NCBI GenBank assembly: GCA_965262915.1
Contig: OZ253564.1
Location: 3,232,001-3,296,000 of the forward strand
Length of the DNA stretch: 64,000 nucleotides
Source: Candidatus Spongiisociaceae bacterium
GTDB lineage: Bacteria > Actinomycetota > Acidimicrobiia > Spongiisociales > Spongiisociaceae
Direction: 5' to 3'
The notes beneath the pieces were generated by a model, which saw nothing but the letters and a program-made list of their open reading frames with translations, did no database searches and was not told the DNA's origin. The position numbers were made by a program, and so were the translations under genes. How positions within the stretch are numbered: position 1 is the first letter of the stretch; the number at the start of each line of letters is the position of its first letter. This document shows, one piece after another, positions 1 through 64,000 of this stretch.

Positions 1-200
1 ATCCAGCATCCCGAGCGGGCGCCGGAGCGTCTCGCGGTGGGGATCGCTCCCAAGCTGTCCGACGCGGAGTTGGTAACCCTGGCGGTGATCCAGGTGTTGT
101 TGCGGTTCGATTCCGAAGCCCGTTTCCTGCGCTACGCCCACGCCCATCTGGGACCCTGGTTCCCCTACCCTGCCCCACCGGCCCGGCTACAACAAGCGGC
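1..200 (+). pseudogene. IS982-family transposase N-terminal fragment, frameshifted and truncated
   Basis: PKLSDAELVTLAV...SEARFLRYA...FPY, followed after a 1-nt shift by LPHRPGYNKR, typical of actinobacterial IS982 transposases. Similarity stops abruptly near 200. Confidence 0.75.
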
Positions 201-401
201 CCGGCCGCTCTCGTCAACCCAGAACTCCGACGACGTTCCCGGATAGCTACAACTCTCACCAGGAGCCACTACCAAACCCACATAACAGACAGGAACGATA
301 TTGTCATCCTGCGCAGCCAGCGGCGATACCAGCACAGCGGCTACCAACACCGCCGACAGACCAATGAGGGCTGCAAACCGCCCAGTCGGGATACTCAACA
401 C
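200..401 (-). pseudogene. N-terminus of a secreted protein (signal peptide plus Cys-containing module), truncated at the IS982 junction
   Basis: Hydrophobic signal ending PLAAQ, then VCYVGLVVAPGESCSYPGTSSEFWVDESGRA; the reading frame then runs into the opposite-strand IS fragment. Confidence 0.45.
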
Positions 402-617
402 AGAACCTCCCCTGGTATCTCCTCAGCTACTAACCGTTGGGGCAGTCGTAACTACTTCTACTACCTTAAGAGGATGCGCGGATAGCTCCTTGCCTGGGGG
501 AACAGTGGCTGCGCGGGTTGACGAGTCCACGGCGATGACCAGGGCTTTTCCGAGCGGGAAGCGGGTTGAGTTTACCCGTGGGGGCGGCCGCTTCTAGCTA
601 TCCGCGCACGCTCTAAG

Positions 618-805
618 CCTGAATCCACCGATTCATATTCCGAAAACCAATCCTGACCAGGGCGATCTCCGGGATCCACCACTCACAGGAAGTTGCTCCT
701 CTTCCCAGGACCGAACCATCCTTACCAATAGCTATCGCCGCAGATCAGGAGGCATTTCCACCATATCTCCATGTCCGCTGCGCCCTCCCCATCGGTGGAT
801 TCAGG
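618..805. mobile_element. 188-bp MITE, IS1380-like ends
   Basis: Perfect 15-bp inverted repeats CCTGAATCCACCGAT (618-632) / ATCGGTGGATTCAGG (791-805), flanked by the 5-bp direct repeat CTAAG (613-617, 806-810). No ORF. Confidence 0.85.
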
Positions 806-842
806 CTAAGTGTGGGACTAAGGGGAGTCAACTTATCTCCTG

Positions 843-893
843 AAACGAGAACTGAGTCGTCAATCTGTAAACGAGAACTGAGTCGTCAATCTG
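843..893. repeat. Perfect 25-bp tandem duplication
   Basis: AAACGAGAACTGAGTCGTCAATCTG at 843-867 and 869-893. Confidence 0.95.
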
Positions 894-941
894 CAAAACC
901 CCTGGTAGATGAGGTTTTTCCGGGATCGGGTGGAACACTAA

Positions 942-968
942 GGTGGAGTTGAGGGGATTTGAACCCCT
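942..968 (-). repeat. att-like site: duplicated 3' end of tRNA-Ala
   Basis: GGTGGAGTTGAGGGGATTTGAACCCCT matches 34539-34565 (GGTGGAGCTGAGGGGATTTGAACCCCT) at 26/27 positions in direct orientation. Confidence 0.88.
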
Positions 969-1136
969 AATGGCCGATAGGGGTTGTTTTCCGGCTCTTC
1001 GGAAATGAGGGGGGAGTAGGGGATCTGCCAGGGGGAGTCGGAATCCACCAGAACTGTCTTCATCCTCGGGGTGGAAGTAAGAGGCTGTCGTGGGGTGCCA
1101 TTGCAGATCGTTGACTACGCGCCGGCCCGCATACTC

Positions 1137-1994
1137 CTAATCGAACGCCGACGCAGCAACGTCTTCTTGCAGTTCGTAGATTGATCCGGCGGGCCTTCTC
1201 GGGAGCGGGATTCGAACTGGTACGCGCTCGACGCGAGGCTCGATCGTTGGTTGGCCGCTGACAATGCGGCCATTGAATTCGTCGAAATCGTCAACGCCCA
1301 AGAGAGGCCAAGCATCGGCGGCGCCCATCTCCAGTAGGTAGAGACGACGCGACCGGTCCGAGGGATTTCGCGCCGAGCCGTGCAGCGCACGGACGTGGTG
1401 AATCGAGATACCGCCCGCCTCAACCTCGATCGGAACCGCGGCCTCCAGCAGGTCACGAATCGGCTTCGGATCGACTGCTCCGACGAAAAGGCCATCGGCG
1501 TGGTGGTTGAAGATGTCGCCTAGATGTGTGCCAGGAACGACTCTCAGACAACCGTTCTCCGTTGTCATATCGTCGAGTGGTATCCCAACGGCGAGCAGGT
1601 CATCGTTGGTGTGGGGAACGAAAGCCCAATCCTGATGCCATTCCACGGGTTCACCGCTCCGGGCTGCCTTCACATTGAGTTTGGTCTCCTGGTATCTAAT
1701 CCCGGAAGCACCAACCAACTGCTCGACGATCCCGAGGATCACCGAGTGTCGCAGCACTCCGTCGTACACGGGATCAACGACATTCGGATGTTTGATCCGT
1801 CGTACTCGAGGCGATGTCGGCGAGTGCTCCGGCCCGATGTCGAACACATCGCTGTGGCCTAGCAGGTTGCGGGACTCATGTAGGAGTAGGTCGGTGACCT
1901 GTCTAAGCCCATCGATCTCATCAGTGCTTAGGACGTTCTCGACTACGAGATAGCCGTCGTTGCGGTAGCTCTCGATCTGGAGCTTGGTCAACAT
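1137..1994 (-). CDS. PhyH-family Fe(II)/2-oxoglutarate dioxygenase
   Basis: MLT..QIESYRNDGYLVVENVL start, WHQD (HxD) motif, ENGCLRVVPGTH, distal HGS..N.S...RR. Confidence 0.9.
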   Translation of the reverse strand: MLTKLQIESYRNDGYLVVENVLSTDEIDGLRQVTDLLLHESRNLLGHSDVFDIGPEHSPTSPRVRRIKHPNVVDPVYDGVLRHSVILGIVEQLVGASGIRYQETKLNVKAARSGEPVEWHQDWAFVPHTNDDLLAVGIPLDDMTTENGCLRVVPGTHLGDIFNHHADGLFVGAVDPKPIRDLLEAAVPIEVEAGGISIHHVRALHGSARNPSDRSRRLYLLEMGAADAWPLLGVDDFDEFNGRIVSGQPTIEPRVERVPVRIPLPRRPAGSIYELQEDVAASAFD

Positions 1995-2090
1995 ATCTTC
2001 TCCGACACTCAGAGAACGCAACGGCATTGCATTATACACAATACTATCGGTCATCGTCGGGTTGGGGTCCTTTGCCAACCGGGGGTTACG

Positions 2091-2909
2091 TCAGCGAGCG
2101 AGCAGCCTCCGCAGGAATGCCTGAGTTCTCGGCTGACGGGGCTGGTTGAAGATCTCAGCTGGGGGACCTATCTCAACGACTCGTCCTTCGTCCATGAAGA
2201 TCACCTTGTCGGCAACATCCTGTGCGAAGTGCATCTCGTGTGTGACGACGATCATCGTCATCCCATCGTCTGCGAGTTTTCGTATGACCGCGAGCACCTC
2301 GCCAACGAGTTCCGGATCGAGGGCGGACGTCACTTCGTCGAACAGCATCACTTGCGGGCCCATGGCAAGGGCTCGGGCGATTGCGACGCGTTGCTGTTGC
2401 CCACCCGACAGACGCGCCGGGTACTCATGGGCCTTGTCTGCAAGGCCGACGTTGGCGAGCAGAGTCATGGCCAAAGCTTCGGCGTCGCCGGGGCTGAGCT
2501 TCCTGACTCGTTGGGGAGCGAGCGTCACGTTCCTGAGTACGGTGAGGTGCGGGAAGAGGTTGAACTGCTGAAAGACCATTCCCACCTCTTTGCGAAGGGC
2601 GTGGCGAACATCGGGGGCTGCGAGTGACGACGCTGCATCGCGCTCTTGGCGTTCCCCAACGGCAACGAGTTGATTCTCGATCCACAGCTCGCCGCTGTCG
2701 AATGGCTCCAATCGTGCGATCATGCGAAGCAGCGTGCTCTTTCCGGAGCCGCTCGGGCCGATGAGAACCAACACATCGCGCGGCTCTACATCAAGCGAGA
2801 TATCACGCAACACAGCCAAGGCGCCATACGACTTATCGAGCGACCGGACTCTGACCTTCGCCGACAGCGATCCCAGCGATCCGGCCCCGTTCATTGTTGA
2901 ATCCTCCAT
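2091..2909 (-). CDS. Polar amino acid ABC transporter ATP-binding protein (GlnQ-like)
   Basis: [54 protein letters not shown]. Confidence 0.95.
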
Positions 2910-3559
2910 CGACCGCTCCCTCTCTTCTCCAGCCAACGCCCGATCCCGCCAAGCGGGTAGATCATTACGAAGTAGATGACACCGACGGCTACGAAGACCT
3001 CTAGGAAGCGGAAGGACTCCAGCGAGATCAGTGTCGCGGTGTGGGTGAGTTCCGGGACGCGGAGAATGCTGACATAGGCCGTTCCCTTGACGAGCAGCAT
3101 GGTGTGAGCCATGAACGCCGGTAGCACGACCGCGGCTGCCTGAGGTGCTACCACAAACCGAAAGGTGTCGAAGCGGCTGAGGCCGAGCACGCGCGCTGCT
3201 CGACGCTGGCTACCTGTCACTTCTTCGAGGCCGGCGCGAAAGATCTCGGACTTGTATGCCGCCTGATTCATACCGAGGGCGATCGCTCCCGCCTGGAACG
3301 ACGACAGAGAGATGTTGAGAACCACCGGCAGTACGAAGAATATCCAGACGAGCTGGACAACGAGCGGCGTCGTTCGGAAAAACTCGACGAACACAGTTCC
3401 CGGAATCCGAAAGATTCGATACCGCGACCTGCGGGCCAGGGCAAGCAACAGTCCGAGGACCACTCCAAGCGTAAGCGATATAGCTGCCAGGCCGAGCGTG
3501 TAGCGCAATCCGCGCAGGAGCGCCGGGATGTAGTGGACTAGTTCACCCACGAATTCCAT
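2891..3559 (-). CDS. Polar amino acid ABC transporter permease
   Basis: TM helices, [24 protein letters not shown]-like loop. Confidence 0.92.
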
Positions 3560-3563
3560 TCGC

Positions 3564-4223
3564 CTACCGGTCTCTCGAGATTCCCATAGCGTTTTCCATG
3601 CGATCAGAGAGCAGCACGATCGGATAGGATATTACGAAGTAGACGATAGCAACAACCGTATAGAACTCGATCGGCCTGAAGCTCTGGGTCGCACCGATCA
3701 AACCCGCATTGAGAAGGTCGGTCGCACCGATGAAACCGGCGAGTGCCGAATCCTTGATGATATTCACAGTCGAGCTCGTCATCGGTGGAAGGACTGCGCG
3801 TATCGCCAGCGGGAGGATTATGAAACGGTACCGGTCAGTCCGGCTCAGGCCAAGCACGATCCCCGCTCGTTTGTAGCCCTCAGGCACCGACTGGATACCG
3901 GCTCGGTAATTCTCGGCCATCACAACCGCTTGGTTCCAGGTCAACACGAGCAGCACCGCCTGAAAGGGAGTGAAGAACAAATCGAACGTACTCGCCAGGC
4001 CGAAGAACACCAAGAGTAGTTGGAGCGGCACGGGCGTCGACAACGTTGCTTCGATCATCCCCGTTATGCCGGGTCGAAGCACCGAAGACATACGCCCCAA
4101 CGCGAGTGGCAGTCCCCCTAGGGTTCCCATCACGAATGCCAATGAAGCCAAGGCAACGGTGAGCCATAGCCCTTGGAGAAGAAGGGGAATCCGCTCAAAT
4201 ACCGGGACGAAACTCAGTTCCAT
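3564..4223 (-). CDS. Polar amino acid ABC transporter permease
   Basis: LLQGLWLTV, AENYRAGIQSVPEG, IIKDSAL. Confidence 0.92.
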   Translation of the reverse strand: MELSFVPVFERIPLLLQGLWLTVALASLAFVMGTLGGLPLALGRMSSVLRPGITGMIEATLSTPVPLQLLLVFFGLASTFDLFFTPFQAVLLVLTWNQAVVMAENYRAGIQSVPEGYKRAGIVLGLSRTDRYRFIILPLAIRAVLPPMTSSTVNIIKDSALAGFIGATDLLNAGLIGATQSFRPIEFYTVVAIVYFVISYPIVLLSDRMENAMGISRDR

Positions 4224-4385
4224 TTAGGCGATGAACCGGATGGAGCCTGTACCTTCACAGCTCGAACGCGATACAGAGGGAGAACCGGACACGGTGGGGT
4301 TACACCAAATGACGGACTCGGTATCGGCCTGCTTCCAGCGATGAGCGTATGTCCACCGTCCGCTCGCTCGCGCATCACCGTCCTA

Positions 4386-4486
4386 GGAGGGTCGTCTAAA
4401 ACGGTGGGGAGCAACGGCCCGTCTTCCTCTGAACAGGCATTATGTCATCGGTCGACGGGCCATGAAGGGGTTTCACACCACCCTCC
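4386..4486 (+). mobile_element. 101-bp MITE, copy 1
   Basis: GGAGGGT(C)GT...ACCACCCTCC ends with TA on both sides; near-identical to copies at 38861, 44832 and 48437. Confidence 0.9.
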
Positions 4487-4495
4487 TAGCGGCCG

Positions 4496-6133
4496 CTACT
4501 CGTCAATATTGATCGGTTCGAGAAGTTCCTCCACATATTTGTCGAACAGTGGCTCGACTGCGTTCTCGGCTCGCAGGTCGGCGAGAAACGCATTGACGTA
4601 CTCCACGAACTCGGTGTCACCGTCAGGGAGCCCGTAGGCGACAAAATCACTCTGCAACGGCTCACTGACATCAGGTATGAACCTGACATCATCTCCATAC
4701 CGCGCCTCAACACGACGCGTCGTAAACGGTGTCTCGATCACGTGAACATCAGCCCGGCCGGTCAACACCTCAGCCAACGTCTGAACGTTGGTGATCCCAG
4801 CAACCGTCCGCTTCGTTACATTCGGCAGATACGTATCAACCACGGTCTCGCCGTACGAGCCGACACTCACGATCGCAGTAACCGACGGATCGTTCAGGTC
4901 ATCAAGCGTCTGATACGGACTATCAGCACGCACCAAGAACAGCTGGTCGACCGAATACAACGGATCAGAAAAGTCCAAAACCTCATCACGCTCAGCGCTC
5001 ACAACCAACGTAACCGTCATATCGTAACGATCAGCCTGCACACCCGCCGCGATCACATCCCACCCCACAGGAACGTACTCAACCTCCACACCCAACCGCT
5101 CAGCAAGCTGACCAGTCACATCAATATCAACACCAGTGATATCCCCCTCCGGAGTTTCAATCGACGTCGGCGCATAGAAGGCAACACCAACCCGCAACAC
5201 ACCACGATCCATAACCTCAGCCAACCGACCCTCAAAGGTGTATGCCTGAGAAATATCGATCGGTTCGAGGAGTTCCTCCACATATTTGTCGAACAGTGGC
5301 TCGACTGCGTTCTCGGCTCGCAGGTCGGCGAGAAACGCATTGACGTACTCCACGAACTCGGTGTCACCGTCAGGGAGCCCGTAGGCGACAAAATCACTCT
5401 GCAACGGCTCACTGACATCAGGTATGAACCTGACATCATCTCCATGCCGCGCCTTAACACGACGCGTCGTAAACGGTGTCTCGATCACGTGAACATCAGC
5501 CCGGCCGGTCAACACCTCAGCCAACGTCTGAACGTTGGTGATCCCAGCAACCGTCCGCTTCGTTACATTCGGCAGATACGTATCAACCACGGTCTCGCCG
5601 TACGAGCCGACACTCACGATCGCAGTAACCGACGGATCGTTCAGGTCATCAAGCGTCTGATACGGACTATCAGCACGCACCAAGAACAGCTGGTCGACCG
5701 AATACAACGGATCAGAAAAGTCCAAAACCTCATCACGCTCAGCGCTCACAACCAACGTAACCGTCATATCGTAACGATCAGCCTGCACACCCGCCGCGAT
5801 CACATCCCACCCCACAGGAACGTACTCAACCTCCACACCCAACCGCTCAGCAAGCTGACCAGTCACATCAATATCAACACCAGTGATATCCCCCTCCGGA
5901 GTTTCAATCGACGTCGGCGCATAGAAGGCAACACCAACCCGCAACACACCACGATCCATAACCTCAGCCAACCGACCCTCAAACGCCGGTTGTGGCGACG
6001 TAGCCGTGGTGGCTCCCGTCGTCGTGGTGTCTTCCGACTCGGAACTCCCGCACGCTACGGATATCAACATCAGTATTGCCATGACGATCGGGAGCGATCT
6101 GATATGGCGGGGCTGGCACCTGCTGCTCTGCAT
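4496..6133 (-). CDS. ABC substrate-binding lipoprotein with two tandem SBP_bac_3 domains
   Basis: Lipobox SVAC, Thr-rich linker, two ~249-aa domains each containing RGVLRVGV...GVDIDV. Confidence 0.92.
   Translation of the reverse strand: MQSSRCQPRHIRSLPIVMAILMLISVACGSSESEDTTTTGATTATSPQPAFEGRLAEVMDRGVLRVGVAFYAPTSIETPEGDITGVDIDVTGQLAERLGVEVEYVPVGWDVIAAGVQADRYDMTVTLVVSAERDEVLDFSDPLYSVDQLFLVRADSPYQTLDDLNDPSVTAIVSVGSYGETVVDTYLPNVTKRTVAGITNVQTLAEVLTGRADVHVIETPFTTRRVKARHGDDVRFIPDVSEPLQSDFVAYGLPDGDTEFVEYVNAFLADLRAENAVEPLFDKYVEELLEPIDISQAYTFEGRLAEVMDRGVLRVGVAFYAPTSIETPEGDITGVDIDVTGQLAERLGVEVEYVPVGWDVIAAGVQADRYDMTVTLVVSAERDEVLDFSDPLYSVDQLFLVRADSPYQTLDDLNDPSVTAIVSVGSYGETVVDTYLPNVTKRTVAGITNVQTLAEVLTGRADVHVIETPFTTRRVEARYGDDVRFIPDVSEPLQSDFVAYGLPDGDTEFVEYVNAFLADLRAENAVEPLFDKYVEELLEPINIDE
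4505..5983. repeat. Intragenic tandem duplication, period 747 bp
   Basis: 4505-5236 vs 5252-5983; only four differences noticed by eye. Confidence 0.95.
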
Positions 6134-6359
6134 GATGGGATAACTCCTATGCGACGGGGTAGTGGCAATTTAACCCTAACCTCCCGTTGCGGTGAGCGCA
6201 ACTGGTTTGTGACTACCGCAACACGGAAGCGTTCGCAATCAAGTTGTGAGATTCATGCAACGTACTTAGAGCCGCGCTGGTAAGTAGGAAGCCACTACTT
6301 GAGGTATATATCGGTTTTCATGCCGAGTGCGAAAACATCTCCAACTGGAGGGCATCGTG

Positions 6360-6431
6360 ATGCGCCTGCTCGACCCTGAAGTGGTAAATGCGGTCTGGAC
6401 GACGGTTGAGGCCCTGATACGCCCTCGTGAG
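6360..6431 (+). pseudogene. Probable IS5-family transposase N-terminal remnant
   Basis: GGAGG RBS, then MRLLDPEVVNAVWTTVEALIRPR, resembling the W..VEPLLP start of IS5-family transposases; no continuation. Confidence 0.5.
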
Positions 6432-6703
6432 GAATCTCAGCACTGCGCGCTAACACCCGAGTCATCGATGTGTACCCGCCCAACCACCTTCAACCACAAA
6501 CGACACGCTCCATCAGCACCGCCGCCCGTGGAGGAGAGAGGCCGACCTCGCGCGCGTACAGCGAGGGGAGCGGGATCAACATCCCCGTACCGATCAGGTC
6601 CGGAACGTTGGCCGACAAACCGGACGGATCGACCGAATCAAAAGTCTGACGGGCGTTCCAGGACGAGGTGGGGCCGGTGCCATCCAGAGCGATACTGTCT
6701 CGT

Positions 6704-7453
6704 CTACTTGAAGATGGAAAAGCCACCGTCGGCGCGGATTACTTCTCCGGTAATGAAGGAGGCCCGATCGGAGAGGAGGAACTCGATGACCTCGGCGATT
6801 TCGTCGGGTTGGGCGAAGCGCTTGAGTGCGTGCCCGTCGATACGTTCCTGTACATCGAACGCCCCACGGACCGCGGCGTTACGGACCATCGGCGTGTCGA
6901 CGTATCCGGGCGCGACGGCGTTGATACGGATCCCGTGCTCGGCCCACTCCACGGCCAGCGTCCTCGTCAACGACCCGATACCCGCCTTCGCAACCGCATA
7001 CGGGAGGCGCCCCGGCCACGCGAAATCCTTGGCAACAGAACTGATGTTGACGATGGAACCTCCGGTTCCAGTAGAGATCATCGCGGTGGCCACTGCCTGA
7101 GCCACGAAGAAGGAACCGTCGAGATGTACCCCGAGGACCGAACGCCAACCGGCCTCTTCCAGATCTACACTGGCTCCGGCGTGATGGTTGCCGGCGCCGT
7201 TGACGAGTCCGACGACGGGCACCTGCTCTGCAAACAACGCTACGGCACTGCGCACCTGCGCACGGTCCGAGACGTCGCAGGGAACAGCGGCGACCCCGGA
7301 ATGGGACCCGAGTTCGGTAAGCGGATCACCCTCCAGATCGATGGCGCCCACCACCACACCGGGCCACCTTTCGAGCAGCATCTCGGTCACAGCAAGCCCG
7401 ATACCGCTCGCCGCGCCGGTCACCACCACACAGCGCTCCGCTACGTCTGCCAC
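6704..7453 (-). CDS. SDR oxidoreductase (1)
   Basis: TGAASGIG, NGAG, YAVAK (YxxxK), ASFITGEVIRADGG. Confidence 0.93.
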   Translation of the reverse strand: MADVAERCVVVTGAASGIGLAVTEMLLERWPGVVVGAIDLEGDPLTELGSHSGVAAVPCDVSDRAQVRSAVALFAEQVPVVGLVNGAGNHHAGASVDLEEAGWRSVLGVHLDGSFFVAQAVATAMISTGTGGSIVNISSVAKDFAWPGRLPYAVAKAGIGSLTRTLAVEWAEHGIRINAVAPGYVDTPMVRNAAVRGAFDVQERIDGHALKRFAQPDEIAEVIEFLLSDRASFITGEVIRADGGFSIFK

Positions 7454-7502
7454 GAAACGCCTCGCTCGCGATCCAAAGTCGACGATCCCACGTCGGCGTA
7501 CA

Positions 7503-8978
7503 TCATGGATGCCAATCGACGAAGTCGTCGAGGGGGTAGAGAGGCCGGGGTGCCCGGAGCCAGCTAAGAGCCGTGATGTCGGATTGGGTGGGACCGGGGG
7601 TGTCGGCCCGGATCACTTCGGATGTGACCGAGCGGAAGAACTGGAAGTTGGATGCGGTCTTGAGGACGGCGAGCTTATAGTCGCCCGGTTCCACCCCGAA
7701 CCGGCGATATATCACCGGCAGGTTCCCCCCCAACCCCCTCAACTCGGAGATCATCAACGTCACCGCACCGACATCGAAGATCACCGTAGTCCCCATATCC
7801 ACCTCAAGGCCCCAATGACCCGCCCCCCTCAAATCCAACACACCAGAGGCAACCGTTCGTACCACCCCCCTCACCTCCACAGGAGCAAAGAACGGAGTGG
7901 TGCACCCCCCAACCTCCACCGTCACCGTTGCCCCCTCACCGGCCGCCGTCAATCGTGCGACCGCCCCTCGGTCCACCATCGGGATCAACGCCGACACCCC
8001 ACCACCAATCCGCAACACCGACTCCAGGACCACCGTGCTGTCCCCTGCCGACCCACCGAACATCGAGTCGCCGGTGTCACTGATCACGACGACCCCGTCG
8101 GACGCCGCTACCGCCCTCAACACCGCTTCATCGGCCGACACGCTCTCCTTGACCTGGAACTCGTCTCGCATCGACCACGCCAGTTCCGCCAACTCGTCGG
8201 CACGTCGCTCTGCCCCTTTCCGGTCCCCATCGGTCACCACGACCGTGGCCCAACCTGCCTCCTCGACATCGAGCCACGGCTGCATAGGGAAGTTCGACAC
8301 CGACAACACCCCCGGCTCCAATTCCATCGCCCGCGCCCGATCAAACCACCGCTTCATCGGACCATGGGAGGTGAGGTATTGCTCCTGGTGGGAGATCAGA
8401 GGGATCTTGTGCCACGCCATCGTTGGCTCCGCCCCCTTGACTATCAGCAGCAGCAGCTCGGTCGACGCCCGGCCCGTCTCGACCTGGTCGTGCGGCTGTG
8501 TCCGATACCCCACCAGAGCGTCGCTGCCATCAACCATCCGCTCTGTCACGTTGGCGTGATGATCCAACGTCACCACGATCGGCACCGCCGCACCTACAAC
8601 CTCCCGACACCGTGCGATGATCGCACCCTCGACATCGTCGAGCTCCTCCCCTGCACAAGCCCCGTGCAGATGCAAAGCCACCCCCTCCACATCGCCCGCA
8701 TCCGCCAAACCATCGGCGATCGCATCCCGAAAGAACTCGAACGCCTCCCGCGTGATCCGACCACCCGCGGTGGTGTTGCCTCGGATGATCGGGACCGTTT
8801 CCACATCGGGCCACGACGCCACCACATCCAAATACCCACCGATGGTCGACACACCCCGCATCCTGTCGACCACCTCATCACCCAAATACAGTCCGAACGC
8901 CCGGAAATCCTCCAGCGTCGTGGGCTCCGGATTGAACGTATCCGTCTCCTGTCCGAATTGCGCCAGCGCCAACCGCAC
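7503..8978 (-). CDS. MlrC / M81 metallopeptidase family (1)
   Basis: QETDTF, LHLHGA, TLDHHAN, YRTQPH, DTGDSMFGGSAGD, PRPLYPLD C-terminus. Confidence 0.9.
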   Translation of the reverse strand: MRLALAQFGQETDTFNPEPTTLEDFRAFGLYLGDEVVDRMRGVSTIGGYLDVVASWPDVETVPIIRGNTTAGGRITREAFEFFRDAIADGLADAGDVEGVALHLHGACAGEELDDVEGAIIARCREVVGAAVPIVVTLDHHANVTERMVDGSDALVGYRTQPHDQVETGRASTELLLLIVKGAEPTMAWHKIPLISHQEQYLTSHGPMKRWFDRARAMELEPGVLSVSNFPMQPWLDVEEAGWATVVVTDGDRKGAERRADELAELAWSMRDEFQVKESVSADEAVLRAVAASDGVVVISDTGDSMFGGSAGDSTVVLESVLRIGGGVSALIPMVDRGAVARLTAAGEGATVTVEVGGCTTPFFAPVEVRGVVRTVASGVLDLRGAGHWGLEVDMGTTVIFDVGAVTLMISELRGLGGNLPVIYRRFGVEPGDYKLAVLKTASNFQFFRSVTSEVIRADTPGPTQSDITALSWLRAPRPLYPLDDFVDWHP

Positions 8979-9014
8979 TTTGGGTTCTTCCCCTCGTTTA
9001 CTGGTACAAGGCTG

Positions 9015-9200
9015 ATGGTAAATGAAATCACGCCGACCCAGAGGTTCGCTCCCGATCGGCAGTTGAAGTCACTTACGGACAACACGGGCTGGAACGATTT
9101 CCTCGACCAACTAGAGGAGATCCGAAGGGTCGGCGCCGTCATATTCGGAACGGGGGGTGAGCCGGCGGGTTCCTATTCCGCGGCCTTTACCGAGAGCTCG
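9015..9200 (+). pseudogene. Possible IclR effector-domain remnant
   Basis: LKSLTDNTGWNDFLDQLEEIRRVG resembles the IclR C-terminal L..FT..T...L..EL..IR..G segment; no HTH nearby. Confidence 0.35.
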
Positions 9201-9329
9201 TCTCGATCACCGCCGCGACTCAATAGTCGCCGCCACCGGGAAAGCCGCCCAACGGGCATCCCGCTCTCCTGGGTGCTCGGGGAACCCTCCCCGGCAGTAG
9301 CCCGTCACCCACATCTAGCCGTGGTAGGT

Positions 9330-10211
9330 CTAGGCGACGAAGACCATTGGCTCGGAGCCCGCTACTCCGACATCGTACGCGTAGAGGTCGCCCGAGCCCT
9401 TGACCGGGACTCCTCCCTCAATCGAACGCGCCGTCGTGACGACGAGGGTCGACCTGTCGGGCCCTGCGAACGTCACGGCGGTCACATTGGGAACCGGGAG
9501 ACGTATCCGGAGATCGAGTCTCCCATCCGGGTCGTAGCGACGTACTTCGCCCACACCCCAGAAGGCGATCCAGAGCCCACCGCCGCCATCGAGCGCCACT
9601 CCATCGGGGAGTCCATCGTCAGCGCAGAACTCCAGGAATACGTTCTCGTCCAGACGACCGCCCACAGGGTCCCACACGTCACGGCGAACGACATATTCGA
9701 ACGTGTCCACGTGAAAGAAGCTGCTCGCATCCGGGAGCCACGCAATCCCGTTCGACAAGGTGTAGCCGGCGCCTACCGCACCGACGGTCGTGCCGTCGAA
9801 TCTCCAGAGCGAACCGGCGAGCGGTGTTCTCGATCGCGTGGTAGTGCCGAACCAGAAGGACCCCGCCGGATCGCAAGCGCCGTCGTTGGTTACCGAATCG
9901 GGACCTTCACCCCTCAACGCCACGTTCGACAGCACGGACCCCGAACGATCGATCATTCCCACACCGTCACCGAGTGCAGCGACATACTCGCCAGGATTAG
10001 CGCTGAGACCGATGGCGGTGCACCTAACCGGTAACGACCGGCGTCTGTGTTTCCCGGTCCGCCAGTCCAGCGTGTTGAGAGCCGAGGACTCGTGAGCATC
10101 GATCCATACGACCTCCTCGGTTCGCGGGTCCCAGACCGGCGATTCCCCGAGCATGTCGCCCGACGCCACGAGCCGCCGCACGTCACCCCCAGCCGACAGC
10201 ACCGCCGTCAT
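9330..10211 (-). CDS. SMP-30/gluconolactonase/LRE family lactonase
   Basis: LGESPVWD, NDGACDPAG, SNGIAW, PDGVALD, FAGPDRSTLVVTTAR. Confidence 0.93.
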   Translation of the reverse strand: MTAVLSAGGDVRRLVASGDMLGESPVWDPRTEEVVWIDAHESSALNTLDWRTGKHRRRSLPVRCTAIGLSANPGEYVAALGDGVGMIDRSGSVLSNVALRGEGPDSVTNDGACDPAGSFWFGTTTRSRTPLAGSLWRFDGTTVGAVGAGYTLSNGIAWLPDASSFFHVDTFEYVVRRDVWDPVGGRLDENVFLEFCADDGLPDGVALDGGGGLWIAFWGVGEVRRYDPDGRLDLRIRLPVPNVTAVTFAGPDRSTLVVTTARSIEGGVPVKGSGDLYAYDVGVAGSEPMVFVA

Positions 10212-10275
10212 AGCGGCTCCCTCTTCATCGCGGGCTTCCAGTCCTGCTCGGAACCGCTCGGGTGCATCTGACAGG

Positions 10276-11055
10276 TCAGTAGTTGCTCCATCCGCCGTCG
10301 ACGGTGATGACCTGTCCGGTGATGAAGTCGCCGGCGGCACTGGCCAGGAACTGACAGGTCGCCGCGATGTCGTCGGGCATCCCCCGCCACGGAAGCGACT
10401 GCACCTGCTGCATCCACGCCAGAGTGGTGGCGGGGTCGCCGCCCTCCTCGCGCTCACGCTCCACCATGATGGCGCCGGGGACGACGCAGTTGACCCGGAT
10501 GCCGTTGGCACCCTCTGCCCGGGCAAGGGATCGAGTGAACGCCACCAGACCCCCCTTCGTAGTGACATAGTGCAGAGCTCTCGGATCGCCGATGTTGGCC
10601 ATCACCGAACCAACCGTGATGATCTTGCCATATGCCCGCCGCCGCATCCCCTCCACGGCGTGGAGCGCAAGGACAAACGATCCCCGCAGGTTTACCGCCA
10701 TCATCTGGTCCCACTGATCGACCGTGATCTCGTCCCACGGAACCTTGGCGGTATCGGCGGCGTTGGCTATCACGGTGTCAACACCCGGAGCGAACCAGGA
10801 ATCCGCCAACATCACGGCTTCGGCCATCTGATCGCCGTCAGCAGCATCGGCGACGATCGGCAGCATACGATCCTCCCCCAACTCCGTCACCAAAGCCGCC
10901 GCAAGCCGCTCGTTGCGTTCCGTCCCTCGATGCGTGATGGCTACCCTCGCCCCGGACGCTACAAACCGCCGGGCTACTGCGGCGCCGATCCCCCGCGTGG
11001 CGCCCGTCACCAGCGCCACGCGACCCTCCAGCGAGAAATCGGCATCGCCTCTCAA
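10276..11055 (-). CDS. SDR oxidoreductase (2)
   Basis: TGATRGIG, HYVTTKGG, FITGQVITVDGG. Confidence 0.93.
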   Translation of the reverse strand: MRGDADFSLEGRVALVTGATRGIGAAVARRFVASGARVAITHRGTERNERLAAALVTELGEDRMLPIVADAADGDQMAEAVMLADSWFAPGVDTVIANAADTAKVPWDEITVDQWDQMMAVNLRGSFVLALHAVEGMRRRAYGKIITVGSVMANIGDPRALHYVTTKGGLVAFTRSLARAEGANGIRVNCVVPGAIMVEREREEGGDPATTLAWMQQVQSLPWRGMPDDIAATCQFLASAAGDFITGQVITVDGGWSNY

Positions 11056-11626
11056 AGAGACCTCCGGTCGGTCTTCTCAAACGCAAGTCGCCGCTCGGTC
11101 GGAACGTACCAGCCTTTTGGAGCACGCAATCGGTTCATGCAATCGGAGTAGGAGTAGCAGGTCAGAGCGATCACGTTGACGAACGATACGCCTCACTTGC
11201 GCTCGAAGTACGACTTGTCGCCGTAGTTGTCGGTGAGGATGGGTGCGCTTCCGATAGAGGTTGGCGACGCCGAACGTCCGGAGTCGTAACGAATCGTGGT
11301 TTCCACCCGGTACGTCTCGGCGGCCAAGTTTGCACACGTTCCGGACTCTCGCGGTGATAGTTAGAGTCCGCCGGGGCGGAGGAAGGGAGTACGGGATGGC
11401 AGACAACACCGGGGACAACTCGCCCGAGCTACCCGGCTCGGACTGTGACAATGATCCTTCTCCTACGGCCGGCATCGGGGGACCAGAGTGTCGACGCCAG
11501 TCCTGAGACTCCCCGGTCAAGCAGGATCTACAGCCCGAGGACTTCGTCGGCGCGGTTCTCCTCCCCTCAGACAGCCCAGGCGTATTTCCAGGTGAAGCTC
11601 AGCCTCCGTTCGGCACAGGATATGCG

Positions 11627-12871
11627 GTGAACGACCGTCTCAGCGTCCGCGACGTTCGCGTGCTCTCTGTTCAAGACCCCGGAATCCCCGTATCGCCCCT
11701 CGTCGATGTCGAGATCACCCACGGGCGGATCGTCTCGATCACACCGAGCGCCGACACCCGCCCGGGCAGCATCAACGGCCGTGGCCGGTTCCTCTTGCCC
11801 GGTCTCGTGAACGCCCACGACCACCTGTACTCGAAAGAGCTCCGCAACCCGACGACCGGCAACGACCTGAGGACGATGCGCCGGCTCATCGATCACCGCG
11901 ACGAGGCCCTGACCGTTGCCGTCATGATCCGCAACGCATGGGCCGAGATGGCCGAGGGTGTCCTCGTCGTAAGAGATCTCGGCGGCCGCCACGGTCTGAA
12001 CACCCGTGTAGCCGAAATCTTCTCGCGTCGCGTGGTACCGGGTCCGCTGTTGGTGGCGGCAGGCCGACCGATCGTCATGACGGGAGGGCATGTATCGAGC
12101 TTCGGTAGAGAGGCGGACGGCCCCGATGAGTGTCGCAAGGCGGTCAGAGAGCAACGGAGGGCCGGGGCCAGGGTCATCAAGATCATGGCCTCCGGTGGGC
12201 TCTCGAACTTCCCGCACGAAGACTACGGCGTGCCCGAATACTCCCCGGAGGAGCTCACCGCGATCACCCACGAGGCGCACAAACTCGGCCTTCCGACGTG
12301 CGCCCATGCGTTCGGCGCCGATGCGGTGGAAGGTGCAGTTCGCGCTGGAGTCGACTCAGTCGAACACGGTGTCCGGCTGACCGACAAAGTGCTCGAGATG
12401 ATGGTAAGCAGGGGAACGAGTTACGTCCCGACCATGGCGAACATGCAGCGGATAGCGTCCCCGGCAATGAACACCGCGCCGGGTACTTCAGAACGGGTCG
12501 AGCTGTTTGTAAGAGAAATCCTGGCTCCGCACCGCGATTCTGTGCGCTCTGCGATGGCGGCTGGCATCAAGATCGGTATTGGCACCGACAGCACCGGTAC
12601 GTTTCGAGAAGAGATCACTGCTCTGCGCGACATCGGAATGCCTCCGGAGCAAATCATCCGGGCGGCAACATGTGATGGCGCGGCGATCTGCGGCACAGAC
12701 GCAGGCATCATCGCAGAGGGACGACCGGCACTCTTCGGTCTCTACGCGTCCGACCCACGCAACGACGTTGCGACTCTCGTCGAGCCGACTGCCGTGTTCG
12801 TGTGGGACCGCCTCTACGAAAAGGATGCCCTCGTTGCAATGACCGGACCCGAGTTCGATGGGAGACCCTAA
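11627..12871 (+). CDS. Amidohydrolase family protein (prolidase-like subgroup)
   Basis: PGLVNAHDH, RDLGG, IKIMASGG, AHA, SVEHG, GTDS. Confidence 0.9.
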   Translation: MNDRLSVRDVRVLSVQDPGIPVSPLVDVEITHGRIVSITPSADTRPGSINGRGRFLLPGLVNAHDHLYSKELRNPTTGNDLRTMRRLIDHRDEALTVAVMIRNAWAEMAEGVLVVRDLGGRHGLNTRVAEIFSRRVVPGPLLVAAGRPIVMTGGHVSSFGREADGPDECRKAVREQRRAGARVIKIMASGGLSNFPHEDYGVPEYSPEELTAITHEAHKLGLPTCAHAFGADAVEGAVRAGVDSVEHGVRLTDKVLEMMVSRGTSYVPTMANMQRIASPAMNTAPGTSERVELFVREILAPHRDSVRSAMAAGIKIGIGTDSTGTFREEITALRDIGMPPEQIIRAATCDGAAICGTDAGIIAEGRPALFGLYASDPRNDVATLVEPTAVFVWDRLYEKDALVAMTGPEFDGRP

Positions 12872-12986
12872 AAGGACCGCATCTCGGACAGGAGAGTGCC
12901 GGTGCTGGTTGGTAGGTTTGGACCGGTTGGGCTGACCGGCGGCGACAGACCTCCTCTTCGGATAACCGGAGGCGGGTACCGATATC

Positions 12987-13946
12987 ATGCCCGGCATGAA
13001 GCTCGCCTCCGTCCTGACGCCCCTGTCCGACGAGAACCTACGCATTGCGGCGCAGACCGGCGTCGAGGAGATCGTCGCTCGCTGCCCGAGAACCGATCTG
13101 TCCCGGCTAGACGCGATCAAGGCCAGGATCGAGTCCTTCGGGATGCGGCTCGGCGTCGTCGAGGGCGGACTGCCCATCAGCGCGATCAAACTCGGCACCG
13201 ACGACGGCACCGAGCTCGACCGGATGAAGGCTCTGGTGCGGCGCCTCGGCATGATGGGCGTGCCGATCGTCTGTTACAACTTCATGGCGGGCACGGACTG
13301 GATCCGTACCAGCATCGACGCACTCGAGCGCGGCGGATCGAAGGTCACCGCCTTCGATCGGAGCCGGCTCGCCAGCGCCCGGATACCAGGTCGTGAGCCC
13401 TACGACCGCGCTCTGGAGCCGGGGGTTCGGCGGGACGATCTCTGGAGGAACCTCGAGGCGTTCCTCACCGAGATCATCCCTGTGGCCCAGGAGACGGGTG
13501 TCATCTTGGCCATGCACCCCGACGATCCCCCCTTGCCCGAACTCCTCGGCAACGACCGGATCATGTGGGACGTCGAGGGGTTCGAGCGGCTCGTCTCGCT
13601 GGTGCCGAGCCCTTCGAATGCCATCGCGTTCTGCCAGGGCACCTTCTCGGAGATGGGCGTCGACATACCGGCCGCCATCCGCCGTCTGGGCCATCACATC
13701 GCCTACGTCCACTTCCGCGATGTGCGGGGCACTGCCGAGTCGTTCACCGAGACCTGGCAGGACAACGGACAGACCGACATGGTCGAGGCGATGCGGGCCT
13801 ATCACGAGGTCGGCTTCTCGGGCCCCATGCGGCCCGACCACGTACCTCAGATGGTCGGCGAGAAGGGCATCCCCGGGTACACCATGCTCGGTCGCCTCTA
13901 CGCGTACGGCTACATCCGCGGCCTCATCCAGGCGACCTCCCCCTGA
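12987..13946 (+). CDS. uxuA: Mannonate dehydratase-family enzyme
   Basis: VCYNFM, HPDDPP, FCQG, HFRDVRG, RPDHVP, GRLYAYGYIRGL. Confidence 0.85.
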   Translation: MPGMKLASVLTPLSDENLRIAAQTGVEEIVARCPRTDLSRLDAIKARIESFGMRLGVVEGGLPISAIKLGTDDGTELDRMKALVRRLGMMGVPIVCYNFMAGTDWIRTSIDALERGGSKVTAFDRSRLASARIPGREPYDRALEPGVRRDDLWRNLEAFLTEIIPVAQETGVILAMHPDDPPLPELLGNDRIMWDVEGFERLVSLVPSPSNAIAFCQGTFSEMGVDIPAAIRRLGHHIAYVHFRDVRGTAESFTETWQDNGQTDMVEAMRAYHEVGFSGPMRPDHVPQMVGEKGIPGYTMLGRLYAYGYIRGLIQATSP

Positions 13947-13956
13947 GCCTGCTCCC

Positions 13957-15231
13957 CTATCCGGCCGTGAACGCCGACATCGCCCGACCCACGCGGTCGA
14001 GAGTCTCGTCCACATCGGCATCGGTGTGGGCCGTAGACACGTACCAGATCCCACGGCCCGTCACCCACACGCCGTGCTCGACAAGCACCCTGCTGAACAC
14101 CGCATAGCGGTCGAGGTCGAGGCGTTGCAGGTCGGCCAATGACCGCACCGGTCCCTCTCCGAAGCCGACGTGGAACGCCATGGGCGGGCCCTGAACGTTC
14201 ATCTCCAGGCCGTGATCGCTCGCCAGCCTTCGCAGGCCGTCCTGTAGCCGGCCACCGATTGCGCCGAGCCGTCCGTAGGGCGGATCTTCCACCAGGACCC
14301 GGAGCGTGGCAGCGGTCGCCGCGCACGCCATCACGGAGGCGTTGAACGTCCCTGAGTGGTTGACCATGGCAGTCCCGAGCGGATCGAGGATCTCGGATCT
14401 CCCGGCGAACGCGGCCACCGGCCACCCGCCCGCCATCGCCTTGCCATAGGTGGCGAGATCGGGAGTCACCCCGTATCGCTCGGCTGCTCCGCCGAGGGCC
14501 ACACGGAAGCCGCCGATCACCTCGTCGAAGATCAACACCACCCCGTGCCGGTCGCACTCCGCACGCACGCCCTCCAAGTACCCCGGGCCCGGCTCGATGG
14601 CGCCTGCATTGAGCATCACCGGCTCCATGATCACGGCCGCGATCTCTGCGGATCGGGTGGCGAGCACCTCCTCGACCGCATCCAGATCGTTCCACGGAAC
14701 CATGATCGAGTCGTCGAGATGGCTTGCCATCTGACCCCCGCTCACCGGAACGGCCGAGCCGTCGGCGCCGACACCGGCGAGAACGTTGTCGACCCAGCCG
14801 TGGTAGTGGCCGGCGAACCTGACGAAGAGACACCGACCGGTGTATGACCTCGCCGCCCGGAGAGCCGCCTGCACCGCCTCGGTTCCGGTCATGGCGAACC
14901 GCACCCGATCAGCCCACCGGATCGCCGACAGCATCCGTTCGGCGGCCTCGATCTCCAGCTGGTGCTGCGCCCCGTACACCATCCCCCTACGGCAAGCCGC
15001 GTCCACCGCGTCGAGGACAGCGTCAGGGGCGTGACCGAGGAAGTTGGGACCCTGCCCGAGGAGGTAATCGATGTACTCGTTGCCGTCCACATCGACAAGC
15101 CGCGAGCCCTTGGCGTGGCTCAAGAAGACCTGGGGTCCCGTCAGCCGGACGTTCGAGTGCACACCGCCCGGCGTGAGGTTTCGAGCATGTCGGGCCAGCT
15201 CGCCCGAGCGGGTGGTGGAGTAATCGAGCAT
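13957..15231 (-). CDS. Class III PLP aminotransferase (GSA aminomutase-like)
   Basis: PGGVHS, DVDGNEYIDY, LIFDEVI, PDLATYGKAMAGG, HSGTFNA. Confidence 0.9.
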   Translation of the reverse strand: MLDYSTTRSGELARHARNLTPGGVHSNVRLTGPQVFLSHAKGSRLVDVDGNEYIDYLLGQGPNFLGHAPDAVLDAVDAACRRGMVYGAQHQLEIEAAERMLSAIRWADRVRFAMTGTEAVQAALRAARSYTGRCLFVRFAGHYHGWVDNVLAGVGADGSAVPVSGGQMASHLDDSIMVPWNDLDAVEEVLATRSAEIAAVIMEPVMLNAGAIEPGPGYLEGVRAECDRHGVVLIFDEVIGGFRVALGGAAERYGVTPDLATYGKAMAGGWPVAAFAGRSEILDPLGTAMVNHSGTFNASVMACAATAATLRVLVEDPPYGRLGAIGGRLQDGLRRLASDHGLEMNVQGPPMAFHVGFGEGPVRSLADLQRLDLDRYAVFSRVLVEHGVWVTGRGIWYVSTAHTDADVDETLDRVGRAMSAFTAG

Positions 15232-15361
15232 CTCGTCCCATCTGTTCGCAGTGCGACAGTTTATTTCACCATGCGAATCCAAACCGGCGGGCGACCTCAC
15301 AGCAACATCCGCTCCACCTACGCTACGACTCGTCCACGTATCGGACGATTAGAGGTGCGCC

Positions 15362-16942
15362 ATGTTCGATGTCGTTATTCGCAACGCTACGCTCGTCGAC
15401 GGGACCGGGGCACCCGCCCGACCCGCCGACGTCGGGATCTCCGGCGACCGGATCGAGGTGATCGGATCGCTCCCGGAGGACATCGAGGCGCGGACGATGA
15501 TCGACGCCGCCGGCAAGGTGCTCTGCCCCGGATTCGTCGACATCCACACCCATTCGGACCTGAGCCTGGTCGCAGACGGGGCCGGCGAGAGTAAGATCCT
15601 CCAGGGCGTCACCACAGAGGTCGTCGGTAACTGCTCGTTCGCCGCCTTCCCGATCGAGCCATCCCGGCTCGATCTGCACGCCGACCACCTGGCCCGGGCC
15701 ACCACCGCCATCACTCCCTGGTGGACCGATCTCGACGGGTATGCCGACGCCCTTCACGAAGAAGGGCTTGCCATCAATGTCGCCCCCCTGGCCGGTCACG
15801 GCACTCTGCGAGTGGCGGCGATGGGCGTCGACCAGCGCCCGCCGACAAGCGACGAGTTGACCCGGATGGAACGGGACCTCACCGTCGCCCTCGACCAGGG
15901 TGCCTTCGGGATGAGCACAGGCCTGACCCACGTTCCCAGCGCCTACGCCGCCTTCGACGAAGTGGCGGCGTTAGCAAGGGTGCTCGCCTCACGAGGAGCC
16001 CTCTACGCTACCCACTCCCGGATGAGCGGTACCTTCGAACGCGGGTCGGTCGGCGAGGCCATCGACCTCGGCCGCGAGACCGGTGTGACGGTGGAGTTCA
16101 GCCACCTCGCCATCAACAACCCGAGCCGCTGGGGCACCGGAACCGAATTGGTCGAGTTGTTCGACGAGGCAAGGGAATCCGGTATCGATATCTTCTTCGA
16201 CGTGTACCCCTACCACGCGTCATCGTCGTCGCTCACCCAGTACCTGCCGCCCTGGTTGCAGGCAGGCGGCACCGAGGCGATGCGGAGCCGTCTCGCAGAC
16301 CCGGTCACCCGCCACCGGGCCCTCGACGACATGACCGAGGGCTGGTTCGGCGGCATCCCCTGGCTGTGGGACCGCTTCGTGATCAGCGACTCGTCGGACG
16401 GGTACGGAGTTGCGAAGTCTCTCGAGGGGCTCGCCTACGAGACTGGTGTCGACCCTTACGAGTTGACCCTCCAACTGTGCGAGCGATACGGTAACGGGCT
16501 GCAGGTCGTCCTGTTCTATCGAACCGAAGAAGACGTCCAAGCTTTCCTCGCCCACCCGCTGGCCGTGGTGGGGTCCGACGGTAATGCCGTCCCGATCCAC
16601 CAGCCCCAGGCCCGCCCGCACCCGCGCAACTTCGGGACGTTCCCCCGAGTCCTCGGCAGGTATACGCGGGAGAAAGGCATCCTCTCGCTGGAGGAGGCCG
16701 TCCGGAAGATGTCCGCCGAACCTGCGAGGCGGCTCGGACTGACCAACCGTGGGGTGGTCCGGAAAGGCGCCATCGCCGACATCGTCGTCTTCGACCCGGA
16801 GACGGTGATCGACACCACCGACTTCGGCCAGATCCCTGCAGCGCCCATCGGCATCGAGATCGTGGTCGTGTCGGGGACGGTGATGGTCGACGACGGCGTC
16901 ATCTCGACCGACCGGCCGGGACACGTGCTGCGGTGGGTCTGA
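15362..16942 (+). CDS. N-acyl-D-amino acid deacylase (D-aminoacylase)
   Basis: PGFVDIHTHSD, GVTTEVVGNC, DVYPY, GSDG, PHPRNFGTFPRVLG. Confidence 0.93.
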   Translation: MFDVVIRNATLVDGTGAPARPADVGISGDRIEVIGSLPEDIEARTMIDAAGKVLCPGFVDIHTHSDLSLVADGAGESKILQGVTTEVVGNCSFAAFPIEPSRLDLHADHLARATTAITPWWTDLDGYADALHEEGLAINVAPLAGHGTLRVAAMGVDQRPPTSDELTRMERDLTVALDQGAFGMSTGLTHVPSAYAAFDEVAALARVLASRGALYATHSRMSGTFERGSVGEAIDLGRETGVTVEFSHLAINNPSRWGTGTELVELFDEARESGIDIFFDVYPYHASSSSLTQYLPPWLQAGGTEAMRSRLADPVTRHRALDDMTEGWFGGIPWLWDRFVISDSSDGYGVAKSLEGLAYETGVDPYELTLQLCERYGNGLQVVLFYRTEEDVQAFLAHPLAVVGSDGNAVPIHQPQARPHPRNFGTFPRVLGRYTREKGILSLEEAVRKMSAEPARRLGLTNRGVVRKGAIADIVVFDPETVIDTTDFGQIPAAPIGIEIVVVSGTVMVDDGVISTDRPGHVLRWV

Positions 16943-17155
16943 CCGCTCCGGCGGCTCCGGTCAGTGGCCGGCGGCCTGCCAGGTTGTTGATGTCCTGCAG
17001 GCCGCCACGAGACGGGCCCCGGACCATGAACCACTGACGCCGGCGACAAGAACCAGGAGGTACGGTGTCGACAACGAGGAGTGTGTGGATAGGGTGACCT
17101 GGAACCTCGACGAAGACGGCTACCCGTACCGGACGTTGTTCCCCGGCGGCCCTGA

Positions 17156-17944
17156 GTGAACACGGCCGACCCGTTCGACCTGACCGGTAAGGTGGCCCTG
17201 GTAACAGGCGGCGGCACCCACCTGGGGCGAGCCATGGCCGAGACGCTCGCGGCCCACGGCGCCCACACCGTCATTGTCGGGCGTCGCGTCGAGGTCCTCG
17301 ACCAGGCAATCAAGCGTATTCGAGCCCAGGGCTCGATCTGCGAGGCGATGGTGATGGACATCACCGATGCCAACGAGGTCCACAATGTGACCCGTAGGAT
17401 CTCTGACACAGTGGGCCCGATCGACATCGCTGTCTGCAGTGCCGGCGCATCCGGCGAGAACCGTTATCCACCCCACTCCGACCTCGATGCTGTCCGCTCT
17501 ACGTTTGAGTCGCATCTGCTCGGGACCGTGACGACGGCCAACGCCGCCGCCCGCCAGATGATGGGCCGAGGGGGCGCCATCATCACCGTGTCATCGGTGC
17601 ACGGGTCGCTCGCCGCGGATCCTCGCCTCTACGAGGGACTCGCTATGAGCCAGCGGTCCAGCCTCGCCTACCAGGTCGCCAAGGCCGCGATCATCGGGCT
17701 CACCCGTAACCTTGCCGCCGAGTTGGGACGGTCGGGCATCCGCGTCAACTGCATCAGCCCCGGGCACATCCCCACGGACTCCGCCGACCCGGAGTTCGTC
17801 GCCCGGGTCGTCGACCGCAACGCACTCGGTATCGTCGGACGACCCGACGACCTCAAGGGGGCGGTTCTGTTGCTCGCGTCCGACGCAGGTCGGTTCATAA
17901 CCGGCCATAACCTCGTCATCGACGGGGGCTGGTCTATCTGGTAG
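17156..17944 (+). CDS. SDR oxidoreductase (3)
   Basis: FDLTGKVALVTGGGTHLG, YQVAK, ITGHNLVIDGGWSIW. Confidence 0.92.
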   Translation: MNTADPFDLTGKVALVTGGGTHLGRAMAETLAAHGAHTVIVGRRVEVLDQAIKRIRAQGSICEAMVMDITDANEVHNVTRRISDTVGPIDIAVCSAGASGENRYPPHSDLDAVRSTFESHLLGTVTTANAAARQMMGRGGAIITVSSVHGSLAADPRLYEGLAMSQRSSLAYQVAKAAIIGLTRNLAAELGRSGIRVNCISPGHIPTDSADPEFVARVVDRNALGIVGRPDDLKGAVLLLASDAGRFITGHNLVIDGGWSIW

Positions 17945-18393
17945 CCGATCACCCACAACATTCAGTGGCCGGTGGCCATTTGCCGGGTTAGGACCGTGAA
18001 CAGGGACCCCGGGTCCCTTACCAGTGGTTGGCGGCGACCGGGACAGTATTTCGATGGTTCCCGGCGTGTAGGACCAGATCGTCAGGTAGCGACGCAGACC
18101 CTTGTCGGTCATCGATGCACGACGGGGGACGACCCAGCGAAAGCCGATCAGTCGTGTTCTGCCCCGAACCGGCAAGGAAGGACGGTTGATCAACAGACTC
18201 GTGCCCTCGCTACGCTCAAGAAGACCCGGCGGTGGTCAGTCGGAAACGACAACCTCACCGATCACCGACCGCTGGTGCTGCTCACTTGTTCAGGCCTCAG
18301 CCGCTGATTGCCCCGACACATCGCTTCATCGGCCACCGGCCACTCGCGCCTGGCAAACACCGACCCGCTAACCCTGATCGAGAAAGGATCACG

Positions 18394-19872
18394 ATGAGAA
18401 TCGCAGCCCTCGGGCTCAGCCACGAATCGAACACATATGCACCGGTTCCCGCAACCCTCGACCGGTGGCTGGCCGCCGATCCGGTCGAGGGCGACGCCCT
18501 GGTGGCCAAGTTCGCCGAGTCCCAGGCGACCCTGGGCGGCTACCTGGAGCTCGCTTCCGAGCCCGGCATCGAGATCGTCCCACTCATCTTCTTCAGCCTG
18601 ACGCCGATGGGCCCGATGACCATCGAGGCGTTCGAGACCCTCGTCGGACGCCTCCTCGCCGACCTCGAGCAGCACGGACCGTGGGATGCCGTCCTCCTCG
18701 CCCTGCACGGCGCGGCTGTCTCGGAGGAGTACCGGGACGCCGACGGCGAGATCCTCAGACGGGTCCGTGCCCTCGTCGGACCCGACATCCCCATCGGTGT
18801 CTCGCTGGACATGCACGCCAACATCTCCCAGGCGATGGTCGACCACTCCACCGTCGTGAATACCTACATGACCAACCCGCACCTGGACGCCCGGCTACGG
18901 GCGCGTCTGGCAGCCGAACTCACCGTCCAAACCGTCCGCGAGAAGATCCGCCCCGTCATGTCCCTCGAGAAGCCACCGCTGGCCGTCAACATCCTTCGTC
19001 AAGGGACCGACGACTCCCCCATGCGCGAGATCGTCGCCTTCGCCCACGAGCAGGCGACACGGCCCGGAGTCCTGTCGGTGGGCGTCGCAGAAGGCTTCCC
19101 GTACGCCGATGTGGAGGAGATGGGAATGGCCTTCCTCGCCGTCACCGACGGCGACCCCGCCCTGGCGGCCGAGGTGGCGAGGGCGGTGGCCGACGAGGCG
19201 TGGAAGGTCCGCCTCGAGCTGAATGGCGACGGCGTGGCGATCGAAGAGGCCCTGCGAAGCGCTGCCGACGCCGACCGACGCCCCGTCGTTCTTCTCGACG
19301 TGGGCGACAATGTGGGCGGAGGAAGCCCCGGCGACTCCACCCATGCCCTCGCCGCGGCCCAGCGCCTCGGGATCGGAGGCCTGTTCCAGTCGTTGTGCGA
19401 CGCTGAAGCGGTCGAAGCGTGCAAAACGGCGGGCCTCGGTACGACGGTCCATCTCGAGGTCGGCGGCAAGACCGACGACCTCCATGGCAAGCCCGTCTCG
19501 ATCACCGGCACGGTGCGAATGCTCGACGAGGGGAAGTTCGAGGATCCGGGCGCCACTCACGGAGGCTTCCGCTTCTACGACAGCGGCCACCGGGCTGTGG
19601 TCCATACCACCGATGACCACACGCTGCTGATCGACAGCCTGCCGCTGGGGAACACGAGCCTTCAGCAGCTGATCAGCGCCGGGATCGACCCGTTGACCCA
19701 GCCCATAATCGTCGCCAAGGGCGTCCACTCCCCGCGGGCCGCGTTCGAGCCGATCGCCGCCGAGCTGATCTGGATGAACACACCCGGTTGCACAGGCGCC
19801 GACCTGAGCGGGCTTGTGTACGAGCACCGCCGCCGACCGATGTACCCATTCGAGGATGATGCCCGCTACTGA
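18394..19872 (+). CDS. MlrC / M81 metallopeptidase family (2)
   Basis: HESNTY, LALHGA, SLDMHAN, YMTNPH, DVGDNVGGGSPGD, RRPMYPFE. Confidence 0.92.
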   Translation: MRIAALGLSHESNTYAPVPATLDRWLAADPVEGDALVAKFAESQATLGGYLELASEPGIEIVPLIFFSLTPMGPMTIEAFETLVGRLLADLEQHGPWDAVLLALHGAAVSEEYRDADGEILRRVRALVGPDIPIGVSLDMHANISQAMVDHSTVVNTYMTNPHLDARLRARLAAELTVQTVREKIRPVMSLEKPPLAVNILRQGTDDSPMREIVAFAHEQATRPGVLSVGVAEGFPYADVEEMGMAFLAVTDGDPALAAEVARAVADEAWKVRLELNGDGVAIEEALRSAADADRRPVVLLDVGDNVGGGSPGDSTHALAAAQRLGIGGLFQSLCDAEAVEACKTAGLGTTVHLEVGGKTDDLHGKPVSITGTVRMLDEGKFEDPGATHGGFRFYDSGHRAVVHTTDDHTLLIDSLPLGNTSLQQLISAGIDPLTQPIIVAKGVHSPRAAFEPIAAELIWMNTPGCTGADLSGLVYEHRRRPMYPFEDDARY

Positions 19873-19999
19873 GTCCCGCATCCAGGAACACCGACGACAA
19901 CCCGAGCGGAAGGGACGTTTCCTGAAGACACACCATCCGGATCCCACCTTCACGGCGCGCTCGAAGCACAGCTCAGGCCCGGCGATGAGGCGGCGACCC

Positions 20000-21298
20000 T
20001 CAGAACAGGGTGTGGGCGAGAGAGGTCACCTGATAGCCGTGGTCGACGATCGGGATAACCCTCCACTTGTCAAACGTCGTACACGGATGGGAGATGCCGA
20101 AGGCCACCAAGTCGCCGACAGCCAGGGGATCGTCGGGGCGCAGGTCGAGGTAGGCGTGCTGGTCGTTGACCGCGACGGCGCGGTACTCGGGCGCCGTCTC
20201 GACGACCGATGCCCCACGCCGCCGAACCTTCTTGACAACCGGGAGCAACCCGTCCGATGAAGCGTCCCGCCTGCCGACGCCGACGATCGCCCTGGTCGGC
20301 TCCGGCCGGGACAGGACCATTCCCCACACCTCGATGGCGGGAATCAGGTGGTCGGAGTGACCGGTCCTCCCCACCTCGCCCATCGGCGAGGCGCTGTGCA
20401 GGGACCCGTCGTCGTGGGACAGATAGCACCCGCTCCGGATGACCAACCGGACCGGGCGGTCGATGTCGAGGAGCGAGAACCGGGCGACCACCCGATCAAA
20501 GAAGGCGCTGCCGCCGGCGGTGACGACGATGTCGGGACTCGGCTCGAACCACCCACGACGGTCTATCTCGCGAGTGAGTTCAATGATCTGATCGAGGAAC
20601 TCGTCGACGACCTCTTGGGCGCTGCGGTCGCCCCGGGCTCCGAGAATGCCCTCGAACCCGGCGGTACCCGTCAGGGTGAGATATGGGGAGGCGTCGACCG
20701 CCCCGGCCACGACCAGACCGTCCTCGACCGTCCGGACGCCTGCCCGACCACCCGGAACCCCCATCTCGACCAGCACGGGAAACGGCCCATTGACCCCGAG
20801 TCGCCCGAGCACCTCGTCGAAGACGGCCACACCGGCGAGCGAGTCGACGTAACAGATGACATCGAAGCCCTCGGCCCTCGAGGCCGCCAGCCATTCGATC
20901 TCTCCCGGCGCAACCACCTCGTTGGCGATCAGCACCCGCGAAACGCCCACCTCCCGCATCACCTTGGCCTGCCAGGTGGTAGCGGCGGTGATCGCCCATG
21001 CCCCGTCGTCGATCTGGCGGCGGAACAACTCGGGTGACATCGTCGTCTTGCCATGGGGTGCGAGGTCCACCCCGTTCCGGAGGCAGAACTCACGCATCGT
21101 GGCGCCGTTGTGGTCGAGCGCCGACTCGTGCATGATCGCGATCGGATAAGGGATGTCGGGGTCGAAGACCGACCACCCGGTCGTTTCTTCGGCACGGAGC
21201 GGGAAACCCTTGGGCCGGGGGTTAGGGTCGCCGCCCATCGGAACAACTCCGGCCTTCGCCGACACCGGTGCCTGGCAGTTCTCCGAACTGTTACCCAT
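20000..21298 (-). CDS. DSD1-family PLP enzyme (D-serine deaminase / D-amino sugar acid ammonia-lyase-like, alanine racemase fold)
   Basis: LAPHGKTTMSPEL, LIANE, TAGGSAFFD, RSGCYLSHD, NDQH, SHPCTTFDKWR. Confidence 0.88.
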   Translation of the reverse strand: MGNSSENCQAPVSAKAGVVPMGGDPNPRPKGFPLRAEETTGWSVFDPDIPYPIAIMHESALDHNGATMREFCLRNGVDLAPHGKTTMSPELFRRQIDDGAWAITAATTWQAKVMREVGVSRVLIANEVVAPGEIEWLAASRAEGFDVICYVDSLAGVAVFDEVLGRLGVNGPFPVLVEMGVPGGRAGVRTVEDGLVVAGAVDASPYLTLTGTAGFEGILGARGDRSAQEVVDEFLDQIIELTREIDRRGWFEPSPDIVVTAGGSAFFDRVVARFSLLDIDRPVRLVIRSGCYLSHDDGSLHSASPMGEVGRTGHSDHLIPAIEVWGMVLSRPEPTRAIVGVGRRDASSDGLLPVVKKVRRRGASVVETAPEYRAVAVNDQHAYLDLRPDDPLAVGDLVAFGISHPCTTFDKWRVIPIVDHGYQVTSLAHTLF

Positions 21299-21623
21299 CC
21301 GTGATCCTTCCTCGATGGTGTCACCCGGCGAGCGCCACACCCCATCCGCTTACGTGTATGGCTCCACCCTCGGGGGCCTCCCGGTGGGCTCGGTCGGGCT
21401 CAAGGCGGACCGCCACAACCCTACCGCTTCCATTGAGGACCGCATCGCCGGGGCCGACGTTCCGTAATATCGCCGGGGCCGAGGAGAGTGCTGAGCCATC
21501 CACCCCCGACCCGTCACTCGACGACGAAATGACTGGTCAGAGCGCGACGGGCCAAGAGCAATCGTAATTGTTAAGCCTTCTCCGAGGACAACGACGCTTC
21601 CCACCTGACCGGGCTATACCCGT

Positions 21624-22391
21624 TCAGTAGTGGATCCAACCGCCGTCAACGTTGATCACCTGGCCCGTCACGAAGGCGCTCTCGTCACTGGCCAGGTAGA
21701 CGAACGTCCCAGTGAGATCCGCGGCGTAGCCTCGCCTTGGAAGGCATTGGCGTTCGGCGGCCTTCGCCGCTAGCTCTCGCTCATCGACTCCGAGACCCAC
21801 CTCGTGCTCGGTTCGGATCGCGCCCGGCATCACTGCATTCACCCTGATCCCCTGCTTGCCCACTTCGCGGGCGAGGGCGCGAGTCAGACCGATGATGGCC
21901 GCCTTGGACGTGACGTAGTCGAGCAACCCCGCCATGCCCAGTTCGGTGGTGACGCTGGTCACGGTGATGATGCTCCCCCGACCCTTGCGGACCATGCCCT
22001 CGTGGACGGCCCGGGCGCAGAGGAATGTTCCCCGTACGTTGACCGCATGCGTGTGGTCCCATTGCTCCAGAGGAATCTCGGTCCACAGAGACCGGCGCGA
22101 GTAGGCCGCGTTGGCAACGAGTACGTCGACTTCGCCGAACTGGCGCCGGGCGGCCTCCACCAAGCGGTCGACTTGCTCCGGCACGGAAATGTCAGCAGCC
22201 ACCTTGATCGCGTCGCCGCCCGTTTCCACGATCCGGTCCACGACCTCGTCGGCCAGAGCGTCCATCTGCTGCTCTGGGATCGTGTTAACGACCACAGCGG
22301 CACCCTCTGACGCGAACGCCTCGGCAACCGACGCGCCGATCCCCCTCGACGCCCCCGTCACGATCGCAACCCGTCCATCCAGCCGACCCAT
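21624..22391 (-). CDS. SDR oxidoreductase (4)
   Basis: TGASRGIG, DYVTSKAA, AFVTGQVINVDGG. Confidence 0.93.
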   Translation of the reverse strand: MGRLDGRVAIVTGASRGIGASVAEAFASEGAAVVVNTIPEQQMDALADEVVDRIVETGGDAIKVAADISVPEQVDRLVEAARRQFGEVDVLVANAAYSRRSLWTEIPLEQWDHTHAVNVRGTFLCARAVHEGMVRKGRGSIITVTSVTTELGMAGLLDYVTSKAAIIGLTRALAREVGKQGIRVNAVMPGAIRTEHEVGLGVDERELAAKAAERQCLPRRGYAADLTGTFVYLASDESAFVTGQVINVDGGWIHY

Positions 22392-22554
22392 TTCTACTAC
22401 CTCTCGTTCACCCACCGTCCGGTCGGTGCGATGCCGTCACCGGTTCAGCCGGCCTCGACCCTCGAGCCGGAGCAGTCGATACCGGATCGCGTCCCAGGCC
22501 GTGGTCTCACCGGACAGTCTCGTGGTCGGGACGGCGACGCCGGCGAGCGCTCCG

Positions 22555-23325
22555 TCACCAGATGCTCCAACCGCCGTCCACCACCAGGTTGTGGCCGTTG
22601 ACGAATCCCGAGCCTTCCGCCGACAGGAACACCACCGCGGTGACGAAGTCTTCGGGAGTGCCGTTGCGCCCGACCGGGGTGTGGTCGGCGTTGCGGGCAC
22701 GGACTGCCACGCCCTCCTCGTCCGGCTCGGACCAAGAGATCATCCCGGGGCTGAGGGCGTTCACGGTCACTCCTGTCGTACCCAGCTGGCAGGCAACGTA
22801 TCTGGTGAGGCCGACGACGCCGTGCTTGGCGGCTGTGTACGCACCGGCGCCGCCCCGCGCAGCGGCCGACCTGCGGTCCTGGCCGAGGATACCGTAGATG
22901 GACGACACGTTGATGATCCGTCCGAATCCGCGCGCAGCCATCTTGGGGCTCAGTAGATGGATGAGACGCATGGACGCCACCGTGTTGATCTCGTAGGTCC
23001 CCCGCCAGTCGTCGGGGGATTGCTCCGGCCACGGCTTGATAAAGGGATCACCGCCCGCGTTGTTCACCAAAATGTCGATGTGCTCGGGAATCCGGTCGAG
23101 CTCCTCGTACAACGAATCAACGGTGAGATCGCCCACGATGTAGCGATGCTCAGGGCCGAGGGTCGAGAAGGTCTCGGCAAGCGCATCGGCGCTCCGGGCG
23201 ATGCTGATGACCGTGGCGCCGTGCCCGGCGAGCCCGTGCACGAGTGTCCGACCCAGGCCGTATCCACCCCCGGTTACGAGGGCTGTCCTCCCCGAGAGGT
23301 CGAACATGTTGGTCCTGACATCCAT
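22555..23325 (-). CDS. SDR oxidoreductase (5)
   Basis: TGGGYGLG, NNAG, YTAAK, VNGHNLVVDGGWSIW. Confidence 0.93.
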   Translation of the reverse strand: MDVRTNMFDLSGRTALVTGGGYGLGRTLVHGLAGHGATVISIARSADALAETFSTLGPEHRYIVGDLTVDSLYEELDRIPEHIDILVNNAGGDPFIKPWPEQSPDDWRGTYEINTVASMRLIHLLSPKMAARGFGRIINVSSIYGILGQDRRSAAARGGAGAYTAAKHGVVGLTRYVACQLGTTGVTVNALSPGMISWSEPDEEGVAVRARNADHTPVGRNGTPEDFVTAVVFLSAEGSGFVNGHNLVVDGGWSIW

Positions 23326-23506
23326 CTCGACACTGCTCCTTCTTGTGGATCGACCGTGGGTTGGCCCTCGGTCCTAGGTGGCCTGGGTTTCCATACCGTC
23401 TCGCTCGAATGCTCGCTCTGGACAAACTACGTTTATCGCAGCGCGGGGTACCCAGAACCTAGTTGAAGTCGGCCAGGCATGTGCCGACAAGAGGGTGCGC
23501 GGCAGG

Positions 23507-23715
23507 CTGATCAGCAACACCGGATAGGACGTGGTCACGTCTTCCTGGATTCGACCCCCGAGGAGTGGTGCCGGCTCATCGACATCAACTTGGTTGGTCG
23601 GCTGCACATACACCATGGCGTCCTCGCTAGCATCGTGGCACGGGACATCGGCGGGTAGTTCGCCGTCGCCTCAGACGCAGTCGGGCGTCAGCCTCTCAGG
23701 CGGGCAGGTTCGGCC
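23507..23715 (+). pseudogene. Decayed SDR remnant
   Basis: LISNTG*DVV (compare LVNNAGWD), frameshift, FLDSTPEEWCRLIDINLVG, later VASDA; several frame breaks. Confidence 0.6.
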
Positions 23716-23789
23716 TCTCGAAGACCCCGGCCCGGATTCGCGGCAGGGCCGGGATCACCTTCAATGCCGTGGGGTGCCGGCACGTAAGT

Positions 23790-24566
23790 TCACGCCTTGA
23801 GGCTGACGGTCCGTGCGGATTGGACGAGTGCGGCCGTGTACGGATCGGACGGACTGCTGAGCACCTTGGTCATGGGACCGGCTTCGATGATACGGCCTTC
23901 CTTCATGACGATGACCTGCTCGCAGATCCTGCTGATGACCGCCAAGTCGTGCGAGACCATGACCAGGGTCAGACCGAGCTCCGCTCGAATGTCCATGAGC
24001 AGGTTGAGCACCTGGGCCTGGACGGACACGTCCAGGGCGCTGGTCGGCTCGTCGGCGTAGAGAACCTCCGGACCGACCGACAGGGCGCGGGCAACCCCGA
24101 CCCGCTGCAGCTGCCCGCCGGACAACTGATGCGGGAAACGCGGGAGGACCTCGTCGGTCAAACCCACTCGTTCGAGCCAACCGATAAGCTCGTCGTCGGA
24201 GGGTGCGCGGCGCTCGATTGCCCTTACCGGCTGGCTCAACGATCGGCGGATGCTCATTCGTGGATCGAGGGACCGCCGGGGACTCTGGAACACGATCTGG
24301 TTGCGACGACGGAGTTCCCTGGGACGCCGCGCCAGCCACTCCGTGAGCTCCAGTCCATCGAAGATGACCTCTCCTTCCTGACGGATCAGAAGACCACACA
24401 GGATACGTACCAGCGTCGACTTCCCCGAACCCGACTCCCCGACGATGCCGACCGACGATGCCCTTTCGATCGACAGGTCCATGTCCTTGAGTGTCCACGG
24501 GAGGGCGCCGCGCCCCCGCACGCTCGGGTACCGGAAGTGCAGTCCGCGGACCTCAACGAGCGGCAT
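23790..24566 (-). CDS. Dipeptide/oligopeptide ABC ATPase (DppF-like)
   Basis: GESGSGKST, FPHQLSGGQLQR, DEPTSALDVSVQAQ. Confidence 0.93.
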   Translation of the reverse strand: MPLVEVRGLHFRYPSVRGRGALPWTLKDMDLSIERASSVGIVGESGSGKSTLVRILCGLLIRQEGEVIFDGLELTEWLARRPRELRRRNQIVFQSPRRSLDPRMSIRRSLSQPVRAIERRAPSDDELIGWLERVGLTDEVLPRFPHQLSGGQLQRVGVARALSVGPEVLYADEPTSALDVSVQAQVLNLLMDIRAELGLTLVMVSHDLAVISRICEQVIVMKEGRIIEAGPMTKVLSSPSDPYTAALVQSARTVSLKA

Positions 24567-25551
24567 CGATGGCTCCTCGGGTAGCGGCGATGCGCTCGGT
24601 CGGGTTCCAACATTTGAAGATGTGGCCACTGGCCGCCACCGAGATCTCAGGTGGTTGTGCGCACGCCTCGATCTCCGAGGTGCACCGGCCCCGGAATCGG
24701 CAACCGGACGGGAACTTGCCGAGTGCCGGCACCGAGCCTCGGATGACTTCAAGCCGCTGGTTTACAACCTCGCCGAGATGTTCGTCGGCTGCGATCCCCG
24801 GATTGGCGGACACCAACGCCTGGGTGTACCGGTGGCGCGGATGCCCGATGACTCGTTCGGCCGGACCGAACTCCACCATCTGGCCACCGTAAACGACGCC
24901 GACCACCTCGCTGATTGCCTGGACGACACCGAGGTCATGACTGACGAACAGCAGGCCCATGTTGCGCGAGGTGCTCAGTTCGCGCAGCAGCGAAAGGATC
25001 CCGTTCTGTACCGTGACGTCCAGCGCCGTCGTCGGCTCGTCGGCGATGAGCAGCTTGGGATCGCACGCGATCGCGATCGCGATTAGGACACGCTGCTGCT
25101 GGCCACCCGACAACTGGTGCGGGTACCGGCGCAGCAGCGCTTCGGCTTCGGGCAGCTGAACCTGGGTGAGCAGGTCGAGGACGTGCGCTCGCAGCTGGTT
25201 CCGGGGCAGATCCATGTGCAGGCGGATCGCCTCGGCGACCTGCCGGCCGATGCGCATCATGGGATTGAGCGCCTTGGCCGGATCCTGAAAGACCACGCCG
25301 ATCTCGCGGCCGCGTACCTCGGCAAGCTGGCGGTCGGTCAATCCGACCATCTCCCGTCCGTTGAAGCGGATTGACCCCGACACAACGGCTTCATTGGGTT
25401 GCAGGCCGACGATGCTCATGGCCGTCATCGTCTTGCCCGACCCGGACTCACCCACGATCCCCAGGCGCGTACCGGACGGGACGGTCAGCTGTTCGATTTC
25501 GACGATGGCGTGGCGACCGATGGTCACGTTGAGGTCGTGGATCTCGAGCAT
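24553..25551 (-). CDS. Dipeptide/oligopeptide ABC ATPase (DppD-like)
   Basis: [36 protein letters not shown]-terminal Cys motif. Confidence 0.93.
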   Translation of the reverse strand: MLEIHDLNVTIGRHAIVEIEQLTVPSGTRLGIVGESGSGKTMTAMSIVGLQPNEAVVSGSIRFNGREMVGLTDRQLAEVRGREIGVVFQDPAKALNPMMRIGRQVAEAIRLHMDLPRNQLRAHVLDLLTQVQLPEAEALLRRYPHQLSGGQQQRVLIAIAIACDPKLLIADEPTTALDVTVQNGILSLLRELSTSRNMGLLFVSHDLGVVQAISEVVGVVYGGQMVEFGPAERVIGHPRHRYTQALVSANPGIAADEHLGEVVNQRLEVIRGSVPALGKFPSGCRFRGRCTSEIEACAQPPEISVAASGHIFKCWNPTERIAATRGAIDAAR

Positions 25552-26531
25552 CAAATGAGTCCCGAACGGGTAGCCTGCTGCGGATCGAGGATGGTACGCA
25601 GCCCGTCGCCGAGGAGGTTGAACCCGAGGACGGTCAGCACGATCGCCACACCCGGGAAGAACATCAGGGTCGGCGCCGCCTCGAGCAGGGGCTGCGACTC
25701 CTGCAGCAGCCGTCCCCAGGACGCTGTTGGTGGCTGAGCGCCTATACCGAGAAAGGCCAGTGCCGCTTCGATAAGGATTGCGGCGGCGAACATCACCGAT
25801 CCCAACACGATCAGCAGCGGGGCGATGTTGGGGGTGACGTGGTGTAAGAGCACGTACCACTTGGTGCGACCGTAGGCGTAGGCGGCCTCCACGAAGTCGA
25901 GCGCAAGGATCTGGCGGGCGGGACCGATCGTCACCCGAGCGGCGATGGGTATGAACCAGAAGATGATCGCCACGATCGCCGCCTGGTTACCGGGGCCGGT
26001 CGAGGTCGCCAGCACCAGCGCGATCAAGATACCCGGGAGGGCCACTCCGACATCGATCAGCCGGGACAGGGCGTTGCGCCACCGAGAGCCGGCGCCGGCG
26101 GTCAGCAGCCCGAGCAGCGCGCCGACGACAATCGCCACCGACGTCGACAGCAAGCTGACGAACAGGGAATTGCGGGCACCCACCATGAGTTGGCTGACGA
26201 CATCACGGCCGAACTTGTCGGTGCCGAACATATACCCGGGGCTGCCGGGTGGCAGCAGCCGGTCGACCACGACCAACACATTGGGGTCGTAGGGCGTCCA
26301 CACGAACGAGACGGTCGCAACGAACAGGAACGATCCGACGAGAATCGCGCCGATGATCAGCGGCAGGGGAAGCCGACGAGTGCGGCGCCACAGACTCGGC
26401 CTGTCGGGGGGCTCGGTGAAGTCCGTGTTAACCAGCAGGTCGGAGGTCGGCTCACCACGACCGGGACTTGATGTGCGGGGTGCGGGCCGTCCGGGTTCGT
26501 CACGCAATGGCCTCACCTCCCTGGCTATCAC
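25551..26531 (-). CDS. Dpp/Opp permease (DppC-like); start uncertain
   Basis: FGTDKFGRDV, EAALAFLGIG.QPP..SWG, GFNLLGDGLR. Confidence 0.93.
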   Translation of the reverse strand: MIAREVRPLRDEPGRPAPRTSSPGRGEPTSDLLVNTDFTEPPDRPSLWRRTRRLPLPLIIGAILVGSFLFVATVSFVWTPYDPNVLVVVDRLLPPGSPGYMFGTDKFGRDVVSQLMVGARNSLFVSLLSTSVAIVVGALLGLLTAGAGSRWRNALSRLIDVGVALPGILIALVLATSTGPGNQAAIVAIIFWFIPIAARVTIGPARQILALDFVEAAYAYGRTKWYVLLHHVTPNIAPLLIVLGSVMFAAAILIEAALAFLGIGAQPPTASWGRLLQESQPLLEAAPTLMFFPGVAIVLTVLGFNLLGDGLRTILDPQQATRSGLI

Positions 26532-27465
26532 GAATCCTCGGATCGATCAGGACGTAGGCGATGTCCATCAGGAAGTTCATCACCAGGATCATCAACAGGA
26601 TGACCAGGATGAGCGACTGCACGACGATCACCTCACGCCCTAGCACCGACGTGACCAGCAGGCGTCCGATGCCCGGGATGACGAACACATTCTCGATCAC
26701 CACCGTTCCGGCCATGAGCGCTCCGAGTTGCAGGGTACCGACGGTCACCAGCGACACCGACGCGTTGCGTACGCCGTGGACGAGAGCTGCCCCGCGGCGG
26801 GTGCGGCCCTTGGCCATCGCGGTGCGAATGAAGTCCTCGCCCATCACGTCGAGCATCGCCGAGCGGACATAACGGGTCAGCACCGACGTGATCCCGAGCG
26901 ACAGGGCGAGTGTCGGCATCACGAGGCGCTGTATGGACTCGCCCAGGTCGTCGAACGGTGATGTGTAGCCGCCGGTCGGCAGCCATCCGAGTTGGATCCC
27001 GAAGACCACCACCATGAGGAGCCCCGCCCAGAACGCCGGAACTGCGATACCGATCTGGCTCATCACATCGACGACACCACCACGAACTCTCTTGACGTGA
27101 ATGGCCGAGAACGTCCCGAGCACGAGAGCAGCAGGAATAGAGATGAGCAGCGAACCGAACGCTAGGAGGGTCGTCGGGCCGAGTCGACGCAGGACCTCGT
27201 CGTAGATGTCGAACCGTGCGGAGTAGGACGTCCCGAGGTCTCCGGTGAACACCCCGACAAGCCAATCAAAGTACTGCACGTACCACGCAGCATTCAGGCC
27301 CAACTCCTCCTGCAGGGCCTCGAGGGCCCCGGGGGTCGCGTACTGGCCCAGGATGATGTGCGCGACGTTGCCGCCGATGGAGCGCAACAAGCCGAAGACG
27401 ACCAAGGATCCGAGCACCGCGGCAAGGGCCAGAGACACGACGGACCTGACGATCACCCGCGCCAC
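26500..27465 (-). CDS. Dpp/Opp permease (DppB-like)
   Basis: GDLGTS, RTAMAKG, VIENVF.IPGIG, IDPRIR. Confidence 0.93.
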   Translation of the reverse strand: MARVIVRSVVSLALAAVLGSLVVFGLLRSIGGNVAHIILGQYATPGALEALQEELGLNAAWYVQYFDWLVGVFTGDLGTSYSARFDIYDEVLRRLGPTTLLAFGSLLISIPAALVLGTFSAIHVKRVRGGVVDVMSQIGIAVPAFWAGLLMVVVFGIQLGWLPTGGYTSPFDDLGESIQRLVMPTLALSLGITSVLTRYVRSAMLDVMGEDFIRTAMAKGRTRRGAALVHGVRNASVSLVTVGTLQLGALMAGTVVIENVFVIPGIGRLLVTSVLGREVIVVQSLILVILLMILVMNFLMDIAYVLIDPRIRDSQGGEAIA

Positions 27466-27548
27466 TCGAACCTCCCTCTAACAAACAGACGTCGGTTCCG
27501 GCTCACCTCAAGGGCACCGGGCGCCAGTCGGATGTCGGTAGGAAACTC

Positions 27549-27582
27549 GGTGGGGTCCGCCATCAAAATGGCGGACCCCACC
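27549..27582 (-). promoter_or_regulatory. Perfect 15-bp stem-loop between the SBP and permease genes (mRNA stabiliser or partial terminator)
   Basis: GGTGGGGTCCGCCAT-CAAA-ATGGCGGACCCCACC. Confidence 0.65.
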
Positions 27583-27632
27583 CGGACTTAGTGATCGGGC
27601 TCAACTCTCGCAGAGAGAGCTCCGGCGCAACG

Positions 27633-29294
27633 TCAGCCCGCCCAACGCATGTCGCCCACGTAGATGTGGATGTCCGGAAGGCGGTGCTGCTTGATCCCGA
27701 GCAGATCCGAACGGTAGAGCACCGGGACGTTCGGCTTCTTGGTCGCGAAGATCCACCCCTGATCGGCGACGTAGTCGTGCAGAGCGCGCTGCGCAGCGAC
27801 GTAGTCGTCATAGTCGGACTGGGCCTCGACTGCGGCTATCAACTCATCCATGCCTTCGTCGCAGAACGCCTGGTTGCCTCTACCGAACTGCTGCCGGCCT
27901 CGATCGCACCCGTAGTTGACAAGTGGCGCACCACTGGTGATCTGGAATACCTGGTATTGACCCTGCGTATTGACCTGATCCAACCACGTGGCGAGGTCCA
28001 GGCTCCGCAACTCGATCGTGACACCGATCTCAGCCATTTCTGCCTGGAAGACCTGGGCCATCACGGTATGCCACGCGACATTGGCGAATGGGAAGTCCAA
28101 CACCAACTCGCCCGGTCCGAAACCGGCCTCTGCAAGGAGCTCAACTGCCTTAGCGGGGTCGTAGGGATACGGACAGTAATCCGAGTCCCACGCTATCCCT
28201 GAAGGTACCGCCATCGAACATGATGGGGTGGCCGTCCCGGCCGTCGCCGCATCGATGTGCGCCGTCCGGTTGTGTCCGTGCTGGATCGCCTGGCGCACGC
28301 GGGGGTCCTGGAATTCCGGCACATTCGTGTCCAGCAACCAGTACGAGACCTCGGTGCCGGGAAGGAGTACGAGTTCGATACCGTCGTTTTCTCCGGACAC
28401 GGCGAACACCCGGTCCATGCCCTCAGCGATCACCGAGGCGACCATGTCGAGCTCTCCGCCGAGCAGAGCATTGATCGCCGCGGTCTCATCGGGGATGAAC
28501 CGCTGGATCACCGTCTCGAAGAAGGGCTTGTCTCCCCAGTAGTCCTCGAAACGAGTCATAGTCAGGTCCTGGTCGATCCTGTATTCGGCGAACACGTACG
28601 GGCCGGTACCGATCACCGTTGTAGCGGCGTCGTTGTCCTCGAAGAAGTTCTCCGGGACCATGATCCCGGCACGATCCGCCATGGTGTTGACGAACGTCAG
28701 GCTCGGCGCGTTGAGGGTCACCTCAACCGCATGGTCTCCCGCCGCCTGGACGGCCGCGACCGAGCCGTAGGGTCCCGCCGTCCTATCGACACTGGCTTGA
28801 CCGTTCGCGTTCATCGAATACACAACGTCGGCTGAGGTGAAATCGGATCCATCGTGGAATTTGACGCCCTGACGCAAGTCGAAGGTGACGGTGAGACCGT
28901 CGGTGCTGACGTCCCACGACTCGGCCAGCACCGGGACCAAGGAGCCGTCCGCCTCTAGTCGAACGAGCGTCTCCCAGACGTTCAGCAGCAAGGGTGCGGT
29001 GACTGCGGTCAGTCCGGTCTCGGTGTAGTCCCAGTTCGGCGGCTCCTGCGAGTAGGAGTAGGTCAGAGTCGTGCCGCGTGGGTCCTCAGGCTCTGGTGGG
29101 GGCGCCTCCGTTGTTGCGGTTGTTTCTGCCGGAGTCGCCGTTGTGCTCGGTGCCTCTGCCGCTGTCGTAGCTGGAGCCGCCGTAGTAGTGGTCGCAGCGT
29201 CCCCCTCATCGTCGCTGCCACAGGCAGCCGCCACCAACGTAAACGCGATTAGCAGCAGCGCCACCTTCGAATGTTTCTTGCGCAAATACCTCAC
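27633..29294 (-). CDS. Family 5 ABC substrate-binding lipoprotein (DppA-like)
   Basis: Lipobox AAAC, Thr/Ala linker, LAESWDVS.DG, FHDGS.FT..DV, IGTGPY. Confidence 0.93.
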   Translation of the reverse strand: MRYLRKKHSKVALLLIAFTLVAAACGSDDEGDAATTTTAAPATTAAEAPSTTATPAETTATTEAPPPEPEDPRGTTLTYSYSQEPPNWDYTETGLTAVTAPLLLNVWETLVRLEADGSLVPVLAESWDVSTDGLTVTFDLRQGVKFHDGSDFTSADVVYSMNANGQASVDRTAGPYGSVAAVQAAGDHAVEVTLNAPSLTFVNTMADRAGIMVPENFFEDNDAATTVIGTGPYVFAEYRIDQDLTMTRFEDYWGDKPFFETVIQRFIPDETAAINALLGGELDMVASVIAEGMDRVFAVSGENDGIELVLLPGTEVSYWLLDTNVPEFQDPRVRQAIQHGHNRTAHIDAATAGTATPSCSMAVPSGIAWDSDYCPYPYDPAKAVELLAEAGFGPGELVLDFPFANVAWHTVMAQVFQAEMAEIGVTIELRSLDLATWLDQVNTQGQYQVFQITSGAPLVNYGCDRGRQQFGRGNQAFCDEGMDELIAAVEAQSDYDDYVAAQRALHDYVADQGWIFATKKPNVPVLYRSDLLGIKQHRLPDIHIYVGDMRWAG

Positions 29295-29430
29295 TATGCA
29301 GCCTCCCTCGCAGGCCAGTTCGTTACTGCAATCTGCTCGCAGCACCGGCCAGAACTTTTATGAACGATAGACCCCGCTTCAGTACCGGGCAAGCGAGTTC
29401 GAAATGGCTTTGAAGCTATGCGGACACGGT

Positions 29431-29751
29431 TCAGAGCCGTTCGCCCGGTTCCGTCTCCCACCACAAGTCGATGACATCCAACTCATCGGCGAGCACCACG
29501 TCCCTGTCGAAGGCACGTGCGACGGCAGCAAGCACTCGACACTCGGACTCCGCTCCCTCCAACCTCGGCCCACGGTGCACGAGAACCAGCCTCTCGACAC
29601 CGGCGTCACCAGCCATCAACGCGGTGCGCGCCGTTCCGGTCTGACCCGGCGCCTCGCCACATTCGTCCATGGTCGCTTGGTGATCCCAACACATGCTCAC
29701 CAACGTCGTGGCACCGACCTGGCCTTTCTCCCAGCGGTGACCGGGCCCCAT
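29431..29751 (-). pseudogene. C-terminal remnant of an RNase Z-like MBL-fold hydrolase
   Basis: AGVERLVLVH...FDRDVVLADELDVIDL C-terminal pattern; no HxHxDH-containing N-terminus upstream. Confidence 0.55.
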
Positions 29752-30083
29752 GGCGTCGCTCCCTCCGGAACCACAGGGAGCGACGGCTGGGAGGGCTTCG
29801 CCGGGCTCTTATAGACGACGGCAATCGGTGGCCGGAGCCAATACAATGGCGATGCTCTTGAAGAGACCTGGGATCGTTCGATTACAAAGCGGACGCATCC
29901 GGTCACCGTGTCTGCGTACTCCCGGCGTGTACGACCGCCTGCTGTCATGCAGCGGATTCGGATCGTGTGCCGGGTTTTCCGAGTATCGGGAGACCACGAC
30001 TTCGGCGAGAGCGTCGGCACGGGCCGGCACAGCTGTGGCGAGCTTCGGCCGGTTCGGTCTGACATCTCGAAAGGAAACACAGC

Positions 30084-31175
30084 ATGCTGATCACAGCTCC
30101 AGTACTCATCAGACCAGGCGAGCCGATGCAGATGCTCGATCTAGAACTCGACGACCCCGGGTATGGCGAGGTCCGGGTCAAGATGGCGGCCACTGGCGTC
30201 TGTCATAGCTGTCTTCATGCCGCCGATGGGTCCCACACCGGCATTCCGATGCCGATCGTGCTAGGCGACGAAGGGTCGGGAGTCGTCGATGCCGTGGGAG
30301 AGGGCTGCAAGTCGCTGGCGCCCGGCGACCATGTCATCATCTCCTGGGCACCCGATTGCGGAGCCTGCAAATACTGCGCTCTCGGGTTCCCCGCACTGTG
30401 TCTCAACACGCCCCCGACCGGCAAGATGGGGGACGGTACAACCCGCTTCCATCACGACGGCTCAGACGTTCACCACTATGGACCTGCGACATACGGCCCT
30501 CAGATCATCGTGTCCGAGGCGGCTGCGGTACGGATCCCCGGGGATTTCCCGCTCGACCTGGCCGCCCTGATCGGGTGTTCGGTGACTACGGGCTTCGGGG
30601 CGGTGGTGAACACGGCGGCGGTCAGAGCAGGTCAGAGTGTTGCGGTGTTCGGCTGTGGGGGCGTTGGACTCAATGCCGTCCAGGGCGCCGCGGTCACGGG
30701 GGCGTACCCGATCATCGGTATTGATGTACTCGACTCCAAGCTCGACCTGGCTCGCCATTTCGGCGCCACCCACACGATCAACCCGGCAAAGCATGACGTC
30801 GTGGCAGAGGTCCTCGAGCTCACCGGCCACGGAGTAGATGCGAGCATCGTCGCGGTCGGTAACACTACAGCCATGAAGCAAGGCCTCGAGATCCTCGCCA
30901 AGCAGGGGGTGGAGGTGGTGGTGGGTCTGCCGGGTACCGGAGAGACCTTCGCCGCGGATCCGTTCCTCCTCATGACCGGTGAACGTCGGATCCTCGGGTC
31001 CCGCTACGGCAGCAGCAATCCGATGGTTGAGTTCCCGAAGATGATCGAGTTGTCGAGGGCCGGGCTGCTGAGAATCGACGAACTGATCACCAAACGATAC
31101 GACCTCGACGAGGCCGACGAGGCGTTCCGGGCGTTGGCGGCCGGCGAGCAGGCACGTGGGTTGATCGTCTTCTGA
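30084..31175 (+). CDS. Zn-dependent alcohol dehydrogenase (class III-like MDR)
   Basis: GVCHS, GDEGSG (canonical GHEG), CGACKYC...C, GCGGVG. Confidence 0.93.
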   Translation: MLITAPVLIRPGEPMQMLDLELDDPGYGEVRVKMAATGVCHSCLHAADGSHTGIPMPIVLGDEGSGVVDAVGEGCKSLAPGDHVIISWAPDCGACKYCALGFPALCLNTPPTGKMGDGTTRFHHDGSDVHHYGPATYGPQIIVSEAAAVRIPGDFPLDLAALIGCSVTTGFGAVVNTAAVRAGQSVAVFGCGGVGLNAVQGAAVTGAYPIIGIDVLDSKLDLARHFGATHTINPAKHDVVAEVLELTGHGVDASIVAVGNTTAMKQGLEILAKQGVEVVVGLPGTGETFAADPFLLMTGERRILGSRYGSSNPMVEFPKMIELSRAGLLRIDELITKRYDLDEADEAFRALAAGEQARGLIVF

Positions 31176-31214
31176 TCCAGGAGGCGGTCCAGAGTTCGAG
31201 CCCGACGGGAAGGG

Positions 31215-32705
31215 ATGCACATGGACAGATCCGAGCGGATCCTGGTCGCCCTTATCCGGCAGGAAAGTAATAGCTTCGTGCCGGGATCGACAACGCTGGC
31301 CGACTTCGAGATGAACGGTATAGCTACCGGCGCGGCGGTCCTCGAACGGGTCGGCAACCGCGAGGTCGACGGATACCTCGACGCCGCCGAGGAACTCGGC
31401 GGCGAACTCATCCCGTTGCTCGACGCCAAGGCGCAGTCTGGGCCACCTCTGGACGACGCCACCTTCGAGCACGTCGTCGGCGAGGTCTGTGATGGCATCC
31501 GCGAGCACCGTGACACTATCGACGGAGTGATGTTGGGCCTCCACGGCGCCATGGTCACTGAGAGTCTCGACGATGCGGACGGTGAGATTCTCGCCCGGGT
31601 ACGTGCGATCGTGGGCCGAGATGTCCCCGTAGCGGCCACATTCGATCTTCACACCCATATGACCCGGCGAATGGGCGAGCTGGCCGACATCGTGGTGGGC
31701 TACCAGACGTGCCCACACGTGGATCTGCGCCGCACCGGCACGGTGGCGATGCAGATCCTGATACGGACGATCAGGGGAGAGGTGGATCCGGTCGTATCGC
31801 AGCGCAAGATCCGGATGATGACCTCCTCGGAAACCCACGACGACCGGCTGTTCCCCAACCGGGAGGTGATCGCCGCCCTCCACGAGGCCGAGACGGACCC
31901 CCGAGTCCTGGCGGCGACCGTGTTCTGCACCCAGCCCTGGCTGGACATCCCCGAGCTGGGGTGGACCGTGGTCGTGGTGACCGACGATGACGCAGCCCTG
32001 GGCCAGAGCGCGGCCGACGCCATCGCCCGCAAGGCCTGGGACCTTAGGGAGCACTACCGGGTGGAGAAGATGGACGTTGACGAGGCGATCGACGCCTCTC
32101 TCGGAGGCGAAGGCTTGTTCGCCCTGTCCGAGGGCGCCGACAGCACAACCGCCGGCGGACTGGGCGACGGCAATCTCCTGCTGCGAGCGCTCCTCCGCCG
32201 CGGCGTCGATGTCCCCTGTCTGGTCATGGTCAGCGACCCGGCCGCCGCCGACCTATGCATCCGCGCCGGTGTCGGCACCACGGTCACCACGGAACTCGGC
32301 GGCACATCCAACCCCGCCTTCTACAGCCCCGTGGAGGTCACCGGGACGGTCCAAAGCCTGACCGACGGACGCTACACGAACCACTACGGAGGCATCCGGC
32401 CGGTTGACATGGGCCCCACGGCGGTGCTCCAGGTGGGATCGATCTCAATCATGATCCCAACCCACCGCCCGCCGATGGTCGATTACGAGGCCTATCTCAG
32501 CGTCGGCGCCGATCCTCGGCAGGTGCGCATTGTCCAACCCAAGTCCGCCGGTGCCTATCGCGAGTACTACGAGCCGATCGCCACCTGCATCGACATCGAT
32601 GTTCCCGGTCCGGCCGGTAGCGACCTCACGGCGTTCCCCTTCAAACGCATCCCGCGCCCGATGTGGCCGTGGGACCCGGAATTAACCGATCCCTGGACGG
32701 AGTGA
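31215..32705 (+). CDS. MlrC / M81 metallopeptidase family (3)
   Basis: QESNSF, LGLHGAM, TFDLHTH, YQTCPH, EGADSTTAGG.GD, PRPMWPWD. Confidence 0.9.
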   Translation: MHMDRSERILVALIRQESNSFVPGSTTLADFEMNGIATGAAVLERVGNREVDGYLDAAEELGGELIPLLDAKAQSGPPLDDATFEHVVGEVCDGIREHRDTIDGVMLGLHGAMVTESLDDADGEILARVRAIVGRDVPVAATFDLHTHMTRRMGELADIVVGYQTCPHVDLRRTGTVAMQILIRTIRGEVDPVVSQRKIRMMTSSETHDDRLFPNREVIAALHEAETDPRVLAATVFCTQPWLDIPELGWTVVVVTDDDAALGQSAADAIARKAWDLREHYRVEKMDVDEAIDASLGGEGLFALSEGADSTTAGGLGDGNLLLRALLRRGVDVPCLVMVSDPAAADLCIRAGVGTTVTTELGGTSNPAFYSPVEVTGTVQSLTDGRYTNHYGGIRPVDMGPTAVLQVGSISIMIPTHRPPMVDYEAYLSVGADPRQVRIVQPKSAGAYREYYEPIATCIDIDVPGPAGSDLTAFPFKRIPRPMWPWDPELTDPWTE

Positions 32706-32773
32706 GGCCGGGCTACGGGTATAGGTTCGGTCGGGTTCCGTCAACTTCGGGTAAGTGTCGAAAACCGGACCGG

Positions 32774-33547
32774 TTACCAGATACTCCAGCCTCCGTCGAC
32801 CACGAGATTGTGACCGTTCACGAACGCGGAGCCTTCCGCCGAGAGGAACACGACCGCAGTCACGTAGTCCTCGGGCAAACTGTTGCGGCCCACGGGCGTC
32901 TGCTCCGCAAGCCTCGCCCAGAGCGCCAATACTTCCGCGCTCGGCGTAGGGGCCCAAGTGATCATGCCGGGACTGAGCGCGTTGATGGTGACGCCGGTCC
33001 CGCCGAGCTGGCACGCGAGATAGCGGGTGAAGCCGATCAGTCCGTGCTTCGCGGCCGTGTACGCGCCCGCACCGCCTACGGGCAGGGTGTTGCGAGCATC
33101 TTGGCCGATCGAGCCATAGACCGACGCTACGTTGATGACGCGACCCCAGCCGCGGGCGACCATCTTCGGGGTCAGGAGCCGGCACAGCCGCTCGGCCGCG
33201 ATCACGTTGATTTCGTAGGTATTACGCCACTCCTGAGCGGCCTGCTCTCCCCAAGGCTTGGTGTGCGGATCGCCGCCCGCGTTGTTGACGAGGATGTCGA
33301 TGTGTTCGTCCATACCGTCGAGCTGTTCATAGAGCGCGTCGTCGGTGAGGTCGCCGACGATGTACCGATGCTCCGGTCCGAGGCTCGAGAAGGTCTCGGC
33401 GAGCCCGTCCGCGCTGCGGGCCACACTGAGCACGGTGGCGCCGTGGCCGGCTAGTCCATGGACGAGCGTCCGGCCCAGGCCGTAGCCGCCACCGGTGACC
33501 AGAGCCGTCTTCCCGGTGAGGTCAAACATGTTCGATCGGATGTCCAT
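32774..33547 (-). CDS. SDR oxidoreductase (6), close paralog of 22555-23325
   Basis: TGGGYGLGRTLVHGLAGHGATV, YTAAKHG, VNGHNLVVDGGWSIW. Confidence 0.93.
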   Translation of the reverse strand: MDIRSNMFDLTGKTALVTGGGYGLGRTLVHGLAGHGATVLSVARSADGLAETFSSLGPEHRYIVGDLTDDALYEQLDGMDEHIDILVNNAGGDPHTKPWGEQAAQEWRNTYEINVIAAERLCRLLTPKMVARGWGRVINVASVYGSIGQDARNTLPVGGAGAYTAAKHGLIGFTRYLACQLGGTGVTINALSPGMITWAPTPSAEVLALWARLAEQTPVGRNSLPEDYVTAVVFLSAEGSAFVNGHNLVVDGGWSIW

Positions 33548-33659
33548 CTTGCGAGGCTCCTTTCCCAGCGGTTGGTCAGTCATCGAGGAATGTCATCGCC
33601 TCCATCTCGACGAAGAAGCAGGGATGAAGCGACTCGCGACCGCCGACGAAGGCACCGGC

Positions 33660-33699
33660 CATTCGAGAAGCAACATTCGAGAAGCAACATTCGAGAAGC
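33660..33699. repeat. 14-bp tandem repeat, ~2.9 copies
   Basis: CATTCGAGAAGCAA twice plus CATTCGAGAAGC. Confidence 0.9.
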
Positions 33700-33727
33700 C
33701 CGCGGGGGTTGCCGCTTCGACGGTACG

Positions 33728-34281
33728 GGCCGGTTACGGAACTCTGCCACTGTCTGGTCCAGCTCCCGGGCCAATTCGGACACCTGGGACTTGGACAGCG
33801 ACGTGACACCCGCCGCTTCGACCAGGCCCTCCACCCAACGGGTCGAGATTCCCCGCACCCAAGCCTCGGTCACCACCTGCACGAAGGCCCGCTCCGAACG
33901 GGTACGCGCATCCAACACCCACTCCGGAAAGTACGAACCCCGCCGAAGCTTGGGAATCCGCAGCTCGATTGAACCCACCCGAGCTTCCCAACGCCGAGTC
34001 CGATATCCGTTCGGACGGTTCACCCGTTCCGGGCTCTGCTGCCCCCAGGGAGCTCCGCAGATCACATCCGCCTCCGGCGACATCAGCCCCTGCGCCGAAG
34101 CTACGGACCATCTCCCGCAGCAAATCATTACCCTCTGCCTCAAGCCGGTTGCATAACCACACCAACTCGTCCATCCTTGCACCGACGACCGCGTTCCTCC
34201 TCACGGTCCAATGCCAATACCTCCCTGAGGCTGGAGCGGTAGTCACCTAACCCAAAGGACCCTCACCCAACGTACACCACT
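33728..34281 (-). pseudogene. IS256-family transposase, 5' part only, frameshifted
   Basis: NGYRTRRW...VGSIELRIPKLRRGSYFP...GISTR...SKSQVS...EFRNRP, then truncated; the N-terminal DLLREMV segment is in another frame. Confidence 0.88.
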
Positions 34282-34537
34282 CGGATTGTTGCAGGTATCG
34301 CGCGGGTGTCCTACGTCGGGCCGGTTCGCGAATCTCCTTGTCAGCGAGGTCGTGGCAACTGCCTTGCGGCGGGTATCGGTCTCATAATCTACCGTTAGAG
34401 GGTTCCAGTTAGGTGGGTCGGGTCCTGTGGTGGGTGGGGCAGGCATTTTTGGGGAGGGGGTTTGTTTGGTCGTGTTTTCTAGCCGTTCTCTGGTTCGTGG
34501 GGTTACGCCGAGCCGTTGGCCATGCGGTGAAACGCTG

Positions 34538-34614
34538 TGGTGGAGCTGAGGGGATTTGAACCCCTGACCCCCTCGTTGCGAACGAGGTGCTCTGCCGAAC
34601 TGAGCTACAGCCCC
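34538..34614 (-). tRNA. tRNA-Ala(CGC)
   Basis: GGGGCTGTAGCTCAGTTCGGCAGAGCACCTCGTTCGCAACGAGGGGGTCAGGGGTTCAAATCCCCTCAGCTCCACCA: cloverleaf, G3:U70 pair, CGC anticodon, encoded CCA. Confidence 0.98.
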
Positions 34615-34739
34615 GGGTGCAGCGCCATTGTACCCGGAATGACGGGCGGGGCGATCCGGCTATAGCAGGACTTCACCGCTGCCTCGGAATGCCTTGGAGA
34701 ACGGCGGTCGCTCTCGCCCGTCTTCGTCGAGCGCGCTTT

Positions 34740-35390
34740 CTATGGCCGGACGACGGGTGGCGCATGGGTTGCTGCGCACTCCCGAAGGTCGCGGCGGAGT
34801 CGCTCGGCCACCAGCGCCGACGTGAGATCGGCCCTGCTACGTTCCGTCAGGCTGCGGGCTACGTCGGTGGTGCGGCGTAACCCGCCGGTCATGCCATCGG
34901 GATAGTCGAGGGCCGCCAGCAAATCGACGATCTCGTCCATGACCGCCAGCAGCTGCTCCGCCTCCTCGAACTCCTCGGCTCGCAACTGGTCGAGAAGACG
35001 ACGACGGAGTTCCCCGACCGCCTCGCCCAGACCCTTGAGGTAGGGAACCATGGTCATTCCCAGGTCCTGTGCGGTGGGGAGTTCGTGGCGGAACGCCAAA
35101 GCCAGGAACAGGCGGGCTTCGGCGTACTCCTTGGCCGCGTCGTTGAGAATGCCTACGTTGATGTCGGAATGGCCGGCCATGGCGCCGGTGGACTCCTCGA
35201 GGAGTAGGCGAGCCTCCTCGAGCAACGAACCGGCTGCCTCGAGTTCTCCCCGGTGTACCGAACGGATGGCTCTCGCCGAGCATCTGATGATCTGGCGACC
35301 GTTGACGATGACCGTTTCCCTCGCCGAGAACTTCGGGTCGAGTTCGGCGCGTGCGGCAGTCTCGATGGAGGAGAGATCGGGGAGGATCAT
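34740..35390 (-). CDS. Translin/Trax (C3PO) family protein
   Basis: All-helical 216 aa with ARE......R.IIR.S..AI..VHRG, EYAEA, YLKGLGEAVGELRR, LRRTTDVARSLTERSR, characteristic of archaeal-type Trax. Confidence 0.85.
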   Translation of the reverse strand: MILPDLSSIETAARAELDPKFSARETVIVNGRQIIRCSARAIRSVHRGELEAAGSLLEEARLLLEESTGAMAGHSDINVGILNDAAKEYAEARLFLALAFRHELPTAQDLGMTMVPYLKGLGEAVGELRRRLLDQLRAEEFEEAEQLLAVMDEIVDLLAALDYPDGMTGGLRRTTDVARSLTERSRADLTSALVAERLRRDLRECAATHAPPVVRP

Positions 35391-35397
35391 GGGATCG

Positions 35398-35883
35398 CTA
35401 GCGAGATTGAACGACTCTGACCCTGGAGCTGTAGAACATCATCTCGGTCTCCTGCTCCGAAGCCATGCTCTCGAGCTCGGCCGCTCTCTGCCGATCCTTG
35501 ATCTGGCGGAGCATCGCCATGTACCAGATGAGCAGGGCGTCGAACGCCAGATGGGAACCGATGATCCACAGGCTCCGGAAGATGACGGCTGCGACCAGGG
35601 TCCCGATGGCGGCGGTCGCCAGCGTGACGACTGCCTGGCGCCGACGGGACAGGATCGCGGCGCTAGCCATTCCGCTCGCCACCGCCTCGACCGGGGCGAC
35701 CGGACCGGGAGCGGAACTGTGATAGGTGTCCCGGGGTGCCCGCCCGGCCTGCTCCGGCTGCTCGGTGAGCCTGGCGGCACGGCGGTTGGGACTGAGCCAG
35801 GAAGTGCGCCGATCGGCCCATAGAGGAGGCAGTATACACACCGCCCATAGACAGGCAATCACCAGAAAGAGCGCCCAAGCCAT
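35398..35883 (-). CDS. Membrane protein, SepX/GlpR-like by topology and position
   Basis: N-terminal TM (WAVCILPPLW), disordered linker, RRRQ followed by two TM helices and a charged tail; lies downstream of galU-moeA-moaC and upstream of tRNA-Ala(CGC). Confidence 0.6.
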   Translation of the reverse strand: MAWALFLVIACLWAVCILPPLWADRRTSWLSPNRRAARLTEQPEQAGRAPRDTYHSSAPGPVAPVEAVASGMASAAILSRRRQAVVTLATAAIGTLVAAVIFRSLWIIGSHLAFDALLIWYMAMLRQIKDRQRAAELESMASEQETEMMFYSSRVRVVQSR

Positions 35884-36002
35884 CTCTGCAGCCAACTCCC
35901 CGATCCGCAATCGCAAGACAGGTTATACGCCACAGGGTGAGTATCCAAGGATTTCCGGCCGATGCGTGGCGGTGTCGGACCCCCGCGCAAGGACCTCCGG
36001 CC

Positions 36003-36485
36003 TCACTCCGATCCGGCGGACCAGGATCCGGACCGGCCCCCCGACTTGTGCAGAAGGCGTATCCCGTCGATCCGGGCGCCTCGTTCGACTCCCTTGATCA
36101 TGTCGTAGAGGGTCAGGGCCGCGATCGAGGCCGCGGTGAGGGCCTCCATCTCCACCCCGGTCCGGTCCGTGGTCCTCACCGTGGACCGGATCCGGGCTGC
36201 CGACCCGGTTCGGTCCACGGTGACAGTCACGTCCGATATCGACAGCGGATGGCAGAGTGGGATCAGCTCGGCAGTCTTCTTGGCCGCCATGATCCCCGCC
36301 AGCCGGGCGGTGCCGATCGCGTCACCCTTCGACAGGCCACCGTCGAATACCAGGTCGAGCGTCGCCTCGGACGCCACCACCACGGCCTCGGCGGTTGCCC
36401 TCCGGTCGCTGACCGGCTTGTCGCCGACGTCCACCATCCGCGCCCGGCCTCGCTCGTCGATATGGGTAAGACCGATGTCAACCAT
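36003..36485 (-). CDS. moaC: Cyclic pyranopterin monophosphate synthase accessory protein
   Basis: [42 protein letters not shown]. Confidence 0.97.
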
Positions 36486-37710
36486 CGAATGCGTCGGATG
36501 CGGGGCGGGTCTCCGGAGCGCGGAACAACTCGATCGTGACCCGATCCCCCACCTCCACATAGCCGGTCCCCACCGGAACCACCGCGAAGGCATCGGCCCG
36601 GGCCAGCGAGGAAAGAACGTTCGACATCTGGGCGCCGCTGCTTCTGATGTAGGTGATCCCATCCCGGATGTCGGTGATCACCCTGGTGAACACCGTCTTT
36701 GCCGGATCGGTACGCCATCTCTCGGTTGCGACCGCCGGAACCAGGGGACGGAACACCGCGGTACATCCCATCATGTGCAGCAGGGCAGGGCGGGCGAACT
36801 GCTCGTAGGCCACCATGACCGAGACCGGATTGCCGGGAAGGCCCAGCAGAGGCGTACCGTCGATATGGCCGAAAGCAAACGGCTTGGCGGGTTGCATGGC
36901 CACCTGCCAGAACTCGACAGTCCCGAGTTCGGCCAGGATCGCTTTGACGAGGTCGTACTCGCCTTTGGAAACACCACCCGACGTGAGCACCATGTCCGCA
37001 GTCGCAGCCCCCTCGGCCAAGGCGCTGCGCAAGGTGTCGGCGTCGTCCCCCACGATGCCCAGATCCACGACCACCGCTCCCAACCTCTCCAGGAGACCGA
37101 TGAGCAACGGACGGTTGGTATCACGGATCTGCCCCGGACCGAGGACTCTCGTGTCAGGAGGCAGCACCTCATCGCCGGTGGACAGTACCGCGACCCGAGG
37201 GCGGCGCCGGACGGCCGGAGCGACACCCAGCGACGCCAGCACCGCCACGTGGCGGGCGGTGAGGCGCTCCCCGACCTCGAATACCGGCTCGCCGGCTACC
37301 AGATCGCCGCCGGCCGGGCGAACCGCGGTTCCCGTCGCGGTCTCCGCCAGGATCAGTACCCCGGCGGGAAGCGGCTCGGTGTCCTCCACCTTCACGACCG
37401 TATCGGCCCCACCGGGCATCGGTGCACCGGTCATGATCTTGATGGCCGTACCGGGCGTGACCGTGGCCCGCGCCACATGTCCGGCGGGCACATCCTCGAG
37501 CACCCGGAGCGTCGCCGGCGCCGTCGACACGTCGGCGCCCAGCACCGCGTACCCATCCATGGCCGAGTTGGTGAACGGGGGGACATCGTGAGGCGCCAGC
37601 ACGGGCCGGGCCAGGGCCAAGCCGAGCACCTGGCCGAGCGGTAGTTCCACCATCGGCAGCGGGGGCACCGAGATCAGTACTTCTCTCTGGGCTTCAGCGA
37701 GCGGGCGCAT
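36478..37710 (-). CDS. moeA: Molybdopterin molybdotransferase (gephyrin-like Glp)
   Basis: [37 protein letters not shown]. Confidence 0.96.
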
Positions 37711-38545
37711 AGGTCCATTCCACCAGAAGATCGTCGACTATGGCGCGGAAATCTGGGCCGTAGACGGGATCGAGGGCGCCCAGCACCGCGTTGGCGTGCA
37801 GGTAGCCGAGAGGATTCCCGACATCGAGCAACTCGACATCGGCCACGTACGCCCGGCATCTTCCTGCCTCCCCCAGCGCTGCGATCGCATCAGTCAACTG
37901 TATCTCGCCTCCGTAGCCGGGTTGGGTCCGTTCGAGGTACTCGAACACCTCGGGCATGAACAGGTAGCGTCCATGGATCCCGTAATTGGACGGCGCACGG
38001 GCCGCACCCGGCTTCTCCACCGCTCCCCCGACCTCCACAACATCGCCGGACACCTCGGATCGAGGAACGATCACCCCCTTGACGTCGAGCATCTCGTCCG
38101 GCAACTCTCGCACGTAGACGACCGATACCCCGCCGTCGGCTGCTGCCGCCAGATGGGGGAGGATGTCATCTCGCGGCCGGATCAGATCGTCGGCCAGCAA
38201 CACGTAGAACGGGCGGTCCCCTATCGCCTCGCGTCCCATGAGCACCGCATGCCCCAGTCCCTTGGCCTCGTGCTGGACCACCGACCGAACCCGGATGCCC
38301 TCCAATCCCGGGAGGAACCGGGATGAGACGAAATGTCGCTCGATGATCGTCCCGCCATCGGGATCAGCCACCACGACCACCTCGGTTACTCCCGCCCGGA
38401 CTGCCTCCTCCACGACCCACTGGATGCTCGGACGATCGACCACGGTGAGCAGTGCCTTGGGAATGGCGTTGGTGGCCGGACGCATCCGCGTCCCGCGACC
38501 CGCAGCCGGGACCAGCGCTACGTCGACCTTCATGGTGCTGGACAC
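37694..38545 (-). CDS. galU: UTP-glucose-1-phosphate uridylyltransferase
   Basis: PAAGRGTRMRPAT..IPK, GLGHAV, VEKP, GGEIQLTDAI. Confidence 0.92.
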   Translation of the reverse strand: MSSTMKVDVALVPAAGRGTRMRPATNAIPKALLTVVDRPSIQWVVEEAVRAGVTEVVVVADPDGGTIIERHFVSSRFLPGLEGIRVRSVVQHEAKGLGHAVLMGREAIGDRPFYVLLADDLIRPRDDILPHLAAAADGGVSVVYVRELPDEMLDVKGVIVPRSEVSGDVVEVGGAVEKPGAARAPSNYGIHGRYLFMPEVFEYLERTQPGYGGEIQLTDAIAALGEAGRCRAYVADVELLDVGNPLGYLHANAVLGALDPVYGPDFRAIVDDLLVEWTYAPAR

Positions 38546-38860
38546 GTCATCGGGTCAGCCTGTGCGGGACCGCCCGGACCTGCACCGGGCATCCGGTCGC
38601 GTCCCGACTGCCGGCCGGTGGTGGCAAACCGGGGCTGCTACAAGAACTCATAGCGGTCGATTATCGCGTGTTCTTCGAGATCAACACAGATCGAGCGATC
38701 GAACTTGCCCGGTCGTGACTCAACGCACTCTCGCAAGCATCCGAATCCCGTCTCGATCCCGCATCGGGGCGTGACGACCGGCCGGCCTGCCGCTCGACCC
38801 TGAGTCCCCGATCAGCGTGTGGCCGGCCTTCAGCAATCGTCATCGTTCACCATTCTCCTA

Positions 38861-38961
38861 GGAGGGTGGTCTAAAACGGTTGGGAGCAACGGCCCGTCTT
38901 CCTCTGAACAGGCATTATGTCATCGGTCGACGGGCCGTGAAGGGGTTTCACACCACCCTCC
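38861..38961 (+). mobile_element. 101-bp MITE, copy 2
   Basis: TA-GGAGGGTGGT...ACCACCCTCC-TA. Confidence 0.9.
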
Positions 38962-39017
38962 TAGACTTCGACCGGTCCGACAACCGACAACTTACCGACG
39001 CGACCAGGAGCGCCAAC

Positions 39018-39419
39018 GTGAAGGTCTTCAGCTTTGATCCTGGCAGGATCCACCTCTTGAGCCTCCGCGAAGGCGATGACCTCCTGCAGTCATTGACGGA
39101 GTTCGCTCGGTCGAACGGGATCCTGGCCGCGACCATCACTTTCCTGGGCTCCGTCAATCGGGCCGATCTGTCCTGGTATGACCCCGACGCCGGGGACTAC
39201 CGCACCTTCACTGTGGAGGCACAACTGGAGGTTGCGGGCGGAACCGGCAACATCTCCCTGTTCGACGGCCAACCACTGGTACACATACACGCTGTGTTCG
39301 CCGACTCGACCGGGGGAATCTTCAGCGGCCACGTGAACACGGGAACAACGGTCTTTGCCATGGAAGCCGTGGTCCACGAACTGATCGGCCCGCCGCCGGA
39401 GTTCTGGGGCACGCTATGA
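39018..39419 (+). CDS. PPC/DUF296 domain protein
   Basis: LSLREGDDL, GSV, GNIS, HIHAVFAD...GHV; AGGAG RBS before GTG. Confidence 0.88.
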   Translation: MKVFSFDPGRIHLLSLREGDDLLQSLTEFARSNGILAATITFLGSVNRADLSWYDPDAGDYRTFTVEAQLEVAGGTGNISLFDGQPLVHIHAVFADSTGGIFSGHVNTGTTVFAMEAVVHELIGPPPEFWGTL

Positions 39420-39529
39420 GTCAGCCGTGATCGCCGTGTTCAACCTCGCACTCGGGCCCTGCAGGGGGAAGTCACCCCGACCGATCCGCGACTAATCTGC
39501 CTAGCGAGGTACCCTCCGAGGAGGAATCT

Positions 39530-40369
39530 TTGACCAACCGGGTGTTCAGCGACAGCAGCGGCAGCGGGGAGGCTGCGGAGTCATCACCGGCCATCTCGCT
39601 GCGACGTGTCAGCAAAGAATTCCAGCTGAGGAGGGGTCAACCACTGCTGGCTGTCTCCGACGTGAGCCTTGATGTCGAAGCCGGGGAGTTCGTGGCGATC
39701 ATCGGGCCTTCGGGCTGCGGGAAGTCAACCTTGCTGCGCCTGGTCGCATCGCTGGAGACACCTTCCCGCGGGTCCGTGGTGGTGAACGGACGTAGACCAG
39801 CCGAGTTGGCGGCGGCGCACCGTCTGGGAGTGGCGTTTCAGGACCACGCACTGCTCCCCTGGCTCACCTCATGGGACAACGTCGCGCTGCCGTTCCACCT
39901 AGCCGAGATGAAACCCGACAAGCAGCGAATCTCGCATCTCATGGCGCTGGTCGGGATGGCGGGATTCGAGAAGGCGAGACCCAAGCAGCTGTCCGGCGGG
40001 ATGCGCCAACGTATCGCCATCGCGCGTGCTCTTGCACTGAACCCCGAAGTGCTACTTCTCGACGAGCCGTTCGGAGCGCTCGATGCGGTGACGCGACGCC
40101 AGATGAACCTGGAACTGCAGAGAATCTGGGCTGCCCAGCAGCACACAACCATTCTCGTGACCCACTCGGTGGACGAGGCACTGTTCCTCGCCGACCGCGT
40201 CATCGTGCTGACGGAGCGCCCCGGCAGGGTGAAGCTCGTCAAAGAAGTCGGCTTCCCGAGACCTCGGCAGAAGGAACTCGCCGCCACGCGGGAGTTCCAC
40301 GCCATAGCGGACGAACTCACGCTGGCCTTGGACTCGACCGGAGTCGGAGAGCCGCCGCAGAACCCCTAG
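39530..40369 (+). CDS. NitT/TauT-family ABC ATPase
   Basis: GPSGCGKST, FQDHALLPWL, LSGGMRQR, DEPFGALD, THSVDEA. Confidence 0.94.
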   Translation: MTNRVFSDSSGSGEAAESSPAISLRRVSKEFQLRRGQPLLAVSDVSLDVEAGEFVAIIGPSGCGKSTLLRLVASLETPSRGSVVVNGRRPAELAAAHRLGVAFQDHALLPWLTSWDNVALPFHLAEMKPDKQRISHLMALVGMAGFEKARPKQLSGGMRQRIAIARALALNPEVLLLDEPFGALDAVTRRQMNLELQRIWAAQQHTTILVTHSVDEALFLADRVIVLTERPGRVKLVKEVGFPRPRQKELAATREFHAIADELTLALDSTGVGEPPQNP

Positions 40370-40507
40370 GACGGTCCGGGACCGGAGGGATCAGGCCGGT
40401 GGGGCTCCCCGATCCGGTTCGGCGATGGAGCCGTGGATGCCGCGAGCCTCGGCGGCCAAGCATCGCTGTAGCGCATGTCACGGTAACCCGATCCGACGGA
40501 CGCGAGA

Positions 40508-40538
40508 AGTGCTGCCCCCGCTCATCGGGGGCAGCACT
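40508..40538. terminator. 13-bp stem hairpin between convergent genes
   Basis: AGTGCTGCCCCCG-CTCAT-CGGGGGCAGCACT. Confidence 0.6.
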
Positions 40539-40563
40539 CCCTCGGACCGGTCGGCTTATCCGG

Positions 40564-41727
40564 TCAACACTCCAACAGCGAGGCTCCGCAATTCGCGAAC
40601 GCATCCTCGAGCAGCGTGATGTCGACCATCGTCTCCGGAGCCGGCAGGTTCTCGATCCCCGTCAGACCCAGTACATCCCACATGGTGGTCGCCATAAGAT
40701 CGAAGTCCATGCGGAAGAGGCCCTGCTCGTCGGTCAGGCTGCTCGTCATCAGAGGCACCTGAGCATCGTGGATAGGCCGCTGGAACGAGATGTCCATGCC
40801 GAGTTCGGCCCCACCCTATTTGTTCATCATCAGGTCGATTGCAGTGTCGGGATCGGCGAAGGCCGCTTCCCACCCCTTGATCATCGCCCGCAGGAAGCCG
40901 ACAACAGCTTCACGGTTGGCATCCAGAAACTCGCGATCCACGAACGCCAGATCGTGATACATCTGCATGCCGAGGTCGGCGTAGGACACAGCGACGTTGT
41001 CGACACCCATGAAGTCGAGAATGACCGGGTGGCTGTTCATGTAGTTGACCTGGCCACGTACCAGGCCCTCGGCAACCGGTGACGGGTCAAAACCAACCGG
41101 CACCATGTCGTAACAGCCCGGCTCGAGCCCGTTGAGGACCAGCAGGGCATCGAGTTGGACGATGTCACCGGGAGTGGCTCCGATCTTGCTACCGCATATG
41201 TCACCGGCGGTAAGTATCGGGTCGGAACTCAACGAACTGATCCCGAGGATTCCTTCCTGCAACCTGGTACCGAATATCACGAACTCGTCGCCCTGGGATA
41301 CTGCGTCGGCGATGATGGCCAGCCCCCCGAAACCGATGTCGGCGGCTCCACCGGCGAGGATCTGGACAGGATGCGGTACGTTCGGCCCGCCATACTCGAA
41401 TTCGGGCGCCACGTTCTCTTCGGCGAAGAACCCCAGTTCGTCCGCCATGTACAGCCCCAGGAACCCGGGATCTGCTGTCCAGTTGAGCCGGACGCGGATG
41501 ACCGTAGGTTCCATGGGAGCTTCGGTGGTAGCCGGGGCGGCCGTCGTGGCAGGAGCCGCGGTCGTGGCAGGTGCCGCGGTGGTGGTCGGTGCCGCGGTCG
41601 TGGTAGGTGCCGCGGTGGTGGCAGGAGCCGCCGTCGTGGCAGCCGGCTCGTCGTCGCCACACGCGACCGCCAGCATGGCCAACACGAGGATCATCCCACC
41701 CACTCGGGACCTGTTTGAGTATCGCAC
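40564..41727 (-). pseudogene. NMT1/THI5-like (NitT/TauT) substrate-binding lipoprotein with one in-frame TAG at 40816-40818
   Basis: Lipobox LAVAC, (xTTAAP)n linker, LNW...GFFAEENV. Reads MMNK*GGAELGMD and stays open in the same frame to 40564. Confidence 0.8.
41524..41645. repeat. 18-bp coding tandem repeat (xTTAAP, about 6-7 units)
   Basis: ATTAAP-ATTAAP-TTTAAP-TTTAAP-ATTAAP-ATTAAP in the SBP linker. Confidence 0.9.
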
Positions 41728-41826
41728 TGAACGTCTCCTAGGCAGACTATCCACCAAGTCTGCCAGCCCGCACTCCCGGATGTCCAAACCACCCAGGACG
41801 AATCCACCGGGGATGCCGGAACAGCC

Positions 41827-43410
41827 TCACAGCATGCGCTGGCGGCCTAGCTCCTCCACCCGGCTTGCGCCGACGTATACGACTACCGACAACACAACGA
41901 TCACGACCGCAGAGCCCCAGGCCCGAGACATGTCGAGACCACCGTTGGCGATGGCGAACAGCCATCCCAGGCCATCCCTTCCGGTTAGGTACTCTCCCAG
42001 GATCGCGGCAACGATCGCCAGGGCTGCGTTGAGCCGGAATGCCGTGAGGAAATCAGGCACCGCCGACGGTAGCGCGAGGTGGCGCAATCTGGCACGCCGG
42101 CGCGCCCCCAGGACAGAGAAGACGTCATCGGCCCCGGGCGGTGTGGAACGGAAGCCGGAACTGACCAGAACGAATGTGGGGAACATCGATACCAGGGCGG
42201 CAACTGCCACCACCGTCGTCCGTGTATATCCGATCACCCGTGCCACGATCGGCACGGTCGCTACGAGAGGGACCGAGTACATGATGATCATGGGAGCGGT
42301 GAGCATGCCCTTCAGCATCGGAGACAGCCAGCTAGCCAGCGCTGCTACCAGCCCGATCAGAGTACCGATGAACAGGCCCAGGGCGGCCGACTGGAGCGTC
42401 TTGAACGTGTAGTCGATATAGGTACCGGGGTTTCCGGCGATATCGCTTACGACCGATTCGGGCGTCGGGGCCACTATGGAACTCACATCCCAGATGGTCA
42501 CGGCCAGTTGCCAGAAACCGAGGACGACCACGAACGGCCACACCGTGAGCGCAAAGTCCACGGTCCGCCGGCGCCAGGAAGTCGGCTGCCCGTTTTCTGC
42601 CCTTACCCTCCTGGTGGGTATGGACGCCCGGACGTCATCTCGCACGGAGAATTCGCGACGCCGGACGAGCTCTTCTATCAAGGCAAGGAGACTGAAGGCA
42701 ACGATGGCGATGAGCGCAGTGAGTCCGGCGGCAGCCCACAGCCGCGCCGTGAAGAATTGCTGGAGCGCGACGACCATCACCAAGCCCAATCCGGGATCTG
42801 TCGTTCCGAACCACTCGCCGAAGACAACCCCGAACATGGCGGCAGGCGCACCTAGCTTGGCGGCATATACGATCGAAGGAGACACCGCCGGCAGTTCGAG
42901 CCTCCGGAACCGGTTTCGCCTGGAAGCTCCCATTACGGTGAACACGTCGTGATGAGATCGGCTCACCAGGTTGAAGCCCGAACTGACCGCAACGAAGCTC
43001 GAGAAGAAGACCGCCAGCCCGGCAAAGACCAAGGGAGTCGCCGACGACGAGACCACCATGACGATGAGGGGACCTAGGGCGATCCAGGGAATGGAGTTGA
43101 CCAGCGTGGCGAGTCGGCCGATTCCTCTCTGCAGTGGCGTGATGAGCAACCCGATCATGGCCAGGGAGACTCCCGCTGCCATGCCAAGCACGAACCCCCG
43201 CGCCGCGTCCCAGATAGTGGCGGCTCCTGCACGACGAAGAATCTCCCAGTCGTCGATGAGGGATCCGAACACATCGCTGAAGGGAGGCCAGCCTCGACCG
43301 AACGCTTCGGCTTGGCCGACCAGTTCCCAACCGACCACCAGGATACCCACACCGACCGTTCCCAGGACGGCCGGCCGCCACCGGGACACTGTCGGCGCCG
43401 GTGTGGTCAC
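41827..43410 (-). CDS. NitT/TauT-family permease with two fused TM domains
   Basis: Two BPD_transp_1-like halves (GEWFG..PGLG; GEYL.G..GLG). Confidence 0.9.
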   Translation of the reverse strand: MTTPAPTVSRWRPAVLGTVGVGILVVGWELVGQAEAFGRGWPPFSDVFGSLIDDWEILRRAGAATIWDAARGFVLGMAAGVSLAMIGLLITPLQRGIGRLATLVNSIPWIALGPLIVMVVSSSATPLVFAGLAVFFSSFVAVSSGFNLVSRSHHDVFTVMGASRRNRFRRLELPAVSPSIVYAAKLGAPAAMFGVVFGEWFGTTDPGLGLVMVVALQQFFTARLWAAAGLTALIAIVAFSLLALIEELVRRREFSVRDDVRASIPTRRVRAENGQPTSWRRRTVDFALTVWPFVVVLGFWQLAVTIWDVSSIVAPTPESVVSDIAGNPGTYIDYTFKTLQSAALGLFIGTLIGLVAALASWLSPMLKGMLTAPMIIMYSVPLVATVPIVARVIGYTRTTVVAVAALVSMFPTFVLVSSGFRSTPPGADDVFSVLGARRRARLRHLALPSAVPDFLTAFRLNAALAIVAAILGEYLTGRDGLGWLFAIANGGLDMSRAWGSAVVIVVLSVVVYVGASRVEELGRQRML

Positions 43411-43926
43411 TTCCCCGCCGCTATCGCAGACTCCGGGCCCCAGAGAGTTCCGTACCCGACCACCGCCGCGATCGTTGGCCCGCCGAGTCAGCTACCGCGA
43501 ACGAACTCACACCTGCGAGATCGACCTCTCCGCTCATCATGGCTCATCATCCCTTCGGGAGTTGCCGACGGTGAGGGACATCTTACCCGTCGCCACCGAC
43601 CGCAAGGAGGCGACGGGCCTACCCAGTTCCCGTGACAGGCTCCCGTAAGAAGGAGCACCGGATGGACCGAAGCGCCTACTCGGAACCAGGCGGAACAAGA
43701 CCTGGCCGACTGGTAACCCGGGTCGGGGCTTGTGCGACTACGGTGACACAACCGAGGACATCCGGTGTGTAACGGGGTCCGGCACTCCTCCCGTTTGCGG
43801 AGGTCCCGGCGTCCATCGATACGTTCTCCCTGCATCGGGCGAGTCCGATCAGCCTCGGTGAAAGGCCCGTGGAGGGATTCATCTGAGGTCGGCCAATCGC
43901 CGCCTATCGACACAGGATGGAGTGAC

Positions 43927-44595
43927 ATGAGGGTAATCACGGTTCAGGCCTCGCTCCGTGAGGGCGACCTGAAACAGTTCGTGGCGGCTTCGACCGCCAA
44001 CGCACGGGCCGCCGTCGCCACCGAACCGGGTTGTCGGCGTTTCGATGTCTTCCACGATGCGAACAACCCGGCGAGGATCGGATTCAACGAGGTTTACGAC
44101 AACGACGATGCGGTCGGCGCCCATGGCGATTCGGAACATTTCGCGACATGGCTGTCGGCCACCGAGGGCATGCTGGATCGCGAGATGGTGTGGGCGACGT
44201 GCCGCAACCTGTTCCCCGGAGACACGGCGCACCGCGACGTAAACGATGAAACTCCCTCCGAAAGGGGGATCCGGGTCTACCAAGCGCGTGTCTCCGTGCC
44301 GCCGGACGATGTGGACCGTTTCATCTCTTCGGTGACCGAACAGGCGCGTGCTGCGTGGGAGCATGAAAGGGGGTTGATCCGCTTCGAGATCAATCAGAAC
44401 CTCGACACCCCGACTGAGTTCTGGCTGTACAAGGTCCACACCGGCCCCTCGGCGGCCCGACACCACGCCACAGCGCCCTACACCGTTGCGCACCTCGAGA
44501 GATTCGGTGAGTTGTACTCGGCCGGCCCTCCAACACCGATCTCCGGACCCAATATCTGGCCCCCCCACGGCATGTGGCGATCTGGCAACCCGTGA
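43927..44595 (+). CDS. Tandem ABM-domain (LsrG/putative quinol monooxygenase-like) protein
   Basis: EPGCRRFDV...EVY...H....HF and a second E.G.IRFEI...H...PY unit. Confidence 0.8.
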   Translation: MRVITVQASLREGDLKQFVAASTANARAAVATEPGCRRFDVFHDANNPARIGFNEVYDNDDAVGAHGDSEHFATWLSATEGMLDREMVWATCRNLFPGDTAHRDVNDETPSERGIRVYQARVSVPPDDVDRFISSVTEQARAAWEHERGLIRFEINQNLDTPTEFWLYKVHTGPSAARHHATAPYTVAHLERFGELYSAGPPTPISGPNIWPPHGMWRSGNP

Positions 44596-44831
44596 GAGAC
44601 CGGACCCCACGCCGGGTCCGGAGACCAGAACGGGGCTCTTGGCGCCGAGGGGGTGCGCTGGTAGGCGGACCGCGACCACCCTTGCAGTAAACGCCGGCCG
44701 GTTCCCACTCGGCAAACTCCTGGGCATTGCCGTCGACGCATCACTCGTCGCAGGCAGTATTGCCCCAGGTCGGCACCTACCCGTACTCCTATGAGGGGCG
44801 GTGTCCGCGCATCCCCCAGTCGCACTCCCTA

Positions 44832-44932
44832 GGAGGGTGGTGTGAAGCCTCTTCACGGCCCGTCGACCGATGACATAATGCCTGTTCAGAGGAAGACGGG
44901 CCGTTGCTCCCCACCGTTTTAGACCACCCTCC
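44832..44932 (-). mobile_element. 101-bp MITE, copy 3 (inverted)
   Basis: Reverse complement of copy 2 with few differences; TA on both sides. Confidence 0.9.
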
Positions 44933-44934
44933 TA

Positions 44935-46104
44935 GTGTCCTGATTCCTTAGTTTCTTTGCCATATACTGCTAGAATATGCAGGTCAGTGTCAGTCAGTGG
45001 TGGGAGCAGCGCATGGAGAAGCAGCGGGGTCGTAAAGCAGTGGTTATCGAGCTGGATGAAGAGGAACGGCAGACGCTCGAGCGGTGGATACGGCGGCGTA
45101 GCACCGCACAAGGGTTAGCGATGCGGTCTCGTATCGTGCTGGGAGCGGCCGAAGGCCGCACCAATGTGGACATCGCAGCGGAGGTGGGCTGCAGCGGGGT
45201 TACGGTCTCGAAGTGGCGGAACCGTTTCGCCCGGCGCCGTCTCGACGGCCTCTACGACAATCCCCGCCCCGGGCCGCCCCGCCGCATCGACGACGCCAAG
45301 GTAGAAGAAGTGGTGGTCAAGACCCTCGAGGAAACACCCAGAGACGCGACGCACTGGTCGACCCGGTCCATGGCGAGGGCCGTCGGCCTGTCCCAGTCGT
45401 CGATCCTAAGAATATGGCGGGCGTTCGGTCTCAAGCCGCACCGGACCGAGCATTTCAAGATCTCCCCTGACCCCCAGTTCGTGGAAAAGGTCCGCGACCT
45501 GGCGGGTTTGTACCTGAACCCGCCCGACGCGGCGGTGGTGCTGTGCGTGGACCACAAATCCCAGATACAGGCCCTCGACCGCACCGCGCCGATCCTGCCC
45601 CTGTTGCCCGGAACCCCCCAGCGGCGCACCCACGACTACCGCCGGTACGGCACCACCAACCTCGGGGCCGCGCTCGACACGGCCACCGGCCGGGTCATCA
45701 CCTCCATGACACGACGCAACCGCACCCACAAATTCCAGACGTTCCTAAACCTCATCAACCGCGAAGTCCCACCAGAACTCGACGTCCATGTCGTGTTGGA
45801 CAACGCGTCGCCCCACAAAACCGAACCCATACAGCGCTGGCTGCAACGCCATCCACGGTTCACGTTCCATTTCACACCCACCTACGCGTCGTGGATGAAC
45901 CTCGTCGAGCGATGGTTCTCCGAACTCACCACCAAACAGATACGCCGAGGCACCCACCGATCCGTAGCCGAACTCACCGACGCCATCAACCAATGGACCC
46001 AACACTGGAACCAAAACCCCAAACCCTTCATCTGGCACAAAACCGCCGACCAAATCTTCGACAACCTCACCAACTATCTACAACGAATCCCCGAATCAGG
46101 ACAC
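44935..46104 (+). mobile_element. Complete IS630-family element
   Basis: TIRs GTGTCCTGATTC / GAATCAGGACAC, TA duplication at 44933-44934 and 46105-46106. Confidence 0.93.
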
Positions 46105-46107
46105 TAG
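45013..46107 (+). CDS. IS630-family transposase
   Basis: HTH, VDHKSQIQALDR, VLDN...H, HFTPTYASWMNLVERWF, PKPFIW; the stop codon uses the target TA. Confidence 0.95.
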   Translation: MEKQRGRKAVVIELDEEERQTLERWIRRRSTAQGLAMRSRIVLGAAEGRTNVDIAAEVGCSGVTVSKWRNRFARRRLDGLYDNPRPGPPRRIDDAKVEEVVVKTLEETPRDATHWSTRSMARAVGLSQSSILRIWRAFGLKPHRTEHFKISPDPQFVEKVRDLAGLYLNPPDAAVVLCVDHKSQIQALDRTAPILPLLPGTPQRRTHDYRRYGTTNLGAALDTATGRVITSMTRRNRTHKFQTFLNLINREVPPELDVHVVLDNASPHKTEPIQRWLQRHPRFTFHFTPTYASWMNLVERWFSELTTKQIRRGTHRSVAELTDAINQWTQHWNQNPKPFIWHKTADQIFDNLTNYLQRIPESGH

Positions 46108-46150
46108 GCCCCCGTTCAAGAACGGACACCGCATGGGGGCAGCAATCCGC

Positions 46151-46738
46151 TCACGAACTCATCTTGTGTTCTTTGCCCGCTCGGAGCCGCAGGAGATTCG
46201 AGCGGTGCCGAAAGATGATGAGCAACATCGTGGCGCCGAACCACAGGACGGCCCGCCTCTCTACACCAACCATGAGCAAGGCCGGGACGGAAGTCACGGC
46301 AGCGGCCAGGGACCCAACGGCTGAGATGCGCGTGAGAGCCAGCCCGATCCCGTACATCAGAACCATGACGATCATGACCGGCGGCGAGAGGGCGAGCGCG
46401 ACCCCGCCCGCCGTGGCAACGCCCTTCCCGCCACGGAACCGATGGAAAGCCGGATAGCAATGGCCGATGACCGCACAAAGCCCCGCCAAGGCAGCCACCA
46501 TCGGGGTCCACATCAGCAATCCGACCAGTGTCGGGAGGAGACCCTTGAGGAGATCGGCTACGGTAACGAGAAGTGCCGGACCCTTACCGAGGCTACGAAG
46601 CACATTGGAAGCACCAGGGTTGCCGCTACCCACCGCTCGGATGTCCACACCCCGCGATCCGGCAACCACGAGCGCGCTGCTGATGCTGCCGAGGAGATAG
46701 GCGCTCGCGCATAGGATGGCGACTCCGGTGAACATCAC
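46151..46738 (-). CDS. plsY: Glycerol-3-phosphate acyltransferase
   Basis: YLLGSI, GSGNPGASN, DLLKG, GH..P.F..FRGGKGVAT, RHRSN..RL..G.E. Confidence 0.96.
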   Translation of the reverse strand: MMFTGVAILCASAYLLGSISSALVVAGSRGVDIRAVGSGNPGASNVLRSLGKGPALLVTVADLLKGLLPTLVGLLMWTPMVAALAGLCAVIGHCYPAFHRFRGGKGVATAGGVALALSPPVMIVMVLMYGIGLALTRISAVGSLAAAVTSVPALLMVGVERRAVLWFGATMLLIIFRHRSNLLRLRAGKEHKMSS

Positions 46739-46827
46739 CGGATGATTCTATCGGGACGCTGGTATGATCCCGTCCGGTGCAGCCACCGACCCGGCACGGC
46801 TGCGGCAATCCCGACCAGAGGACTGTC

Positions 46828-47145
46828 ATGCCCACCTACGTGTACGAGTGCAAGAACTGCGAACACCGCTTTGAGATATTCCAGAGCTTCTCGGCCGAAC
46901 CGCTCCGCACTTGCCCCGAATGCTCGACGGTCGCCCTGCGAAAGGTCCTCTTTCCCGCCGGGGTGGTGTTCAAGGGCTCCGGCTTCTACGTCAACGACTC
47001 TCGCGGACCTCGCCCGAGTGGATCCGGCCAGGACTCGCGGGGGAAGAAGGACACCGAGAAACCGGCCAAGAAGAAGACCCCCACATCCTCAAACGGATCG
47101 GCCTCCAGGAAAGAGCCCGCCAAGTCGGGGACCAACGATCGCTAG
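46828..47145 (+). CDS. FmdB-family zinc ribbon protein
   Basis: MPTYVYECKNC...CPEC, FKGSGFY.ND. Confidence 0.93.
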   Translation: MPTYVYECKNCEHRFEIFQSFSAEPLRTCPECSTVALRKVLFPAGVVFKGSGFYVNDSRGPRPSGSGQDSRGKKDTEKPAKKKTPTSSNGSASRKEPAKSGTNDR

Positions 47146-47241
47146 CGAGCCGCAGCACCCGCTCCGAGCGGCTCCGGCAGGAACCCGTGGTGCACCCGCC
47201 GCTGCGGACAGGACTTCTGACCGGCGGAGCCGTGCGGCCCT

Positions 47242-47841
47242 TTGGAGAGTGACGGGGTGCGAGGGGTCGTCGGGATAATTCTGGCCGGCGGTGAGTCGAC
47301 CCGCATGGGCACCGACAAGGCGTTGTTCGAGATGAACGGACGGACGATGGCTGAGTGGGTGGCCGACGCGATGTGCGTATTCGAGACGGCGGTCATAGTC
47401 GGACGGCGCCGGGGTCTGGCCGGCCTCGATGCCATCCCGGACCTGCGATCCGCAGGAACGGGCCCTCTGAGCGGCCTGCACACGGCGCTCTCGGCCTTCG
47501 GGCGCCCGCTGGTCGTGGTGGCGGTGGACCAGCCACTGGTCCGATCGGAGACCCTGCTCCGGCTTGCCGGGCTGGCGGCGGAGGGCGAGACCGCGATCTG
47601 TATCGATGACAGGCCCCAGGTGACGTGCGCCTCCTATACCCCCGCGTGCCTGGAGGAGGCGACCCGCCAGCTGAGATCCGGAGGGTCGATCCAGCAGATG
47701 CTGCGCTCTGTTCCTTGGACCCCCATCCGCAGGGAGGTCTGGTCGAGGTGGGGGGAAGACGGACGGTCCTGGTTCTCGATGGACACACCCGACTCCATAA
47801 TCACCGCCGAACAGCGTTTCCGATTGAACCTCCTCGGCTAG
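47242..47841 (+). CDS. mobA: Molybdenum cofactor guanylyltransferase
   Basis: ILAGGESTRMGTDKA, GPLSGL, VAVDQP. Confidence 0.88.
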   Translation: MESDGVRGVVGIILAGGESTRMGTDKALFEMNGRTMAEWVADAMCVFETAVIVGRRRGLAGLDAIPDLRSAGTGPLSGLHTALSAFGRPLVVVAVDQPLVRSETLLRLAGLAAEGETAICIDDRPQVTCASYTPACLEEATRQLRSGGSIQQMLRSVPWTPIRREVWSRWGEDGRSWFSMDTPDSIITAEQRFRLNLLG

Positions 47842-47906
47842 GCGGTGGGCGATGCGCGGTGGACAAGCCTCTTCTCACCGTTGTCCTTTGGAGGTAACTT
47901 GTTCGG

Positions 47907-48437
47907 GTGTTGTGGATCGCCCGCCCTCCTTACCTCCGGTGGACGCTCATCGGGCTGCTGGTTCTCGTGAGCCTGTGGCTCGAGCTCAAACCGTCGGCCA
48001 CCGCAAGCCACCCCTACCTCACTCGAGATCTCATCCGTGGAGAGCCGGTGCACGACGCCCTCGAGTGGCGTGATATCGCCCAAGGTGTGGTGGAACCGGT
48101 GTCGGGTACCGGGTTCGCCGACCGCCGCCTGACAGCCGGGCAGCCGCTGCTACCGGGCGACACCACGGATGTGGCCATCACCGCTCCTCCCGGTTGGTGG
48201 CTGGTAGATGTGGCGGTTCCGGCGGAGGCCGCGGCGGGTACACAGGTGCAACTCGTGGTACTCCCCCATCCAGGTCATCGGCCGATCCCTCCGATCGGAG
48301 GGGTGGTCACCGGGGTACGTCCCGCCAACTTCGAGGGCGACGGTCTGATCGGTTCGGTGGCGTTCCCGCCCGACCGGGCCGCAACCGCCGCGGTCGCCAT
48401 CGCCGAGAAACGGGTCTCGGTGCTGCTACAGGCTTAG
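47907..48437 (+). CDS. SAF/CpaB-like domain protein
   Basis: N-terminal TM, TRDLIRGEP...RLTAGQPL; located near FmdB, as in other actinobacteria. Confidence 0.55.
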   Translation: MLWIARPPYLRWTLIGLLVLVSLWLELKPSATASHPYLTRDLIRGEPVHDALEWRDIAQGVVEPVSGTGFADRRLTAGQPLLPGDTTDVAITAPPGWWLVDVAVPAEAAAGTQVQLVVLPHPGHRPIPPIGGVVTGVRPANFEGDGLIGSVAFPPDRAATAAVAIAEKRVSVLLQA

Positions 48438-48537
48438 GAGGGTGGTCTAAAACGGTGGGAAGCAACGGCCCGTCTTCCTCTGAACTGGCATTATGTCATC
48501 GGTCGACGGGCCGTGAAGGGGTTTCACACCACCCTCC
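48437..48537 (+). mobile_element. 101-bp MITE, copy 4
   Basis: T-TA-GGAGGGTGGT...ACCACCCTCC-TA-G; inserted at the stop codon of the SAF gene. Confidence 0.9.
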
Positions 48538-48710
48538 TAGAGGCTACGCGGGTAGGTGCTCTCCAGGGAAGGCAAAGTCTTGACACTTCATGAGGAGACA
48601 GCGGTGACCACAGGGTTCCTGACCGGCGGCCGCATCGGAAGTAACCACACGGGCGATCGCGCCCGCCTATCCGCGTACCCTCTTACGACCGGATCCCGGA
48701 CGGGTATCTT

Positions 48711-49481
48711 GTGAACATGCTGGAAGCAATCGTCTGGGGCCTTCTACAGGGCTTGACCGAGTTCCTGCCGGTCTCGTCGAGCGGGCACCTGCGCGTGGTC
48801 CCCGATCTCTTCGGCTTGAGCCCTCCCGATCTCGCCACCTCCGCGGTTCTCCACCTGGGGACCCTGGTAGCGGTTATTGCCTACTACCGGAGCGACATCG
48901 TATGGATGGCCCGGGGAATCCGCCGGGATCCGCTCGCCCGGAGAACGGTCCTCATGGTGGTCGTCGCCACCATTCCGGCCGTGGTGGTAGGGGCCGCGGT
49001 GGTGGACGCAGTCGAGCGTTTCCAGGAATCGGTCACCGCGGTCGGCATAGCGTTGATCGGCACCGGTGCCGTGCTCCTGGTGTCGAAGTTCCTACCGATG
49101 CGCACCCGGCGCGCCGAGGAGGTGGGGGTCCGGGATGCGGTGGGTATCGGCGCGGCTCAGGCCCTGGCTCTCCTGCCGGGTGTCTCCCGTTCGGGAATGG
49201 TGATAACCACCGGGATCGCACGCGGCCTGTCCGGACGAGAGGCAGCTCGTTTCGGGTTCCTCATGGCGATTCCGGTGACCCTCGGCGCCGCGGCGCGGGA
49301 GGCGATAACCGTGGCCGGGAGCGGCATCCTCGGTCCCGAGTTGGTGATCGGGACGCTGGTCGCGGCTGTCTCGGGGTACGGGGCCATATCTCTCCTGATC
49401 AAGGCCCTGGCCCGCCACGGCCTGTGGCCTTTCGCGGTCTACTGCCTGGCGGCGGGATCATTCACCCTGATCCGGCTCTGA
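48711..49481 (+). CDS. uppP: Undecaprenyl-diphosphate phosphatase
   Basis: QGLTEFLPVSSSGH, PGVSRSG. Confidence 0.96.
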   Translation: MNMLEAIVWGLLQGLTEFLPVSSSGHLRVVPDLFGLSPPDLATSAVLHLGTLVAVIAYYRSDIVWMARGIRRDPLARRTVLMVVVATIPAVVVGAAVVDAVERFQESVTAVGIALIGTGAVLLVSKFLPMRTRRAEEVGVRDAVGIGAAQALALLPGVSRSGMVITTGIARGLSGREAARFGFLMAIPVTLGAAAREAITVAGSGILGPELVIGTLVAAVSGYGAISLLIKALARHGLWPFAVYCLAAGSFTLIRL

Positions 49482-49527
49482 TCGACCCTGCACGGCCGGT
49501 CCGGCCACCGGGGAGTCCGGCAACCGT

Positions 49528-50619
49528 TCAACCGATCCGTAACTCGGGATGGGTCCGGATACGCGGGCGACTCTCGACGATACGCAGGGCGAGGCGATCG
49601 AAGACCGCCGCGGCTTCGCTGTCCGGAGCGGATACGCTGACCGGATCGCCGCGGTCCGCCCCGGCCCGCATCTCGGGTGTGATCGGGATCTGCGCGAGCA
49701 ACTCCACCCCGGTCTGGTGGGCCAGAGCTGCCCCTCCTCCTTCCCCGAAGATGGTGTAGCGCTTCCCGTCGTCACCCGTGAACCAACTCATGTTCTCCAC
49801 CACACCGATCAGTTTCTGATCCACCCGCTCGGCCATTCGGGCCGCGCGGGAGGCCACCCGACGGGCCGTGGGTTGCGGAGTCGTCACCAGGAGCACCCGT
49901 GCGCGCGGTACGAACTGGGAGATCGAGATCGCCACATCCCCGGTGCCCGGGGGCATGTCGATCAACAGGAAGGAGGGATCGTCCCAGAAGACATCGGTGA
50001 GGAACTGCTCGAGAGCCTTGTGGAGCATCGGGCCCCTCCACACGACGGCTTGGCCGTCCGGCACGAAGTAGTCGATGGAGATCACCGACACGCCGTGAGA
50101 CCGGAGGGGCAGGATCGAATCCGCTATCACCACCGGGGCTCCATCGGCTCCCAGCATCCTCGGGATCGAGTACCCCCACACATCCGCGTCGATGACCCCG
50201 ACGGTGTGGCCCGACGCGGCCAGGCTCACTGCCAGATTGGTGGTCACCGAGGATTTGCCCACCCCTCCCTTGCCGGAGGACACCGCCACCACGAACGTCG
50301 AGGAACCAGGCCCACCCACCGGCCGCTTCTCGCCGCGGACGCGGGCCATCAGGTCGGTGCGCTGATCGTCGTTCATCAGCTCGTGTTCGATCCTTACCGA
50401 GCGCACCCCGCCCACCGAGTGGGCCGCGGCGGTCACCACCTCGATGAGCTCATGGCCCGGCGGCCCGGGAACCGGGATCATCAGGTCGACTACCGCAGTT
50501 CCCAGCCGCCTGATCCTGACTGATCTCAGGTAGCCGACTTCGCCCAACGGGCGTCGGAGGATGGGATCGATCATGGCGGAGAGGACAGCGGTAAGCGCCT
50601 CGGCCTTCGATTCACTCAT
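49528..50619 (-). CDS. mrp: Mrp/NBP35 (ApbC) Fe-S carrier ATPase
   Basis: SGKGGVGKSS, DADVWGYS, WRGPMLHKAL, DMPPGTGD, ENMS. Confidence 0.93.
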   Translation of the reverse strand: MSESKAEALTAVLSAMIDPILRRPLGEVGYLRSVRIRRLGTAVVDLMIPVPGPPGHELIEVVTAAAHSVGGVRSVRIEHELMNDDQRTDLMARVRGEKRPVGGPGSSTFVVAVSSGKGGVGKSSVTTNLAVSLAASGHTVGVIDADVWGYSIPRMLGADGAPVVIADSILPLRSHGVSVISIDYFVPDGQAVVWRGPMLHKALEQFLTDVFWDDPSFLLIDMPPGTGDVAISISQFVPRARVLLVTTPQPTARRVASRAARMAERVDQKLIGVVENMSWFTGDDGKRYTIFGEGGGAALAHQTGVELLAQIPITPEMRAGADRGDPVSVSAPDSEAAAVFDRLALRIVESRPRIRTHPELRIG

Positions 50620-50692
50620 ATCGTGGGATCGCTCAGAGTGCCAACATTATAGTGAGCAACGGTAGCCTGCCTTTGCTCGGGTGACATGGTCT

Positions 50693-51134
50693 ATGGACAC
50701 AGCCGATTTCGACCGCCGGCTCGGAGCGTTGACCGCCAGCCTCGGCGACGCCACCCGCCGCGGCATCTATATCGCCGCCCGGGAGTCCTCCGAGCCGCAA
50801 GACTCCCCGCTCCGGCTGTCCCGCCAAGGGCTACACCGTCTCGCAACAGGAGATCGGGCTACCCACCGACGAGGGCTTCGAAGGGACGGTCCGCGCCGTC
50901 GCCCGTGTCATGACCGGCATCGGATTCGGGGTCGAGGCGGATCCCGGCCGATCCCGCCTGATCACCAACCATTGCCCGTTCGGAGACATGGCAACCCGGT
51001 ACCCCGAGGTGGTGTGCTCGCTCGATCAGGGGTTGCTCGACGGCCTCATGGGGAAGCTCGACCGGAGATGGGAGCCGGTGCTCTTCCCCCGCTCGACAGT
51101 CGGCGAGGTTTGCATAACCGAGGTTCGCTGCTGA
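50693..51134 (+). pseudogene. ArsR/SufR-like HTH regulator with internal deletion and frameshift
   Basis: N-terminal LGDATRRGIY...SSEP; HTH core missing; C-terminal NHCPF..A..YPEVVC.L..GL in a different frame. Confidence 0.7.
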
Positions 51135-51388
51135 CCCTCCCCGGGAATGCGGCACAACGACGATTGCTGTCGGCCAGTTACCCGCTGACCGGGCATCCGG
51201 GGTTGAGGGGTGGGCCCCGGTGGATTGCTCGGCACTCTGCCATCGCTCGCCGGGGGCTTGGCGGCAGACCGGGTGCCGGGCGAAGGAGGTGGCCCACGCC
51301 AATTAGGATGGGACTGCAGGGTACGGGCACTCGTGCGTGACGGCCGGTGACCACACCTAGAAATCCAAGAACACCGGGACCGGGGACG

Positions 51389-54076
<2,688 letters not shown>

Positions 54077-54204
54077 CAGAGCGCCCATACATCGATCCGC
54101 CCCGCTCCCCGAACGGGCGACGGACGAGAGCGAGTCGGGGGGCGGAGCCTGTTCCGCGCCGGCGGTCGTACCGGACACCTCGGATACCCCACTATTGTGG
54201 GACC

Positions 54205-54846
54205 GTGGGCGCGACACACGAAGATCCGCCGGCTGAGCCAGACGGGGTTGGTTCCCGCAACCGCTCGGCTACCGCTGTCCTCCCGATCATCGTTGTCCTG
54301 CTGACCGCGGTCATCGGCGCGGTGGTGGTGCTCCGTACGGTCGGTGGCGAGGACCCGCCCGAACCGCCGTCCGGCGACGCAGCGGTGCCCGCCATCGACG
54401 TGGCGAGCTTTCCGAAGGGAGCGCTGGCCGGCGAACCGGCCCCCGAGATGTCGGTGCCCCTTTTCGACGGTTCCGAGTTCCTGCTCTCCCAGCACATGTC
54501 GGAGGACGGACGGCCGCTGGTGCTGAACCTGTGGGCCAGCTGGTGCACACCGTGCCGCCGGGAGATACCGGAGTTCTCCGAGGTTGCGGAGGCCAATCCG
54601 GATGTCGCTTTCCTGGGCGTGGCGGTGGAGGACGCCCGGGGCCCGGCAGAGGCGTTCGCGGCCGAGGTGGAAGCGTCCTACCCGCTGGGAATCGACCAGC
54701 ACCTGACCGTGAAGAACGGTTACCCGTTCATCGGGCTCCCCGTCACCTACCTGATCGCCTCCGACGGCACCGTCGCCCGCCAGATCCAGGGCCAGCTCAG
54801 CGGAGCCGCGCTGCAGGCCTTCATCGACCACGATTTCGATACCTGA
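54205..54846 (+). CDS. TlpA-family thiol-disulfide oxidoreductase
   Basis: TM anchor, NLWASWCTPCRREIP, GLPVTY. Confidence 0.92.
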   Translation: MGATHEDPPAEPDGVGSRNRSATAVLPIIVVLLTAVIGAVVVLRTVGGEDPPEPPSGDAAVPAIDVASFPKGALAGEPAPEMSVPLFDGSEFLLSQHMSEDGRPLVLNLWASWCTPCRREIPEFSEVAEANPDVAFLGVAVEDARGPAEAFAAEVEASYPLGIDQHLTVKNGYPFIGLPVTYLIASDGTVARQIQGQLSGAALQAFIDHDFDT

Positions 54847-54986
54847 ACGGTACCCGTAAGCGGTCCGCGTAGATTCTCGATGACCGGGCCGGCGCTCAGC
54901 TGAGCGTGACGGTGCGGACATGGGTACGGCCGAGCGGCCATCCGGTCCCGATCGAGATGGAGACCGTACCGCAGGTACCCATCCGA

Positions 54987-55487
54987 TCAATCCGTCCGGA
55001 TCCGGCGGAAGTCTCTCTGCCAGTAGAGGAGCGGTCTCGCGTGGTCGTAGAGGGCGGCCTGTTCGACATGCCCGATGAATATGGTGTGGTCGCCCGCTTC
55101 GACGAACTCGACGGTTCGGCACTCCAGGCAGGCGTAGGAATCCTCCGGGAGCCGTAGCCCGGCACCCTCGTAATCGGGTCTGGTCACCGCCAGGCCCTCG
55201 AACTTGTCGGGATCCTTGGAGGCGAACCGCAGCGCCACCCGGGCGGTCCCCTCGCGGAGCATGTTGACGGTGAACCCTTCGGCGATCCGCAGAGCTTCGA
55301 TGCTGTGCGATGAATGGTCGATGCAGATCAGGACGAGGGGAGGATCGAGCGACACCGACGTGAAGGCCGAGACGGTGAGGCCGTGGTGACGTTCGCCGGT
55401 GCAGCTCGTGACGACGGTGACGCTGGCCGCGAAGTTCGACATGATGTCGCGGAACAGGTCCTGGAACGAGGCGGATTCTGATCTCAA
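54987..55487 (-). CDS. Flavin reductase-like protein
   Basis: FTSVSLDPPLVL.C, AGDHTIFIG, PLLY. Confidence 0.92.
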   Translation of the reverse strand: MRSESASFQDLFRDIMSNFAASVTVVTSCTGERHHGLTVSAFTSVSLDPPLVLICIDHSSHSIEALRIAEGFTVNMLREGTARVALRFASKDPDKFEGLAVTRPDYEGAGLRLPEDSYACLECRTVEFVEAGDHTIFIGHVEQAALYDHARPLLYWQRDFRRIRTD

Positions 55488-55518
55488 GCACGACTCCCTT
55501 CCCGGCAGGCAGGCTAGT

Positions 55519-55779
55519 AGTGGTCTGTCTGCGAGATGGCGGTGTGACATGCGCCGGCAGCGACGTTACTCGCAAGGCCCGCCGACGAAGGGCGTACCCG
55601 CAGCGGTACGTCGAGGAGGCGGAACGCCGCGAGGGACGTCGATGGCAAGCAGGACACAGCGAATCATCTCGCAGGCGGACCACTGAGCGTCTGTCTGCGA
55701 GATGGCGGTGTGACATGCGCCGGCAGCGGCCATCGATGGCAGACAGGGCACAGCGAGGTATCTTGCGCACGAGCCACCA
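55519..55779. repeat. Palindromic 166-bp element (20-bp terminal IR) followed by an internally deleted copy
   Basis: AGTGGTCTGTCTGCGAGATG (55519-55538) / CATCTCGCAGGCGGACCACT (55665-55684); 40-bp exact direct repeat at 55523-55562 and 55689-55728. Confidence 0.85.
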
Positions 55780-55800
55780 CACGCCCCTAACCTGGTATCC

Positions 55801-57381
55801 GTGACACATCCCGTCCCGCTCCGGACCGCTCGAGGGTTCGGTATCACCGCAGTAGCACCCCACGAGTTGTCCACCCTGGCAGCACTGGAAGTCATGCAGG
55901 CAGGCGGGAACGCAGCGGACGGAGCCATGGCCGCCAACGCGGTGCAGGGCGTCGTCGCCCCCGAGACGTGCGGGATCGGAGGTGACCTGTTCGCTCTGGT
56001 CCATGTACCGGGGACGCCGGCTCCCGCGTGCCTGAACGCTTCGGGCCGGGCAGGGTCGGGCGCAAGCGCCCGGGCGTTGAGGGACCGGGGCCACACGACC
56101 ATGCCTCTCTACGGACCGGCCACCGTAACCGTGCCCGGCTGCGTCGACGGCTGGTACGCGCTGGCCGGCCGCTACGGTTCCCTGCCGCTCTCCGAGGTGC
56201 TCGCCCCCGCTCTCCGGCTGGCGCGAGGGGGGTTCCCGGCCTCGTCGGAGCTGTCGGCGACATGGGCCCGTCATGCCCACCGCCTCCGGACCCAGCCGTC
56301 GGCGGCGCCCATGTTCCCCGGCGGCCGACCACCGCTGGTCGGGCAGCGGATCACCCGGCCCTACCTCGCCGAGACCCTCGGGGCGGTCATCTCAGGGCGT
56401 GACAGCTTCTACCTCGAGCGGGTCGGCGCCGCCATAACCAAGGCGACCGGCAACGCCATAACGAGCGAAGACCTGGACCGGCCCCAGGCTGACTGGGTGG
56501 AACCGTTGTCCGGGAACCTGTTCGGCCTCACCGCCTGGACAACACCCCCCAACAGCCAGGGATACCTGACCCTGGCAACGCTGTCCATCTTCGAGATGCT
56601 GGAGGTGACGACGGATCCCGTACGTCCGGCTTACTGGCACAGCCTGATCGAGGCATACCGCTCGGTCGCCTGGGAACGAAACCACCTCCTGGCGGATCCG
56701 TCCCGAGGCGCACCGGGCTCCGAGCTCCTCGACCCCGACCTGCTCCAACGCCGGGCCGCCGTGATCCGACCGCACCGGGCCGGCCGCTGGGAGCGCCCCG
56801 TACCGGCCGCCGGGGGTACTGCCTACATGTGTGCCGTGGACGGTAACGGGATGGGCGTCTCGCTCATCCAGTCCAACTTCCACGGGATCGGCTCGGGGCT
56901 CTCGGCGGGCCGCACCGGAGTCTGGCTGCACAATCGCGGCGCGGGTTTCAGCCTCACCCCGGGGCATCGTAACGAGCTGGCGCCCGGACGGAGGCCGCTC
57001 CATACCCTGTCCCCCACCATCTGGACCCGGGGAGATCGGCTCGCCCTGGTTCTGGGTACCAGAGGCGGGCACCAGCAACCGCAGCTGCTGGCCCAGGTAG
57101 CCGCCAACCACTTCCACGCCGGCCTCGACCTGGCCGATGCCCAAGCCCTTCCCCGCTGGACTATCGGCGACATCGGCACTGCCGCGTCGGAGCCGGCCGT
57201 GGAAGATCGCGTCGACACATCCTTCGCCGACTCCCTCAGAGATCGTGGCCACGATGTGACGATCGCAGATCGATGGATGGCGGATTGGGGACCGGTGTCG
57301 GCCATCCGGATCGGTCGCCACGGGCTCCGCGAGGCGGTGGCCGATCCCCGGGTGGACACGGCACTGGCCCTCAGCCGATGA
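55801..57381 (+). CDS. Gamma-glutamyltransferase family protein
   Basis: GGNAAD, GIGGDLF, PPNSQG, GTAYMCAVD, NRGAGF, RPLHTL, ADPR. Confidence 0.93.
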   Translation: MTHPVPLRTARGFGITAVAPHELSTLAALEVMQAGGNAADGAMAANAVQGVVAPETCGIGGDLFALVHVPGTPAPACLNASGRAGSGASARALRDRGHTTMPLYGPATVTVPGCVDGWYALAGRYGSLPLSEVLAPALRLARGGFPASSELSATWARHAHRLRTQPSAAPMFPGGRPPLVGQRITRPYLAETLGAVISGRDSFYLERVGAAITKATGNAITSEDLDRPQADWVEPLSGNLFGLTAWTTPPNSQGYLTLATLSIFEMLEVTTDPVRPAYWHSLIEAYRSVAWERNHLLADPSRGAPGSELLDPDLLQRRAAVIRPHRAGRWERPVPAAGGTAYMCAVDGNGMGVSLIQSNFHGIGSGLSAGRTGVWLHNRGAGFSLTPGHRNELAPGRRPLHTLSPTIWTRGDRLALVLGTRGGHQQPQLLAQVAANHFHAGLDLADAQALPRWTIGDIGTAASEPAVEDRVDTSFADSLRDRGHDVTIADRWMADWGPVSAIRIGRHGLREAVADPRVDTALALSR

Positions 57382-57397
57382 TTGACCGGGGCGATGC

Positions 57398-58417
57398 TCA
57401 GCCCCTCATCGCCGCTACCGCCACCGCCCATTCCTCGTCTGTGACGGATCCCATCCCGCCACCCAAGGCGTAGTAGCCAACCCGGTCCAGCAGACCTTCG
57501 TACCGGGCCCGGACAGCCTCCCCAAGCTGATCGATAGGTGCCTCCACGGCCATCTCGGCCAGCGCCTCGTCAGGGATCGCTCCTGCCATCTCGGCCCATT
57601 CGCCTCGCTTCGACATGGCCGTGAGAAGGGGACCGAAGTCCCACCCGTGAACCTCGAGGACGCTGCGGTAGGCAGGCGTGGAGGCGTAGAAGGCGATCTG
57701 CTGCCTCACCTGGGCGCGCATGTCCGCCATCTCACTCTCATCCCGGCCGGTGATCACGAACACGGTCGACGCCAGCTCGACCGCATCGACCGGCCTGCCC
57801 GCCGCGCGTGCGCCTTCGGCCATGGCGGGCAGGGTCACCTCACGCAGGAACCTGACCGTATGGAACGGGTGGACGTGGTATCCGTCACACATCTCACCGG
57901 CGAGGCGGGACATGTACGGGCCGACCCCTGCTATGTAGACAGGTATCCGGGGGTGCTCGATCGGTCCGGGGTTGAAGAAGGGGGTCATGAGGGTGAAGGA
58001 GTAGAACTCGCCCCTAAAACGGAGGGGCACGCCGTTCTGCCACGTATTCCAGATGGCCCTCAGAGCCCGGATGAACTCGGCCAACCGGGCGGCCGGCGAG
58101 CCCCACGGCATCGAGAACCTACGCTGCACGTGCGGCTTGATCTGGGTGCCGAGACCGAGAAGGAACCGCCCCCGCGTGAGGGAAGCCAGGTCCCAGGCCG
58201 TCTGGGCCACCACCATCGGGGAACGGGCGAAGGCCACCGCGATGGCGGTCCCCAGGTCCAGACCGGGAGCAGCGGGCGCGGCAGCCACGATGGGAAGGAA
58301 CGGCTCGTGGGCGCTGTCGGCCGTGAAGATGCCGTCGTAGCCGATGTCCCGTGCCCGGGCCGCCCGCCGGGAGACCGCTTCGAGCCGGCCATCGGGAAGG
58401 TAGTAATCGATCTTCAT
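57398..58417 (-). CDS. F420-dependent LLM-class oxidoreductase
   Basis: GTAIAVAFARSP, GLGTQIKPH..RRF, TLMTPFFNPGP, FYASTPAY. Confidence 0.9.
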   Translation of the reverse strand: MKIDYYLPDGRLEAVSRRAARARDIGYDGIFTADSAHEPFLPIVAAAPAAPGLDLGTAIAVAFARSPMVVAQTAWDLASLTRGRFLLGLGTQIKPHVQRRFSMPWGSPAARLAEFIRALRAIWNTWQNGVPLRFRGEFYSFTLMTPFFNPGPIEHPRIPVYIAGVGPYMSRLAGEMCDGYHVHPFHTVRFLREVTLPAMAEGARAAGRPVDAVELASTVFVITGRDESEMADMRAQVRQQIAFYASTPAYRSVLEVHGWDFGPLLTAMSKRGEWAEMAGAIPDEALAEMAVEAPIDQLGEAVRARYEGLLDRVGYYALGGGMGSVTDEEWAVAVAAMRG

Positions 58418-58683
58418 GCCCTTCCTTCCCTAAACCGCCCCGGGAGGGTGCTGAGAGACGCCACGTTGGCCCGCCGGTCGATGACCGGATGCCGCGTCAG
58501 CGGACGACGGGCCAACCATCTCTACCCGTTCTCAGAACTCCCCCGCCGGGACAAGGCTACCGGCGACCACGACCAGCAACCGGTTAGAACTGCGACATGG
58601 GTACCATCCGTACACGGTCACTACGACCGGGTACAGTAGGCAGGGCCTGCAGGACCAGAATCCGGAAGGAACGAGGCACGGCC

Positions 58684-59010
58684 ATGAAGCGGCTGCTGAA
58701 ATTATTTGCTTTCCTCGGGGGTCTCGGGGCGGTGGGATGGCTGATCCGGCACCGGTTTATCAGCATGACCATGAATCGGGAACCGGAACTCCCCGAAATG
58801 GCGCCCGAGCCCGTAGTCGACCCTCCGCCCACCAGCGACCTCACCCGGCTCGACGGTATCGCGCCGGATGACGTCGACCGCTTCTACTCGGCAGGCATCA
58901 CCACTGCTGCGCAGCTCGCCGCGGCCGATGCCCGAACCCTCGCAGCCCGGACGGGGATAGACGAGGCGCAACTGCTTACCTGGATCGAGCAGGCCGGCAC
59001 CCTCGCCTGA
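58684..59010 (+). CDS. Membrane-anchored helix-hairpin-helix (DUF4332-like) protein
   Basis: N-terminal TM, DLTRLDGI......AGI...QLAAAD...WIEQA. Confidence 0.75.
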   Translation: MKRLLKLFAFLGGLGAVGWLIRHRFISMTMNREPELPEMAPEPVVDPPPTSDLTRLDGIAPDDVDRFYSAGITTAAQLAAADARTLAARTGIDEAQLLTWIEQAGTLA

Positions 59011-59038
59011 GCACCGGGAAACCTCGCCGGTCCGCCTC

Positions 59039-60034
59039 CTAATCCCGATCGACCAGGGCGCCGAATCCTCCTCCTGTGTGCCAGAATACGACGTGGTCGT
59101 CGCGGTCGAACCGACCCTTGGCGATTTCGATTCGAAGGCCGTAGATCGCTTTGCCGGTGTAGGTCGGGTCGAAGAGCAACCCCGTAAGCCGGGTAGCCTC
59201 GGCCTGTACCTCGACCAGTTCATCGGTCACCCGCGCGTACCCGCCGGTCAGGTAGCGATCGATGTACTCGAGGGGTGGTGACGGCATCTCGCCTCCGAAG
59301 GCTTCAACCCCGGATGACCAGATCCGCCTCACACGAGCCACCAACGAATCGGCGGGTTCCGAGATACAGAGCGCCACGATGGGAGTACGGAAACCGGCCC
59401 GGTCCGCCCCCCAGCCGAATCCGGAGGTGGTGCCTCCGGACGAGCCCGTGTGCCATATCTCGGCCACGTCCTGGCCGATCACCTGCGGGATCTGCTCGAT
59501 CAGTTCCCCGAATCCCAGCGACATCCCCCACATCCCCAGCCTGTCGGAGGCGCCTTGAGGAATCACCCACACCTTGCGGCCTACCGCCTCCAACCGTCCC
59601 GCATCCTCGGCCATGATGGCGTCCCGATCCTCCCACTCGTCCACCGAGATGTAACGGATGGTGGCGCCGGCCAGCGAATCGATCAGCAGGTTGGCCACCG
59701 CTCTGGCGGGTTTCTTACCGTCGGCGGTACGGAGGACCAGCCGCACGTCGAAGCCGAGCCGCGCGCAGGCGAGTGCGGTAGCCCGGCAGTGGTTGGACTG
59801 GACCGCCCCGCACGTGATCACCGTGTCGGCACCCGCTTCCCGGGCCGCCGCCAGATGGAACTCAAGCTTTCGAACCTTGTTGCCGGACAGGCCGAAGCCG
59901 GTCAGATCATCACGCTTCACCCATATATGAGGACCGCCCCAGGCTTCCCGCAGGCGGGGGAACTCCTCGAGCGGAGTGGGCTTGTAAGCAAGATCGATCC
60001 GGGGTAGCAGCTGACGCAGAGACAATTCGGACAC
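59039..60034 (-). CDS. D-cysteine desulfhydrase / ACC deaminase family PLP enzyme
   Basis: KRDDLTG..LSGNKVRKLE, QSNHCR, DPTYTGKA, FWHTGG. Confidence 0.92.
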   Translation of the reverse strand: MSELSLRQLLPRIDLAYKPTPLEEFPRLREAWGGPHIWVKRDDLTGFGLSGNKVRKLEFHLAAAREAGADTVITCGAVQSNHCRATALACARLGFDVRLVLRTADGKKPARAVANLLIDSLAGATIRYISVDEWEDRDAIMAEDAGRLEAVGRKVWVIPQGASDRLGMWGMSLGFGELIEQIPQVIGQDVAEIWHTGSSGGTTSGFGWGADRAGFRTPIVALCISEPADSLVARVRRIWSSGVEAFGGEMPSPPLEYIDRYLTGGYARVTDELVEVQAEATRLTGLLFDPTYTGKAIYGLRIEIAKGRFDRDDHVVFWHTGGGFGALVDRD

Positions 60035-60160
60035 CTTCCTGAAGCTGACCGGAAGACTACCGCGCCTCCCGGCAATCAGGACCGACCCTTGGCCGGCCGT
60101 GGCAGGTGATCCGTCGGCTCCCGAGGCTCTGGGTCTTCGATCTCATAAGCTTGCGAGTAG

Positions 60161-60224
60161 GGCTGTGACATTTATCACAGCCTGATGTATATTATAAACC
60201 AAAACAAAACACTACAGTTTATAA
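60161..60224. promoter_or_regulatory. AT-rich segment with two inverted repeats, candidate promoter/operator
   Basis: GGCTGTGA-N6-TCACAGCC (60161-60182) and TTATAAAC-N17-GTTTATAA (60192-60224). Confidence 0.45.
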
Positions 60225-60344
60225 GCTCGCCATGCCGAGGTTCCCGCCGGAGCAGCCGGTTCCCAGGCCTGGCCCGTGCTACATTGCGATGAGGAAGTGG
60301 ACTCCCGCCTTTTCATCCGGACCGGAAGGGAGTGGTGGGGATTT

Positions 60345-60590
60345 ATGAGCCCGGAAGTCCTACGAGAGGGTCCCTTTCGGTTCTTTTTCTGGTCGGGAGA
60401 CCGCGGGCATCCGCCGCATATCCATGTACGGAGGGACGACAAGACAGCAAGGTTCTCGCTGGAACCGGTACAGCCGGAGAGCAGTGGTCGAATGACAGCA
60501 AAAGAGATCGGACAGATCCAGAAGATCATCACGAGAAACCGAGACACCATGCTGAGGGCTTGGTATGAAACTTTCCGAGAACAAGGATAG
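60345..60590 (+). CDS. DUF4160 domain protein (putative TA toxin partner)
   Basis: P.VLREGPFRFFFWS.D..HPPHIHV...ARF.LEP. Confidence 0.88.
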   Translation: MSPEVLREGPFRFFFWSGDRGHPPHIHVRRDDKTARFSLEPVQPESSGRMTAKEIGQIQKIITRNRDTMLRAWYETFREQG

Positions 60591-60924
60591 GTGCCCGCGG
60601 GCCCAGAAGGTGGAGGTCACACGGGACACTCTCACGATCCGGTTACGCGACGGCCGGACCCTCACCGTCCCGCTCGCGTGGTACCCGCGGCTGCACGACG
60701 GTACGTTCGAGGAACGCAGCAAATGGGAGCTGATAGGTGACGGTATCGGGATACATTGGGCGGACCTAGACGAGGATATCAGCGTTGAGCACCTGCTCGC
60801 CGGTGTCCGGTCGTCCGAAAGCAGCCAGTCCCTGGCTCGATGGATGCTGGCGCGCCGAGCAGGTCGCGGGGTGACCCTGCACGAGATCGCGGCGCACCGA
60901 GACGCTCGCAGCACCGCCCTCTAA
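60565..60924 (+). CDS. DUF2442 domain protein (putative antitoxin)
   Basis: L.DGRTL.VPLAWYPRL, GIHW.DLDEDISVE.LL; overlaps the DUF4160 gene. Confidence 0.9.
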   Translation: MKLSENKDRCPRAQKVEVTRDTLTIRLRDGRTLTVPLAWYPRLHDGTFEERSKWELIGDGIGIHWADLDEDISVEHLLAGVRSSESSQSLARWMLARRAGRGVTLHEIAAHRDARSTAL

Positions 60925-60984
60925 CCCGTCCTTCACCATAACTGCGCATGGCCGCCGGATCCGGGGCCACGGCATCAGGGTCTA

Positions 60985-61026
60985 CAAGAAAGGCGGCCCG
61001 TCGCTCGGGACGGGCCGCCTTTCTTG
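60985..61026. terminator. Intrinsic terminator downstream of groEL, probably bidirectional
   Basis: CAAGAAAGGCGGCCCGTC-N6-GACGGGCCGCCTTTCTTG. Confidence 0.88.
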
Positions 61027-61046
61027 CGTTTGTGACGATGGTGTGA

Positions 61047-62705
<1,659 letters not shown>

Positions 62706-62728
62706 CTAATCCTGTCCTACAGCAACCG

Positions 62729-63019
62729 TCAACCGACGATCGCCAACAGGTCGCGGGACGAGAGGATCAGATACTCATCGCCTTCATGTTTCAATTCGGT
62801 GCCTCCGAACTTGGAGTAGACGACCACATCACCCTCGGATACATCGAGGGGGATCCGCTCTCCGTCATCACTCAGATCACCAGGCCCCACAGCCATAATC
62901 GTTCCGGTCTGTGGTTTTTCCTTGGCCGTGTCGGGGATTACCAGTCCCGACGACGTGCGCTGCTCGTCATCCTCGTTGGGCCTGACGATCACACGGCCGC
63001 CGAGTGGCTTCAGATTCAT
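62729..63019 (-). CDS. groS: Co-chaperonin GroES
   Basis: [27 protein letters not shown]. Confidence 0.99.
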
Positions 63020-63134
63020 CCGAAGTCCTCCTTAAACAGGTGAATATGCGTACAAAGCGCCAACCGCCCGATCGGGCGGCACCGGTGTCAGGGACAGTCT
63101 GCGAAGCGATTCGCCGACAGACCGCTGGGCCGGA

Positions 63135-63191
63135 TTGGCACTCGTACCTTACGAGTGCCAAACGCTAGCAGACTCTGCCGGAGAGTGCTAA
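63135..63191 (-). promoter_or_regulatory. Tandem CIRCE (HrcA operators)
   Basis: TTGGCACTC-N9-GAGTGCCAA (63135-63161) and CTAGCAGAC-N9-GAGTGCTAA (63165-63191) upstream of groES. Confidence 0.93.
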
Positions 63192-63260
63192 TCCGGTGGC
63201 TGGTGGTGAGTGGCCGGTCGTCGAGGATCGGTGTCCAGCGCTGTGGTCATTCGCCACTGA

Positions 63261-64000
63261 TCACAACTTCATGGAGGAGTCGACGCCGACCGACCAGGGA
63301 GTGTAGTCGCCTTGTTCGAGGCGGTGCGAGGCGGCCGCTCCGATCATGGCGCCGTTGTCGGTACACATGACCGGCCTCGGCAGGAACAACCCGATGCCCC
63401 GCCGGTCCGCCTCTTCCTGCAGGCGAAGACGCAGGCGCCGGTTGGCCAGCACACCCCCACCACCCCCCACTATCTCGACACGGTGATCCTCCACCGCGTT
63501 CATGGTCTTGCCCACCAGCACATCGACGATCGCCTCTTGAATCGAAGCAGCCGCGTCTTCGATGCACGGTAGCGATCCCGATGCCCGGGCCTTCTCGAGC
63601 CGCGTCACCACCGATGTCTTGAGGCCGGAGAACGAGAAGTCGTACCTGCGGTGGGCCAGGGCACGAGGGAACCTGATCGCTTCGGGATCACCCCGCTCGG
63701 ACAGGGCGTCGATGGCCGGTCCGCCGGGGAACCCGAGACCCATGAACCTGGCCAGCTTGTCGAAGGCTTCCCCGGCGGCATCGTCGATGGTCTGACCCAG
63801 GACCCGGTAGTCGCCCCATCCGTTCACCAGGACCACCTGGCTGTGGCCACCCGAAGCCAGGAGCACCACCGCCGGGGGCCGGAAGTCGTCAAAGTCCAGC
63901 CGGGGGGCGAACAGATGGCCCTCCATGTGGTCGATGCCGATGAAGGGAAGGCCCCGGCTCCAGGCCATGGCCTTGGCGAACGAGAACCCCACCAGCAGTG
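63261..64000 (-). CDS. tsaD: tRNA t6A threonylcarbamoyltransferase, 5'-partial
   Basis: [36 protein letters not shown]. Confidence 0.97.

Follow-up and report, generated by a model that had tools for sequence, protein, structure and literature searches.

Work on the C3PO/TRAX nucleases of the translin superfamily has dealt with RNA interference and tRNA processing in eukaryotes and with the enzymes of two archaea. The eukaryotic C3PO is a translin–TRAX hetero-octamer with roles in RISC activation and in the removal of pre-tRNA fragments, and the Neurospora complex reportedly serves pre-tRNA maturation or fragment clearance. The archaeal representatives are AfTRAX/AfC3PO of Archaeoglobus fulgidus (PDB 3ZC0, 3ZC1) and NeC3PO (NEQ131) of Nanoarchaeum equitans (PDB 5JR9, 5JRC, 5JRE); in the cited passages on the latter, mutants of Glu82, Glu85, Asp117 and Glu121 are described as weakened in cleavage (PMC5100593). 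Bacterial translin-superfamily proteins were reported in Chloroflexi by Gupta, Kale and Kumar (2012, J Mol Evol), as cited in passages of PMC5100593 and PMC5424206, and these belong to the same family as the protein described below. The family is already known: it is widespread, labelled by annotation pipelines and on record in Chloroflexi since 2012.

Here we describe a TRAX-like gene of a sponge-associated actinobacterium, found in a 64,000-nt stretch of its genome (the window). The gene is an ordinary further member of the known family, although its host belongs to the Acidimicrobiia (Actinomycetota), a phylum that the relevant passages of PMC5100593 and PMC5424206 do not name. Full-text literature searches turned up no bacterial member that had been studied biochemically, in agreement with an earlier sequence-only reading of this DNA, which had called the bacterial proteins uncharacterised. 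That reading had also proposed a bacterial homo-oligomeric C3PO that may process tRNA precursors or small RNAs, and had pointed to the tRNA gene lying next to it. We find the family assignment to be sound and the tRNA neighbour to be a poor guide to function.

Results

The TRAX-like gene (34740..35390, minus strand, stop codon included) is an ATG-initiated ORF of 216 aa. With 4586 database proteins matching its product at E≤1e-3 (8000 candidates scored), as well as 1451 clusters of a 50%-identity library, the ORF is, by sequence conservation, a real gene. In single-sequence searches with phmmer the protein matches AfTRAX (3zc1/3zc0) at E 1.4e-21 over residues 14-198, and NEQ131, to which it is 17-18% identical, weakly (E 5e-3). 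A profile of the family recovers AfTRAX at 1.7e-47, NEQ131 at 1.2e-21, human TRAX at 2.7e-16 and Drosophila TRAX at 3e-11, and the translins at ~2e-3 only. The fold agrees: an alignment-based AF2 model, used in place of a poor single-sequence model (pLDDT 65.8), is an all-helical bundle with pLDDT 97.4, for which the best Foldseek match is AfC3PO (TM 0.79/0.90, rmsd 1.8 Å, 33% identity). VIA-align likewise ranks AfC3PO first, and every one of the top structural matches is to C3PO, TRAX or translin. We conclude from its resemblance to AfC3PO, NeC3PO and eukaryotic TRAX, in sequence, profile and fold, that the protein is a genuine TRAX-type member of the translin superfamily and a relative of archaeal and eukaryotic C3PO, as the sequence-only reading had held. 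The Pfam search proposed as a check on that assignment, a missing match being taken to count against it, narrowly missed this protein: the Translin model (PF01997) aligns to residues 106-164, which contain the second acidic motif, and scores 12.4 bits (E 0.16), with the cut-off at 25.9. The model was built mainly for eukaryotic members, and 66 of 80 family members match it at E≤1 (best 2.9e-12); the profile and fold matches carry more weight than this miss. Compared with AfTRAX, the protein is bacterial and ~17 residues longer. In contrast to the eukaryotic hetero-octamer, it is encoded by a single copy, with no translin partner gene in its own genome and no RNA interference context around it.

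The four acidic residues of the C3PO active site are in place. The motifs EYAE (residues 88-91, 35129..35118) and GEAVGE (residues 122-127, 35027..35010), both pointed out in the sequence-only reading, complete the acidic pattern E-x2-E, 31 residues, [DE]-x3-E, and supply the predicted metal ligands E88 (35129-35127), E91 (35120-35118), E123 (35024-35022) and E127 (35012-35010), all on the minus strand and assigned by column conservation. Their spacing of 3/32/4 equals that of Glu82, Glu85, Asp117 and Glu121 in NeC3PO. Across 80 family members, E88 is kept in 79, E91 in 79 with one Asp, and E127 in all 80. The position usually taken by Asp (D114 in AfTRAX, Glu123 here) is Glu in 53 and Asp in 27, so the Glu remarked on from the sequence is indeed there, and it is the commoner residue among the bacterial members. 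Conservation extends to the predicted subunit interface: R130 and D176 are invariant, R172 is kept in 75 and R173 in 72 of the 80, and these four correspond by spacing to R124, D167, R163 and R164, respectively, which the cited part of PMC5100593 gives as inter-subunit salt-bridge residues of NeC3PO. This match lends a closed, barrel-like homo-octamer some indirect support.

Two other identities for the protein have to be weighed against these data. In the NCBIfam PRK14562 models, as in several database names, such proteins appear as 'haloacid dehalogenase (superfamily protein)', which would make this one a hydrolase of that superfamily. We give this virtually no credence: no HAD family appears among its Pfam results, the predicted fold is all-helical with C3PO, TRAX and translin as the top structural matches, and relatives are named 'translin' by JGI. 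The fold and profile matches refute the HAD identity, and the NCBI-derived names are wrong and deserve correction. With 191.9 bits (E 9.2e-57) against PRK14562.1-5 (NF011160), the protein moreover stays below the equivalog cut-off of 291 bits, which is reached in 0 of 121 genomes of the class; judged by score, it is related to the family of that equivalog and is not a member of the equivalog itself. A protein that binds nucleic acids without cutting them, as eukaryotic translin does, has a precedent in homo-octameric archaeal C3PO, where, according to the cited passages of PMC5100593, six of the eight identical subunits take a non-cutting 'translin-like' role. This is nevertheless very improbable for the whole protein, the four acidic ligands being near-invariant over 80 diverse family members and the family profile lying far closer to TRAX chains (2.7e-16, 3e-11) than to translin chains (~2e-3).

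The family is not confined to Chloroflexi: of 401 Actinomycetota genomes sampled, 165 (about four in ten) carry trax, highly reduced ones included, as do 74 of 121 genomes of the class, among them 22 of the 27 genomes of ~1 Mb. Homologues from Chloroflexota share 40-50% identity with the window protein. In a FastTree gene tree of 77 hand-picked rows with one Lokiarchaeota outgroup, shown without support values, the protein falls inside a coherent Acidimicrobiia clade and Chloroflexota are interleaved with Actinomycetota; a tree of this kind is too weak for any claim of gene transfer.

The gene closes a conserved block. Upstream on the same strand lie a galU-like nucleotidyltransferase gene (37694..38545; Pfam NTP_transferase, E 1.1e-23), which is the first of the block, moeA (36478..37710; Pfam MoeA_N, MoCF_biosynth and MoeA_C), moaC (36003..36662; Pfam MoaC, E 2.1e-50, residues 76-209), the true start of which is probably downstream of the first ATG of its ORF, and an ORF for a SepX/GlpR-like membrane protein (35398..35916; 172 aa as called from TTG); the first three assignments are backed by synteny. 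The SepX-like ORF ends 7 nt (35391-35397) before the trax ATG, and the trax stop codon is followed after 125 nt (34615-34739) by the 5' end of a tRNA-Ala with anticodon CGC (34538..34614, minus strand), identified by ARAGORN as the sole tRNA of the window. The ORF, both spacings, the strand and the SepX/GlpR-like neighbour are thus as first described, with the proviso that the neighbour matches the NCBIfam SepX_GlpR models weakly (E 1.4e-5 and 2e-5, far under the cut-offs). Related loci, gathered with single proteins as queries, show the order galU-moeA-moaC-sepX-trax to be common to Acidimicrobiia-type loci and partly to other lineages of the phylum; trax is the final gene of this conserved actinobacterial block, which ends at tRNA-Ala(CGC).

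Given the 7-nt gap to the SepX-like ORF and the conservation of the block in Acidimicrobiia-type loci and partly elsewhere, the protein might act with its operon partners, that is with SepX/GlpR in cell division or with the molybdenum-cofactor genes, and not in general RNA turnover. We regard this as improbable, because the block is found without trax, and trax is found without the block in Chloroflexota, Aquicultor-type genomes and several families of Actinomycetota. The neighbours there are unrelated: in Chloroflexota a small ORF, a YkuD transpeptidase and a Cas4-like nuclease recur downstream (16-19 of 48 loci), and Aquicultor-type loci have an HNH protein, an acylphosphatase and a HAD hydrolase (8-9 loci). 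The two sets share nothing, and no conserved partner gene was found outside Actinomycetota.

The neighbouring tRNA suggests another specific role, in which the nuclease would mature pre-tRNAs or clear their fragments, including those of a co-transcribed tRNA-Ala(CGC). The gene order lends this some appeal: of the Acidimicrobiia-type loci that could be assessed, 20 of 25 have the tRNA on the same strand and no more than 250 nt downstream, as do 32 of 85 loci from further genomes of the phylum and 18 of 45 loci of another actinobacterial clade. No terminator-like site was found between trax and the tRNA, and in archaea TRAX and SepRS, a tRNA-charging enzyme, form an ancestral operon, as stated in the cited passage of PMC5424206. 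However, in four Trax-negative Acidimicrobiia genomes moaC is followed by a SepX-like ORF and then by tRNA-Ala(CGC). The survey of bacterial homologues for tRNA linkage that the sequence-only reading had suggested came out negative beyond Actinomycetota, with no downstream tRNA in the flanks examined of 65 Chloroflexota-labelled loci, and none within 250 nt in 11 Aquicultor-type loci. In the other actinobacterial clade, 19 of the 45 loci have the tRNA further than 250 nt away, mostly ~600-770 nt downstream. Furthermore, a -10-like hexamer, TACAAT (34627..34632, minus strand), conserved in relatives, ends 12 nt upstream of the tRNA 5' end, and a TAnnnT box ending 5-18 nt upstream is present in 68 of 75 related tRNA-Ala(CGC) genes as compared with 5.5% of random positions. 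We predict from the -10 box that the tRNA has a dedicated promoter and forms a transcription unit of its own. In Logan contigs from four RNA or presumed-RNA runs the sepX-like ORF is covered in all four, short pieces of the trax 3' end in two and the tRNA in one, with most of trax uncovered and no contig spanning trax and the tRNA; this coverage decides nothing, because contigs cannot show levels or ends, and the missing bridge is at most weak evidence against co-transcription. Since the tRNA keeps its position with or without trax, the adjacency, offered originally as a functional clue, looks like inherited gene order and not function, and we consider a nuclease tied to the neighbouring tRNA unlikely.

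A stronger form of the idea takes up the pairing of trax and tRNA-Ala(CGC), 40-130 nt apart, that persists across divergent lineages of Actinomycetota, including loci that lack moaC and galU in the vicinity (e.g. L091-L093). This persistence, together with the lack of a terminator-like site, makes read-through and some tRNA-related role possible. The two might then be an ancestral functional pair in Actinomycetota, the barrel-shaped nuclease destroying the spacer, leader and trailer fragments that excision of the tRNA from the read-through transcript sets free. We consider this version improbable; if true, it would give bacteria an equivalent of the clearance of pre-tRNA fragments that is ascribed to fungal C3PO, and could explain why trax is retained in streamlined 1-Mb Acidimicrobiia in which no oligoribonuclease (Orn) was found.

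The tRNA looks, as the sequence-only reading had stated, like an old integration site. In a search of the host's own genome, the 3' end of the tRNA proved to be partly repeated, with 26 of 27 nt matching, at 942..968 (minus strand, same orientation as the tRNA), 33.6 kb downstream; the other arm of this direct repeat is the 3' 27 nt of the tRNA itself (34539-34565). The repeat pattern has two matches, a number reached in none of 100 shuffles; an earlier 32-nt pattern, with ≤3 mismatches allowed, had hit the tRNA only. Between them the two arms bracket ~33.6 kb (969-34538) of cargo for ordinary metabolism and transport. A truncated Mutator/IS256-family transposase remnant (33580..34182, minus strand; Pfam Transposase_mut, E 4.6e-32, profile positions 35-156 of 379) lies ~360 nt past the tRNA 3' end, and colinearity with 27 relatives stops at the tRNA. 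The direct repeat of the tRNA 3' end, the synteny stop and the adjoining transposase remnant are points of likeness to tRNA-gene-targeted islands. Unlike in such islands, a scan of the 33 longer ORFs gave no match to an integrase or recombinase family and a single mobile-element match, the truncated transposase, and there is no G+C break at the tRNA in the 26-40 kb profiled. Nor could an empty site be reconstructed in relatives, because the DNA past the far repeat likewise has no match in their downstream flanks.

Discussion

Taken as a whole, the evidence is best explained by a bacterial C3PO-type TRAX that serves as a housekeeping nuclease and whose proximity to a tRNA is inherited gene order, an account that we consider likely. 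What we observe is the homology and the fold, conserved ligands and predicted interface residues, the synteny, the promoter motif and the repeat; the oligomeric state, the nuclease activity and the cellular substrate are what we infer. Subunits with the seven-helix translin fold would probably form a closed homo-oligomer, which by analogy with AfC3PO and NeC3PO would be an octamer. E88, E91, E123 and E127 would bind two Mg2+/Mn2+ ions at the inner wall, and short RNA, possibly also DNA, would enter the cavity and be cut there. The cellular role is most likely housekeeping, with short RNA fragments being cleared, an extrapolation from eukaryotic and archaeal C3PO.

Two more specialised roles were considered and dropped. 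PADLOC returned no defence match for the gene, and a part in anti-phage defence was set aside. The proposal that TRAX replaces the oligoribonuclease Orn is rejected, as whole families carry both and many genomes neither: among the 121 genomes of the class, 33 have both, 41 Trax only, 36 Orn only and 11 neither, and in the phylum sample (n=401) Trax is found in 165, Orn in 69 and both in 9. Orn (NF003765) was not found in the host's own genome, which carries an NrnA-like DHH protein.

For work on the family, removing the tRNA neighbour takes away a tempting but misleading clue, and the function of these proteins is better approached from biochemistry and transcript mapping than from gene order. 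Wide occurrence, combined with near-invariant catalytic and interface residues, points to a conserved, probably housekeeping, predicted RNA nuclease in many uncultured bacteria.

A TRAX-like protein beside tRNA-Ala(CGC)

The trax ORF (34740..35390, minus strand) starts with ATG and encodes a protein of 216 amino acids. It begins 7 nt after the stop of an upstream ORF (35398..35916, minus strand), which matches the NCBIfam SepX/GlpR models weakly (E 1.4e-5 and 2e-5, far under their cut-offs), and ends 125 nt before the 5' end of tRNA-Ala(CGC) (34538..34614, minus strand, called by ARAGORN), which is on the same strand and is the sole tRNA of the window. The position and gaps proposed by the sequence-only reading are thus reproduced, and both acidic motifs it had picked out are present: EYAE at residues 88-91 and GEAVGE at residues 122-127. 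Further upstream, the longest moaC ORF (36003-36662, minus strand) shares 185 nt with moeA (36478-37710, minus strand); as the Pfam MoaC domain begins only at residue 76, the real moaC start probably lies further downstream.

At E ≤ 0.01 no Pfam family matched the protein; at a lax threshold the Pfam Translin model scored 12.4 bits, short of its gathering score (25.9). Of the 80 diverse relatives in our alignment (A1), 66 matched this model at E ≤ 1. The NCBIfam PRK14562 models, which carry the misleading name 'haloacid dehalogenase superfamily protein', gave E 9.2e-57, yet the match is under their cut-offs. A phmmer search of solved-structure sequences returned Archaeoglobus fulgidus TRAX (AfTRAX; E 1.4e-21, residues 14-198) and Nanoarchaeum equitans NEQ131 (E 5e-3). 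The A1 profile matched AfTRAX (1.7e-47), NEQ131 (1.2e-21), human TRAX (2.7e-16) and Drosophila TRAX (3e-11), and translins at ~2e-3 only. AlphaFold2 yielded a seven-helix model with the A1 alignment (pLDDT 97.4) and a poor one from the single sequence (pLDDT 65.8); the top Foldseek match was A. fulgidus C3PO (AfC3PO; TM 0.79/0.90, rmsd 1.8 Å, 33% identity), followed by N. equitans C3PO (NeC3PO), human and fly C3PO, and translins. Judged by sequence, profile and predicted fold, the protein is a TRAX-type member of the translin superfamily, as the family assignment made from the sequence had held; since the profile and fold matches go to TRAX/C3PO, we rejected its identity as a HAD hydrolase.

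Predicted catalytic and interface residues

As described in PMC5100593, the catalytic centre consists of four acidic residues (Glu123/Glu126/Asp193/Glu197 in HsTrax, Glu82/Glu85/Asp117/Glu121 in NeC3PO), mutation of which weakens cleavage; D114 of AfC3PO was mutated to obtain the RNA complex. Residues E88, E91, E123 and E127 of the window protein have the same 3/32/4 spacing as the NeC3PO tetrad, and phmmer aligns GEAVGE with ADAVGE of AfTRAX. Within A1 (n = 80), position 88 is Glu in 79/80, position 91 is Glu in 79/80 with one Asp, and position 127 is Glu in 80/80. Position 123, where Glu had been noted in place of the usual Asp, indeed carries Glu; with 53 Glu and 27 Asp among the relatives, Glu is the commoner state of the family and therefore no oddity.

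Both AfC3PO and NeC3PO are homo-octamers with active sites on the inside, and R124, D167, R163 and R164 of NeC3PO make inter-subunit salt bridges (PMC5100593). Spacing suggests that R130, D176, R172 and R173 are the respective counterparts; in A1 all 80 relatives have the first two, 75 have R172 and 72 have R173.

Distribution of the family

At least 4586 database proteins (among 8000 candidates scored) match the window protein at E ≤ 1e-3; the name given, if any, is 'haloacid dehalogenase' in NCBI records and 'translin' in JGI ones. In an exhaustive search of representatives, 1451 clusters passed E ≤ 1e-3, of which 741 also passed E ≤ 1e-10. MAGs carrying the label Acidimicrobiia or Candidatus Spongiisociaceae are the nearest genomes; the window's own genome has a single trax copy. 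A trax match is found in 74/121 genomes of the class sample and 165/401 of the phylum sample (142/367 high-quality genomes), the phylum tallies for trax and oligoribonuclease (Orn) including 12 genomes flagged unpublished, three of which are the sources of loci L031, L038 and L055. In family f83, streamlined Acidimicrobiia of ~1 Mb, trax is kept in 22/27 genomes and an Orn match is found in 0/27; the trax loci of ~1-Mb Acidimicrobiia (L099, L100, L114, L115) have neither tRNA nor moaC nearby.

Named relatives outside the class come from Candidatus Aquicultor, unclassified Actinomycetota and many Chloroflexota (Anaerolineae, Dehalococcoidia, Tepidiformaceae), with one Omnitrophota and one Lokiarchaeota protein besides. 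Run on 14 control genomes, the NF011160 model matched in three archaea only. Archaea have been described as carrying single translin-superfamily genes, and so have the bacterial Chloroflexi (Gupta et al. 2012, as cited in PMC5100593 and PMC5424206). Our full-text literature search found no paper tying translin to Actinobacteria and no biochemical study of a bacterial TRAX/translin member, in line with the earlier statement that bacterial members are uncharacterised. The window gene adds a member to a bacterial TRAX branch that was already known. In a gene tree of 77 TRAX-like proteins, built without support values, Dehalococcoidia are nested among Actinomycetota and Anaerolineae group with two Actinomycetota sequences, which hints at transfer between the two phyla.

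The tRNA-Ala(CGC) neighbourhood: probably inherited gene order

Gene order in Acidimicrobiia is strongly conserved: galU-moeA-moaC-sepX-trax-tRNA-Ala(CGC). Adjacency was counted when tRNA-Ala(CGC) lay on the same strand ≤250 nt downstream of trax, in loci with ≥300 nt of downstream sequence, leaving out three duplicate places (L096, L097, L179), the window's own locus and tRNA-centred loci. It was seen in 20/25 named Acidimicrobiia-type loci (farther in 3, opposite strand in 1, none in 1, another tRNA first in 0), 32/85 loci of phylum or class genomes without a name (8, 0, 43 and 2, in the same order), 18/45 of a second Actinomycetota clade (19, 1, 7 and 0), 0/11 Aquicultor-type or unlabelled loci (1, 0, 10 and 0) and 0/65 Chloroflexota-labelled loci (0, 0, 65 and 0). 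In an unclassified Actinomycetota subclade (L182-L189, L192, L195, L196, L206, L207, L212, L219, L223) the gap is ~600-770 nt, not 40-130 nt, leaving space for one inserted gene.

Searches of five Trax-negative genomes of the class gave loci that include a tRNA-Ala(CGC) for four of them; in 4/4 this tRNA follows moaC on the same strand at a distance of 664-994 nt and trax has no match, and in the two loci read a SepX/GlpR-like ORF fills the gap. The window tRNA is preceded by a −10-like box read from the sequence, TACAAT (34632-34627, minus strand), ending 12 nt before the mature 5' end. Relatives share this box (TACAAT/TAGAAT), including those with an intergenic gap of as little as 15 nt, and in L004 and L008 it overlaps the trax stop codon. 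Of 75 tRNA-Ala(CGC) genes (a set with a few duplicate places: L049/L096, L054/L097, probably L022/L035), 68 have a TAnnnT box whose end lies 5-18 nt upstream, versus 5.5% of 5000 random positions, and the four Trax-negative loci also carry it. Across the phylum, 9-15 nt separate the end of the box, often TACAAT or TAGAAT, from the mature tRNA 5' end, implying a very short leader.

We argue that the adjacency is inherited gene order, because Trax-negative relatives keep the tRNA downstream of moaC, homologues outside the galU-moeA-moaC-sepX block have no tRNA neighbour, and a promoter-like element of its own precedes the tRNA. For the same reasons gene context lends no support to the tRNA-processing role that had been proposed. 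Read-through from trax into the tRNA, and some tRNA-related role, are possible, since no terminator-like site was found between the two and the pair persists in lineages without moaC and galU nearby. RNA-library contigs covered sepX in 4/4 runs, bits of trax in two and the tRNA in one; none bridged trax and tRNA, and contigs of this kind do not show transcript ends.

A possible old insertion at the tRNA

The tRNA had also been read as an integration site, which our data bear out in part. A first repeat search with a 32-nt pattern found no second copy of the tRNA end; a whole-genome DNA search with the tRNA returned a 27-nt fragment at 942-968 (minus strand, as the tRNA), a direct repeat of the tRNA 3' end at 34539-34565 (minus strand; 26/27 identical). 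The repeat pattern has two matches, a number reached by 0/100 shuffles. About 33.6 kb lie between the copies, occupied by ordinary genes for transport and catabolism, among them ABC transporters, SDRs, M81 peptidases and amidohydrolases; this paralogue-rich, catabolic set holds two M81/MlrC-type metallopeptidase genes (18232-19872 and 31215-32705, both plus strand), two peptide or amino-acid ABC transporter clusters and several SDR genes. A scan of the 33 longer ORFs found no integrase, and the sole mobile-element trace is a truncated Mutator/IS256-family transposase (33580-34182, minus strand; Pfam profile positions 35-156 of 379) ~360 nt past the tRNA 3' end. Colinearity with 27 relatives ends at the tRNA. 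The profiled part (26-40 kb) has no G+C break, and no empty site was found in relatives. An old, decayed insertion at tRNA-Ala is plausible, not proven.

Putative function

Complementarity between TRAX and Orn was rejected: of 121 class genomes, 33 have both, 41 Trax only, 36 Orn only and 11 neither. In the window's own genome Orn was not found and an NrnA-like protein is present. The window trax has no defence-system match, and no partner gene conserved across phyla was found. Downstream of Chloroflexota trax genes (L138-L171) one often finds a small ORF, a YkuD L,D-transpeptidase and a Cas4-like PD-(D/E)xK nuclease; the Aquicultor-type ones (L128-L137) have HNH, acylphosphatase and true HAD hydrolase genes as neighbours. 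On the most economical reading, drawn from homology and with activity, assembly and substrate all inferred, the TRAX-like protein would act alone, in a housekeeping role, as a barrel nuclease on short RNA.
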